Assembly: GCA_964016885.1 (NCBI GenBank)
Contig: OZ024741.1
Coordinates: 100,564,001-100,628,000 of the forward strand
Direction: 5' to 3'
DNA from: Eledone cirrhosa
Taxonomy: Eukaryota
DNA: 64,000 nt
The translations under genes were made by a program, and so were the position numbers. Positions 1-64,000 of the stretch are shown here, in pieces (within the stretch, counting starts at the first letter, position 1; every line of letters starts with the position of its first letter). Below the pieces are notes generated by a model, which saw only the letters and a list, made by a program, of their open reading frames with translations, was not told where the DNA came from and did not search any database.

Positions 1-1099
1 TTGTCGCTCTGTCTGTCGGTCTGTTCCTATGCGTTCTCTAACAGCTGGACCAAATCAAATCAAATTTTACAAGGTAATAAACCCCGGGGGTGTCAACATG
101 TAATTTTTATTTCATTTGGATTAAAACAATATAAGATTGTATCTAAAATATTATTTTTATAGTCAACTATAGTAAATCACCACGACAACAACAACGGACG
201 TCACATTTTCTATATGAGTGTGTATGTGTCTGTGAGTGTGTGTGTGTGAGTTTGTGCGTTCGTTATGTACGTTAGGCCTTAGAGAATTAAACACACACAC
301 ATCTACACAGACATACACATGATGTGGTGAGTGTAGACGTCACATTTTGTTTGTGTATGTGCCTGTCTTATTATATGTATGAGAATGTATGTTATATTGT
401 ATGTGTGTGTGAGTGTATGTGTGTGTGGGGTGTATGTGTTTTGACTGCCATAACGATATTTTCTTTAGTCAACTATAGTAAACCATCCCCACCCCCACGA
501 TGAAGTCACATTTTGTATATGAGAGTGCACACAGACAACTAATCACACACACATCTACATATACAAATGCATGTGTTATGACAGACAGGTGTGCGTATGT
601 GTGTGTCTGTCTTATTATATGTATGTGAGTGTATGTGAGTGTATGTGAGTGTGTATGTGTGTGAGAGTGTATATGTGTACGAGTGTGTGTGACAGTGTAT
701 GTGTGTGTGAATGTATGTGTATGTGAGTGTAGGTGTGTGTGAGTGTATGTGTGATAATTTTTTTTTTCATTTAGATTAAAACAATAGGACGTCACATTTC
801 GTATATGAATATGTGTCTGTGAATGTGTATTTGTGTGATCATTAGGTACGTTAAATACACACACACACACATCTACATATATATATGAATTACACAATGA
901 ATATTGTTTAGCCTAAGGTTCTCCAATATTCACAGATTCTCATTTCTAAATTATATTATCATTACAATTTTGATATTTAAAAAGTTAAATATATATATTT
1001 TGAAATAATTAGGAGAAAAAAAAACATATCTTCATATGTATTGTTTGCTAATCTGAATAAGAACAGCAGTATCCCGTTCAACGCCGGGTTATTCAGCTA

Positions 1100-1100
<1 letters not shown>
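1..1100 (+). mobile_element. Non-autonomous Helitron, 3' part (5' end just outside the window)
   Basis: Subterminal hairpin CCCG-ttcaacgc-CGGG (1073-1088), then CTAG (1097-1100) and (TA)n. The window opens with a GTCTGTC-type tract typical of Helitron 5' regions. Interior has degenerate ~300-bp repeats. Confidence 0.75.
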
Positions 1101-1142
<42 letters not shown>

Positions 1143-1147
<5 letters not shown>

Positions 1148-1211
1148 GGTGTCCAATTTTATATATAAACTTGTATAAAACTATCTAGTGATTTTGTAGA
1201 AACCCTGCATA
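1143..1211. mobile_element. Tiny Tc1/mariner-type MITE remnant
   Basis: TA-CAGGGTGTCC ... AAACCCTG-CA degenerate terminal inverted repeats next to (TA)n. Confidence 0.35.
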
Positions 1212-1544
1212 TCTATACATATATGTATACACACATATATATATATGAATATACTCTGCATTGAGAGAATTGGATGAATATCTACAGTTACATAAGTATT
1301 ATTATGTATGTAGATATCTGTATGCGGGTATATAACCGTCTGCATATGTATATGCGTGTATGACAATTTGTGTGTTTATTTCGGGAGATGTACTTCCATT
1401 TTTAATCCATCCTAAAACAGCTACATATAGTACGTAACTGGATTAGCACACACATATATATATATATAACGAAGGAGGTGTGGTAAGGAACCAGATGGAC
1501 CATAACGCATCAGAGTATACAATATTTAGGGCAGTAGAGTGGGT

Positions 1545-1678
1545 AATAGGTAAAGGTTTGACTCCGTCGGCAGAGCTCAACAGCCGTTCTCGACGGCTAT
1601 TTCTGGACTACTTAGTCCAGAAATAGCCGGTCAAAAACGGCTTGAGCTCTGCCGTCGGGGTCACACATTTTGCTATTT
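1545..1678. repeat. ~130-bp imperfect palindrome containing the 3' half of a hammerhead ribozyme on each arm
   Basis: GGCTATTTCTGGACTA-ct-TAGTCCAGAAATAGCC at the centre (~1595-1628). Flanking arms GGCAGAGCTCAA / TTGAGCTCTGCC. Confidence 0.85.
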
Positions 1679-1728
1679 ATATATATATATATATATAAGT
1701 GGTTACACAACAGTTAGTTCACCATACC

Positions 1729-1764
1729 GAGAACAATTGTTTCAACTTAGCGGATCCTCAGCTC
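1729..1764 (-). ncRNA. Minimal type I hammerhead ribozyme in the Penelope 3' pLTR
   Basis: Minus strand GAG-CTGAGGA-TCCGCTAAGTT-GAAA-CAATTG-TT-CTC: CUGANGA and GAAA cores, palindromic stem III (ACAATTGT), stem I GAG/CTC. Stem II is weakened in this copy. Confidence 0.65.
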
Positions 1765-1938
1765 TTAATGGACATGTTTATACGGAACAGGAAGGACAAC
1801 CGTACGAACGCGCATGTGCAGAAACCAGGTCACTTCACATAGGCAATACTAAATGCGCGCGAGAGGTTTAAGGGAGATAACTGCGAAAGTCCAAAAAGTT
1901 CTTAGCTGATAATAAAATGATGATGATGTTGTAATAAT

Positions 1939-2493
1939 TCAATCCGGAGCGTTGTAGTTATGCAAGAGGTGTTTCGAGACGTGTGGACAATGTGTGAAGA
2001 ATTAATTTCTCGTGTTTAGTCAATCACTATTGCATACTCTCTTTAGAATATTTATTCGTTCATCAAAACATAGTACACACGACGGATTTCCCCTTGCGTA
2101 TGGCTTGGACTTAGTGATGGCTTTACATTGAATGGAATAGTCTATACTTGAGTCCTTGAGGGACCATACGTGGCTCGCGAGTTTCGTGGATGAACGTCTG
2201 TCCCCGCGTACCAAAAGGTCGACTGGTGGTTCAGGCAACGTTCCTTAAATCGGCCCTCCGCCATGCCCACATAGGATTTGACTTCCTGTAGTTGGTTTGG
2301 TCTGTTGGAAGTGACCACAGCTTCATAAATTACAGCGGGTGTGTTGAATTGCTGTTGAAGATCACAAGCTTCGGGCTTACGACAAGAGCAGCCTGGTGGG
2401 GTGTTGGTCCTAGGGCTGCTACTGATGTGGGCCTTCATGTTCTTAGCGCAGGAGTATCCTAATTTTACTTCGTGTCGGTTAAAGATGGAGCGG
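1939..2493 (-). pseudogene. Degraded GIY-YIG endonuclease/Zn-finger C-terminus of a Penelope-like ORF
   Basis: VIY...YVG (GIY-YIG variant), catalytic R, E and N positions, Cys/His motifs. Frameshift near 2210 and in-frame stops (TGA, TAA) near 2002-2022. Confidence 0.85.
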
Positions 2494-2604
2494 TATTTAC
2501 ACCTCTCGCACGCATTTTAGTATTGCCTATGTTAAGTGACCTGGTTTCTGCGAATGCGCGTTCGTACGGTTTGTCCTTCTGTTCCGTATAAACCATGTCC
2601 ATTA

Positions 2605-2642
2605 CGAGCTGAGGATCCGCTAAGGTGAAACAATTGTTCTCG
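2605..2642 (+). ncRNA. Minimal type I hammerhead ribozyme in the inverted Penelope pLTR
   Basis: CGAG-CTGAGGA-T-CC-GCTAA-GG-T-GAAA-CAATTG-TT-CTCG: stem I CGAG/CTCG, short stem II, palindromic stem III, predicted cleavage after GUU. Confidence 0.75.
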
Positions 2643-2706
2643 AATTTGTGAACTAACTGTTTTGTAACCACTTCGTACCTAACTCGTCCCATGGACTGAG
2701 TTCTCT

Positions 2707-2906
2707 NNNNNNNNNNNNNNNNNNNNNNNNNNNNNNNNNNNNNNNNNNNNNNNNNNNNNNNNNNNNNNNNNNNNNNNNNNNNNNNNNNNNNNNNNNNNNN
2801 NNNNNNNNNNNNNNNNNNNNNNNNNNNNNNNNNNNNNNNNNNNNNNNNNNNNNNNNNNNNNNNNNNNNNNNNNNNNNNNNNNNNNNNNNNNNNNNNNNNN
2901 NNNNNN
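2707..2906. other. Assembly gap (200 N) next to a (CT)n microsatellite
   Basis: Run of N flanked by CT repeats (2907-3056). Confidence 0.99.
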
Positions 2907-2972
2907 CTCTCTCTTTCTCTCTCTCTCTCTCTTTCTCTCTCTCCCTCTCATTCTCTCTCTCTCTCCCTCTCT

Positions 2973-3056
<84 letters not shown>

Positions 3057-3614
3057 AAAGATTTAGTGATGTAAATAACTTTATCATTATAAAACTTGTG
3101 TTGGGAACATTCAACAATATGGTCATTGCATAAATCTATGATGATAGCTAAAGATATTTTTGTACCATAGAATCTGTTGTGGGTCTTTGATTGGCTTAGT
3201 ATCAGCCAGTTAATCAAGTGACTATTCCCCTTTGCAGTGCTTTCTATCCTTTAGTCTCCAGTCCCTGCTCTCTCTCTCTTTCTCCCTCTCTCTCCCTCCC
3301 TTTCTCCCTCTCTCTCCCTCTCTCCCTCAATATAATATAAAAAGGACTTGTATACTTTTTAGCTACTTTTATCACATGCTGACCTCTTACACTGCAGTTT
3401 AAATTAGGCAGTTTACTGTGACTTCAAACTTAGCAACATTGTTAAATAAAATGGTAGTGTAACTGATTAACCCCTTCATTAATATATTTCTAATGAAATA
3501 CACTATTTATGTGTTTCAAATGTTAAAAATAAAGAATTAGGAGGATTTTAATAACAATTTTTTTTTTCATCGTTTTAATCTTGTATTTGTAATATAACTT
3601 GAAAGTTTCTTCCA

Positions 3615-3745
3615 TAAGGTGGTTTAGTGGTTAGAGAATTGGATTCACAATTGTGAGGTTGTGACTTTGATATCTTGACCAGGCAATGTGTTCTATCCTT
3701 GAGCAAGATACTTTATTTCATGTTGTTCTTTCTGCCAGGAGTTGA
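3615..3745 (+). mobile_element. tRNA-derived SINE, family B (degraded)
   Basis: TGGTTTAGTGGTTAG A-box-like head and CCTTGAGCAAGATACTTTATTTCA body. Homologous to 39565, 43241, 61892. Confidence 0.65.
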
Positions 3746-5037
3746 AACCAGTAGATAGTATGATCAATGGAAACATTGTTTTCTTGGTCCGATTTGACAA
3801 ACTCCAACTTACTTAGTAAGCGAATAAGGTTTGAGATCTTTTTGATCGATAGGGGGGGGGGGGGGAATATGATGGTAGGTTTTAGTATGAATGAGTAAGG
3901 ACATTTATGCCTTACCAACAGAAGGAAAATACCTTGAAGGAGCACTCGGCATGATAAATGTCAATACAAATGTGTTTTTTTTTTGTTTTGTTTTTTTTTT
4001 GTTTCTTCATAACCATTTTCATACCAACTGTGTTTTAGCTGAGATTATTTTTGCAATTAAGAGACAAGAAGAAACAAGCAAGGGAGATAAATTCAATTAT
4101 AATATCAGCTAATCCAAATATTTGGAAAACAAAAACATATTGTCATGCTAGTGATTCATATTTTTGTTGTAAATCTTGTGTTTCAACAATCTTGTCTTTC
4201 AATTTCTAAAGAGCTTGATGAAATAAGTGCAGGATATTCTATATGTATATTTGTATGAATGTCTGCATTCATTTATGCGTTTGAATCTATGTATCATCAT
4301 CATCTAACATCTATCTACCACGCTAGCAATGTTTATGTATATATGTGTTTGTGTGTGAATATAGGTATGTATATATGCATGTGGAAAATGATATGAGGTG
4401 CATTAAAGCAAAACTTCAATCACTGCCATTTGTTTTCTTTGAAAAATAAAGCCTATTCCCTGCTCATATGTATGGAGAGCATACTCAGCTAATATTTGAC
4501 AGTTTCTGTGTATGATTTTACATAAACATCTTATATATATTATAGACAGAGAGAGAGGGAGGGGGGTTGGAAATAGCACTGAAAATATATTTAAGGATCT
4601 ATTTTTCTTCTTTTTTTTTTTCTTTGATTTGTCAGTGACATTATTGAAAAAATGCGAGGAAAATTCTTTTAAAAAAAGAGTTTTATAATGTATATAAAAT
4701 ATATATTTTTTGACGAATCAAAGAAGAAAAAAAGCAAAACAGATCCAATTCCACCTTTTCTCTATAACCCCTGCTTTTTATAGAACGTTACTCCCTTTTC
4801 AAATATACACCTTTTCCCTATCACCGCATTTTCTCTATCGTATTTTCTTAAACAAAACATATCTTGTATTTTCGTTTATTGTTAAATTATGCCCAAAATA
4901 CGGCGATCTTATCTTAAACCTTACATTCACGCTAACAACCCATCATCCCTCCCTCCCGCCCCCACGCACCACCATTATTACGTGGACCAATCATAAGTCA
5001 GAGGCCCATACTATCGCTTAACTGTTAGCTTTTCGAT

Positions 5038-8000
5038 ATGATGGATGGACTACGGAATTCTGGAGAGTTGAAGAGAGAAAAATGTGGACGCTCAGCGACA
5101 ATGCCAAAGATAAAGCCAAATTCACCTCGTGGACGAGAATGCAAGCACTCCTCCTTGTTTCGGCCCAGGATGGCTAACATAACCCCATCCCCCCCCGCGC
5201 CCCACTGCTCCCACCCTCCAAACGCAATCCAAAACTTCAGAGTTGGTACCATGAATGTAGGCACCCTAAAGGGTCGCTCTAACGAGGTTGTAGAAATGCT
5301 TGAACGTAAGGAGGTCGATGTTTGTTGTATTCAAGAGACCAGGTGGAGGGGAGGGTCGGCTAGATTCATCGTGGGTAAAGAACGATGCTATAAGCTTTTG
5401 CTTTTCTGGGTGGGAAATGACAATGGGTTGGGTGGGGTAGGAATCATGGTAGCAGAAAAGTGGGCAGATAAGATAATAGACGTAAATAGAGTGAACGACA
5501 GAATAATTAAAATAAGACTTGTCCTCAATAAAACTACGGTGACAGTAATATCTGCGTACGCACCCCAATCCGGACTGCCCGGCGCTATAAAAGACAGATT
5601 CTACGAGACACTGATGCTCGCTACCTCCCAAATAACCGACAGTGACTATATAGTTATTGCAGGCGACCTAAATGGTCACGTTGGACAACATTGTGACGGC
5701 TATGACGGAATCCATGGAGGCTATGGGTTCGGTACTAGAAATGAGGAAGGCTCCAGAATCCTGGAATTCTGCGACGCAAATAACTTAACTATCTGTAACA
5801 CTAACTTCAAAAAACGAGACAATCACTTGATCACCTATAGATCGGGGGAACACACAAGCCAGGTAGATTATATCCTTACCAGAAGACGTGACAGAGTGTC
5901 TGTTGTTAACACTAAATCCCACCCCCATGAAGAATTCACCTCCCAACATAGACTGATAATTAGCGACCTCATAGTCAGGACGAGACGTACTAGACAGCGG
6001 AAGAGGACTATCCTCAGGAGAAAAATATGGAAGCTAAAGGACCCCATAGCCAGAAATAAATTTCAAAGCATATTACTTGACGCTTTCGACAGTAAGGAAG
6101 AGCAATTGGAGTCGTATAATATAGAGGAACAGTGGGAATTCCTGAGAGCAAACCTGCTGACGGCGGCAGACGAAGTCTGTGGCTGGAGCAGGCCTATAGG
6201 TAGGAGGAGAGTAACATGGTGGTGGAACAGTAAGGTGGAGGAGTCAATTAAGGCCAAAAAGCAGGCTTGGAAAGTATGGCGGGATGGGGGAAGTAGAGAA
6301 GACTATCAAGTGGCCAGGAGGGAAGCTAGGAGACAAGTGTACTTCGCAAGAAGGGAAGCAGAGGAAAGAAAGTTCAAGCATGTTCTACAACGTGAGGACC
6401 AAAAACGTGAGGTGTTCAGGATTGCCAGGCAATGTGTCAAGGAAAACCGTGATATTGTCGGGGAGAAGTGTGTACTTAACGATGATGGCATACTTGCCAT
6501 CACCGACGCTGATAAGAAGGTAGCTTGGAAGTGTCACTACGAAAGGCTTCTAAATGAGGAGAACAAATGGGAGAAAGACAGTCTCCCCCAGATCGATCCA
6601 ATAGAGGGACCAGCAGTGTTAGTTGAAGGTAGTATAATAAGTAAGGCAATCAAAGATATGAAGACGGGTAAGGCGGCTGGGCCTTCGGAAATAGTTGCTG
6701 AGATGCTGAAGGCATCTGGTTCGGTGGGACACACCATGGTCACCCGGATAGTTAACCAAGTCGTACAGAATGGGGTTGTTCCGAAGGAATGGCGTAGCAG
6801 CATCATCGTTAACTGCTATAAGGGAAAAGGAGATGCCCTAGATAGGAGTAACTATAGAGGCATTAAATTAATCGACCAGGTCATGAAGGTCACGGAAAAA
6901 GTAATAGCGCAACTAATCAGAGAGAGAATTGATCTAGATGAAATGCAGTTCGGGTTTGTGTCAGGCAAAAGTACCACAGACGCTCTTTTCATTGTACGAC
7001 AACTACAGGAGAAGTACCTAGCTAAAAGTAAACCCCTATACTTAGCTTTCGTCGACTTGGAGAAAGCCTTCGACAGAGTCCCCCGTTCCATTATCTGGTG
7101 GTCTCTTAGAAAACTAGGTGTTGACGAATGGCTTGTGAGAGCTATACAAGCTATGTATAAAGAAACAGTCAGTAAGGTTAGAATTAACAACGAATATAGT
7201 GAAGAGTTTAGCGTAAAAGTTGGTGTCCATCAGGGCTCTGTTCTTAGCCCCCTACTATTTATTATTGCCCTTCAGGCTATAACAGAGGAGTTCAAGACCG
7301 GCTGCCCATGGGAACTCCTATACGCAGATGATCTAACGCTCATAGCTGAATCAATGGCCGAGCTAGAGAAGAAATTCCAAACATGGAAGCACGGCCTAGA
7401 ATCAAAAGGCCTTAAAATTAACCTGGCTAAGACTAAAGTTCTAGTTTGTAGGAAAGAAAATAAGGCGGCGGTCCCATCTGGGAAATGGCCATGCTCAGTG
7501 TGTAGCAAAGGCGTAGGTAGAAACTCCATTTTATGTCCCAAATGCAAAGTATGGGTGCATAAAAGATGTAGTGGGATCACAGGTAAGCTAACTAAGAACA
7601 TAGATTTTACATGTGGCCGGTGCTCTGGTGCAATAAGTAGCAGCAAGTGCCCACAAAATACTAGCTCCTTCAACTGCGCAGAGGGTTCTATAGAAATAGT
7701 GGACAGCTTCCGTTATCTGGGTGACAAAATCAGCAGTGGGGGAGGGTGCTCTGAAAGTACAGTAGCTAGAGTCAGAACTGGATGGAAAAAGTTCAGAGAG
7801 CTTATACCACTATTAGCCGCTAGAGGGTTCTCCCTAAAAATGAAAGGCAGGTTATACGATGCCTGCATACGAACAGCAATGCTGCATGGCAGTGAGACCT
7901 GGGCATTGTGTGCAGAGGATATACGCAGACTAGAGAGGAACGAAGCTTGCATGCTCCGCTGGATGTGCAATAGTAATATACGTGAACGGCAAAGCATAAA

Positions 8001-8277
8001 CGAACTAAGGAAAAAATTAGAAATAAGAGGGATCAGATGTTGTTTACTCGAGAGAAGGCTACGTTGGTACGGTCACGTGATGCGCATGAAAGACGACAGC
8101 TGTATAACAAAGTGTAGGGCAATAAAGATAGACGGTAGCCACGGAGTAGGCAGACCCAGAAAAACATGGGACGAGCTGATAAATTCCGACCTCACACGCT
8201 TACACCTCTCCAAGACAATGTCACTGGACCGAGACCTTTGGCGGTACTCAGTAATAGAGAAGACCCGCCTTACCTAA
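5038..8277 (+). CDS. RTE LINE ORF: APE endonuclease, reverse transcriptase and inserted PHD-like Zn finger (1079 aa, uninterrupted)
   Basis: APE motifs GTMNVGTL, CCIQETRW, AYAPQ, GDLNGHVG, QVDYIL, SQHRL. RT motifs YRGIKL, QFGF, FVDLEKAFD, GVHQGSVLSPLLF, YADD, FRYLG. Finger CSVC..CPKC..WVHKRC..CGRC. RTE C-terminus RRLRWYGHVMR..GRPRKTW. Confidence 0.97.
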   Translation: MMDGLRNSGELKREKCGRSATMPKIKPNSPRGRECKHSSLFRPRMANITPSPPAPHCSHPPNAIQNFRVGTMNVGTLKGRSNEVVEMLERKEVDVCCIQETRWRGGSARFIVGKERCYKLLLFWVGNDNGLGGVGIMVAEKWADKIIDVNRVNDRIIKIRLVLNKTTVTVISAYAPQSGLPGAIKDRFYETLMLATSQITDSDYIVIAGDLNGHVGQHCDGYDGIHGGYGFGTRNEEGSRILEFCDANNLTICNTNFKKRDNHLITYRSGEHTSQVDYILTRRRDRVSVVNTKSHPHEEFTSQHRLIISDLIVRTRRTRQRKRTILRRKIWKLKDPIARNKFQSILLDAFDSKEEQLESYNIEEQWEFLRANLLTAADEVCGWSRPIGRRRVTWWWNSKVEESIKAKKQAWKVWRDGGSREDYQVARREARRQVYFARREAEERKFKHVLQREDQKREVFRIARQCVKENRDIVGEKCVLNDDGILAITDADKKVAWKCHYERLLNEENKWEKDSLPQIDPIEGPAVLVEGSIISKAIKDMKTGKAAGPSEIVAEMLKASGSVGHTMVTRIVNQVVQNGVVPKEWRSSIIVNCYKGKGDALDRSNYRGIKLIDQVMKVTEKVIAQLIRERIDLDEMQFGFVSGKSTTDALFIVRQLQEKYLAKSKPLYLAFVDLEKAFDRVPRSIIWWSLRKLGVDEWLVRAIQAMYKETVSKVRINNEYSEEFSVKVGVHQGSVLSPLLFIIALQAITEEFKTGCPWELLYADDLTLIAESMAELEKKFQTWKHGLESKGLKINLAKTKVLVCRKENKAAVPSGKWPCSVCSKGVGRNSILCPKCKVWVHKRCSGITGKLTKNIDFTCGRCSGAISSSKCPQNTSSFNCAEGSIEIVDSFRYLGDKISSGGGCSESTVARVRTGWKKFRELIPLLAARGFSLKMKGRLYDACIRTAMLHGSETWALCAEDIRRLERNEACMLRWMCNSNIRERQSINELRKKLEIRGIRCCLLERRLRWYGHVMRMKDDSCITKCRAIKIDGSHGVGRPRKTWDELINSDLTRLHLSKTMSLDRDLWRYSVIEKTRLT

Positions 8278-8439
8278 ATACAAAGTAAAAACCTACTACA
8301 GTCAGTAGGCATCTCTATCAAAACACACCCCCGTCCCTCCACCCCACCCACACCGCCCCTTTCAATGTAAAGTTATGTTGGTCCCACAACATCCAGGCCG
8401 AAACAAATGAGATCGTGTAGGTGTCACGACAAAAAACAC

Positions 8440-8671
8440 ACAGTCCACGCTGTAAATGTGGCCGTGTAGGCAACACGGTAAAAACCTCCCAGCCCCACAC
8501 TGTAAATGTGGTTGGTGTTAGGAAGGGCATCCAGCTGTAGAAAACCCGCCAGACAGTCCACGCTGTAATGTGGCCGTGTAGGCAACACGGTAAAAACCTC
8601 CCAGCCCCACACTGTAAATGTGGTTGGTGTTAGGAAGGGCATCCAACTGTAGAAAACCCGCCAGACAGTCC
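8440..8671 (+). repeat. ~113-bp tandem duplication in the RTE 3' UTR
   Basis: Two near-identical units bounded by ACAGTCC at ~8440, 8553 and 8665. Confidence 0.95.
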
Positions 8672-9028
8672 TATGCGAGCAAGACAACCACTCTTGCCTC
8701 AAGTGGGAAAACCCCCGTCCAAACCCATGCAAGCGTGGAACACGGACGCTAAACCTGATGATGATGATGATGATGATGACACATACACAATGGCAATTGG
8801 TTTATTTTCTCTTCTAAATACAATTTGGCCTTTATGTCATGCATGTCAAAATCTATGATAAAATAGTTTGTTATTGTATATATTTATGTCAAACATCTGC
8901 TGGCTATCTTAAGACCAATAATAGAAATAATGCTAATAATAATGATATTGGTGGTGGTGGTATATAATAATGATAAAGTAGATGGTATTGATGTAACCAA
9001 TCTAAATATGCTTCTTAGTGGACCACAT

Positions 9029-9170
9029 CCCATGGTCTAAGATGAGAAGCATTCTTGTCCTTTCTCCTATTAAGATCATTCTATAGTGTTCATAACTGTC
9101 CTATGGTCTAAGATGAGAAGCATTTTTGTCCTTTCTCCTATTAAGATCTTTCTATACTGTGCATAACTCT
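9029..9170. repeat. 71-bp tandem duplication
   Basis: ATGGTCTAAGATGAGAAGCATT..CCTATTAAGATC at 9032 and 9103. Confidence 0.9.
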
Positions 9171-10338
9171 CCTTATTCTGTGTCAAGGATTTACCAGATA
9201 ATTCCTGATAATTCTTGCAATGTTTCTACTCCTGAATTCAGGTCTAGTTTTCCAATGTTGAAAGGTGTTGTTGCTGCTGTATCATGTGCTTGTTTTTCCT
9301 TATAGCCAAATTATTTTTCACTCTATTTATCATCAAATCAAAAATCTAAAACCTTCAGAATTGATGAAAATGACAGTATAAGACCTATATGTGCAGATCA
9401 GTCACTGGAAATGAAGAATATACACTAAGAGAATGTGTGTGTGTCTGTATGCTCATACAACAAAAACGTAAAAGTGTAGTTTATTGTTTATTTATGATAT
9501 AAACAAGGATTACATTCCAGTTTATCTCATACATAAATCTCTCTTTCTTTCTCTCTCTCTCTCCTCTTTCTCTCTCTTCTCTTTCTTCTCTCTCTCTCTC
9601 TCACACACACTCATATAGATGTTCCATGTAAGCTGATTGGTGTTATTCAAAGATCCCTGCTACAGATAATGATTCACTATTCTTACTGACTTGGAAAAAA
9701 AATGGCTAGAAGACACACACACACACACATACATACACCACACAGGCATGTGTGTGCTCATGTATATCAAATGGATGTTATATAGCTACTCCAAGCATCC
9801 AGAGCTAATAAGAAAGTTCCACACACATAGATACACCCACCCACTCACCCATTCTATCTGCATTTCACTTACTGGTTGATTTGGCTTTAAAGGGGCTCCC
9901 CAGCAAGTTTGTTTATATGCTTAGACAGACCTACCATGCTCCCACTTTACTCTGGCTCTTAATAAGCTGGCTTCACTCAGACCACCAGGGGCCTTGTGCC
10001 ATACTTAAGATAACTGAAGTAGTGGTAGTCTTTTACCTCCCACACAGACAATCACTCAGATAAGCAGGAAGTTATCCTTTTATTTAGAATAAACATTTCA
10101 CTTTACCCCCCCCCCCCAACCCCCTCTCTCTCTGTCCCAGTTATTTTAATCTGTACCTTAACTTTTCAAGTACAATTGATTATTGCCACTCAAACCTGGT
10201 GATGAAAAGCTACCCCTGACAAGATAATCAGTTGTATGTATAAATGTGTGTGTGTGTGCGTGCGTGTGTAAGATTAAGAGTGGTTCTCCAAATAGGCAAG
10301 TTAAATAAGATATTGAATATGTTAAGTAGAGAAGCTAC

Positions 10339-10476
10339 ATAATTTATCTCATACAGAAATGAATTCTGCAGGACATGAACTGCTTCATTCGTTTGAAATC
10401 ATCTAGGCTTTTCTGGTGATTTCAAATAACTGAAACAGTTCTAATCCTGTAGACATTACTTCTATATGATAATTAT
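10339..10476. repeat. ~140-bp diverged palindrome with a degenerate HHR core on each arm
   Basis: TCTGCAGGA..GAACTGCTTCA..TTTGAAATCA versus TGATTTCAAA..TGAAACAGTTC..TCCTGTAGA. Confidence 0.75.
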
Positions 10477-10499
10477 ACTTTTTTGTTTCTTGTTTTCCT

Positions 10500-10835
10500 C
10501 ACTCTTTCTATTTCTTTTTATATTTTTAATTCTGTCAGCTGATGAAGGCTAGTAGTGTCCAAAACGTTAAGACTCTTTTCCTAGTGTATCAAACTAATAT
10601 CTATCTTCATTGTACTGTATTGTTTGGCATGTTGTTTCCATTTGCTTTTTGCATACACACACACACACCTTTCTATTTCATCTTTTATTTCTCATTCTAT
10701 CTTCTGATGAAGTACTAGTGTCTGAAACGTTAAGACACCTTTTCTATTATTTTAAGTGTTAAACTAATATATTTCTTCATTGTACTGTGTCGTTGCTTTG
10801 TTATTTCTGTTTATTTTTTACACACACACACACAC
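10500..10835 (+). mobile_element. Two tandem copies of a ~165-bp element with a minimal HHR-like core and (CA)n tail
   Basis: CTGATGA at 10539 and 10704, each followed by a short stem, (G/A)AAACGTTAAGAC and a shared AAACTAATAT..TCTTCATTGTACTGT tail. Third copy at 58280-58450. Confidence 0.7.
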
Positions 10836-10947
10836 GTTATAAAGAGTCGGGTCCCTGTCTCTTTATAATATAATCACACTCTACTACCCCAAGTATTGAG
10901 TACTCTGTTGAGTAATGGTCTAACCAGTTTCAAACTGAATTCATCCT

Positions 10948-10986
<39 letters not shown>

Positions 10987-11093
10987 CATACATACATATA
11001 TACATACACACACCAGGATCCTGTCTCTAATTATGTACTCCTGAAGCCTGACACAGCAACATTTTTTTTTTTTCTTTTTTTTTTTCAGGGTCA

Positions 11094-11280
11094 CCACTTT
11101 TAACAGAAATGTGTGGTTGATGTGTATATATATATTTTAAAGGAGCATTTCACACTTATATACTCCTCCGTCTTAGCAGTATTATATAGATGTAGTAGTC
11201 CTATTATAATTACCAGTTTAGCAGAGTTATGAAATGCTCCTCTTAAATATATACATCAACCATTCTTACTGCTAAAATGG
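11094..11280. mobile_element. Fold-back/MITE-like element with ~65-bp terminal inverted repeats
   Basis: TGGTTGATGTGTATATA..AAGGAGCATTTCA versus TGAAATGCTCCT..TATATACATCAACCA. Confidence 0.75.
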
Positions 11281-11309
11281 ACTTTAGTTTTTGTTTTTCC
11301 ATTATTTAT

Positions 11310-11820
11310 TAACAAAGGTTGAGCTGAGTAGAGCTGACATGCCAAGAGAAATAAAACAAACGAATTAAGATTTCAGAAAGGCTGCAAGAGAGATCTTCCG
11401 AGCCAACGCGAGAATTTTTCCCTTAGGGCACGTAGAGATACATTCTCCTCCCCTGGCGGTCATTGGCTGGGCTGAGCCAAATAACGCACGGAGAATGTAA
11501 ATGTGCCCGCAGAATGTAGGTCACTACAAGCTTTCCCCTTTTCTATATAAAGCGTAAAACTAATAAGACTTTTTGTACCTGTTTGTTGTCTCCTTGAACA
11601 ATATATATTCCTCTCTTTATTGTTCTCTTGTTTGTTCACCTGTCTCTCTTTCTCCACCCAATTCTTTTTATCCCAATAACTTATTTTAGTTATTGTTCGC
11701 GCTAGCCGGAGACATTTGGTCTTTAATGCGAAGAAATACCTATCATGGCTAGTAGATCACTGATGATGGATAGACCTATTTCTAATTCTTCATTTTAATT
11801 TGTATATCACATTTGCAACA
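11310..11820 (+). mobile_element. Possible solo LTR or promoter-like CpG-retaining insert
   Basis: Higher complexity and CpG content than flanks, ATTGG box (~11462), CTATATAAAG TATA (~11543), ends ..TGCAACA. No matching 5' TG or TSD identified. Confidence 0.3.
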
Positions 11821-11853
11821 CAGCACGCCATTTTTCATTTATATATATATATA

Positions 11854-12108
11854 CTAGCAGAAGTACCCGGCGTTGCCCAGGTGTAAGTCGACCTTTGGTC
11901 TGTTAGAATGTGTGAAAGTTACTTCCCACGCATCACAGGTTAAAAACTTCGAACTTCAATGAAAAAAGATAGGTTAGTAGACGCAGGTGTGTAATTTATT
12001 AATTGTAGTTACACAGTGTATCGTTGAAATTGTTCTCTGCACGACTGACGGAAGTCAAAATCGCTTGATATTGAATGTTCAGTTAATTTAAAGCAGGGTG
12101 AAAATGTC

Positions 12109-12146
<38 letters not shown>

Positions 12147-14155
12147 TTTTTGCGCTCACATGTGCAGAAGAAGAATTAAAAGGGCCTTTATCTTAACCGC
12201 GGCATAATGGCGAGTCTTTTGTGACAGTTTTTAAGAATATCGGACGTTCCTGTAAAAAGTTTTTCCATGTGTAACTTTGCCTTGTTTTTTTGCGCAAAGT
12301 CGAGCCCCGCTTCAGTTTTATTGATTTTTTTTTACATCAATGCGTGATCGCTGAAGTAGATTTGAGTAGCTAAAAACCTGTCCCGGTAAATTTGCTCTAG
12401 GTGAAAAAAAGTTGATCACAATTGTATCTAGGGTTATTGCCCTTTGCAACAGCCTCAACGTGTCTTCAAGTATGGTTTGTTAATTTGCTGTGGAACTAAA
12501 TCTACTTTCGTCAAATTGGACCGAGGAATCAATGTTTCCATTTCTCTTTCTAGCTAGTGTACCCGGATACACACGGATTTATAAGGCGCTGGATTTAAAT
12601 AAATGAAGAACAAACGTTTCCTTTTGTGCTCCTATCTGTGATATTGGTATTTTGAAAAAATAGTCCACAAACATCCATGGAGCATGTGTAACGCATGTAT
12701 CAGGTTATGAGAAAAAGGGTTTTCGATTCTCCATACATAAGATACCAAAAAATTACACGCAAATAAAACGGAATTTTAAGGCACTGCCCAATTCATAGCT
12801 GAAAGGTAAGAATCAAGTGGAATAATGTTTTGCGACATTGTCAAATGTACAACCGTACAAAAGCAAAGGATATAGCCATTGAAACTAGGTAGACCAAAGA
12901 ATTTGGTGGTGTTGTATATCACAGGATTGTTTCCCAAAGTGAAATTAGGTGATTGTAGTCGGTGTTGTATAAAAAAATAAAAGCATACGGAAGATTGAAC
13001 ACTTACGAATTAAGTGAAAATCACGTTGATATTCCTATCGGAGCAAAATGTGCCGAAAAACATGACGGATTGTTGTGTCAATATTGAAATCGTAGAAATT
13101 GCGAATCCCGACCTATAAGATATAATGGCTAGGCCTTGGAGGTGAAGGGGAAGAATTGGTATAATTGTTTTGCTGAACATTTTGACCATTAATTTAAATA
13201 GACATGCGGTTTGGTTGTTTATGACCTAGAATGAGGGCCGGTTAAACGCGGCAGAAAAATAAGCCATGCTGATGATGTTTAGGGGCGTCGCAGGGAATAG
13301 ATGAGGAGTTGTGAGTCAATTGTGAGGACAGTGGATGGCATGTTGATCGCTTTAGAAGACGCGATGCTACACAGGATGCTTCTCGGCCAAAATGTGTGCA
13401 CGTGTGCGCAATTAATTGCAAATACGCTCATAACATTTAGTCGTAAGCAGAACAAAAAATGCCATTAGAGGTGGGCTAATAATGGAGACACAAACCCTGG
13501 TGAACTTACGTTTAAACACCCGAAAAGTTACTCACTTCCTGTGCAAAAGACTAACAGTAGTATTATAAATTAAATAATTTTTTAGAACCTTTTGTTTAAA
13601 AAAGGAAAACATTGGATACGGACGTAACATTTTTTACAACTTTGTATGTGTACAATACAACTTGGTCAACGTATTATTTAGTAATTTTTTTTTTCAAAAA
13701 GCATGATTATTTAAGACTGTTTGAAAATTTACTCACAGCTTTTAGCATCACAAAAGACACCATTAAATTTGGTTCCATTTTCAGATAGGGATAATACTGT
13801 ATTTCCACTTGAATAAGGTGGAATATGAAAAGATAAACTCTTTAATGGTCGGTCGTTTACTGAGACAGCTGGCCGTCCAATCAATAACGCACGTCCTTAT
13901 ATGGGCATATGAAATTTATTTTTATTGCGCCAGATGTAAACTAAGAGTTCTTGTGTTCGAATTCACATAAAATTTCATTGGAATCGAAAAACATTGTCAT
14001 AGGGCCCGATTATCGATTTTTCGAAAATTTCAAGTAGCCTATTCCACTCTACGCGTTGAGTTTTATATATGTGTGAGGTTTCATGAAAATTGGATGAACG
14101 GTGTAGCATGCAAGTTCGGAACACGAAACAATGCCTATCTTCACTTTATATATAT
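11854..14155 (-). mobile_element. Non-autonomous Helitron (~2.3 kb) in (TA)n
   Basis: Minus-strand 3' end CCTGGGCAACGCCGGGTACTTCTG-CTAG at 11854-11881. Minus-strand 5' end TATATATAAAGTGAAG near 14140-14155. CpG-retaining non-coding interior. Second CTAG+hairpin end at 12550-12576. Confidence 0.75.
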
Positions 14156-15242
14156 ATATATATGAAAAGTAATTAACAACAAGGAGTACAGTTACGAAAG
14201 GTGTTAGGTATTAGGTTCACGCTTGATATATATATTTGTATCTATGTTTCTATATTGTTCATATGAAGAGTAGCAAAGAATCATTCTCTCCACCCTGTAT
14301 CAGTTCTTGTTCTGGCCACACTGATATTGCAGTAACCTAAAGAAGTAATTAGGCAACTTCAAGGAATGGTAAATTAATTAATTAAGGAAATAATAGGCAA
14401 AACATAGTTGCCAATAAAAGAACATCAAAATCTAATTAATAGGTAGCCCTGGAATAAGAAATAGTTCTGTTACATCTCTTAAACAACAGACATATCTATA
14501 TTGCCCTAAAGAATGCTTGGACTAGATTTTTTTCTTTTCTCTATATCCACACTCACTCACTCTCTCTCTCTCTCTCCTTCTATTTTTCTCCCCCTCTCTC
14601 TTTTCCCTCTCTTTCTCCCTCTTGTCTCTGTCTCCCCCCTCTCTTTCATTCCCCTCTCTCACTCTCCCCTTTTCTCTTTTTCTTTCTCTCCTCTCTCACT
14701 CTCCCTCCCTCTCTCTCCTGATAGTAATGTCTTTTAACTTTTCTGTCAAGATTAATAATATAATGTAATCATTAGAGGTTTTTATTCCTTTGTATCTTTA
14801 GGTTAGTATTGCTAAGTTCTTATCGAGACATTTTAATTAAATCTTCTTTTGAAGTTATACTTATTTCAAACCCACTTAGAAAACTTGTTTTGAATGTTTC
14901 CACCGAATGTTTTTTTTCTTCTTCTTCTTTTTTTAGTAATTTTATTGTTTCTTTGGTTTATAATATTTCTGCCCCAGTTTATTGGAGTTTCATTCTTCAC
15001 CTGGTATCAGCTTTACATCTTTTCTAGAAACATATTTGTTGTTTGTTGTTTCGTTTGGAACTATGTAAATGGCCTTTGTAGTTTTTAGTCAAGATCTTTC
15101 AAACCACTGTTGTCTTTAACTATGGCAGACTTTCTTTTGAAAATCTTGTGGAGGTATTTGTTATGGAGTGGTTTTACTCTCCAATTTATTTTTTCTTTGT
15201 TATATTTTTGATTTCTGGTATTTCTTTATTATTATTATTATG

Positions 15243-15499
15243 CCCTTGTGCCAAAAGTAGAAACAATTATTATTATTATAGTCCGAGTTCAAATCCCACC
15301 GAGGTTAACTTTGCCTTTCATTTTTACGGGGTCGATAAAATAAAGTACCAGTAATACACTGCGATAATTGCTGGCCTTGTGCCAAAGTAGAAACAAATTC
15401 TGCCAAGATTAACTTTGCCTTTATTCCTTACGAGGTCGATAAAATAAAGTACCAGTAATACACTGGGATAATTGTGCCAAAAGTAGAAACAAATTATTA
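15243..15499 (+). mobile_element. Tandem 3' fragments of tRNA-SINE family A
   Basis: GAGTTCAAATCC B-box, TTAACTTTGCCTTT..GGTCGATAAAATAAAGTACCAG twice, TGTGCCAAAAGTAGAAACAA tail three times. Confidence 0.85.
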
Positions 15500-15720
15500 A
15501 GTGCTGTTCGTTGGCAGAATCAGGAGGGCAGCAAACAATATGCTCTGCTTCATATCTTTAACTTCCTTAGTGATGATGATCATGATGATGACGATATTGT
15601 TTGCTCTCATTACATATCAATCAATCACATTTATTAATTTTTACATGAAGCTACATATCATCACATCACTCAGTGACTTTTGTAATCTCTATATACATAT
15701 ACTTGTTTTATTAAAGCTAG

Positions 15721-15822
15721 ATAGTGAGTCTTGTCACTGTGGATTTTTCCCCTGTTTATTACAGGGTCTTCAGATGACCCTGTGATAAACAGGCGAAACT
15801 CCGGAGTAACAAGACTCACTAT
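15721..15822. ncRNA. 102-bp palindrome of two head-to-head hammerhead motifs overlapping at the catalytic core
   Basis: Plus: CAGATGA-CCCTGT-GATAA-ACAGGC-GAAA-CTCCGGAG-TA. Minus: CTGAAGA-CCCTGT-AATAA-ACAGGG-GAAA. Outer arms ATAGTGAGTCTTGT / ACAAGACTCACTAT. Confidence 0.75.
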
Positions 15823-16404
15823 TTAACCTTAATAAAATGAATATTAAAACTTTACTTCGGTATTGAGTACTCTAGTCTCTCAGCCATCAACCATATATAT
15901 GTGTGTGTGTATATATATATACATATATATATATGTATATGTATGTGTATATATGTATGTATGTATGTGCAAAGACGACACACAAATTCTTGAAGCGTTC
16001 CATTTTTTTTTTTTTTTTTACAAGAGTGGTGCCCCAGCATGGCCTCAGCCAGATGGCTGGAACAGGTAAAAATGTATGTGTGTGTGTATTCATGTGTGAG
16101 TATGTATGAGTGTATGCATGTGTATGTATAAAACAGCTTGAAAATGTTTTTATTTGAAATTGCTTGCTTCTGTTCAGCTTTTGTTACTCTGAGACCAAAC
16201 AAAACAATTCACATCTATTATTTATTATTTTTACTTCTTTCACTGCTTTCACTGAGTCACTGCTAGTGTTTATATGTTTAATATCTATTTATTGTTGTAA
16301 CTATGTGAATGAGAGAGAGACCAGCAGGACTTGATAAAGAGTGAAGAGAATACCACAGCTTCAGAATTAGAATTTGTTTATATGCTAAATGTAATATTAT
16401 TGCT

Positions 16405-16600
16405 GTTGTTGTTTAGCCCTTGGTCAATCCTGCATAAGTAGACCTGTGATCAAAGGCATATTCTCTTTTTATAAATATATATGTCTTAGACTCTGTTATC
16501 TCGTGTATCCTTTCCGTATTTAAGACAGTAGTTTGTGAACCAAGGTGAAATTTAACTGCTGTTTTTAACAGATCAGTGACCACGTAGAGGCTCTGTCAAT
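16405..16600 (+). mobile_element. Copy of an abundant ~200-bp interspersed repeat (family C)
   Basis: TTGTTGTTTAGCCC..GATCAAAGGCAT..ATTTGGCTGCTATTTCTAGC..GACCACATAGAGGC consensus. Other copies near 19540, 20920, 25780, 26460(-), 28100, 44370(-), 46040(-), 51400, 52200(-), 59310(-), 62820(-). Confidence 0.7.
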
Positions 16601-17509
16601 GTATCATTAATAAGTGTGTTTATATAGGTGCTGGGCAGAACTGTCTATATTATTGCATTGAGGAAATATCTATTGGTGCTTGAAGATTTCACCATATATT
16701 GGCTTATATTTTTGTAACCATTTTTATTTTTATTTCTCTCTCTTATTTCTCTCATAATTTAATATCCCCTTTACCTCCTACACCTTCTCTTCCATGTTCA
16801 CTCACACAGTGATATCTCCTCTGCCATACCACATACACTCATCCACTGGTCTCTCCCAACTCTTTCACTCTCTCTAATTCAATAGTAACCTGCTATATCT
16901 TCAGACATGAAAGTAGAGTAGAAATTATTGCACATGTCAGCATATATACTGCTCATCACTATTTTTACTACTATCTTCACCACTCTGCCACCAACATAGC
17001 TCCGTCACCACCAACACCGCCCCACACTAGTTTAACCATCCCTAACAATGTCACTACTCTGGTACTGCAACAGCCAACATTAGCAATTGCATCATCACTC
17101 TTCTACTACCTAGATTACGAATTTTAATTAAAATTTTTAGCTAATTTAATCCACTGTTTCAAGAAAATTATGTCATGATAACTTTGCCTTACATATGCAT
17201 CTTCTCATCAATATATACACAGGGTATATACATACACTTTTGAGTTCTTTGATTGTGCATACATGCACACACACATAGTACTCGGACATTTTTAGATACA
17301 TATATTTACATACATACATTGGTCTGCAGGTGTATGTAAGCTGAAGAACAAATCACATATTTTATAAGCTTCATTTTCGTGGCATAAGCACACACACACT
17401 CACACATACACATTATACATATGTGTGTACCATCAGCCATTTTCTATTACTATCTGTCACTCGATCTTTCTCTTTCACCAGGAAACATGTAGCTGCCACC
17501 ACTGTCTCT

Positions 17510-17845
17510 CTGTTATTGCCCCCTCCATCTCTCTCTCTCATTGCTCCCTCCATCTCTCTCTCTCATTGCTCCCTCCATCTCTCTCTCTCATTGCTCCCTC
17601 CATGACTCTCACTACAAGTACTTTGTGTCATCCATCAAACCCTTACTCTTCTCTCTCTCTCTCATTGCTCTCTCCATGACTCTCACTACAAGTACTTTGT
17701 GTCATCCATCAAACCCTTACTCTTCTCTCTCTAGTCCTGTCCCTGTTCTCTCTCTATCTCTCTCCCTCTCATTGCTCTCTCCATGATTCTCACTACAAGT
17801 ACTTTGTGCCATCCATCAAACTCTTACTCCTCTCACTCTAGTCCT
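17510..17845. repeat. Compound tandem repeat (CT-rich ~25-bp units plus three ~75-bp units)
   Basis: CTCATTGCTCCCTCCAT repeats. CCATGACTCTCACTACAAGTACTTTGTGTCATCCATCAAAC three times. Confidence 0.9.
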
Positions 17846-18383
17846 CGCACTTCTCATGCTCTCTCTCTCGATCACATTGACTTTAAGCAATTGAGACACC
17901 AAAGACTCTTTAGCTTTGCAGAGTACAAGGCAACCTCACTAATACTGGTGTCCTAAAAAAAATGAATCCATTACATTCTATATAGCAGTTGGTGAACAAG
18001 CAGAGGCAATGTAGATTTGAGAGGACCTTTAATCTGGCTGAGGATATGACAACCTCACTAGAGTTAGTGCCATGATAAATTGCTTCTAGTAAACCCTGTA
18101 TAGCTGATGCTGTTAGAGAAGACATCCATCTCAAAATCGAACATACAAGCAAGATGTGGTCTTGTGACCCCCCCCCCCCCCCCCCCTTCTTTTGCTGCTT
18201 GACCGTTCCTTCTTTTTCTCCTTTTTGTTTTTTCCTTTTCTGTTCCCCTTAGTAGTGTGTTTTGATTTTATCAGATACTGCTCAAATATGTTTATATAAT
18301 GTCAGTGGCCTTTCATGACATTTTGAGATTCTGTATATTGAATAAAGTCACTTTATCATATACTTCAAATGCTTAGCCTGCAA

Positions 18384-18423
<40 letters not shown>

Positions 18424-21400
18424 TTATATATATATATATGTATTTATATATATACACACACACGCACAGAGAGAGAGAGAGAGTATTGACTTGGTGCAAC
18501 CAAAGCAGACGTTAAATGATGATGATGATACATTATATATATATACATATATAACCCTATTGTTTCCAACCTGGCCCAAACCGGCTCTGGTTCATCATCA
18601 TCATCATCATCATTCTATGAAATAAAACCCTATTGTAACCAACCTGGCCAAAACTGGCTCTGATTCTTTGAAATAAAACCATCCATTTTAAAGGTTTCCA
18701 ATTTAAATTAAAATCTTCCAACATAATTTTATATAAGAACCTTACATTAGTTAATATATTAGTAATGAAATGATTAGTAATGTTAGTAAATGCACCATTA
18801 ATTAATTGAAGTGAGGGTGTATTTCATTAGAAATACAGTCATGAAAGGGTTGAGTACAACTTTAAACTGTACAATTTCTACTACATACATACAAATCTTT
18901 TTTAGTTGAAAGGGCAACTGAGTGTAAAACTAATATGGTTTTGCACACACACACAAGCACTTTTCCCCTCATTAACTTATTCTCTTATCCACACACTGCC
19001 TCTCTTTTTCACCCACCCCACTCACCTTCTTTCTATCTCTTTCAATCTCACTTACCCCCTGTACCTTACCTTCCAAACCCACCCTCTCACTAACTATCTC
19101 TGTTTCACTGTCAGTTACTCAAACAAACACACTGCCCCCTCTCCTCTCACTCATTCATCCCTACTCACCCACTCTCTCACTCACCTTCAATCACCCTGTT
19201 TCTGAATTTCTCTCCCTACTCTAATTAATTTGATCTGCTGATCAATGCCAACATCTAAGAAATTCATCTGGACCAACTCTTGATTCAATATGTCATACAA
19301 ATGGTGCCAACACCACTGCCCTAAATATATTAATTTAGTCTAAAATTGTATTGCCTTGTATCAATACAATTAAGCATGAAAAACCCATTTCTATTTCTGG
19401 AAAGTTTTCTTTTACCCCAAACCATTGTTGAGTTGATGGTCTATTATTCAATCATTCACATCTGATTTACCATTTTTACTATTCTTCTGTAAATTCAGAG
19501 ATGTTTGTGGAAGAGAGGAAGATGATTATGATGATGTTATTTAGCCTAAGATCAGTCCTAATTAAAACAAATTTTTTTAAATGGTCTCAGTCATTACAGC
19601 TTTTACCATCTCTCTCTTTTTCAAACATATCTAGGACTATGTTATCCAGTGTGTTATTGTAGCTGACCATACCATCTTTCAGACAACGTTGTATTCAGGA
19701 CTACATTATCCAATGCTTTTCTTTTTGTTAAGACTGTGAAATGTAGTTTAAAGAGAATTTGGCTGCTATTTCTAGCATGTCGAGTGACTACATAGAGGTG
19801 GCCTTCATCTTACGTCTTTTGATACCAAGCTGCTTGAAGCTCACACTGGTTCTAAAAATCTTCCATCATAATTTTATGTAAAAAAAACCTTTGTTGAGTA
19901 ATGTTCCAAACACCAGTTTAATAATGATAAAGTTAGTTATATTATCAAATCCCTCCAAATTCTTGATTATTTTCAAAATAATTTAAATATCATACATAGG
20001 CTGTGTTTCATGAGATAATGAAAGAGTTAAGAAAAGCAAGACCTGTGGGTTTTTTTTCTTACTTCCATCTCCCATATACTGAAGTCTTTTGTGCTGGGCC
20101 ACTCATCATACAGTGGGTAGAATTTGGTTTCCTTGTCTTATTCCTACTTCTACTGTGAAGTATCTTGTGTTTTGCACTCACCATCTTGCTACTGAAAAAT
20201 TATTCTCATTACCACCCCTTCCCACCCACTAACTATACTTATGTCACTTCTCTCACCCACCCCACATGCCATTTCACATCTCTCTCTTCTCTCATTGCAT
20301 TTAATTAAGTTACTTTTATTAGTTTTTACGCAATGATAAACTAATTTTACCTCGGGGGTCCACTTTGTAATTTTAACAATACAACCATCGGTATTATTAC
20401 ATTTCGTTGTTGTGATTATTGTTATCGATTCTGTTATTGTTGTTGTTTTGTAAACCCCTTCCCTCGCCAGCTCTCAACACATAATCAATGATCAAATACA
20501 CATAATCAATCACCCCACACTTCACACTTGTCTATGTTGCCATGGAATTCCTTGTGAATTACAGTAGGCTAGGTCGTGATGTAGAATACAAGCTGACTCT
20601 TATTGTTTCTGTTGCCACAAAGACCAATCATGCCTCAAGGTTTCCTTCTCTTTCTCTTGTACATTTTAATTCTTTTACCTTTTACCTTTCTTTTTGTTTG
20701 TTTGTTTTCTTATTTCATCCATTTTGATTCATTAACATGGGTTTACTACATCTATAAATTTAAGCACAGCATTCAACAAGCATTTTAAAGTCATTTTCCC
20801 CTGCTAAAACAAGAGTTAGCTCTATAGGCCCCATAATGGGCATCATATTTATCATGGTACCAGGGGCATCTTCAGGCAGCTTGGTAGCAAAGAAGTTAGT
20901 AAAACTATAGCAAAATTGTTGCTTAACTGCAGGTCAGTTCTTATCAAGCAGAACTATGATCAAAGGCATTCCATCTATGACCATCTTGTCAACGATAGTT
21001 TATTCCTATATGTCTTTTTTTAAGAAGGTGGGGTATGATGTGAAGTAAATTTGGCTGCTATTTTTAGAAGCTAGCTCAACAAAATCATGTGCTTTGCTCT
21101 GTAGGGAGTTGAGTTGGGATTGAACAACAGCTTAGCTTGCAATTGATCTCACTATGTTAACTAGCAGCGTCAGTCAGGAGTGAACAAATTGACAGTGTTA
21201 TGTCATGGCTGCTAATTAGCTATAAATTATCCATTGATTAGAGAGAACTCCACTAAGAAAATAATTATCCACCTGGGAAATAGGTTGAAGCTATATATTT
21301 CCTCTCCACTAATCCTAAATTGTTGATCACAAATTATTACAATATGCTAATTAATAATCCATCAGCCTAGTCTTTCTTCAAATGATTCTGTTGTATGTTC

Positions 21401-21535
21401 TCTGGATAGGCCTTACAAGTGCTACAAGATTGGTGACTGCATTTTATGGGTTGTGACTTACATGTTATGACAGATGTGGCCAGATGGTATGACAGACATG
21501 GCCAGATGTGACCACATATGACAATGTTATGAGTG

Positions 21536-21724
21536 ATGTGGCCACATGTTACGAGTGATGTTGCCACATGTTACGACTGATGTTGCCACATGTTACGACT
21601 GATGTTGCCACATGTTACGACTGATGTTGCCACATGTTACGACTGATGTTGCCACATGTTACGACTGATGTTGCCACATGTTACGACTGATGTTGCCACA
21701 TGTTACGACTGATGTTGCCACATA
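21536..21724. repeat. 22-bp minisatellite, ~8-9 copies
   Basis: Unit GATGTTGCCACATGTTACGACT with degenerate flanking units. Confidence 0.97.
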
Positions 21725-22367
21725 TTATGGGAGATAATACCAGTTTGAGAGATGTGACCACGTGTTAATGGCAGATTTGATCACATGTTAGAGATGTGAC
21801 AGCATGCTGTGACATGTGGCCATATGTTTTGAGAGCTGTCACCACATATTACTTATTGTCCTTCCTTTTTTTAAATATAGTAGGCTCTTATTTGAAGCTG
21901 CTGTTATATCTAACAGTTTAAGTGACCATGTAGAACAGCAGTTCCTAGCCTGTGTTGTGGCCCAAATTAGGTCGAGGTATAATTTTGAAAGGGAAATTTT
22001 TATTATTGAAATATTTCATAAAACAAAATATTTATGATAAAAAAATACATTATAGAATAAGCCATAGATATTGAAGCAACATGTTTACTACAAACAACAA
22101 ACAAAACATCCCCCAAAAAGTATCAAATGCTAATTTTATTAAATATTTGGAAAATTATTTTATATTATTTTTTATTTAAAGTAGGTCATGGAGTATTAGG
22201 GATTTGTCAAAATGGGTTACAATGATAAAAAGTTGAGAACCAATGAATAACATAAAGGCTCACTCTCATTAGTTTGGTTGTCTTTCTTTTTTACAATGAA
22301 GATTAGATTTGTTTACAAATTCAGAACATTTGCTTGAAATGGTCTGTGTATTGTAATATTAAGCAAT

Positions 22368-22556
22368 AGGCAGTATCGGTAGAGGGTCGGACGCCATGCT
22401 TTGACGCATAGTTACCGCCCTTGCCATTCTGAGTTCAAATCCCGCCAAGGTTAACTTTGCCTTTCATCCTTACGGGGTCGATAAAATAAAGTACCAGTAA
22501 TGCACTGGGTAATTGCTGGCCTTGTGCCAAAAGTAGAAACAATTATGTTATATTAT
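22368..22556 (+). mobile_element. tRNA-derived SINE, family A
   Basis: GGCAGTATCGGTAG A-box, GAGTTCAAATCC B-box, GCCTTTCATCCTTACGGGGTCGATAAAATAAAGTACCAG core, TGTGCCAAAAGTAGAAACAATTA tail. Confidence 0.88.
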
Positions 22557-23554
22557 TCCTCTTATTGCTGCTTTAGCTATAAAATCAAGGTCTTTTTTTA
22601 TATAAGGCATGCATACTTCTTAAAATGATTGGCCCTTATTTCACTGCTAAGGCAACAATGTTTATTAGAATACATCCTTACACAGCTTAACATCCATATA
22701 TCTATATATATCTATTTATTTATCTGTCTATCTATCATCTGTTTGTCTCTCTATCTATCTATCTATCTATTTATCTGTCTGTCTGTCTATCTATCTATCT
22801 GTCTGCCTGCCTGCCTGCCTGCCTACCTATCTGTCTGTCTATATGCCTGTCTGTCTGTATGTCTATCTGTCTGCCTGCCTACCTATCTGTCTATCTGTCT
22901 GTCATGTATATGCACTCACACATGCGACCATATTTCATTGTTACATGAAACATTAAAAAAATATTAAACCAAAATTAGTGAAATTAAATTCATTATGAAA
23001 ACAAATTACTTCTCACCCCCTTTCCCACCTTTTGTTTCAGATTTTCTCTCAAAACTTTATTCATTTAATATTTTCGAAAAATTCTGTTTGATTCTTGTAG
23101 TTAACAACAACAACATCAATAATAATAATAGTAAAGAAAGTAGAGAAGTATATGTATGTGGGAAGGTGGTGGGGTTAAGGAAGAATTTCTGCCTTTAGGA
23201 GTAGATTTGTGGGTGTGTGTGTGTGTCTGTGTGTGTATGGGGTGGATGTGGTATGGGGTGGGGGGTCAACTTTAGAAAAGACTGAAATATTAAGTCTTCT
23301 CTCTAATGAAATTCCAATCTGTCCAATTCTTTCTTACTGCCTGATGTGTCTGTTGAAAAGGATTATTTTCCTGTCTGCTTCTTCTTATCAGCAAAGCAAA
23401 TGACATCTCATTGTCAAAGATATCTTGGTCATTTTATCATGGTTCCTAAAGGAATTCTTTCTTCCCCCAATAGTTTCTCTCTCTTTGTCTCTTTCTCTCT
23501 CTCTCTTTCTCTTTCTCTCTCTCTCTTTCTCTCTCTTTTTCTCTCTCTCACTCC

Positions 23555-23599
<45 letters not shown>

Positions 23600-23660
23600 C
23601 ACAACACACTTTTTCTTTCTCGTTCTCACTCTATCTTTCACTCCCCCTCTATATTTTTCC

Positions 23661-23697
<37 letters not shown>

Positions 23698-24041
23698 GTG
23701 ATAAACTTTGTAAAGTTTCCCAGTTGTTAAGTCTAACAAATATTGTTTTTACTCCCCCATTTTCTGTCCTTCTCGTCCAGTATACCACATCCCCTCATCA
23801 TCATCATCAACAACAACATTGTTGTTATTGTTGGGCTTCATGCCTAATTAACAAAATTATTTATTTATTCCCCATGCAGATTTATTTTCCTCCTTGAATC
23901 TACTAATCCCTCTGGGTTCTCAGACATGTATGTTTATATGCTTGGTGTATATCTTAGGTATCTATGTATCTGTTTGTATGGCTATATATATATATATACA
24001 CACACATAGATACACACACACACACACACATACACATACAT

Positions 24042-24082
<41 letters not shown>

Positions 24083-24939
24083 TACACATACATACACATA
24101 CATACATACATACACACACACATATATATATATATATATACACACATATCTATCTATATATATATATATATATATATAAATGTACAAATATAAATTTAGC
24201 GAGAATCGCATTTCGGCGGGTAGAAATTAGCGAACACAATTTCCGAATTGTGTTGACAAGCTCTCAATGGATATGAAGATACTAGAGCTATAAACATAAA
24301 TGTATAGTTCTGTTGTTCTGTGTTGTTTTTCATACTTTTACTTTCTTTATTTCCTCTGTTGTACAATAAGCAATGTAAAGGACATATAAAACAAGATATT
24401 CGTTATTGAAGTAGTTATTTAGAATGAGTGCATGCTCCTATCTTAGAGATTATATGCCATAGAGATGAACTTAATTACAACCCAACATTTCCATATAGCT
24501 GTAGACTAACTCTTAATATCCCGTAATGATTTAGCTGAAAATATCTAAAGCCAGGTTTCTTAATTTAAATCTTTATAGCATCTTCACTGGTGGATTTGCT
24601 ATAAACTAAATATTTAATGTGATGCAGTCATACTGCTGTTTTGTACTTTTCAAGAATGACTTGCTAATGAGGTTTCATGCAATACAGGGCTTTAAGAGTT
24701 AAAGAGATCTATGACATTACATTTGTTTGAGTACTGCGCAATTTTAGATAGATAATGTTTTTTTGATTGTTTATTTTCTTTTAGATAATCCTATCTTAGA
24801 AATCTTAGAACCACCACACCCACCCTATTGTCCTTATATTTCCAATATATTATTTATAAACATTGAAAATAATCATTATCTCAAATCCTTGTGATATTGA
24901 AGGCAAATGATTTACATGGCTTTTAGAGAAGTATACCAT

Positions 24940-25105
24940 AGGTACAGGAATGTCTACTATGGTTGTGTTGTTAAAACGTTTTCTTTACAGCCAAGTTCAA
25001 TCCCATTGAGTGGCAGCTGAGGCAAGTGTCTTCTACTGTAGCCTTCTGTTGGCCAATGCTGTATGAGTTGAATTTCATCGACAGAAACTATTCAGAAGCT
25101 CTCAT
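24940..25105 (+). mobile_element. tRNA-derived SINE, family D
   Basis: GTTCAATCCCA B-box, GGCAAGTGTCTTCTACT..GACAGAAACT..AGAAGC. Related copies near 25670(-), 35372, 46870(-), 48150, 60740(-). Confidence 0.65.
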
Positions 25106-26459
25106 ATATCTATATTACATGCACACAGACGTCTGCTTTCCATGCTAGCATATTTTGGGTGGTCATCTCAGTCCAAGATAGTTTTATTAGGAGTCTCGTA
25201 TTTCAATCATACGATCGGGGTCTTTTTTTTGGGGGGGGGGTGTCATGGTTTCTACAGCTGGATGCCCTTCATAAAAACACTTTACAGAGAGTACTGGGTG
25301 CATTTTTTTTATCATGGAACCAATTCTAAAGAGTGTATCAAGTTCTGAACATGACAAAAACAAAAGGGCCTTCTCTACTCTACATTGGCTCTATTCCATT
25401 GCCACTTACTTTAAGGAGTGTCCTGGGTGCACTTGCAAATGCTGTCCTGTTAGATATTGTATTCTACACCAAGACAAAGGAACCTTCTCTACCCTACATT
25501 GTCTTAACTTGATTGCCAATCACTTTAGAGAGTGTATTGGGTGCACTTGCAAATGATGTCTTCAGATATTTTTTATTCTACATTAAGTTGCAGACATTTG
25601 TCAGTATAACCATTAGCAATACAGGGATCCAGTGACTGGCCTATTGAAAACTAGTGACCCATAGCACTCTATCAAATTCCACTCCCAAGGTATTGGTCAA
25701 CCTGAGGCATTAGTAGAAGACACATGCCCAATGTGCTGCATTATGGGATCAAACTAGGAGCCCCTTGGTTTTAGATTAGTATTGTTGTTATTTGGCGTCA
25801 TGACAGGGTCTGGTTGTCTGTACTTATGATCAAAAGCAATAGAAATCCATTATCTAACATGTCCATTCCTTTCCCAAGGTAGTAGGGTCTGATCTGAGGT
25901 AGATTTGGCTGCTATTTCTTGCAACTTGAGTGACTGCATAGGGGCTTCCTTGTTTACTCATGTTTGTATGTGTGTGTGTTTGCATGTGGTGGTGGAAGTG
26001 GCTTCTGTCAGTTTCTGATTAACAGGAGCTGTCTGTAGTATGTGTGTGGGCATGTTTCAAATATTTGTGTGTATCTGTGTACATATCCAACAGTTTGTTT
26101 GAGTGTTTGTGAATGTGTGTATGTATGTGTATGTGTCTTGCGCATTTTATCCTAGTGTGTGTGTGTGTGTTTGAAGGCAAACAGTTATGAGTGATAATGG
26201 AATGGTTGGTTACATATGATTGACATGTTGTTATTTACACCTTACCTGTTATTTACAACTTACCTGTAATCACATCTCCCTCCTGTACTTTTTACCCACT
26301 GCCCTCTACTCCCCAGTGTGAATTATATTAATAAATTTCATATTCACTAAAGAGTAGATCCTGTCATTTGTAACACCCCTATCATTCTCTCTTCACCACC
26401 TCCACTACCATTTATCTCTACCACCTCCGATCTCGTCAGTACCATCTTCATCATGAGCC

Positions 26460-26665
26460 AACAAGGGAGCCTCTATGTGGTTGCTCGATCTGCTAGAAAT
26501 AGCAACCAAATCTCTCGAATCACAACACCTTGCCATCTTAGAAATACCTTGGATAAATGTCTTAGGCTCCTTGCACATAAAAGGAAAAAAATGGGATGGT
26601 CATCACAGGAGTGTTCTGGATCATTGGTTTGATCAGTCAAGATTGATCTGGGACTAAACAATAAC
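26460..26665 (-). mobile_element. Family C interspersed repeat, well-preserved copy
   Basis: GCCTCTATGTGGTTGCTCGATCTGCTAGAAATAGCAACCAAATCTCTC..GGATGGTCAT..GACTAAACAATAAC. Confidence 0.75.
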
Positions 26666-27181
26666 CTCTTTCACTCCAGCCACTCCACTACTACCATCCA
26701 CTACCTTCTTTTACTACCACCCACCACAGTACTACTACCTCTAGACACCGCTACAATCATCTCTCTCACTATCAAAACAACACACCACCGTACACCAGCC
26801 ACCTCCCACATCATGAGGGACTCACAACATTGTCACATGACCAGCTAGAGATAACAGTGAAATATCTTTCAAATGCCAGCCTACTTAAGAAAAACAAAAA
26901 ACGGAAGGACATTACTACAACAAGCTTTTAACTCCTTCCTCCTGCTTGCCTCATTAAAACATATTAGCCTTGCAGCCTCCATCATATGGGTCCTTTTTTG
27001 AAGCAATATTTTACAGCTGGATGGATGCCCTTCCTGGCATCAACCATTTTAATGATATTTATTCTAAATCAGATAGATACATAGGGTCCAAAAAAATACA
27101 CAGTGTCACATTGGATAATATAATGAGTCTTGGTTACACTGCCTTGATGGTTACAGGATGGTCATGGTGGGAATGCCTTGA

Positions 27182-27371
27182 CCCTTAAGCATTTAAACCA
27201 GCCAGAATTCTCTCACATCTTTCTGTTCAAACCGGCCACTCATACTGACATTAAGGTATTGTTCTCAAACTAAATAATGACATCATCAAAATCTCGTAGA
27301 TTCCATATTATGTGAGATAATTATGTAAGACTTTACCATGAAAATATAATAGTAATGTAAATGCTAAAGGG
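27182..27371. mobile_element. piggyBac-type MITE
   Basis: TTGA-CCCTTAAGCATTTA ... TAAATGCTAAAGGG-TTAA. Homologous to 56121-56299. Confidence 0.8.
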
Positions 27372-28643
27372 TTAAATTATAGATCTGTTCAGTCTTGACT
27401 GCTGACCAGTGGCTAAACAACTGCCCATTCTCACTATACCCACAACACTATTATCATCTACCTAACACCCTCATACTTACCATTTTGTTGTATCATTCCA
27501 TACACATCAATTACCACCACACCACCACCACTGCCAACACTCCTTCACATTAACACATTTAACCCACCCCACTCCCTGAGCCCCATATTATCCTTCTCAT
27601 CCCATTCTCCCATCTATTCCACTACCACCCCTCTCACCACCCTAATGTCACTTCTGTCACCACCACCCTCATAGTTACTATTAGATACCCTAAACCCCCT
27701 ACACACACCATTCTTGACACCCCCAAGAATTACAGGCATCCCTTTATCAGCTGAGTGCTGAAAGTTTACTATTTCTTACACCCTTCCACACTTCTTGGCC
27801 TTGTTAACACCCGAATATTGTCAACACTACTGCAGCATTCACCACACTATCACTGCCACCTCCACTACCACACATGCTATCACCACCACATTACTGCTAT
27901 CGTACATACTATCAGCACCACCCACCCTATGGTATTCCCACCATTACCATCACCTTATTTTTATATATATATGGTAGTACTTACTATACACTACAGTACT
28001 ACTACCACAACAGCACAACTACAGTATCATAATCACAACCACCTCACCACTGCTATCACTACAATCATTCAATGTTGGCAATGACAGTATACAGTGTGTC
28101 CCCTCTTCAAGATGTTAGTATGAAATGTGAGGGAGATTTTGCTGATATTTCTAGCAAATTAAATGACCACATAGAGAGGCCCCCTTGTTGATGTTGTTGA
28201 TGGTAGTGTTATTGTTGTTGTTGCCTTATTGACCAAACTTATCTAACATTGCAACCAATACCATCTTGTTTGTTTCTTTTCATCCAGACACCATCCAACA
28301 TGTCAGTGTGATATGAGGGGGATTTGGCTGCTATTTTGAACTGGTTGACCAACTACATAGGTCTCTCTCTCACTCTTTCTCGCTCTCTCTCCTGTTCTCC
28401 TGCTTGCACCTTCTCTCTAGTCCTGTCTTACCTCTCTCTCTCTCTTTTGCCCCCTCACTCTCTTCCCAGATCTCCCTCTCTCTCTTGCCCTTTCATTCTC
28501 TCCCCTCGCTCTCTCTCTCACCCAGTTCACATTGGTAATAATTATAGTAGAGGTGATATTGATGTTTAAAACAATGATGGCGTTATTGTTAATGTTGATG
28601 GTAATGATTCTGGTGAAAGAATGTGAAGTCATAATTTTATTAC

Positions 28644-30047
28644 TTGATCTGATGGAAGAGCTGCTGTTGACAATGATGGTGGTGGTGGTGGTGGTGATCT
28701 GATGGAAGAGCAGCTGTTGACAATGATGATGGTGGTGGTAGTGGTGGTGGTGGTAGTGGTGGTGGTGGTAGTGGTGGTGGTGATCTGATGGAAGAGCTGC
28801 TGTTGACAATGATGGTGATGATGGTGGTGGTGGTGGTGATCTGATGGAAGAGCTGCTGTTGATGATGGTGGTGGTGGTGGTGGTGGTGGTGGTGATCTGA
28901 TGGAAGAGCTGCTGTTGACAATGATGGTGATGATGGTGGTGGTGGTGATCTGATGGAAGAGCTGCTGTTGACAATGATGGTGGTGGTGGTGGTGATCTGA
29001 TGGAAGAGCTGCTGTTGACAATGATGGTGATGGTGGTGGTGATCTGATGGAAGAGCTGCTGTTGACAATGATGGTGGTGGTGGTGGTGGTGGTGATCTGA
29101 TGGAAGAGCTGCTGTTGACAATGATGGTGATGGTGGTCTGATGGAAGTGCTGCTGTTGACAATGATGGTGGTGGTAGTGGTGGTGGTGATCTGATGGAAG
29201 TGCTGCTGGTGATGGTGGTGGTGGTGGTGGTGGTGATGTGATGGAAGTGCTGCTGTTGATGGTGGTGGTGGTGGTGATCTGATGGAAGTGTTGATGGTGA
29301 TGGTGGTGGTGGTGGTGGTGATCTGATGGAAGTGCTGCTGTTGACGATGATGGTGATGGTGATCTGATGGAAGTGCTGCTGTTGACGATGATGGTGGTGG
29401 TCGTCGTGGTGATCTGATGGAAGAGCTGCTGTTGACAATGATGGTGATGGTGGTGGTGGTGGTGATGATGGAAGTGCTGTTGTTGACGATGATGGTGGTG
29501 GTGGTGGTTGTCGTGGTGATCTGATGGAAGTGCTGCTGTTGACAATGATGGTGGTGGTGGTGGTGATCTGATGGAAGTGCTGCTGTTGATGGTGATGGTG
29601 ATGGTGATGGTGGTGGTGGTGGTGATCTGATGGAAGTGCTGCTGTTGATGGTGGTGGTGGTGGTGATCTGATGGAAGTGCTGCTGTTGATGGTGATGGTG
29701 ATGGTGATGGTGATGGTGATGGTGGTGGTGGTGATCTGATGGAAGTGCTGCTGTTGATGGTGGTGGTGGTGGTGGTGGTGATCTGATGGAAGGGGCTGCT
29801 GTTGACAATGATGGTGGTGGTGGTGGTGGTCGTGATCTGATGGAAGTGCTGCTGTTGATGGTGGTGGTGGTCGTGATCTGATAGAAGTGCTGCTGTTGAC
29901 GATGATGGTGGTGGTGGTGGTGATCTGATGGAAGTGCTGCTGTTGATGGTGATGGGGTGGTCATGATCTGATGGAAGTGCTGCTGGTGATGGTGGTGGTC
30001 GTGGTGATCTGATGGAAGGGGCTGCTGTTGACGATGATGGTGATGGT
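28644..30047. repeat. Compound array: ~25-30-bp constant unit alternating with variable-length (GGT/GAT)n, roughly 30 units
   Basis: GATCTGATGGAAG(A/T)GCTGCTGTTGA(CAA)TGAT recurs, separated by GGT runs. Confidence 0.97.
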
Positions 30048-30471
30048 TGCGTTTGTGATGGATGTATGACAATCTGAATGGTGGTGGTGGTGGTGGTGGT
30101 GCTCATGCTGATGATGATAATCATAACAGTTGTATTTATTGTTGCGATAGTTGTGGTGGGTACATGGTGATATGGAGGGGCTACTGATGATGATAATGAT
30201 AGTGGTTGTTGTTGTTGTTGTGGCAATGGTGGTTGTGGTGTGTTATGAGGGTATAGATCTAGTTGTGGTGATGTTGAGGGGTGGGGTACAAGATTTAGTA
30301 ATGGTGATGTTGGTTATTGTTGTGGTGGATGTATAGCGATCCAGTCAGAGATATATCTACAGGAATTTCCCATCAGATAGTGTTCTTCCTTGCTAAACAT
30401 TCCAGGAGGTTCTTTCTATTCTTTCACTTCCGAATCTTTTGCAGACTCCTTTGTCTTTTATTGCAAGCATC

Positions 30472-30611
30472 ACACCACCACCACCACCATCACCATCACC
30501 ACTACCACCACCATCACCATCACCACTACCACCACCATCACCACTACCACCACCATCACCACTACCACCACCATCACCACTACCACCACCACCATCACCA
30601 CCACCACCACC
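30472..30611. repeat. (CAC/CAT/TAC)n trinucleotide tract
   Basis: Direct reading. Complementary to the upstream (GGT)n array. Confidence 0.95.
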
Positions 30612-30981
30612 CTATGTTACTACCTCCACACCCTCTGCCATACTTCACTTCGTTTATTGCCACCCTTTCCCCATCCAGTTGCTTTACACATCCACCCTTT
30701 AACACCTCGTATTTCTCAGCAACTTCTACATGCACACAAACACCCACACGAGTGTACACATTCGATTATATGCATGCAAAAATACACACACACATATATA
30801 TATACATGCATACACGACAGCACACATCTTAGAAACACAAGTGTCCTCACACACACACACAAACATACATATTTCCCTAATACATTCCTTCATACAAACC
30901 TAATACATTCCTTCATACATTCACAAAAAAACACAACAGAAACCTACACACACACGCACACATGTGATCCTACACACTCCA

Positions 30982-31042
<61 letters not shown>

Positions 31043-31176
31043 AACACACTTATCAGGAATTTGACTGTTTCAGTCTCGCAGTTTTGACTCTTTTATTAAA
31101 GCTTCCCCCCCCCCCGCCCCATTGTGCCCACCTCTCTTCTTGTTTTCTATTTTATCCTCTCACCTCCACCCACTCT

Positions 31177-31215
<39 letters not shown>

Positions 31216-31283
31216 GCACACATACATATGTATATATATATACACACACACACACATGTATGTGTTTATATATACATGTATAG

Positions 31284-31546
31284 ATCATCATCATCATCAT
31301 CATCATCAACGTTTAACGTCCGTGTTCCACGCTTGCATGGGTTTGGACGGGGGTAGTCCCACTTGAGGCAAGAGTGATTGTCTTGCTCGCATAGGACTGT
31401 CTGGCAGGTTTTCTACAGTTGGATGCCCTTCCTAACACCAACCACATTTACAGTGTGGGTCTGGGAGGTTTTTACCGTGTTGCCTACACGGCCACATTAC
31501 AGCGTGGACTGTGTGTTTTTTTGTCGTGACACCTACACGATCTCAT
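31284..31546 (-). mobile_element. Short near-identical copy of the RTE 3' end (truncated LINE or RTE-tail SINE)
   Basis: Reverse complement matches ~8408-8779 but with only one 113-bp unit. (CAT)n tail at 31284-31308. Confidence 0.93.
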
Positions 31547-32574
31547 ATGATGATGATGATGATGATTGTGCAGCCCTTTTCCTCTGCTCCCAACCCCATA
31601 TCACCAGCACCCACTAATCTTCAAATATTCTGTTTCTGCTTTTAAATGCCCTTATCTAAGCAACCTGCTACACAGCCCAAACCTCCCTTGATACAACCAC
31701 ATTACAACCAACAACAACAACAACTACTACTATGTTATCATGTAAGCCACCCTTAATACTACCACAACCTGGCCACCCATCACTACCACCTTATCTACTA
31801 TATTGCCCTACCTAACACCGCCACCACCACCCCACTTCATCCACTAACAACCCATGCCACCTCCTTTTTTTTCCAGCAATGTAAAATATCTGATTAATCT
31901 CTTAATCATTAATATTGCTTTAAAGACATATTTCCACCCTATCCCTTGACACCCAATATCTGTCTCCCCCCTCTCTCTCTCCTAGACTTTTTCAAATCAA
32001 TGAAATTTGTGGTGTGTGTATGTGTGTGTGTGGGTTTGTACATTTGAATGAGGCATTTTTTAATATGAATGTGTATATATTTATTCTATGTGCATGTATG
32101 TATATTCATGCATAAAATTTCATTATGTATACATACACACACACAGATGTGAATGTGGGTATGTGTGTGTGTGTGTGTGTGTTTGTGTTTGTATGGAAAT
32201 TCTCATATTTTCCTAATTTGTTCGTAAATTAAATATTAAAAAAAGAAAAAAGAACGTTAATTTAAAATTAGTTATCTTGTCCTAAATTTAGCAAATGTAG
32301 CAATAAAACATATGAATACATGTCATGCACGTGATCATGTCACATACAGACATGCACACAGCGTATTTATGTATGATGCATGTACATTACACAAATTGAG
32401 ATGTGCACAGTCGGCACATATTTCAATATACCCAGGCATACATGTTATATACCATTTCTCACACTACATACACATACAGAAGCATAGATAGTAGACACAC
32501 ACTGCAGTGTGTTTAGTGTCAAGTTAAGTCCTTTTAAGGCCCTATGCACTTAAAAGAATATGGTATCCTGGTCC

Positions 32575-32795
32575 AGTCCACACTGTAAAGTAGTCATGTA
32601 GGTGTCACGACCAAAAGCACCCAACACACTGTAAATGTGGTTGGCTTTAGGAAGGGCATCCAGCTGTAGAAACCAAGCCAAAATCAGCCCTGTGTGAACG
32701 AAACACGGTCCTCCGACCTGATCTCTCCCAAAGAGACAGCCCATCCTACCCATACTAGCATGGAAAATGGACATTAAACGTTGATGATGATGATG
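32575..32795 (+). mobile_element. RTE-tail SINE/3' fragment
   Basis: GTAGGTGTCACGAC..TAGGAAGGGCATCCAGCTGTAGAAA..CTAGCATGGAAAATGGACATTAAACG-(TGA)n. Further copies near 49145(+), 48985(-), 57548(-), 58820(+), 59410(-), 62075(+). Confidence 0.85.
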
Positions 32796-32952
32796 TTCTC
32801 CATATAAAGCTTGCAAAAATTATTTTGTAATGACAAATATACTGGTCACTGCTCTTTCTCCCCAGATTAAACACTTAACACGCACACATGTGTGTGTGTG
32901 TATCCAGTTTAAAATAAGTACACCATATCTCTGTGTGTTGTATTATAATTTT

Positions 32953-33068
32953 ATAATAATAATGAAATTATTGTGTACAATGCTCAGGTGCACTACAACT
33001 CATCAAAGCTGCATGTATAGTACATAGAATAATGTACAAATGTCAGGAAAATGAACAGTGTATGAGTC
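32953..33068 (-). mobile_element. Separate 3'-end fragment of a CR1-group LINE
   Basis: (AAT)n-GAAATTATTGTGTACAATGCTCAGGTGCACTACAACTC.. parallels 33085-33200 and closely matches 63448-63568. Confidence 0.85.
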
Positions 33069-33073
33069 GGGAT

Positions 33074-34394
33074 ATAATAACAATAATAATAATGAAATAT
33101 TGTGTACAGTGCCCAGGTGCACCACAACTCATCAAAATGTGCATGTACAGTACATAGGGCAATGCACAAACATCAGTAAAATGAACAGTGCACGAGTCAT
33201 GATACACATGTGTGCATGTGTATGGAAGGGGTACATCAGGTGTAGTTTTGGCGTATTTCAGGAAGCATGAGTGTCTTAAAGGATGCAGTGACTCGGCAGC
33301 TAACAACTGACGCAGGCAATTTGTTCCATGCTTCAGCAACTCTGAGCGTGAAAAAATGTCTACGAAAGTCATGGGAGCTGTGCTGTTTTCTGATTTTGTA
33401 GGCATGTCCACGTGTGTTAGACACATGGAGATCAAAAAGGTGCTCAGGGTTGCAATTGGCGAGATGGTTAATAACTTTGTGGGTATTCACCAAGTCCATT
33501 GCCAGACGTCGGAGCTTCAATGAATCCATGCCCAGAGAAGCAAGGCGTTCAGAGTATGGTAGGTGTCTGATGGAGGGTATGCGCTTGGTTGCACGTCTCT
33601 GAACAGTTTCCAGGAGGTCAATGTTCTGAGCAAGATAGGGGTTCCAGACTGATGATGTGAATTCCAAGTGTGGTCGTACCATAGCTGTATACAGTTTTAA
33701 ATAGATGGCTGGAGAGCGGCTAACAAAGGTCTTGCTGAGTGATGCCAAGACACCCTCGGCCTTCTTGACAATCTTAGAGACATGCTTTGTCCAACGCAAA
33801 TCGCTGCTGACAGTAATGCCCAGGTCACGTTCACAAGAGGACTTCTTGATATCAGTGTTGTGGAGGGAGTATGTGGATGCTAGATTTTTCCTTCCAAAAT
33901 GCATGGTGGTACACTTGTCCACAGCCAGCTTCAGTTGCCAGTCTGTGATCCATTGCTGCATTGTGTCCAGGTCTGATTGTAGGAAAGAGTTGTAAATTTC
34001 AGGATCAGTCCTTTTGATTTCAAGGTAAATTTCAGGATCAGTCCTTTTGATTTCAGCTTGATGTCATCTGCATATTTCAGTACCGTGGCATTCTGTAAGT
34101 TGGCATCTGTGTCATTAATATATGCCACAAACAAAAGGGGACCAAGAACAGATCCCTGTGGTACACCAGATGACATCTCATATGGTGAAGAATGCTGTCC
34201 TAGAACCGTGACTACTTCTTTTCGGCTGAGAATGAAGGATTTCAACCAGTCGAAAAGATCATCCCTCACACCCATTGCAGAGAGTTTTGCCATAAGTCTT
34301 TTGTGTGGCACAGAATTAAAAGCCTTAGCAAAGTCAAGGTAAACAACATCCACCCATGAGCCACTGTCAGTGATCCGGGTGATGTCCTCAAGGA
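33074..34394 (-). mobile_element. 5'-truncated CR1/L2-group LINE (RT to 3' end, (ATT)n tail)
   Basis: VDVVYLDFAKAFNSVPH, SGVPQGSVLGPLLFVAYIND, YADDIKL, ERDLGI, VRPHLEF..WNPY, VQRRATK, TRGHAYK, FFTLRVAEAWNKLP. Frameshift just after YADD. Confidence 0.95.
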
Positions 34395-34724
34395 TCTTTA
34401 AATTATATTTCAAACTTCAGTTTAATAATGAGAAATTTTTGATTATATTCAAAATTATTTCAAAACTATAGTCAGTGTTTCTTGTGAGAAATATGATAAT
34501 GAAAGGTTAAATTTAGTAACCATGCCACACTTAGTACTAAGATATATATTTGACTGCAGTTAAGTCACACCTTGTCATTGGCTACATATATATGTAGGGG
34601 AGGGGGTGCATGTATGTATCATCATCACCGTTCGTTTAAAGTCCATTTTCTACACTAGCATAGTTTAGCTTGAGTTGTTCTGTTGTGAGATAGGCCAGGT
34701 TAGGTGACCATGCTTTGCTCATAT

Positions 34725-34956
34725 ATATATATGGAGAAGAGAAGGCTGCAATGGTATCAATATATTGTGTGCATTGACAATGATCGTTGGGTGAAGAAGT
34801 GCCAGGGGAAGCAAGCTGCAGTAGAGGTAGACCAAGAAAGGCCCGGGCAGAGGTTTGCGAGAGCTGACCTTAAATCACTGAGACTCACAGAGGAGATGAC
34901 GAAGGACCAATCCAACCCATGCAAGTGTGGGAAAACGGACATAAAAAGGTTGATGA
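34725..34956 (+). mobile_element. Old RTE C-terminal/3' fragment
   Basis: EKRRLQWY..WVKKC..ADLKSLRLTEEMTKD resembles the RTE C-terminus, followed by CCAACCCATGCAAG tail. Similar remnant at ~44265-44355(-). Confidence 0.7.
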
Positions 34957-35516
34957 TATATATATGTGTGTGTATGTATATATATATATATATATATACA
35001 CGCACACACACACAAACACACACACACACACACACACACAAAAGTTGAACCCTTTAGTTTGAGGTGAACAGCTGATGAACTGATGTTTGTTAAACTGGAA
35101 ATAATCAAAAATGTCAAGTAGTTTGTTGTTCAGGAGAAGACTATAAGACAATGGAGAGGAAGTCTTTTGCTTGCAGTCGTGGTACTTTTAGATAATGTTG
35201 ACATTCAAAACACTAATCATAGCTGCACTTTTAACCTGCTTTTAATCAACTGGAAGTGATGCCCCCACCCCTCATCCCTGCTAGACTCTGTGTGTGTGTA
35301 ATCAGTAATGTCTGTTTGCATTGACATATGTTCATGTCCCTTTATATATGTAGGTGTGTTGTGTGTTTATGTATGTAAAGAGGTTTACTTTGGAATCACA
35401 TAGTATCTGTTTCAGTTCCACTGTGGTATATTGAGCACACATGCCTTCAGCTATAAACTCAAGTGTACCAGTGCTCTGTGAGTAAATTCGATAGACAGAA
35501 ACTTTAAGAAAGCCTG

Positions 35517-35576
<60 letters not shown>

Positions 35577-35644
35577 ATGTGCCAGTTACCATAAATGCCT
35601 TCATAACCACACTATTATCCTGCAGGTTGTATTGTCCTCTATAA

Positions 35645-35810
35645 ATAATTGTTTCTACTTTTGGCACAAGGCCAGCAATTACCCCAGTGCTTAACTGGTG
35701 CTTTATTTTATCAACCCTGTGAGGATGAAAGGCAAAGTTAACCTCGGCGAGATTTGAACTCAGAACATAAAGGGATATAACTCTACCGATACTGCCAATC
35801 CACCACCCTC
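35645..35810 (-). mobile_element. tRNA-derived SINE, family A
   Basis: Reverse complement of the 22368 family (TTGTTTCTACTTTTGGCACAAGGCCAGC..GATTTGAACTC..CTCTACCGATACTGCCAATCCACC). Confidence 0.85.
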
Positions 35811-36305
35811 TATAAATAATACAATTTACAGTGTAAAAATGCTAGGGGTATATAGCAGGCATGGGCAACCTTTTTCAAGCAGTGGGGTGCATAGGATGTG
35901 GCTCATCATAAGGTGAGTCACACTACTAAAAAGTTCAAGGCAATTTTGAAATTAGGTGTGCCATTCAGAAAACCTAATGAGCCGCTGTGATAGAAGCCAT
36001 AGTTTGACAATGACTGGTATATACCATACTTTAAAATATGGTAGGGCTTGGCACCAGGAATGTCAACCAGTCTTTAAAAATAAAATATTAAGAATAAAAA
36101 AAATCTTCTGGTCCATCCCATACCAGCATAGAAAAAGCAGACAAAAAAAAGAACAATGATGATTATGATGACATACACATATGTTTATATGTGTGTGTGT
36201 GTATAATGTGCTAATGGTTGTCCAATATATATGTGTTTGTGTGTGATGTGTGTGCGTGTTAACTTGTACATTTACAAAAAAATGTTTTTTCAGATCAATA
36301 TGCTA

Positions 36306-37700
36306 ACACCATCACTGCCACCCTAATAGCACCACCACTGCCACCCTAATAGCACCACCACTGCCAAACTAGTATCACCACTATCACCGCCACTACCCCC
36401 CCCCCCCAATGTGAACACCACTATCACCCTGATATCGCCACCACTGCCACCCCAATAACACCACCACTGCCATCCCCAATGTCACCACCACTGCCAACCT
36501 GATATCACCACCACTGCCACCCCGATATCGCCACCACTACCACCCCGATATCACCACCACTGCCACCCTAATGTCACCACCACTACCACCCCAATATCAC
36601 CACCACTGCCACCCCAATATCACCACCACTACCACCCCGATATCACCACCCCTACCACACTGATATCACCACCACCGCCACCCCAATATCACCACCACTA
36701 CCACCCCGATATCACCACCACTACCACCCCAATATATCCACCACTACCACCCTGATATCACCACCACTACCACCCTGATATCACCACCACTACCACCCTG
36801 ATATCACCACCACTACCACCCCGATATCACCGCCACCGCCATCCCCGATATCACCGCCACCGCCATCCCCGATATCACTGCCACCGCCATCCCCGATATC
36901 ACCGCCACCGCCACCCCCGATATCACCACCACCGCCACCCCCGATATCACCACCACCGCCACCCCCGATATCACCACCACCGCCACCCCCGATATCACCA
37001 CCACCGCCACCCCCGATATCACCACCACTGCCACCCCCGATATCACCACCACTGCCACCCCGATATCACCACCACTACCACCCCGATATCACCACCACTA
37101 CCACCCCAATATATCCACCACTACCACCCTGATATCACCACCACTACCACCCCAATATATCCACCACAACCATCCCAATATATCCACCACTACCACCCTG
37201 ATATCACCACCACTACCACCCTGATATCACCACCACTACCACCCCGATATCATCGCCATCCCCGATATCACCGCCACCGCCATCTCCGATATCACCGCCA
37301 CCGCCATCCCCGATATCACCACCACTGCCACCCCCGATATCACCACCACTACCACCCCGATATCACCGCCATCCCCGATATCACCGCCACTGCCACCCCC
37401 GATATCACCACCACTGCCACCCCGATATCACCACCACTGCCACCCCGATATCACCACCACTGCCACCCCCGATATCACCACCACTGCCACCCCCGATATC
37501 ACCACCACTGCCACCCCCGATATCACCACCACTGCCACCCCCGATATCACCACCACTGCCACCCCGATATCACCACCACTGCCACCCCGATATCACCACC
37601 ACTGCCACCCCCGATATCACCACCACTGCCACCCCGATATCACCACCACTGCCACCCCGATATCACCACCACTGCCACCCCCGATATCACCACCACTACT
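36306..37700. repeat. 20/21-bp C-rich minisatellite (~1.4 kb)
   Basis: Unit GATATCACCACCAC(T/C)(G/A)CCACCCC(C), with blocks of sub-variants. Confidence 0.97.
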
Positions 37701-39564
37701 TCCACACTAATGTCAGCACCAACATCACCATCACTCTGGTACTGTGCCACCACCAATGTAACACTAACATTACTACTGCATCACTTCTACAACAACTAGT
37801 ACTGCAGCACTGTATCACTTAGCATCACTACAGTACTACTACCATCACTACCCCAAGCACACTACTTCTGTAGCACCATTATCAATCAACTGCAGACAAC
37901 CTCTCTGGTGATGGTGGCATGATGGAATGCTCTTCACCCATGCTGTAAGCTATAAACAACAACAGACACACAAAGTTGATTGCTTTTTCTCTGTTGTCCT
38001 CCTCTCTCCACCAGATGGCAAATGACCACAGCAAGTTGTGAGATAAAGGACCACAGTTGGTAGCAAGACTATGTAAAACCAGGTCTAGCCCATGCAAACA
38101 TGGAAAAATTGGTTGTTAAAATGGTGATGGTGATGATGATGGTGGTGGTTATGATGATTGCTACTTTCATAATACTACCACTGCTGTGATATTATTTATA
38201 CCATTGCTACCTCACTAGTACCCAACCACCACACCACCACCATTCTGTCTCAGCTCCCATTTTCTTTTTCTTGTTACAGCAATGATTCTTACGTTATTGC
38301 TTTGCTCCCCTCCTCTTTCTTTCCTTCCACATTCACCCCTACAACATTCTTTACCAAAGTGCTTCCTCCTCCACCACTCTGCCTCTGTTCCTAACTCCCT
38401 ACCCCCCACCTCCCCGACAAACATAACTCCCTTCTTTATGCCAGCAGCAGTAGTTACATCATCATGACAAAGATGTTGACAATTATATAGTTTTGCATTC
38501 CTCAGTTTCTGTCTCTTTGATGCAGCAAACACTGTTTTACTGTACTGGGTACAACCATGCTCAGACACACATGCACACTTACACACATGCTCATACATGC
38601 ATGCACATACACACATACATATGTATGCATAGACACATACACAGGCAAACAAGCTGTAAGTTTGACAGGCATATAGAGACCCGGGGTGTAAATATACAGA
38701 CAGTCCAAATAAATTAGATATATTTATGTACAGACAGACATATGGAAACTGACATATACAAAAACAGATAACCATACCTTTATAGACCTATAAACACTAT
38801 TAGATAGACATGTAGACATTGAAAGATCAACCTGCATAACTAAATGTTTATACACAGATTTATAGATATATATATATGAGAGAGACAGAGACTTACATGG
38901 CACGTGTGTATGTGTGCACGTGTATATATACATACATATACATGCAGACACACACAACATGTGCGCCATGTGGCTGTTTCTCTCTTTATCTCTCTTAATA
39001 TATATAATTATTTAGGCTAATGGATCAACCTAAATAATAAAACACCACATTCTACGATGTTATTGAGTACTTTAACTTGTTCGTTAAAACCAATGGTTAT
39101 ATGTATATTTGTTTATATCTTTTGTTTTATATAAATCTTTGTGAAAAAACAGTGTTCTTTAAATGAAACCTATGTTCCAATTATAGAATCAAAAGTGAAC
39201 TATCTTTTCCATTGCTTTCTATACTCAGCATCACTGGTCTAGCTGTTAATATTGATATGCAAGCTGCCCTGTGTTATTTTTACTCACACCCTTGTATTTA
39301 ATAAGGTGGGGGAGGTCTACTCAGACTTCTCATACCAATCGACAAGTCGATACAGTACTGCTGAATGGTTAAGAAGTCTGTTTCTCAGTCATCAGGTCCA
39401 TAGCCTAGAGTCAGCCCAGAAGGTGTTTAGAAGGTCATCACGTGGACTGTACCTGTATTTGAAAGGGCCAGCCTTGTCACTGCATTAAATATATTAACAG
39501 TAACTTAACTGTTGTTTGTCATGAAGATAGCATCTCTGTGATTTATTTATGCCTACTCAATATA

Positions 39565-39755
39565 CAGTGGCCTAGTGGTTAAGCTGTTTGACCTATGATC
39601 ATAATGTGAGTTCCATTCCTGGACCTGGTGGCGCATTGTGTTCTTGAGCAAAACACTTCATTTCACAATACTCCAGTATACTCAGCTGAAAATATGTAAC
39701 AGCAGCAACTGAGGGTGAACCCTGTGATTGACTGGCATCCTGTCCAGTGGGGAAT
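39565..39755 (+). mobile_element. tRNA-derived SINE, family B
   Basis: TGGCCTAGTGGTTAAG, GAGTTCCATTCC, GTGTTCTTGAGCAAAACAC, GACTGGCATCCTGTCCAG. Confidence 0.75.
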
Positions 39756-40421
39756 CGGTTACAACTGGTGATGAAAAATAAAACTAGGGATAAGCGCAGG
39801 TGTAATGAGCTTGATGGCTTGGGACAATCTTTAACTCAAAATACAATATTGAACATCTTAGTGGCTCTCTCATTACTACTTCAGAAGTATGAGGGGTAAA
39901 ATATGCTTCACTGAGGTGGCTTAATAGTAAAAGAATATGCCTGGAGTTATCTCCTCTAATTATCAAAACAATACTAGTTTATGATCAAACCTTGTCTTTT
40001 CCTCGATTAATAATATTTGTTATGCTCACCACATTAAATGTTAATAACTATACTTCTTATTGTGGTAGTTTAATTTTCTCACACAGCTGTTTGGTTCTCA
40101 ATGGCACCACAAAACATACACATCGCAGCACACCACAACACACATACGCATACACATTGCAGCACCAATACACACACATTGCAGCACACATACACATGTG
40201 CGCACTCTACTGTACTTGCTAAATGTACTCCTCTACCTTCACCCTCATAACAAGACCCCAACCCTATCCCTGACCCTGCTAGTAGTTGATATAAAAAGAA
40301 ACTGGCAAATGCTTGGTTATATGTCTATATGTCATTTCTATCCCCATTCACAAGCTCTGTTCTGAGAACAGGTTTAATGCACAAGCTAAGTTGGCTAACA
40401 TCACTGTAATTAATAATCATA

Positions 40422-40473
<52 letters not shown>

Positions 40474-41279
40474 AGCTGCACTCAGTTTATAAAACATTTT
40501 TTTTTTTGTTTTTTATTTTGTGTGTGCTTCACTTCTATTACAGCTGCAATATAATAACTAAAAAGTAATATAGTGGAGACAACAACAACACATATCGATG
40601 GATGTTTTAAATAGATGGAAGAGAGAAATAGAGATATGGGTTAGACAGATAGAGAGGAATTAGATTGTAGAGGGAGGGGGTAGATAGATAGATAGATTAA
40701 CTAGCTGATAAAGAGAGGAAGATAGACCAAGGGTTAAAAGGCTAGAGAGTAATGAGATGGTAAGAAGGAGAGAAAAAGAAAGACAGGAGTCAATAGATAT
40801 ATGTATGCAGAGAGAGAGGTGGAGAGTACAAGAACGCCAGAATTACATCACGAATACTACATCACTGCAAGTTCAAAAATCATAGAACAAGCCCACAAAT
40901 ACATGCACACACACATGCACACAACAGTTACATTGAACAAAACACCAACACATAAGCACAACCTACATACACAGCCACATAAACAACAAACACATCCACT
41001 ACAACCACCACCAAAAAATCTAAAAAAAAAACAGGCCCAACAACAATAAACGTTACAAAAAAAAAAATAAAAAGAATATCATTCAGAAATATATCTGCGT
41101 GTTGCAAGCCTATTAGATTAAAAGCATTTGTTGTAGATGTGTTATGTTGAGAAATAATGCTGATGCAGCAGTTTGACATGGTATGACACTGTACAGTGTG
41201 TGTTGTGTAATAAAAATAGAGGTGTGGCAGCAGGTACTATAAAGGACACTGGCTAAACTGACCAGCAGACCAAATTACC

Positions 41280-41815
41280 ATTATAGTAAACCAGTTGTGA
41301 ATTAAACTACTGTAGTAAACCAGAAGTAATGAACAGTTGTAGTGAATTAAACCTCTGTACTGAACTAGAAGTGATGAACAGCTATAATAAACCACTTATG
41401 AATTAAACCTCTGTAGTAAACCAGAAGTAATAAACAGCTATAGTAAACCAGTTGTGAATTAAACCTCTGAAAGAAACCAGATGTAATGAAAAGTTGTAGT
41501 GAACCAGTTATGAATTAAACCACTGTAGTAAACTAGAAGTAATGAACAGTTGTGAATTAAACCTCTAATAAACCAGTAATGAATTAAACCTATGTAGTAA
41601 ACCAGAAGTAACGAACAGCTGTAGTAAACCAGTTGTGAATTAAACCTCTGTAGGAAGCCAGATGTAATGAAAAGTTGTGAATTAAACTCTGTTATAAACC
41701 AGTAATGAATTAAACCTGTTATAAACCAGTAATGAATTAAACATCTGTAGTAAACCAGATGTAATGAACAGCTGTAGTAAACTAGAAGTAATAAACATCT
41801 GTGAGTTAAAACTAA
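41280..41815. repeat. Degenerate modular minisatellite
   Basis: Shuffled modules GTAGTAAACCAG / AAGTAATGAACAG / TGTGAATTAAACCTCT. Confidence 0.9.
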
Positions 41816-42262
41816 TGTATTAAGCAATCAGTAAACTAATACATCTGTAGTGTAACAATTTATCCAGTAATGTCTCCAATATGGTGTCTTCATTATTCTG
41901 GTCTCTGTTGTTGTGTCCAGAGAAATATATTTAATTGCTTCATTATTAAGCTACTTATCATAGATTTGGTTTTACACCCAACTATGTTATATTAATTTGG
42001 ACTGGTGAGTGAGGAGGTTTGAGGGTGCTGCTATTGTTTGTTGTTGTTGCTACTGTTGCATTTGTTGTCTACTACATGATCATATTTTGTAATCATTCAC
42101 CTTGTTTAGTATACATCTAGCTACAATTAAGTTTTAAAACTAGTGATTTTCATCAAAATAGCTGTCCACTATGAGTTTTCTTTTTATTTTTTATTTCTAT
42201 CCATCTTTTAGTTGATTGTTCCCTCCCCACACATACTCTCATATATATATATACACACACAC

Positions 42263-42360
42263 ACAGGGTGTCACAAAATATGTATATACACATTGATTAC
42301 CTGTACAGGCAATATTTATTAGAATGCTGTTGAAGTGTGTATACATTTTTGGGGAAGTCC

Positions 42361-42363
<3 letters not shown>
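42263..42363. mobile_element. Tc1/mariner-type MITE remnant
   Basis: CAGGGTGTCACAAAATATGTATA ... TGTATACATTTTTGGGGAAGTCCTG imperfect TIRs. Confidence 0.55.
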
Positions 42364-42422
<59 letters not shown>

Positions 42423-42810
42423 ACAGATCTGTATGAGTAAGACGCAGTGCAGTCTCTTAACTTGAAAACCCATCTGACCCATGCAAGCATGGAGAATAGA
42501 TGTTAAATGACTGTGTGTACCATTTTGTCTATCTGTGTGCATATATAGTGTGTATGTGATAGAGAGTGTGTGTGTAACTTTCTGTGTATGCTGGTGTATT
42601 TCAGTATATAAGTAGTTTTGTGGATAATGAAGGTATTTTTAGTTCAATTTTGTTTGTTGTATTTCTGTATGTGTTGTTTTGTGTGTGTGAGAGAGAGTTC
42701 ACATGTACTTACTACACACTGTAAGGTGGGGATGTGTTTCCTAGACTAACCTGACTCTGAGATATATTCCTATCCTATCTTTATAATAGATGCTTGCATC
42801 ATCTTGACAT

Positions 42811-42892
42811 TTCCAGTGAACCATGATCTGTAGCATTTTATGTGCAATGCTGGAACCACAGAGAAAATGTCACAGTTCATTGGTTCACTGGA
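42811..42892. repeat. Imperfect inverted repeat (~35-bp arms)
   Basis: TCCAGTGAACCATGATCTGT.. / ..ACAGTTCATTGGTTCACTGGA. Confidence 0.7.
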
Positions 42893-43240
42893 GATTCTCT
42901 ATAACAATTTTAAGTTTCCTATGCAGTTTGATGTTCTCTGGTTAAGGACCTGTAGGTCAAATATATCACATCTTAGAAACCTATAAACTGACCTGAGCTA
43001 ACTCCCCCACTGGCTGCTTGGTAGTTTATAGTCTATAACTAATTGATAATATAATGGAAGTTGAAGCAACTAGTTCAATAATAATAAATGATTTTAAAAA
43101 ATACAAAAAAAGTAGGACAAAAGAAATAGTGCCATTTAAATAAGAGAATTATGTTTTGTACTACTAGACCTTTCTTCTGTTAAGGATTTCCTTCACAACT
43201 CATTGACATTATTCAGGGTTTTTGGAGGGTTTTTTTAAGT

Positions 43241-43440
43241 GGAAGTGCATGGCCTAGTCATAAGGGTATTGTACTTACAATCACAGTGTCATGGGTTCGA
43301 TTCCTGGGCTGGGTAGCATGTTGTGTTCTTGTGCAAAACATTTCATTTCATGTTGCTCCAGTATACTCAGTTAAAAATGAATACCTTATGATGGACTGGC
43401 ATCCTGTCCAGGGGGAAGTCTTGTACTCTGTTGCTTCATG
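43241..43440 (+). mobile_element. tRNA-derived SINE, family B
   Basis: TGGCCTAGT A-box, GGTTCGATTCC B-box, GTGTTCTTGTGCAAAACA, GGACTGGCATCCTGTCCAGGGG. Confidence 0.8.
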
Positions 43441-43527
43441 CCATCGTTTTTAACATTTGTTTCTTTATAGTAGGTCTACGGTGCAGAGTATTGCCAGCCA
43501 TCTTCTTAATTGTGAGCCTTATCTTCT

Positions 43528-43832
43528 TCAGCTCCAACCCCATTTTTCTTGGTCTAACACTATGCTTAACCAGGTTTCTCCCTAGCTAGCAAACATACTT
43601 CAGATCCAACCCCACTTTTCTTGATCTAACATTATACTAAACCATGTCTTTCTCTAGCTAGTAAACATATTTCAGATCCAACCCCACTTTCCTTGATCTA
43701 ACACTGTACTAAACCAGGTCTTTCTCTAGCTAGTAAATATACTTCAAATCCAACCCCACTTTTCTTGATCTAACACTGTACTCAACCAAGTCTCTCTCTA
43801 GCTAGCAATGTTATACATTGATCTAACACTAT
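43528..43832. repeat. 72-bp tandem repeat, ~4 copies
   Basis: CTTCAGATCCAACCCCACTTTTCTTGATCTAACAC.. recurring at 72-bp period (43601, 43673, 43745). Confidence 0.93.
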
Positions 43833-45248
43833 ATTCATCCAGGTATCTCTTTAGCAAGTATAAGTATATACACAGCATGTTTCCACCCATTAAACTATTA
43901 TTCATATATCATTTACATCACTTATCTATGTCAGTGAGTTATCTCTTTGTTCCCCTGCTTACATCGGCTGATTCCTTTAACTACCTGACCATTCTTACAA
44001 CAGTTAGCTCATTAAATTGGAACTCAGGTTCAGTATTTGACCATTTCATGCTTGCATTGTTCAGTAGCTACATTTATTACTACAAAGCCTCCACATTGCT
44101 GCAGTTGTTGTTCTTCTTCTTTTTCTTTTTCTTTTTCTTTTCCTTTTTCTTTTTCTTTTTCTTTTTCTTTTTCTTCTTTTTCTTCTGCTTCTTCTTCTCC
44201 TCCCCCTCCATACTTGCAATAGGTTCGATGGGTCCTATCTAACACAGCAGTCCCACCCACTTGTAGTATTCCTTCATTGTCTCCTCTGTGACATTCAGTA
44301 TTTTGAGATCAGCTCTAACCACGTCTGTCTAGGTTTTTTTCTTGGTTTTCCCCGCTAATCTTCTCAAAATAGCAGTTGAATCTCACTCAAATTATGTCAT
44401 AGATCCCCCACCCCACTGGAAAAGGAAGGACATATTGGATCATGTAGTTCTAGATATATTATGTAGTTCTAGATATGTTATGAAAATATGATGTGGTGGT
44501 CACAGGTGGAACACTCTTTTGATCATAGGTTTGCTTGATCCAAGCATTCAATCATAATTTTTAGCTATAGCCATTTTGTCTTTATAAAGGATCAAGCTGT
44601 TCCAAGATTTAGGGACTTAAAATGATTTTAAAATTCCTATTAACCAGCTAAAGAATATATTATCCTTTACATTCCTTTGTGTATAATCTGCCAGAGACTG
44701 CTTCACTGTGGGATGTTTCCTTTTCTCCTCTAATACTACTTTTGGTGTATTAAAGATGGTAAAACAAAGAATTTCCACTCCTTCTCTCTCTCTCTCAACA
44801 CACACACACGCTTTAACTTTCTCTCTCTCATTCGCTCTCCCCTCTTTCCTTCCTTCATATATTTCCCTCTCCAATTCTTCATTCCCTCTTTCTCATCCTC
44901 TGTCTACTTTTCTTTCTCCTCCCCTCTCTCTTTCTCTACTTCATATTATTTCCCTCTCATATTCCTTCTTCTATTCTTCATTTTCCTCCCACTTTTTCAT
45001 CTTCTGTTTGTCATTATCAGCCCCCCCCCCCTCTGCTTACCCCTTCTCTTTTTCTATTTCTCCAATCTATCTATATATCTATATGCACCAGACACAATGT
45101 GGAATATCTCCCAAGTTGTTCCACCATCTTACTATTTTTCACCACTTCCATCACTACTCCACCCTGCCAACTTGTCTGTCTTCCCCACATGAAGAGAATA
45201 AACACATGTATTTATCCATATTTCTAATACACACACACGTGTGTATCT

Positions 45249-45313
<65 letters not shown>

Positions 45314-45397
45314 GACATATGTATATGTTACCATCATCATCGTTTAACATCCATTTTCCACACAGATATATATGTGTGTATGTGTAGATATGCATGC

Positions 45398-45452
<55 letters not shown>

Positions 45453-46989
45453 CATATTTATACACACACACATAGATGGTATACATGGTATACATATATC
45501 AACATGGGGGCCCTCATGTAATCTAAGATTTATTACTCTGATCCTTTATTTTATCTCCTGTCTGTTTATCTCTATATAAAAAGTTAAACTCACGGATTAA
45601 TTCCTCATTTTATATCTCACTAACACCTCTTTCTCTCTGATAATGATGATTAGCTACGCAACCTGAACACACACACACTCGCGCATATATGTGTGTGTGT
45701 GTGTAACCCTTGTTAGCATGGAAAAATGGATGTAAAATGATGATGGTGTGTATATATCTATATGTATGTATTTATATATGTATATATATATATCGTGGAA
45801 AATGGACATTAAACGATGATGATGATGATGATATATATATATAAAACAGTTAAGATTTTTATGATAAACTTAAATGATGCAAATACAGGATGGTAAAAAA
45901 GAATGTGATGGTACTGTGAGCAGGAATTGAACCATGCACCTGCTCTGTGTTTGTGTATGAGGGAGACATAGACATTGCATTATACATCTCTACAATTACT
46001 GTTACCATGACATCAGACATACCACAACTCACAAAGGAGTCTCTAAGTGGTCGCTAGACCTTCTAAAAAATAACAGCTAAATTACCCTTAATTTCTGCCC
46101 TCCTGTCTTAAAAAAAAACCCAGACACATTGAATAATATAATCCTAGATACACTTTACCTTTAAAAAAAATGATATGGTCAGAGTGAGAAGACCTTTGAT
46201 CATGGGTAGGTCTACTTAATTGAACCTGACTTGAAGCTAAACAACAATGAAGACAACATACCACATGCCTTACCACTCGTGTACATACACACACAAACAC
46301 ATGTAATCATGCTCCCCCATCAAATGCAACCACCACCACCATGTCTCATTCCATTTATACTTCCAAGAAAAAGTATCTATGAATTAGTTAGGCTTCTTTT
46401 ACTTTCTGTGCATGCGTGTCTGTGTGTGTGTATGCATGCATTTATGTTCATGTGTGTATTATGAACTGTAAATGATCAGGCTAGACATATTAGACATTTT
46501 GTTGTTGTTGTTGTTTTTTTTTGGGGGGGGGGGGGGTATAAAGAAGGGCAGCACACATGGCCCTACTCAGAAGTTATTTTTTGACCAGAGACCTGAAACT
46601 ACCCTTGGTTCTACAACACAAAACTGTTTGTTTTAAAACGTTTCTATTTAAAATCCTGCCATCTTAATTTTATATAAGAACCTTTGTAAAGTTGTACTTC
46701 AAACAATAGCAATGTAGACAGTTGTATTACTAAATTACTCCAAATTCTCGATTCTTATCAAAATAAATTGAAACATTGGGAAACTCTTTCATTAAAAAGA
46801 TGGTAATAAAAGGATTAAGTTGACTACATAAGAATAGGAACAGTCCCACCTCGAAGGTACTACATAGTTACCACTGTCTGCCAAATTCCACTTGCAAGAT
46901 ATTGGTCAGCCCAAGAACTACAGTAGAAGGTACTTATCCAAGATACTGTGAAGAGGGATTGAACATTTGGTTGTGAAGCAAACTTCTTA

Positions 46990-47180
46990 ATAATTGTTTC
47001 TACTTTTGGCACAAGGCCAGCAATTACCCAGTGCATTACTGGTACTTTATTTTATCGACCCCGTAAGGATGAAAGACAAAGTTAATCTTGGCGGGATTTG
47101 AACTCAGAATGGAAAGGGCCGTAACTCTTTGTGTCAAAGCATGGCGTCCGATCCTCTACCGATACTGCCAATCCCCCCTT
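46990..47180 (-). mobile_element. tRNA-derived SINE, family A
   Basis: Close reverse complement of 22368-22545. Confidence 0.88.
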
Positions 47181-48418
47181 AACAATACAGCTATGCTTGC
47201 ATTAAAGAGAGATTTGAAGTGCCACCAGAAGACATTTAGCCATTCATCCCCACTTAACCCTCTTGATACCAAACTGCCTAAAGCTGCCCGTGGTTTTATG
47301 ATACAAAGCCATTTATTTTAAATTGTTTATATCTATCTGAAAACCTTTCATCATATTTTAATGTAAGAACCTTTGCTAAATTATGCTCCAAACATCAGCT
47401 TAATAAAAGAAATTCTAGTTATATCCTAAATTCTTGATTATTTGAAAATCATAGACTGTCTTTTATTTGAAATATGTAAGAAAAAGTTAGGGAGGGGTAA
47501 ATTTCATAAGTACCAGTAAGATATTCACTTGATTATGTCTTCTTCACCTATAGAGACTGTATGTCACACTAGACAAGGCAATATATGCTTCGTCTACTTA
47601 GTAAACTTGCTTACTCATAAGTAACTATTTTTCATTTGAAGCTACTCCCAGCAAAGCAAAAATTAAAACTTACTAGAACAATCCAACATCATAAACTATA
47701 TCATCTTCACTGCCATCATTCTTTATAAAACTGTATAATTCAATCTATGCAACTGAAGCTATGTCTTTACAATCAAGGGAAGAATTTTTTAGTGTTTGTT
47801 GCAATTATTAGCTGTTACAATTCTTCATTTTCTGACATGCTACTCTGCCATTCCACCATGATAGTATCTGGTATTTTATATATGTAAGCTATCACATACC
47901 TTCAGACATCTTAACTGATATATACTCAGTTACACAGCACTTGATATCTCATAATAAAATAACAACACTTCTCCTCATCTGTTATGTACCTAATTAATAT
48001 AGCTCGTAGCTCTCGTATATTTTCCATTTTATCCTCTGTTATCATCATATAATGAAAGGAATTTACTGTGGGATATTCTCTTAAATATATCTTGTGTGCT
48101 GCAGATGTCCTTTGCAATTTTCAATTCAAGCTAAATGCACAGCATTTTCAGTATATGTCTTCGACCATAACCTTGGGTCAACCAAACCTTTGTAAGTGAA
48201 ATTAGGTAGACAGAAATTGTTCTGGTGTTTTTTTGAGTAAATGTAATCTCTTTGTTTAACCCGCTCATTACCATATTTTTAATGAAAACACTGCCTTTGA
48301 TTTTCAATTAATTTTAGAAATAATTAGGAATTTGGAAGGATTTATTCATACAACTTTTTCATTATCATTTATAATTCAAGTTAATACAGGAATAAAATAG
48401 AATCATATTTAGGATTAA

Positions 48419-48643
48419 CCCTTTCATTACCATATTTCTAATAAAATACATTGCCTATAATTTTCAATTAATTTCGAAAATAATTAAGAATTTGGATTAG
48501 ATTTAGTTATATAGCTTTCTCATTATGAAGCTAATATTTGAAACATAACTCTTAGATGAAATAATGGAGGGAAGGTTTTAGATAAATATAAACACATTAA
48601 AACAGTTTTGTATTATAGAACCAGGTAGTTTAATATCAAAGGG
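48419..48643. mobile_element. piggyBac-type MITE, second abundant family (~225-300 bp)
   Basis: TTAA-CCCTTTCATTAC ... AATATCAAAGGG-TTAA. Related copies near 3468, 18552-18852, 19815-20030, 46580-46818, 47254, 48257, 53720, 54040, 54303-54612, 61100-61545. Confidence 0.7.
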
Positions 48644-48892
48644 TTAACATAGCCTGCCAGTACCTTGGGCAAAGTCAATTTCATTGCAAGCATTCAGTCC
48701 AGATCCGAGGTACAGTACCTATCTTCCCCTCACCAACCATGGAGCACCTAAAATATCATTGCTTTTGCTGTTTATTCTCTGACTAAGCCATGTTTTTGTT
48801 TTAAAATATAAATATGCATTTGTGTATGTGCGTGTGCGCATGCACTCATGCACATAAAACTCAAGACTACCAAGTAACTAAACTTATGTGTT

Positions 48893-48968
<76 letters not shown>

Positions 48969-49403
48969 AAGTATATACACACCATCGTTTTTACGTGTTA
49001 ACTTTTCCTTGTTGACATGGGATGGATGGGACTTTTTAAGGCAATGTTTTACAGCCAGATGCCCTTCCTGCTACCAACCCTTTTAGTTGTAGAGATATAG
49101 TGTATCATTTCTAAACTAGATACACACATTTATACATTTATAAACAAGCATGGGATAGTGCTGGCACCGTAATAAAATGCACCCAGTCCACTCTGTAAAG
49201 TTGTAATGTTTGTATTAGGACGGGTACCCAGCCGTAGAAACCATACCTAATATGGAATGTAGCATAAAAATGGTCACTCTGACTGTGACAACCTGCCCAA
49301 CACGTCAGCATGGAGAGGGGACATAAAATGAGGATGATGATTAAACAAAGCAGTTGACTTAAGAAGCATTGGTATACACACATTTCAAATGTATGTATGT
49401 ATG

Positions 49404-49474
<71 letters not shown>

Positions 49475-49569
49475 ATAGATAGATAGATAAGGATAGAAAG
49501 TAGATCGGTATACAAGCAGATAGCCAGACAGATGCACGCACACGCATGCACACACAGACACATACACAC

Positions 49570-49647
<78 letters not shown>

Positions 49648-50454
49648 TGTAGTGAAAAGGAAATGGGGTTTTGAAACACATTTTACAAACAAGCCAAATA
49701 TTTCAAGTCTTAAAACAATGTAGACAAAAAAATAATAATAATTATTATTATTTACTTCAAAAGTTTAGAAAATATTTTATCGTTTGATGTGTTCCACACT
49801 TCCCCCTTTCTAAAAGGTTGTTTTTAATGTGACGGAAAGGGTGCAGATTTACGAGTTTGTATGACAACAACCAGACATCCAGATGAAGAGAATATGTCTG
49901 TTTAATTGTCTTCTAAACCTACCAAATTGCCTTCTTACGTCTACAGCTGCGACTCTATGCACTTAATCTGTTAATTAGATGTACGCTTGGAATTATTGAC
50001 TGGAGTAAGAGTAGAAGCAGACATCTTTCAACACCACACAATCATATTATTCATTTGTTTATTCCAGACGTGTCTACTGCATATTCGGTGTAAATAAACT
50101 TTTACCTTTGTTCTAATATTCTTTTGTGATTGTGTGTGTGTGTGTCTGTGTGTGTATGTATATGTGTGTACGGGTGTGTGAGTTGTGTTTGTGAGTATAT
50201 GTGTGTATGTGAGTGTGTGTGTGTTGTGTTTGCTTTGTTTTACAATTTAGTTTAAATTTTGAAGGGATTATATAAATATATACTCATTTATTTATGTTAA
50301 TCAAATTAGTGTAAATTAGTTGTGCATTTACATCAAGCTTAATATGCATAAATTATTTACACAAATCTTATGTACAATCCTAATATTAGTCCTTGAAAAA
50401 TGTGTGCATGTAGTTAAATATGTACATAATTATCCGTGTGTGCTTGTGTGTGTT

Positions 50455-50540
<86 letters not shown>

Positions 50541-50635
50541 CATACGTGTGTGTGTGTGTATATATATATACAATACCATCACCACCACCACCATGTGTGT
50601 ATATGTGTGTGTGTGTACATTGTACCTCCAACGAT

Positions 50636-50912
50636 TCTGATGACAAGTGTTTCACTTGGAATTAACGAGCGAGTAGCTAAGTATTCCACAGACATGTGTA
50701 CTCTTAATGTAGTTCTCAGGGAGATTCAGCACAGCACAGTTTGCGAAAATGTTGACTCTGAATTACAGGTACAACTCATATTTTCCAGCTGAGTGGACTG
50801 GTGCAGCATGAAATAATGTGTGTTGTTCATGGGTACAACATGCCACAAGGGATCGAACTCACAACCTTACAGTCATGTGCAAAAATCCTTAACCGCTAAG
50901 CCATGTGCCTTC
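50636..50912 (-). mobile_element. tRNA-derived SINE (family B head with extended body)
   Basis: GGGATCGAACTC (B-box rc), CCTTAACCGCTAAGCCATGTGCCTTC (A-box rc), CAGCTGAGTGGACTGG. Confidence 0.75.
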
Positions 50913-52354
50913 CCATACACACACACACACACACACACATATTTCTATTCTTTCTTGTTTGTCATTAAACTTCAGCCATGATGGGGCATCATCTTGATAT
51001 TTTTCAAACCTGGTACTTAATTTATGACAACCGGGCAGGGACACATACACACGCATTGTTGATGCTCATTTTTTCTGTTATGGGGGCTTATTTACCCTGC
51101 TATTTGACTATTTTCTCTAGCCAAAACAGTGGAAAGCTTCTAATTCAATTTTCAAATTTTCAATGACCACCTTATTCTTGAGGCAATTTCGACTTGTAAA
51201 CATAAGCTGTATAAAACATTTTTATATTACAGCCCAACAGTATGTGTCATTGTGTTATTTAAGCAGAAATATTTTAGTCTACTGTCAGAAATAAGTATGT
51301 TACCTTTGAAAGACCAGCCATGAAATGATTTTCATGCCATCATCCTAATCTTATGAAACCAGCTCTAAACACAGTACTGGCTCATACAAAAGACCTTGTG
51401 TTCTGGTGAACCTAATGGGGCAGATCTACAACCAAAAATATTCTAGCTATGACCATCCTGTCTTTTTTTAAATTTTTTTTTAAAAATATAATATACTCTT
51501 GACTAAATCTGATATGTTTAGGTAATATTGTATGGTTTGAAAGAGATTTGGTTGCAATTCCTAGCTGGTTGTGTGATCTTGTAGAGGCTCATAAGTTGGA
51601 TCAAGCAACATAGGTAGTGTGTGTAATTTGAGGATTATATGAGGGCCTGAGAAGAAATGGTTAATGTTGCCTGTTGAGAATGTCAATGTGTGTGTATCTA
51701 TGGGGTCGGTTATAAGTCATGTTCTTTGCATACAAAAATGTATGTGATGAGAGCTAAGATAGTGTTTAAGTGTTTAAAATGGGTTGGCAACAGGACTTAG
51801 CAAGGCTGAAATATTTCTAAATTTATAGTATTGTGGATGAAGGGAGCTCCAATCAGCATGCAGACACTCACACACTAATAATGGGGGACGTGTATGCACA
51901 TTAACAACCAAGCATGTGTTTAAAGACCAGATAACATAACAAATGTAAAAAAGAAAAAATAAGGTTTAGTTGATAAAGTGTGAGACTTCTACTCCATAAG
52001 TTCAAATCTGAGGCTGGCATGTCATGTTTCTGAGTTTAACTCTTTATTTTTTTTTACAATGGTGCACTTCACCTAGGTGGTGGGATTAAATACCAGATCA
52101 TCTGGGAGTGTGTATGCTGACTGTGTATTCGGATTTATCTTCCATTGCAAAACTGGAGCTAAGCACTAGCCATTTAAGGCCCATCCACTCCCATCATGAA
52201 GGATACATTGGATAATATAGTTCTAGATATACAATGACTGAAAATGCTTTTGATTATAGATGTATTTGTTCAGAGCAGTTTTGGTGCTAAACAACAAGAC
52301 GAGTGAAACATTTGTATGGTTTAACATGCCTAAGTTCAACAAAATAGTACCTAT

Positions 52355-53720
52355 CATGGTTCAACCAGATGGTTCCACATGTCATGATTCAACCAGATAG
52401 TTCCACGTGTCATGATTTACCCAGATAGTTCCACATGTCATGATTTACCCAGATAGTTCCACATGTCATGATTCAACCAGATAGTTCCACATGTCATGAT
52501 TCAACCAGATAGTTCCACATGTCATGATTCAACCAGATAGTTCCACATGTCATGATTTACCCAGATAGTTCCACATGTCATGATTCAACCAGATAGTTCC
52601 ACATATCATGATTCAACCAGATGGTTCCACATGTCATGATTTACCCAGATAGTTCCACATGTCATGATTCAACCAGATAGTTCCACATATCATGGTTCAA
52701 CTAGATGGTTCCACATGTCATGATTTACCCAGATAGTTCCACATGTCATGATTCAACCAGATAGTTCCACATGTCATGATTTACCCAGATAGTTCCACAT
52801 GTCATGATTTACCCAGATAGTTCCACATGTCATGATTCAACCAGATAGTTCCACATGTCATGATTCAACCAGATAGTTCCACATGTCATGATTCAACCAG
52901 ATAGTTCCACATGTCATGATTCAACCAGATAGTTCCACATGTCATGATTCAACCAGATGGTTCCACATGTCATGATTTACCCAGATAGTTCCACATGTCA
53001 TGATTTACCCAGATAGTTCCACATGTCATGATTTACCCAGATAGTTCCACATGTCATGATTCAACCAGATAGTTCCACATGTCATGATTTACCCAGATAG
53101 TTCCACATGTCATGATTCAACCAGATAGTTCCACATATCATGGTTCAACCAGATGGTTCCACATGTCATGATTCAACCAGATAGTTCCACATGTCATGAT
53201 TTACCCAGATAGTTCCACATGTCATGATTTACCCAGATAGTTCCACATGTCATGATTTACCCAGATAGTTCCACATGTCATGATTCAACCAGATAGTTCC
53301 ACATGTCATGATTCAACCAGATAGTTCCACATGTCATGATTCAACCAGATAGTTCCACATGTCATGATTCAACCAGATAGTTCCACATGTCATGATTCAA
53401 CCAGATAGTTCCACATGTCATGATTCAACCAGATAGTTCCACATGTCATGATTTACCCAGATAGTTCCACATGTCATGATTTACCCAGATAGTTCCACAT
53501 GTCATGATTTACCCAGATAGTTCCACATGTCATGATTCAACCAGATAGGTCCACATGTCATGATTCAACCAGATAGTTCCACATGTCATGATTCAACCAG
53601 ATAGTTCCACATGTCGTGATTCAACCAGATAGTTTAACACATCATGGTTCAACCAGATAGTTTAACACATCATGGTTCAACAAGACAGTTTAACACATCT
53701 TGGTTCAACAAGACAGTTTA
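52355..53720. repeat. 28-bp minisatellite, ~48 copies
   Basis: Unit CATGATT(CAA/TAC)CCAGATAGTTCCACATGT, highly homogeneous, two interspersed variants. Confidence 0.98.
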
Positions 53721-55453
53721 ACCCTTTTGATACCAAACCACTTGAAAACATTTCTAATTTCCTGTTTATTCATCTCAAACCTTCCATCATAATTTCTTGC
53801 AAGAACATTTGAGTTATGTTCCAAACACTAGCTTAATAATGAGAAAGTTTATATTATTATAAAATTCTTCGGAATTCTTGATTATTTTCAAAATGACTTA
53901 CATGCAGAAATATAGTAACAAAGTATGTTTTGAGTCAAAAAGATAGTTCAACAAGATAGTTCAACAAGATAGTTCAACATGTCTTGGTTGAACAAGGTAG
54001 TTTTACATGCCTTAGTTCAACAAGATTGTTTGACACTTTTTTATACCAAATTGTCTGAAATCACCCCTGGTTCTACAATACAATACTGCTTTTTAATAAG
54101 CTGATATTTATCTAAATCACCTATCATAAGTTTATGAAAGAACCATTGTTAAGTTAGGCTCCAAATACCAGCATAATAATAAGAAGATTAGTTATATTAC
54201 AAAATGCCTCCTAATTCTTGATAATTTTCAAAATTATGTGAAAACTATTGATGTCTTTCATTAGAAATATTGTTATGAAGGGGTTATCATGACTTGCTTC
54301 AAACCCTTTTGATACCAAACCATCGGAAACCAACCCTGATACAATAATTGTTTCTACTTTTGGCAAAGGGCCATAACTCTATGCTGCAAAGCATGGTGGT
54401 TGACACTCTATCGATACTGTCCAATAATGCAGTACTTTTTGTTTTAAAATATATGTATCTAAAAACCTTCCATCAAAACTTTATGTAAGAATTTTTGTTG
54501 AGTTAGGCTAATAAGAACGTTATTTTACACCCCCAATTTCTGGTAATTTTCAAAGTCATTTGAAAATCATAGGCAGCATCTTTCATTAAAAATATGGTAA
54601 GAAAAGGGCTAACATGCCTTGGTTCAACAAGATAGTTTAACCTATCCTGGTTCAACAAGTTGGTTTAACATGTCTTGCTTGGTTCAACATGATGTAAACT
54701 TGTTTTCACTAGGAAACAAATCTGTTGTAACCCTAACCAAATAACAAATGAATAAATATTTGATTTTCTACATGTTTTATACACACTATGAGATAAGACT
54801 TGGCAGCTTAACAGAATTTTAGTATACAAAAAAAAAAAGGTTCTTTCCAAATCTCTCTCTATATATACCCCCCCCCCCCCGCCGTCTCTCACCCACTCTC
54901 TCCCACTCTCTCTTTCTCACTCACTCACTCTCTCTCCCCCACTCACTCTCTCCTACTCTCTCTGATAATTTAGTTAATATCTTCTTTCTTTTCCCAAATC
55001 ACAGCTGCTTGTCAGTATACAAACGATGTGATAACATTTATATCTGATAATAAAATCTCTGATTTCAAAGTTTGTGGTGTTTATATCACTACCATTACTA
55101 ATAATATCAACTACTGCTACCACTACTACTAACATCAACTGCTGTTATTACTACTACTACTACATTGGTCAGCACCATCCCACCTTCACCCTAGAAATCT
55201 TTAAAACCATAACAAACATTTTTATTTTATCTGGGGAAGTTGAAGATGAACTAGGTGGAGCCTAGCAGAGACCAATTACTTACTGTTTACAAATGTAAGC
55301 TTCCTTCATATCAGGCCCCTTCTCTGATTTCTGTTTTCAAGGCCTGTTAGCTGTCAATTGGTGTGAGGTTTTCTTAAATATTTAGAAAGTTACTTGAGTA
55401 TGGAGCTGAGACATACACACAGTGAGGTAGTAAAATGTAAAATTTGATATATA

Positions 55454-55492
<39 letters not shown>

Positions 55493-55554
55493 AGGGGGAG
55501 GGAAACGCAGGCAGTAAAAGATGAATTTGATAAAGTGTATGATGTGTGTGTGTG

Positions 55555-55597
<43 letters not shown>

Positions 55598-56120
55598 AGT
55601 ATACATACATACATACATACACTAATATATATCCACATACATACACAGTTTTCCAAATTAATTTGACAGGAGTTAGTTTACTTACCCCTCCATGTAACAT
55701 TAACTTTCTTGCCTTCAAATCCCCAGATCTCTGACTCCAGATTCCACAGTCTGTCACCTTACAGAAATATTTACACTGTGAAGTATCGAGAATTAACTGT
55801 GTCACCTTACAGAAATATTTAGACTGAAATATCAAACAACAACACTACCAGTCTGTTATTTTGGTTTCACTTCTTTCGTGCCGCTTCAGATTTTCTCTAA
55901 ACTTAATTTTCATATTTGTTTTTTGGATCTAAAATTGGTATCCATGGACAGAGCCTGTTATTTTTGTACAAGAAAAATGGTTTGTGCGAGGAGAAAAGGA
56001 CAGTGATGTTTTGGAGACTTTCCCTTCACATTCAATGGCAAAGACTTTTTTTTTTTTAGCTTGGAATTTGAAAGGACAAATTCTTCTCTTCACACTATGT
56101 GAGCATATTGAAATTCTTAA

Positions 56121-56299
56121 CCCTTTAGCATTTAAACCGGCTATAACTGGCCACTCATACCGACATTAAGGTATTGTTCCCAAAACAAATAATATCAAAA
56201 TCTCATAGATTTGATATTATGTGAGATAATTATATGAGGTACAGCCGTTACCATGAAAATACAGTAGTATATATATAGAATAGTGTATATGCTAAAGGG
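56121..56299. mobile_element. piggyBac-type MITE
   Basis: TTAA (56117-56120) CCCTTTAGCAT ... ATGCTAAAGGG TTAA (56300-56303): perfect 11-bp TIR and TTAA TSD. Confidence 0.85.
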
Positions 56300-56407
56300 T
56301 TAAACCAGAGACCTGGCCTAAATGCTTACAACAGTAAACTTTGCTAAAACCACCCAAGAGCCAGATGGTGGTATTAAACTAGGTGACGAATGATAACGAT
56401 AAATATA

Positions 56408-56470
<63 letters not shown>

Positions 56471-56480
<10 letters not shown>

Positions 56481-57218
56481 GATCGAGTATCGAAAAATCG
56501 GCGCACGAGTTCACGATAAACAAAATTCGAAATGAGCGGCAGAGGGCTCAATAATTCAGATGAATCAGAGCTATAACTATCGTTAAAATACCGTCACATA
56601 TAGAACAAGTCTACAATCAACCATACGATAAAAAATCGATAATAGAAGATTCGGGACAAACAGATAAAAAATATCAATAAAACAATACATCAATAATTTA
56701 AATGAATGTAAAATCATACCCGGACCCACTAGAAAGGTGTTAAATCTAGCTTCTTGGGTTTCTGTAAATCCTTAGACTGTACTCTATCAGCTCACATATA
56801 AATATAAAAGCCTACTAGAGCAAGGGGAACGGAGTTTACTTCATCAACGAGCTTTTTTCCTAGCGGATAAGGGGCTAACCACCAGTGAAAAACGCACATG
56901 GCATTAGACAAGGGAGATAACCTCTACATCCGCGAAAACTATTCGAGGAAATGTGGAAATACACATATCGAATAAGAGTGCTCAATAGACATGTTAAAAT
57001 AAAACAAAAGCTATTCATCACTCAATAGAATCGACAAAAAATGAGCAATAAAATTAACTGGTGGATAGCTATGTCCAGAGCTAAAAATATTAGAAAGATC
57101 GAGTATCGAAAAATCGGCGCACGAGTTCACGATAAACAAAATTCGAAATGAGCGGCAGAGGGCTCAATAATTCAGATGAATCAGAGCTATAACTATCGTT
57201 AAAATACCGTCACATATA
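56471..57218. mobile_element. 748-bp non-coding element with identical 132-bp terminal direct repeats, inserted in (TA)n (Penelope pLTR-like or retrozyme-like)
   Basis: 56471-56602 equals 57087-57218 by eye (period 616). CpG-rich. Shares AGGGAGATAAC with the Penelope 3' region at ~1871. Confidence 0.7.
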
Positions 57219-57547
57219 TATATATTTTACTCTTTTACTCTTTTACCTGTTTCAGCCATCCGGCTGAGGCCATGCTGGGGCACCGCCCTATATATATATA
57301 TATATTCTATATAAATCTACTTCTGTATAATAACCCCCCCCCCCCCCCCCCCACCATCCTCCACCCCCACCACCACCACCACCACCACTACCTATTTACA
57401 TAGGGCCAATGGACTTATTGGCAGTCTCATTCTTTAAAATCCCTGAAAGTGACAAAATAAAATATAGGAGTTAGCAACAGAAAGGGCATCCAAGCAGTAA
57501 AACTAGCACAAATACAATGATAAACATCCCCCCCACCTCTCTATATA

Positions 57548-57815
57548 TCATCATTATCATCACCGTTTTACGTCGATTCTTCCACGCTAGCATGGGTTAG
57601 ACAGGTTGTCCTGTTGTGGGCAATGTTAGGTCGGCTGACCTTGTCTTACTCATACGGGAACTGATTTTAGCTTGATTTCTACAGCTGGATGCTCTTCGTA
57701 ACACCAACCTCATTTACAGTGAGTGCTGGGTGCTTTGTTACTGTGGTCCTACACGTCCACTTAACAGCGTGGTCTGGGTGCTTTTTTTGTCATGACACCT
57801 CCACGACCACTTTGC
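57548..57815 (-). mobile_element. RTE-tail SINE
   Basis: (CAT)n-CCGTTTTACGTCGATTCTTCCACGCTAGCATGGGTTAGAC.. is a close reverse complement of 62075-62280. Confidence 0.85.
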
Positions 57816-58279
57816 AGTGGGAGGGGAGGGAGGCATATTGCCGATATGCTTCGGCTTCAGCATGTTCCCGTGGGAAGTCGGTATGTATATGTGTGTGTGT
57901 GTGTGTGTATCATAAGTAAATATACAATCCAATCCAAGAAGAGAGTGTAACGATTAGTTTGTGAAAATTAAATGCCAGTAGCCAGGAGGGCAATGTGCTC
58001 AATGTGTATTACATGCAAAGCAAGTGTTTAGAGAGGGCAAAACATAGCTTAAACCAAGCACTAAATATATATAGGCAGAGCATAAATATCAAAGTTATAA
58101 TTAGAGAAATTTGACCAAAATTCATGAAGAAGTGTTTATTAGTTTACAATTGTTTAGAAGAAAGGTCAAAATTCAATCAATAAGCATATAATATATATCC
58201 AAGAGATGGCAACATGAATGGACCTGTTATTTTTCCTCTAAAAACATTTTTTTCCGATTCCACCCCGCCTGCCTCTCCA

Positions 58280-58450
58280 ATTTTTCTAATTTCTCATTCT
58301 TTCATCTGATGAAGGACTAGCATCCGAAACGTTAAGACTCTCTTCCTGCTATTTCAAGTGTTAACCTAATATATTTCTTCCATATACTGTACCAATTGTG
58401 TTGTTATTTCTGTTTACCTTTTACATATATATATATGCACACATACACAC
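58280..58450 (+). mobile_element. Third copy of the ~165-bp HHR-core element
   Basis: CTGATGA(58306)-A-GGA-CTAGCA-TCC-GAAA-CGTT-AAGAC, with the same tail as the 10500-10835 copies. Confidence 0.7.
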
Positions 58451-58499
58451 TCTTATTCTCTCCAGTTATAACCACCTTCTTTTTGTTGTCTCTTTGCAG

Positions 58500-58671
58500 G
58501 GTCTTCTGCTCACTTCAGAAAGTTTCATTTCACTGTTGAGCCAAGTGATGTGGTCACCAATCGAGGTGGTGATGTGCAGTTACACTGTAGTGCCCAACAT
58601 GGATATAACAAAACAAATATCTTTTGGAAGAAAGACAACGAACACTTATATTTGGATGATTACTCTCGGAG
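58500..58671 (+). CDS. DCC: DCC/Neogenin/Frazzled netrin receptor, exon encoding the N-half of Ig1
   Basis: Pyrimidine tract + TTGCAG acceptor, phase 1. SSAHFRKFHFTVEPSDVVTNRGGDVQLHCSA..IFWKKDNEHL aligns with the DCC Ig1 pattern (F.[25 protein letters not shown].HL). Donor AG|GTATGC, phase 2. Confidence 0.9.
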
Positions 58672-59779
58672 GTATGCAAAAAAAATTTTTTCTTCATTTT
58701 TCATGTATTATTTTTTTTTAGGTCATTACAGCATTATGGAATAGACATGGGGAGAGCAGTCACTCTGAATATAAACTGATACAGGGTAGAAAGGGCCTTT
58801 ATGTCTTATCAAATAACCTCTCTAGTGCTGGTAGCACAATAAAATACACCAAGTCTACACTGTACAGTGGCTGGTGATAGGAAGGGCATCCAACCAGAAA
58901 AAAAATCTGCTAAACAGTATAGAAACCACAACTAAGGATTAAAAAAGTATGACACTGTAAAATTGTATAGTAGCAGAGGTATGTCATTTCTGAACTATTA
59001 AAATGATAATTTTGAATATACCATTATAGGTATATTTTTTCCAAGTGTGGTTCTAACCCATGCTAGCATGTAAAGCAAACATAAAATGATGAGAATATAA
59101 TCAGGTAACTTCAAAGAAAATTGCACTGATATAGACATGTAATACATATGGATGTTGACAGTTGAGTAAAGAAGTGCCAAGAGATCTAAGTGGAAGGAAA
59201 CTGTGGAAATAGAAGACTGAAAAGAGTAGAAATGGTCAAAACTGATCTCAGGATACTGAATTTCACAAAGGAGATGGTCACTATTAATCCACAATCATAC
59301 ACATATACCAACGGGGGCTCGATATGGTTACTCAAACTTCTAAAAATAGCAGCAACTATATCACACTAAAATCATACCTTACTGTTTTCAAATTTGAAGG
59401 ACATGTTCATCATCTTCATTTTATGCCCAACTTCCATGTTGACATGGGTTGGGTGGGTTGTCACAGTACAAGACTAGAGAGATGAGAGAAACCTTATTCT
59501 GCTCATACATTTCATGTTCAGCATGGTTTCAGCAGCTGAATGACAACCACTGTACAGAGTATTTTGAGTGCATTTTATCCTAGCACCATCTCTACCAGAT
59601 TAAAATATTAAAAAAATAGACATACTGATGTATTATTTCAGGTTTGCATCAAATCTTTTTGAACATTAGATTTTATTCTCCTTCACAACGAACTTCATCT
59701 TATAGATGTGGATGACTAACATCAACTGCTTGTACATTCACATAATCTTCTGTGTTTCCTTTACCTGTCTTTTACATAG

Positions 59780-59925
59780 ACAACAACTGAAAAATGGCTC
59801 CTTGTATATACAAAACGTCCAACACAGCAAGTCCAATGTTGGTGATGTTGGTGAATATCAATGTTTTGCTGAAGTGCCTAGCATTGGAACAATTATCAGC
59901 AAACCGGCTCATGTACAGATTGCTC
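59780..59925 (+). CDS. DCC: DCC/Neogenin/Frazzled exon, C-half of Ig1
   Basis: Acceptor TTTACATAG|A completes AGA. QQLKNGSLYIQNVQHSK...DVGEYQCFAEVPSIGTIISKPAHVQIA aligns with DCC QQLSNGSLLIQNILHSR..DEGLYQCEA..GSIISRTAKVAVA. Donor C|GTAAGT, phase 1. Confidence 0.92.
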
Positions 59926-61217
59926 GTAAGTGTTGCCTTTTCTATTATTTTTTAAAATATATTTTTGACAATATTTTTTCTCTTTTGCTGAATAAGGTAA
60001 TTATTAGACTGTGGTCATGCTAAGGCACCACTTTTAAGGGTTTTAGTCAAGTCATATCAACCTCCGTAATTATTTCAATCTGGCACTTATTTTATCAATC
60101 TCAGCTAAGTTAACTTTGACATAAAGGGATGTAACTGAACATACCACTTTATACCGGTTTTACACAGCCACACATACATACCCTATATACAATGTGTTTG
60201 CTTTTTATGTGAAGATGCATTCGTGAACACAGCACGTAAAGCAAATTAGCGTAATTCAAATCTAATAATAATTCAATACAGCACCCACATAGTGACTGTC
60301 AGTGAAGTTAGAGAGAGAAACAATTGAATAAAAATATAACTCTAATATATACTATATTATTATTTCTGATGATTTCCTTTGTCAATTCTAATGTTATATT
60401 TCTGATAAATAAATTTTAAACAAAACCACCCGCGTTATAGTGCGTTATTTGCACAAAGTGAATATTTAATAATATTTTTTCAAGAGGCATTAAAGCAAAT
60501 TTACGTACTTCAAGTCCACATAAAAAGCGAACAGACTGCATATATATCATCGTTTAATGTCTGATTTCCCTGCTAACAAGGGCTCAATGGGTCTTCATAG
60601 ACCAAGTGAGTATTGAAACAGTGCTATTGACCTTCCAGATGGGCTGATGGATCTGCACCTCACTTACATATGGTCATAATTTCTATTGAGTGCACAGGAG
60701 TTGTCTTTTGACATAAGACAGCCACACAGTTCCCACTTAACAAATTTCACTCCTAAGACATTAATTATTCCAAGTCTACAGTATAAAACACTTACCCAGT
60801 ATCATCGAACCTGAGACTATCTGGTTGCAAAGCAAACTTCGTTACCATAGTTATAATGTTTGGTTAAGAAGGATTATTTCTTCCTTTTCTTTTTAAATAA
60901 ATTAGTCAAAAACTGATAATCATTACAGATATCTCTGAGTTGACTTTGATTCTCACAAATGGCCCAGTTAAAAGTCAATAACCTCTGATTGTAATATTAG
61001 TGGTGTTGATGGTTGTAATGACAATGTTGTTTTTATCATAAATGTAGAATTTTGGCAATAGCAGTTTTTAAATAGATTGCTTTTTTTTATCCTTTTGTTA
61101 CCCTAATTCTAATGAAATATATTACCAGTGTGTTTCAATAAATTTTGAAAATTATCAAAACACATTTGAGTAATTTAGTAGCATAACTGTTTTTATTCAT
61201 TAGTAAGCTGATGATTA

Positions 61218-61436
61218 GGGCGGTGGATTGGCAGTATCGGTAGAGAGTCGGACACCGTGTTTTGCAGCATAGAGTTACGGCCCTTTACGATCTGAGTTCA
61301 AATCCCGCCATGGTTAACTTTGCCTTTCATCCTTATGGGGTTGATAAAATAAAGTACCAGTCATGCACTGAGGTTGATTTAATCAACTTTCCTCTCCCCC
61401 CAAAATTGCTGGCCTTGTGCCTATATAAGAAACCAT
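61218..61436 (+). mobile_element. Full-length tRNA-SINE family A with ~24-bp TSD, nested in a piggyBac-type MITE
   Basis: A and B boxes plus core as at 22368. ATTCATTAGTAAGC(T/C)GATG(A)TTAGG at 61195-61219 and 61435-61458. Confidence 0.88.
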
Positions 61437-61581
61437 TCATTAGTAAGCCGATGTTAGGAATTTTACTTAAAAAAATTCTTAGATAATATGAGCATTTAAA
61501 ACTGGCAGTTTTACATCATAGAATCAAGGGTGATTTCAAGCAGGTTTTCCTTATTTTCTTCATATTTTTTTTTTTTTACAG

Positions 61582-61866
61582 ATATGGCCAAGATGTTCTC
61601 AATCACTCCAGAGACACTCAAGGTTTACTTGGGTGACATAGCCATGTTCCAATGCTCCATTGATGGTATTCCTCAACCAAAATATTCCTGGTACAAGAAC
61701 AATGTCTTATTGAAACGGTCAAGTCATTTTAAAATGTATGCTGATGGCTTTCTAGAAATTACAAATGTTCAATCAATGGATCTTGGAAAGTATTACTGTG
61801 AGGCCAGCAACATGAATACAAGTCGTCGAAGTAAACCAGCTATTTTACAAGAGAACAAAGATTTAG
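61582..61866 (+). CDS. DCC: DCC/Neogenin/Frazzled exon encoding Ig2 (285 bp)
   Basis: Poly-T + ACAG acceptor, phase 1 (C|AT = His). MAKMFSITPETLKVYLGDIAMFQCSIDGIPQPKYSWYKN..GFLEITNVQSMDLGKYYCEASN is an I-set Ig domain. Ends AG|GCAAGT (GC donor), phase 1. Confidence 0.88.
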
Positions 61867-61891
61867 GCAAGTTATCTTTTATTATTTTTAT

Positions 61892-62035
61892 GAAGGCGCA
61901 TGGCTTAGTGGTTAGAGTATTGGGCTTCCAATCGAAAGGTTGTGAGTTCAATTCTCAGACCGGGTGATGTGTTATTTCCTTGAGCAAGACACTTTATTTC
62001 ACATTGCTCCAGTTTACTCAGCTGTAGAAATGAGA
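61892..62035 (+). mobile_element. tRNA-derived SINE, family B
   Basis: GAAGGCGCATGGCTTAGTGGTTAG..GAGTTCAATTC..CCTTGAGCAAGACACTTTATTTCAC. Confidence 0.8.
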
Positions 62036-62074
62036 TGATAGGACTGGGGTCCCTATCATTCCACTACAAAGTGG

Positions 62075-62282
62075 TTGTGGAGGTGCGACGGCAAAAAAGC
62101 ACCCAGCACTCACTGTAAATGAGGTCGGTGTTAGGAAGGGCAACCAGCTGTAGAAATCAAGCCAGAATCAGTTTCCGTATGAGCAAGACAAGGTCAGCCG
62201 ACTGGACACTGCCCGCAACAGGACAACCCGTCTAACCCATGCTAGCGTGGAAGAATGGACGTAAAACAGTGATGGTGATTTA
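62075..62282 (+). mobile_element. RTE-tail SINE
   Basis: AAAAAAGCACCCAG..TTAGGAAGGGCAACCAGCTGTAGAAA..AACCCATGCTAGCGTGGAAGAATGGACGTAAAAC. Confidence 0.85.
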
Positions 62283-63447
62283 ATGTTGATTTCTTTGTAC
62301 TTTGTTTTTGTTTTTCTAATAGAATCATGCCCCTCCCCCTTTTTAAATGGAGGAGGGGCAAGGGAGGGAAGATGTCTGGTTTCCAGTTCTCAAAGACCGT
62401 TGGGAGAGAGGATGGTATCCTTATACCCAAAAAGTAACCATAGTACTTGCAACAGAGTGGATTCTTCTAAAGTCACCCAAGGATCATGCATACATTCCCT
62501 CATGCACTGCAAGCAGTGCATTGAGCCAGTGCTTATCCCGGTTTCAAGGATCAAGTGGTGATGTTATACTTGGAAAAATTAAATCTAACGCCCTTATTGA
62601 CATGGGAGAGCGTCTATTGCAGTGGTGGGAAATCTTATATCAGGGATAAATTGCAAATGTATAAGATTTCTTGAGATGTAGGATGAGATGGGGGAAGGGG
62701 CTGAAAAAAATGAATTTTTAATTTTTTAAATTTTACAATGTATGCAATTTTCAGAGACATGATCAGTGGGCATTTTCAAATTTTAATGTGAGTGAATAGT
62801 TCCCAGGTCCTTCCCAATGCTGATTGACCTGCTAGAAATAGTAGTTAAATTTCCTTTATGTCACATCATGCCATCTTGAAAAAGAGAGTAAGACACATTG
62901 GATAATGTAGTTTTAGGTATACCATACCTGAAAAAGAAGACAAGTTGGTCACAGCTGGCATGTCTTTGATTTTTTTTTCTGCTCAGGTAGGCTGTGGACT
63001 AAATTATAAAACAATTACAGTGACCTTCTTTTTTTTTTTTTTCTATATTTTTCCCTCTTATATTTCAATATTTCAATTGTGATGAGAAAGTAGTCATGTG
63101 TACAACCCCATTTAAACCTTAACCCATGCTAGCATCGAAGATGGATGTTAAACGATGATGATGATGATGATTGAATTTATGAGATTTTGATATTATTTAC
63201 TTTGAGAACAATATCTTAACATAAGTATGAGTGGTCTGTTACAGCTGGTTTGAACAGAAAGAGGTGAGAGAATTCTGGCCAGATACGGCCAGTTTAAATG
63301 CTAACATGTCCATCTATATAATGGGGTCAATTGAATAAACCATGCCTACTCCTGTTTCTATTTAGTGAAATATAAATTATTAAACAAATACTGAACATAA
63401 AATCATCATCATCATCATCTTCGTTTAACGTCCATTTTCCACGCTAT

Positions 63448-63694
63448 TATAATAATAATAATGAAATTATTGTGTACAGTGCTCAGGTGCACTACAACTC
63501 ATCAAAGGTGCATTTATAGTACATAGAATAATGTTCAAATGTCAGGAAAATAAACAGTGTATGAGTCATGAAATGCATGTGTGCGCGTGTATGGAGGGGG
63601 GGGGGGCATCAGGTGCAGTGTTGGTGAATCTCAGGAAGCATAGAGGTTTTAAAGGATGCAGTGTCTCGACAGCTAACAACTGATGCAGGTAGTA
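63448..63694 (-). mobile_element. 3' fragment of the CR1-group LINE
   Basis: (AAT)n tail and 3' UTR homologous to 33085-33320. Confidence 0.88.
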
Positions 63695-64000
63695 ATGTTC
63701 ATTAAAACTTGACTATACCAGCTGTCTGCTCTACCTATGGGATACATTTAAACTATTCACTAGAGCTTAGCACATTTCTTGTCTAGCGAGGAGGGTAGGG
63801 GGAGAGTATTTAGTGCACATGATGATATTAATAAGATTATATTTTTTCCAACTATTAACCTCATATTTCAATGTATATTTACTATATTCATATTTATGCT
63901 ATGTTTTTATGAGTTTAATCTTGTCATCATAATCAGCATCATATGTCATATGTCTGGATATATACATAGCTACTTCCAATGTGGACTGGGATTAGGAAGC

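What the first reader, a model, noticed from the sequence alone, without database searches (positions are those of the whole stretch)
1545..15822. Recurrent class: unrelated palindromes whose symmetry axes all fall in or beside an HHR
Seen: three sequence-unrelated 100-140 bp inverted repeats (1545-1678, 10339-10476, 15721-15822) are centred on HHR stem II, just 5' of CUGAUGA, and within CUGANGA, respectively. Established: Penelope pLTRs carry minimal type I HHRs and often occur inverted. Inference: a ribozyme-anchored fold-back process produces miniature rod-like hairpin elements with HHR motifs in both polarities, superficially like viroid-type RNAs. This is the best candidate here for an undescribed non-autonomous retroelement system.
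Basis: partly seen in the sequence, partly recalled or inferred. Interest (0 to 1): 0.75.

Follow-up and report, generated by a model that had tools for sequence, protein, structure and literature searches.

The report
Penelope run-off palindromes, not ribozyme-anchored
These three short DNA mirror-images are real and belong to families with hundreds to thousands of copies, but they are pairs of short jumping-gene ends joined head to head (one family traced to a Penelope-like element, the other two likely so), likely made anew at each insertion when two copying enzymes run off the start of the RNA about 30 bases after a TATA-like box, not a self-replicating viroid-like element cut by its ribozyme.

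Summary
The three palindromes exist (E 6e-29, 1e-6, 5e-30) and are multi-copy: 10,740, 371 and 343 exact arm matches. Each is a short arm plus a long arm from a retroelement 3' end, joined head to head. Family 1 traces to a 3.1-kb Penelope-like element with Hydra-clade motifs; no ORF link was shown for families 2 and 3. All three parents carry a predicted type I hammerhead (family 1: U3-A8 variant), but no window copy keeps a whole ribozyme. Arms stop at a sharp boundary 41-47 nt upstream of the predicted cut and 30-31 nt after a TATA-like box. In family 1 only 3 of 122 arms end at the cut. Core-to-boundary distance differs (-45, +7, +9); other families' axes lie up to 114 nt from the core. 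All 27 scored junctions differ, and the short arm reaches further 5' in 21 of 52, so neither clonal copying nor simple fold-back fits. Best reading: twin priming with run-off at the RNA 5' end. ORF-bearing copies pass the boundary (10 of 10), implying a second template class. The layout is published, and this scan reached a similar reading on other DNA.

The parts
1466..1610 (-). P1 long arm: element 3' end from boundary position -1 to the long end (+141), reading outward into (TA)n at about 1454-1467
   Evidence: BLAST to family reference, 88%, E 2e-45
1611..1611 (.). P1 junction (1 inserted base); junctions differ from copy to copy
1612..1678 (+). P1 short arm, -2 to the short end (+61), followed by (TA)n; holds stem II 3' strand, mutated GAAA box, stem III and the predicted cut 1656|1657, but no core box 1
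   Evidence: 91%, E 2e-19
10300..10403 (-). P2 long arm (10351-10403 by BLAST; extension to about 10300 read from the alignment, with a decayed shared tail motif)
10406..10467 (+). P2 short arm from boundary position 0: stem I 5' strand, decayed core 10413-10419, GAAA 10432-10435, predicted cut 10451|10452
   Evidence: 79%, E 1e-9
15706..15774 (-). P3 short arm, +8 to about +76; core reads CTGAAGA from 15773, stem III and cut triplet damaged
   Evidence: 87%, E 1e-17
15770..15897 (+). P3 long arm, +8 to +136: core CAGATGA 15771-15777, stem II, GAAA 15795-15798, predicted cut 15808|15809, shared tail motif near 15860, then TA/TG repeat
   Evidence: 92%, E 1e-49

Best explanation
Each palindrome is a short arm and a long arm of a retroelement 3' end joined head to head (family 1 from a Penelope-like element with Hydra-clade motifs, families 2 and 3 likely so), and it likely forms anew at each insertion when both cut strands of a (TA)n target prime reverse transcription at two fixed internal sites and both copies run off a fixed RNA 5' end, predicted to be the transcription start. 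SHOWN: two fixed 3' ends per family (P1 +61/+141, P2 about +62-72/+128 or more, P3 +83/+139); short-plus-long pairing; a sharp 5' boundary; a TATA-like box 30-31 nt before it; unique junctions with overlaps or small inserts; both arms usually carry the same sequence variant; both arms share the same fate (both stop at the boundary or both pass it). INFERRED: twin target-primed reverse transcription by a dimer (in line with the in vitro Poseidon data); boundary = start of a capped RNA; host end-joining of the two cDNA ends; a second, boundary-free template class (circular or read-through tandem RNA) that yields the long and full-length copies. The axis lies near the hammerhead only because the predicted start site does in these three families.
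For: P1 long arms sampled by a pattern 3' of the cut: 34 of 70 end in -3..+12, hazard 0.088/nt at -3..+2 against 0.002-0.009/nt at +9..+80; 1 of 70 at the cut, 0 at the core. P2: 45 of 68 in -3..+12, 2 in -19..-4; P3: 36 of 67 and 0. TATWWAW at -31, -30, -30, with one other hit in 1,176 nt of upstream reference. 52 of 70 P1 long arms have an adjacent inverted partner; 41 of 52 partners end exactly at +61, the rest at 52-71, none at the long end. Long end followed by ATAT in 45 of 62. Junctions 27 of 27 distinct; overlap 21, blunt 7, insert 24. Both arms share a variable 10-mer in 20 of 32 parsed pairs, shuffle mean 8.1, maximum 14. Partners pass -20 in 2 of 51 stopped insertions against 18 of 19 ORF-bearing ones (p 1e-13). 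Parent ORF with RT, CxCX5C linker and GIY-YIG-like domain. PMC11167929 (parts 1-2 of 4 read): both strands cut and extended, two internal RT starts bounding the tail, hammerhead cleavage not needed, predicted dimer.
Against: No full-length copy ends at the boundary: 10 of 10 ORF-spanning arms that reach the 5' pLTR pass it (-36 to beyond -400), against 41 of 53 terminal arms that stop (p 5e-6). A single linear RNA starting at 0 therefore cannot explain everything. The start site is inferred from DNA alone. TATTTAT is a non-canonical TATA; the three families are related, so not independent; and the P2 zero was chosen after I saw the spacing. The only tested Penelope promoter is internal and TATA-less (PMC2377424, passages). 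In another family, the two copies with apparent upstream sequence show no TATA at -30 by eye. The YAGT at or near the boundary also reads as a splice acceptor. No ORF link was shown for P2 or P3. In 12 of 19 pairs with a minority variant the arms differ.
Confidence: 0.65

Rival explanations
1. Same twin-primed insertion, but the boundary is not a transcription start: it is a reverse-transcriptase stop set by RNA structure or bound protein, or a processed end at a 3' splice acceptor (YAG|T).
For: In P2 and P3 the boundary lies at or 3 nt before the 5' end of hammerhead stem I; in P1 it lies in the apical stem II helix. YAG|T occurs at +2 (P1, P3) and -2 (P2). In D. virilis the intron end maps to helix I (PMC4209133, part 2 read). 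Three of 10 full-length arms end at -36 to -39, the base of stem II.
Against: The structural context differs between families while the TATA offset is constant. Long cDNAs pass the same sequence freely (10 of 10). 30 of 30 long P1 copies are continuous across the boundary with no intron removed. Several P1 arms include bases 5' of the AG.
Confidence: 0.2
2. One reading: hammerhead cleavage or folding anchors a fold-back, giving rod-like mini-elements with ribozymes on both strands that spread as their own non-autonomous family.
For: Axes of P2 and P3 lie within about 10 nt of the core (30 of 68 and 19 of 67 arms end within 3 nt of C3). The copies are predicted rods and abundant.
Against: No enrichment at the cut; P1 boundary 45 nt from its core; other families mostly 39-114 nt away; short arm reaches further 5' in 21 of 52; 27 of 27 junctions unique; no complete ribozyme in any window arm; continuum with kb-long insertions.
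Confidence: 0.04
3. The minis are what is left of long head-to-head insertions after the centre was deleted by cruciform or hairpin repair in the genome.
For: Long near-perfect palindromic insertions exist (L211; L493, 4.7 kb at 98.7%), and the junctions show microhomology and small inserts.
Against: Deletion gives no reason for a sharp, one-sided boundary at a family-specific base reached separately by each arm.
Confidence: 0.06

Closest known systems
Insertion unit of endonuclease-positive Penelope-like elements: direct pLTR, adjacent inverted 5'-truncated copy, one-sided tail (PMC3846280 parts 1-3 of 5 read; PMC8557442 passages; PMC2377424 passages)
   Same: Head-to-head inverted pLTR pair, extension on one arm only, microsatellite targets, hammerhead in the pLTR, partial tandems in full-length copies.
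   Different: Here the commonest product is a minimal two-arm insert of about 200 bp with no ORF; the tail is about 56-80 nt rather than 30-40; 5' ends pile up at one base. I found no account of that boundary in the passages read or in searches.
Hydra clade of C-terminal EN+ Penelope-like elements (PMC8557442, passages)
   Same: P1 parent has an RWR (RWK-type) motif, DKT, a CxCX5C linker, CxxC and CxH motifs in the endonuclease, and (TA)n insertion.
   Different: Its predicted hammerhead has the U3-A8 core and a long interrupted stem II, whereas the paper reports canonical hammerheads; no tree was built.
Poseidon of Anolis in vitro (PMC11167929, parts 1-2 of 4 read)
   Same: Both strands cut and extended, two internal RT starts bounding the tail, starts lie downstream of the hammerhead, cleavage dispensable.
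   Different: Different clade; second-strand joining and 5' run-off were not examined in the parts read.
Non-LTR retrozymes (PMC7229834, search listing only; bioRxiv 10.64898/2026.07.22.740005 part 1 of 5 and passages)
   Same: Non-coding, pLTR-related, type I hammerhead ancestry.
   Different: Retrozymes are head-to-tail tandems with a whole ribozyme in each unit; these are head-to-head, have broken ribozymes and are not copied as units.
L1 twin priming and LTR minus-strand strong-stop DNA (both recalled, not read here)
   Same: Two primers on one RNA give an inversion; priming near the RNA 5' end gives a short run-off cDNA.
   Different: Both primers start at fixed pLTR sites, so the product is an inverted duplication; priming is by target DNA, not tRNA.

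Membership tests
EN+ Penelope-like element (P1 parent) | Single ORF with RT and C-terminal GIY-YIG endonuclease | tested here: met
   ORF pieces in L211; Atlas hits RT/HTH_animal 0.96 and GIY-YIG cluster 0.95; Pfam GIY-YIG only E 0.069, below cut-off, and no Pfam RT hit; the copies inspected are frameshifted
EN+ Penelope-like element (P1 parent) | Partial tandem forming a direct 5' pLTR | tested here: met
   12 of 30 copies holding the ORF 5' part run into an upstream pLTR; unit about 3,123 nt
EN+ Penelope-like element | Adjacent inverted 5'-truncated copy | tested here: met
   52 of 70 terminal P1 arms and 19 of 30 ORF-bearing arms
EN+ Penelope-like element | One-sided tail (30-40 bp in the papers) | tested here: inconclusive
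   One-sided extension present in all three families but about 56-80 nt long
EN+ Penelope-like element | Type I hammerhead motif in the pLTR | tested here: met
   P1 and P2 parents fold as three-way junctions at minimum energy; P3 forms stems I and II with a short stem III mispaired. P1 position 7 varies (A17/C11/T2 of 30) while the other core columns are 28-30 of 30. P2 stem I covaries between subfamilies
EN+ Penelope-like element | Self-cleavage of the hammerhead | not testable with these tools
   Needs in vitro assay
EN+ Penelope-like element (P2, P3) | Contiguity with an RT/EN ORF | tested here: inconclusive
   0 of 7 extended P2 copies had an ORF hit; 2 of 7 P3 copies had one upstream, but one belongs to a separate element and the other is not shown contiguous
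Hydra clade | RWK and DKT motifs, CxCX5C linker, CxxC and CxH in the endonuclease, (TA)n targeting | tested here: met
   Read by eye in translations (RWR, DKT, CNC-5-C, CNLC, CKH) against PMC8557442; ATAT after 45 of 62 long ends
Hydra clade | Phylogenetic placement of the RT | not tested
   No reference sequences were fetched
Non-LTR retrozyme | Head-to-tail tandem units each with a complete hammerhead | tested here: not met
   Head-to-head pairs, no complete ribozyme in window copies
Non-LTR retrozyme | Circular RNA accumulation | not testable with these tools
   Needs RNA data
MITE or other clonally copied palindromic element | Symmetric termini and a shared internal sequence across copies | tested here: not met
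   Arms end at different sites; 27 of 27 junctions distinct
Viroid-like ambisense hammerhead RNA | Complete hammerhead in both polarities | tested here: not met

The most novel reading that the evidence does not exclude
These Penelope-like elements use an LTR-like cycle. A TATA-driven capped RNA is primed 60 and 140 nt from its 5' end, so the default product is a strong-stop-like run-off pair, and only RNAs converted to a boundary-free form (cut at both hammerheads and circularised) give long copies. In family 1 the start site splits the ribozyme, so the 5' site could be cut only by pairing with the core half carried at the 3' end of the same RNA. The roughly 200-bp palindromes would then be a mass-produced fossil of the first step of Penelope transposition and a genome-wide source of double-stranded RNA.
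Probability: 0.3. Interest if true: 0.7.

Novelty: new variant of a known kind. Interest (0 to 1): 0.42.

Why it matters
How Penelope-like elements form tandem and inverted inserts, and what their hammerhead does, is called open in PMC8557442 and PMC11167929. Thousands of minimal inserts map the two priming sites and one hard 5' stop to the base and show that both arms share a template class. That turns the question into direct tests: map capped ends, look for cut-to-cut circles, run twin priming in vitro. They also seed the genome with short hairpins (185 short-spacer palindromes in about 1 Mb of repeat-rich flanks) that would form double-stranded RNA if transcribed. As a new viroid-like element system the finding does not hold.

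Tried and rejected
Rfam scan of the window: no hammerhead family among 106 matches at E up to 1, nearly all microsatellite look-alikes of miRNAs. Global inverted-repeat listing was swamped by dispersed repeats. Pfam gave no hit at E 0.01 for the two parent ORF pieces and PDB sequences none at E 1 for the RT piece. I first called the parent Neptune-like from recall and corrected it to Hydra-type. First concordance test failed on a pattern error and was redone, parsing 32 of 98 loci. Extension of 6 P2 and 6 P3 long copies did not link them to an ORF. TATA test in other families was inconclusive for lack of upstream copies. A type II permuted hammerhead using the upstream GAAAC of P3 was considered and dropped: no stem I. 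Rows changed before counts: P2 dropped L169, L396 and P3 dropped L196, L208, L431 as duplicates; four P1 values (L266, L271, L280, L286) were taken from BLAST where the extension stopped at an internal deletion; 5 of the 7 P1 ends at -8..-4 look like mirror-alignment artefacts and were left in. P2 and P3 patterns span the cut site, so only their partner arms test it, and partner mapping there is fragmentary. Samples are the first listed exact matches on contigs C1-C2, about 70 of 343-9,781 per family. Supplements were not read; Repbase entries and the supplements of PMC8557442 and PMC11167929 may describe these families or the boundary.
Full report
OBSERVATION. Self-BLAST confirms palindromes at 1545-1677, 10349-10469 and 15706-15837 (E 6e-29, 1e-6, 5e-30), here P1, P2 and P3. 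The window lies in a 3.0-Gb AT-rich genome, G000. Searches with each palindrome gave 2,219, 723 and 948 candidates, of which 40 each were scored. Exact arm patterns occur 10,740, 371 and 343 times, with 0 for reversed controls; a P1 tail pattern occurs 9,781 times. They are not single-copy accidents.

ANATOMY. Alignments of 19, 28 and 25 copies show one plan: a short arm, a variable centre and a long arm, with ends usually running into (TA)n or (CA)n. The long arms of all three share CTCTACT..GTATTGAGTAC, so the families are related. Non-palindromic copies reveal the parent sequence upstream of the centre. Each family has two fixed 3' ends: P1 +61/+141, P2 about +62-72/+128 or more, P3 +83/+139, counted from the boundary defined below.

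PARENT. P1 continues upstream through a 3' UTR into an ORF with an RT, a CxCX5C linker and a GIY-YIG-like domain. Atlas hits support both domains; Pfam support is weak. Copies with a direct 5' pLTR give a unit of about 3,123 nt with RWR and DKT motifs. These match the Hydra-clade description in PMC8557442 (passages); no tree was built. For P2 and P3 no ORF link was shown; they are assigned by layout and shared motifs.

RIBOZYMES. P2 and P3 parents carry type I motifs with CTGATGA and GAAA boxes, and P2 stem I covaries between subfamilies. The P1 parent has no CTGANGA but has TTGANAA. Position 7 varies (A17, C11, T2 of 30) while the other core columns are 28-30 of 30, and the region folds at minimum energy into a three-way junction with single-stranded core boxes. 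This is the U3-A8 variant reported for Schistosoma elements (PMC4209133, parts 1-2 of 4 read). Activity is untested. None of the window arms keeps a whole ribozyme, and all six strands fold as rods of -50 to -87 kcal/mol.

WHERE ARMS STOP. I mapped 5' ends in the first listed exact matches. P1, sampled by a pattern 3' of the cut: 34 of 70 long arms end in -3..+12, 1 within 3 nt of the cut (+41), 0 at the core (-45); partner arms 34 of 52 and 2 of 52. P2: 45 of 68 in -3..+12, 2 in -19..-4. P3: 36 of 67 and 0. The P2 and P3 patterns span the cut, so only partners test it: 0 of 30 and 1 of 37. From the boundary, the core lies at -45, +7, +9, the cut at +41, +46, +47, and a TATWWAW box at -31, -30, -30; only one other such box occurs in 1,176 nt of upstream reference. 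The P1 and P3 zeros were set before I noticed the box (note), the P2 zero after. In about 1.04 Mb of fetched loci, which are biased to repeat clusters, 185 further palindromes lay away from the search targets. 33 had an outward canonical hammerhead; in the largest other family the core lay 10-114 nt from the axis (11 of 16 scored, 10 of them at 39 or more) and in another 57-70 nt (3 of 4). An axis in or beside the core is therefore family-specific, not a rule.

HOW THE ARMS ARE JOINED. 52 of 70 P1 long arms have an inverted partner; 41 end exactly at the short end, the rest at 52-71, none at the long end. The short arm reaches more than 8 nt further 5' in 21 cases, the long arm in 11. A long cDNA folding back on itself cannot give the first class, and a short cDNA cannot template the long tail. 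All 27 scored junctions differ, with overlaps in 21, blunt joins in 7 and inserts in 24. Both arms share a variable 10-mer in 20 of 32 pairs against 8.1 after shuffling (maximum 14), although only 7 of 19 pairs with a minority variant agree. ORF-bearing insertions L211, L245, L247 and L249 follow the same short-plus-long rule.

RESULT AGAINST A SIMPLE MODEL. Among 30 copies holding the ORF 5' part, 10 reach the upstream pLTR boundary and all 10 pass it, against 41 of 53 terminal arms that stop there (p 5e-6). Partners pass -20 in 18 of 19 ORF-bearing insertions and in 2 of 51 stopped ones (p 1e-13). There seem to be two template classes, and both arms of an insertion use the same one.

MECHANISM. 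Inferred: an endonuclease-RT dimer cuts both strands of (TA)n, and each end primes at one of two internal UAU-ending sites. On a linear RNA that begins at the boundary both cDNAs run off and the host joins them, giving the mini palindrome. On a circular or read-through RNA they run on, giving long and tandem copies. In vitro, Poseidon cuts and extends both strands, starts at two internal sites bounding the tail and does not need cleavage (PMC11167929, parts 1-2 of 4). I put Penelope origin with head-to-head joining at about 0.95, two separately primed cDNAs at 0.85, and the whole statement at 0.65. The D. virilis promoter is internal and TATA-less (PMC2377424, passages), so the start-site step is the weakest.

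KNOWN VERSUS NEW. An inverted truncated copy next to the pLTR, a one-sided tail and microsatellite targets are published (PMC3846280 parts 1-3 of 5; PMC8557442 passages). Searches returned no paper whose parts I read describes a fixed run-off boundary or twin priming for these elements; many journals and all supplements were outside what I saw. PMC5625713 (passages) links palindromic repeats to RNA editing in general. Earlier unreviewed notes of this scan give a similar twin-priming or run-off reading on other DNA; my reading was noted before that look-up, and they are not independent support. Added here: the cut-site and fold-back tests, the TATA offset, the two template classes and the U3-A8 ribozyme split by the boundary.

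VERDICT. A real and abundant class and a variant of a known insertion type. The ribozyme-anchored, viroid-like reading is not supported. Interest 0.42.

Noticed in passing
window 1699-1880 (-) and about 2525-2670 (+), core CTGAGGA at 2609: A fourth hammerhead-bearing family in head-to-head layout with a spacer, inserted in the same (TA)n run as P1; short palindromic copies of it occur in L003 and L294.
   Followed up: partly
window 10837-10930: 32-bp hairpin followed by a P1-type tail (89% over 48 nt): a related subfamily joined far downstream of the boundary.
   Followed up: partly
window 10539, 10704, 58306: Minimal hammerheads of the CTGATGA..GAAACGTT type without a palindrome; the first has a mutated GAAA box.
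   Followed up: no
window 5029-8277 (+): 1,082-aa open frame of an APE-type LINE with a PHD finger inside the RT region.
   Followed up: no
L493:1-4728: A head-to-head Penelope-like insertion forming a palindrome of at least 4.7 kb at 98.7% identity, from a different family (38% protein identity to the P1 parent).
   Followed up: partly
L467, L478, L487: Three of 10 full-length P1 arms end at -36 to -39, at the base of ribozyme stem II and just upstream of the TATA-like box; small sample.
   Followed up: no
tail of P1, P2, P3 (window about 1514-1540, 15860-15872): Conserved GTA-TTGAG-TAC mini stem-loop between the two 3' ends: a candidate protein-binding site.
   Followed up: no
P1 parent, just after +141 (L465, L469, L480, L482): A pyrimidine-rich stretch ending in AG precedes the ORF start and looks like a splice acceptor, hinting at a 5' UTR intron as in other Penelope-like elements.
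   Followed up: no
flanks of L001-L462: 185 short-spacer palindromes in about 1.04 Mb, 119 with a TA or CA repeat at one end; many families are unassigned.
   Followed up: partly
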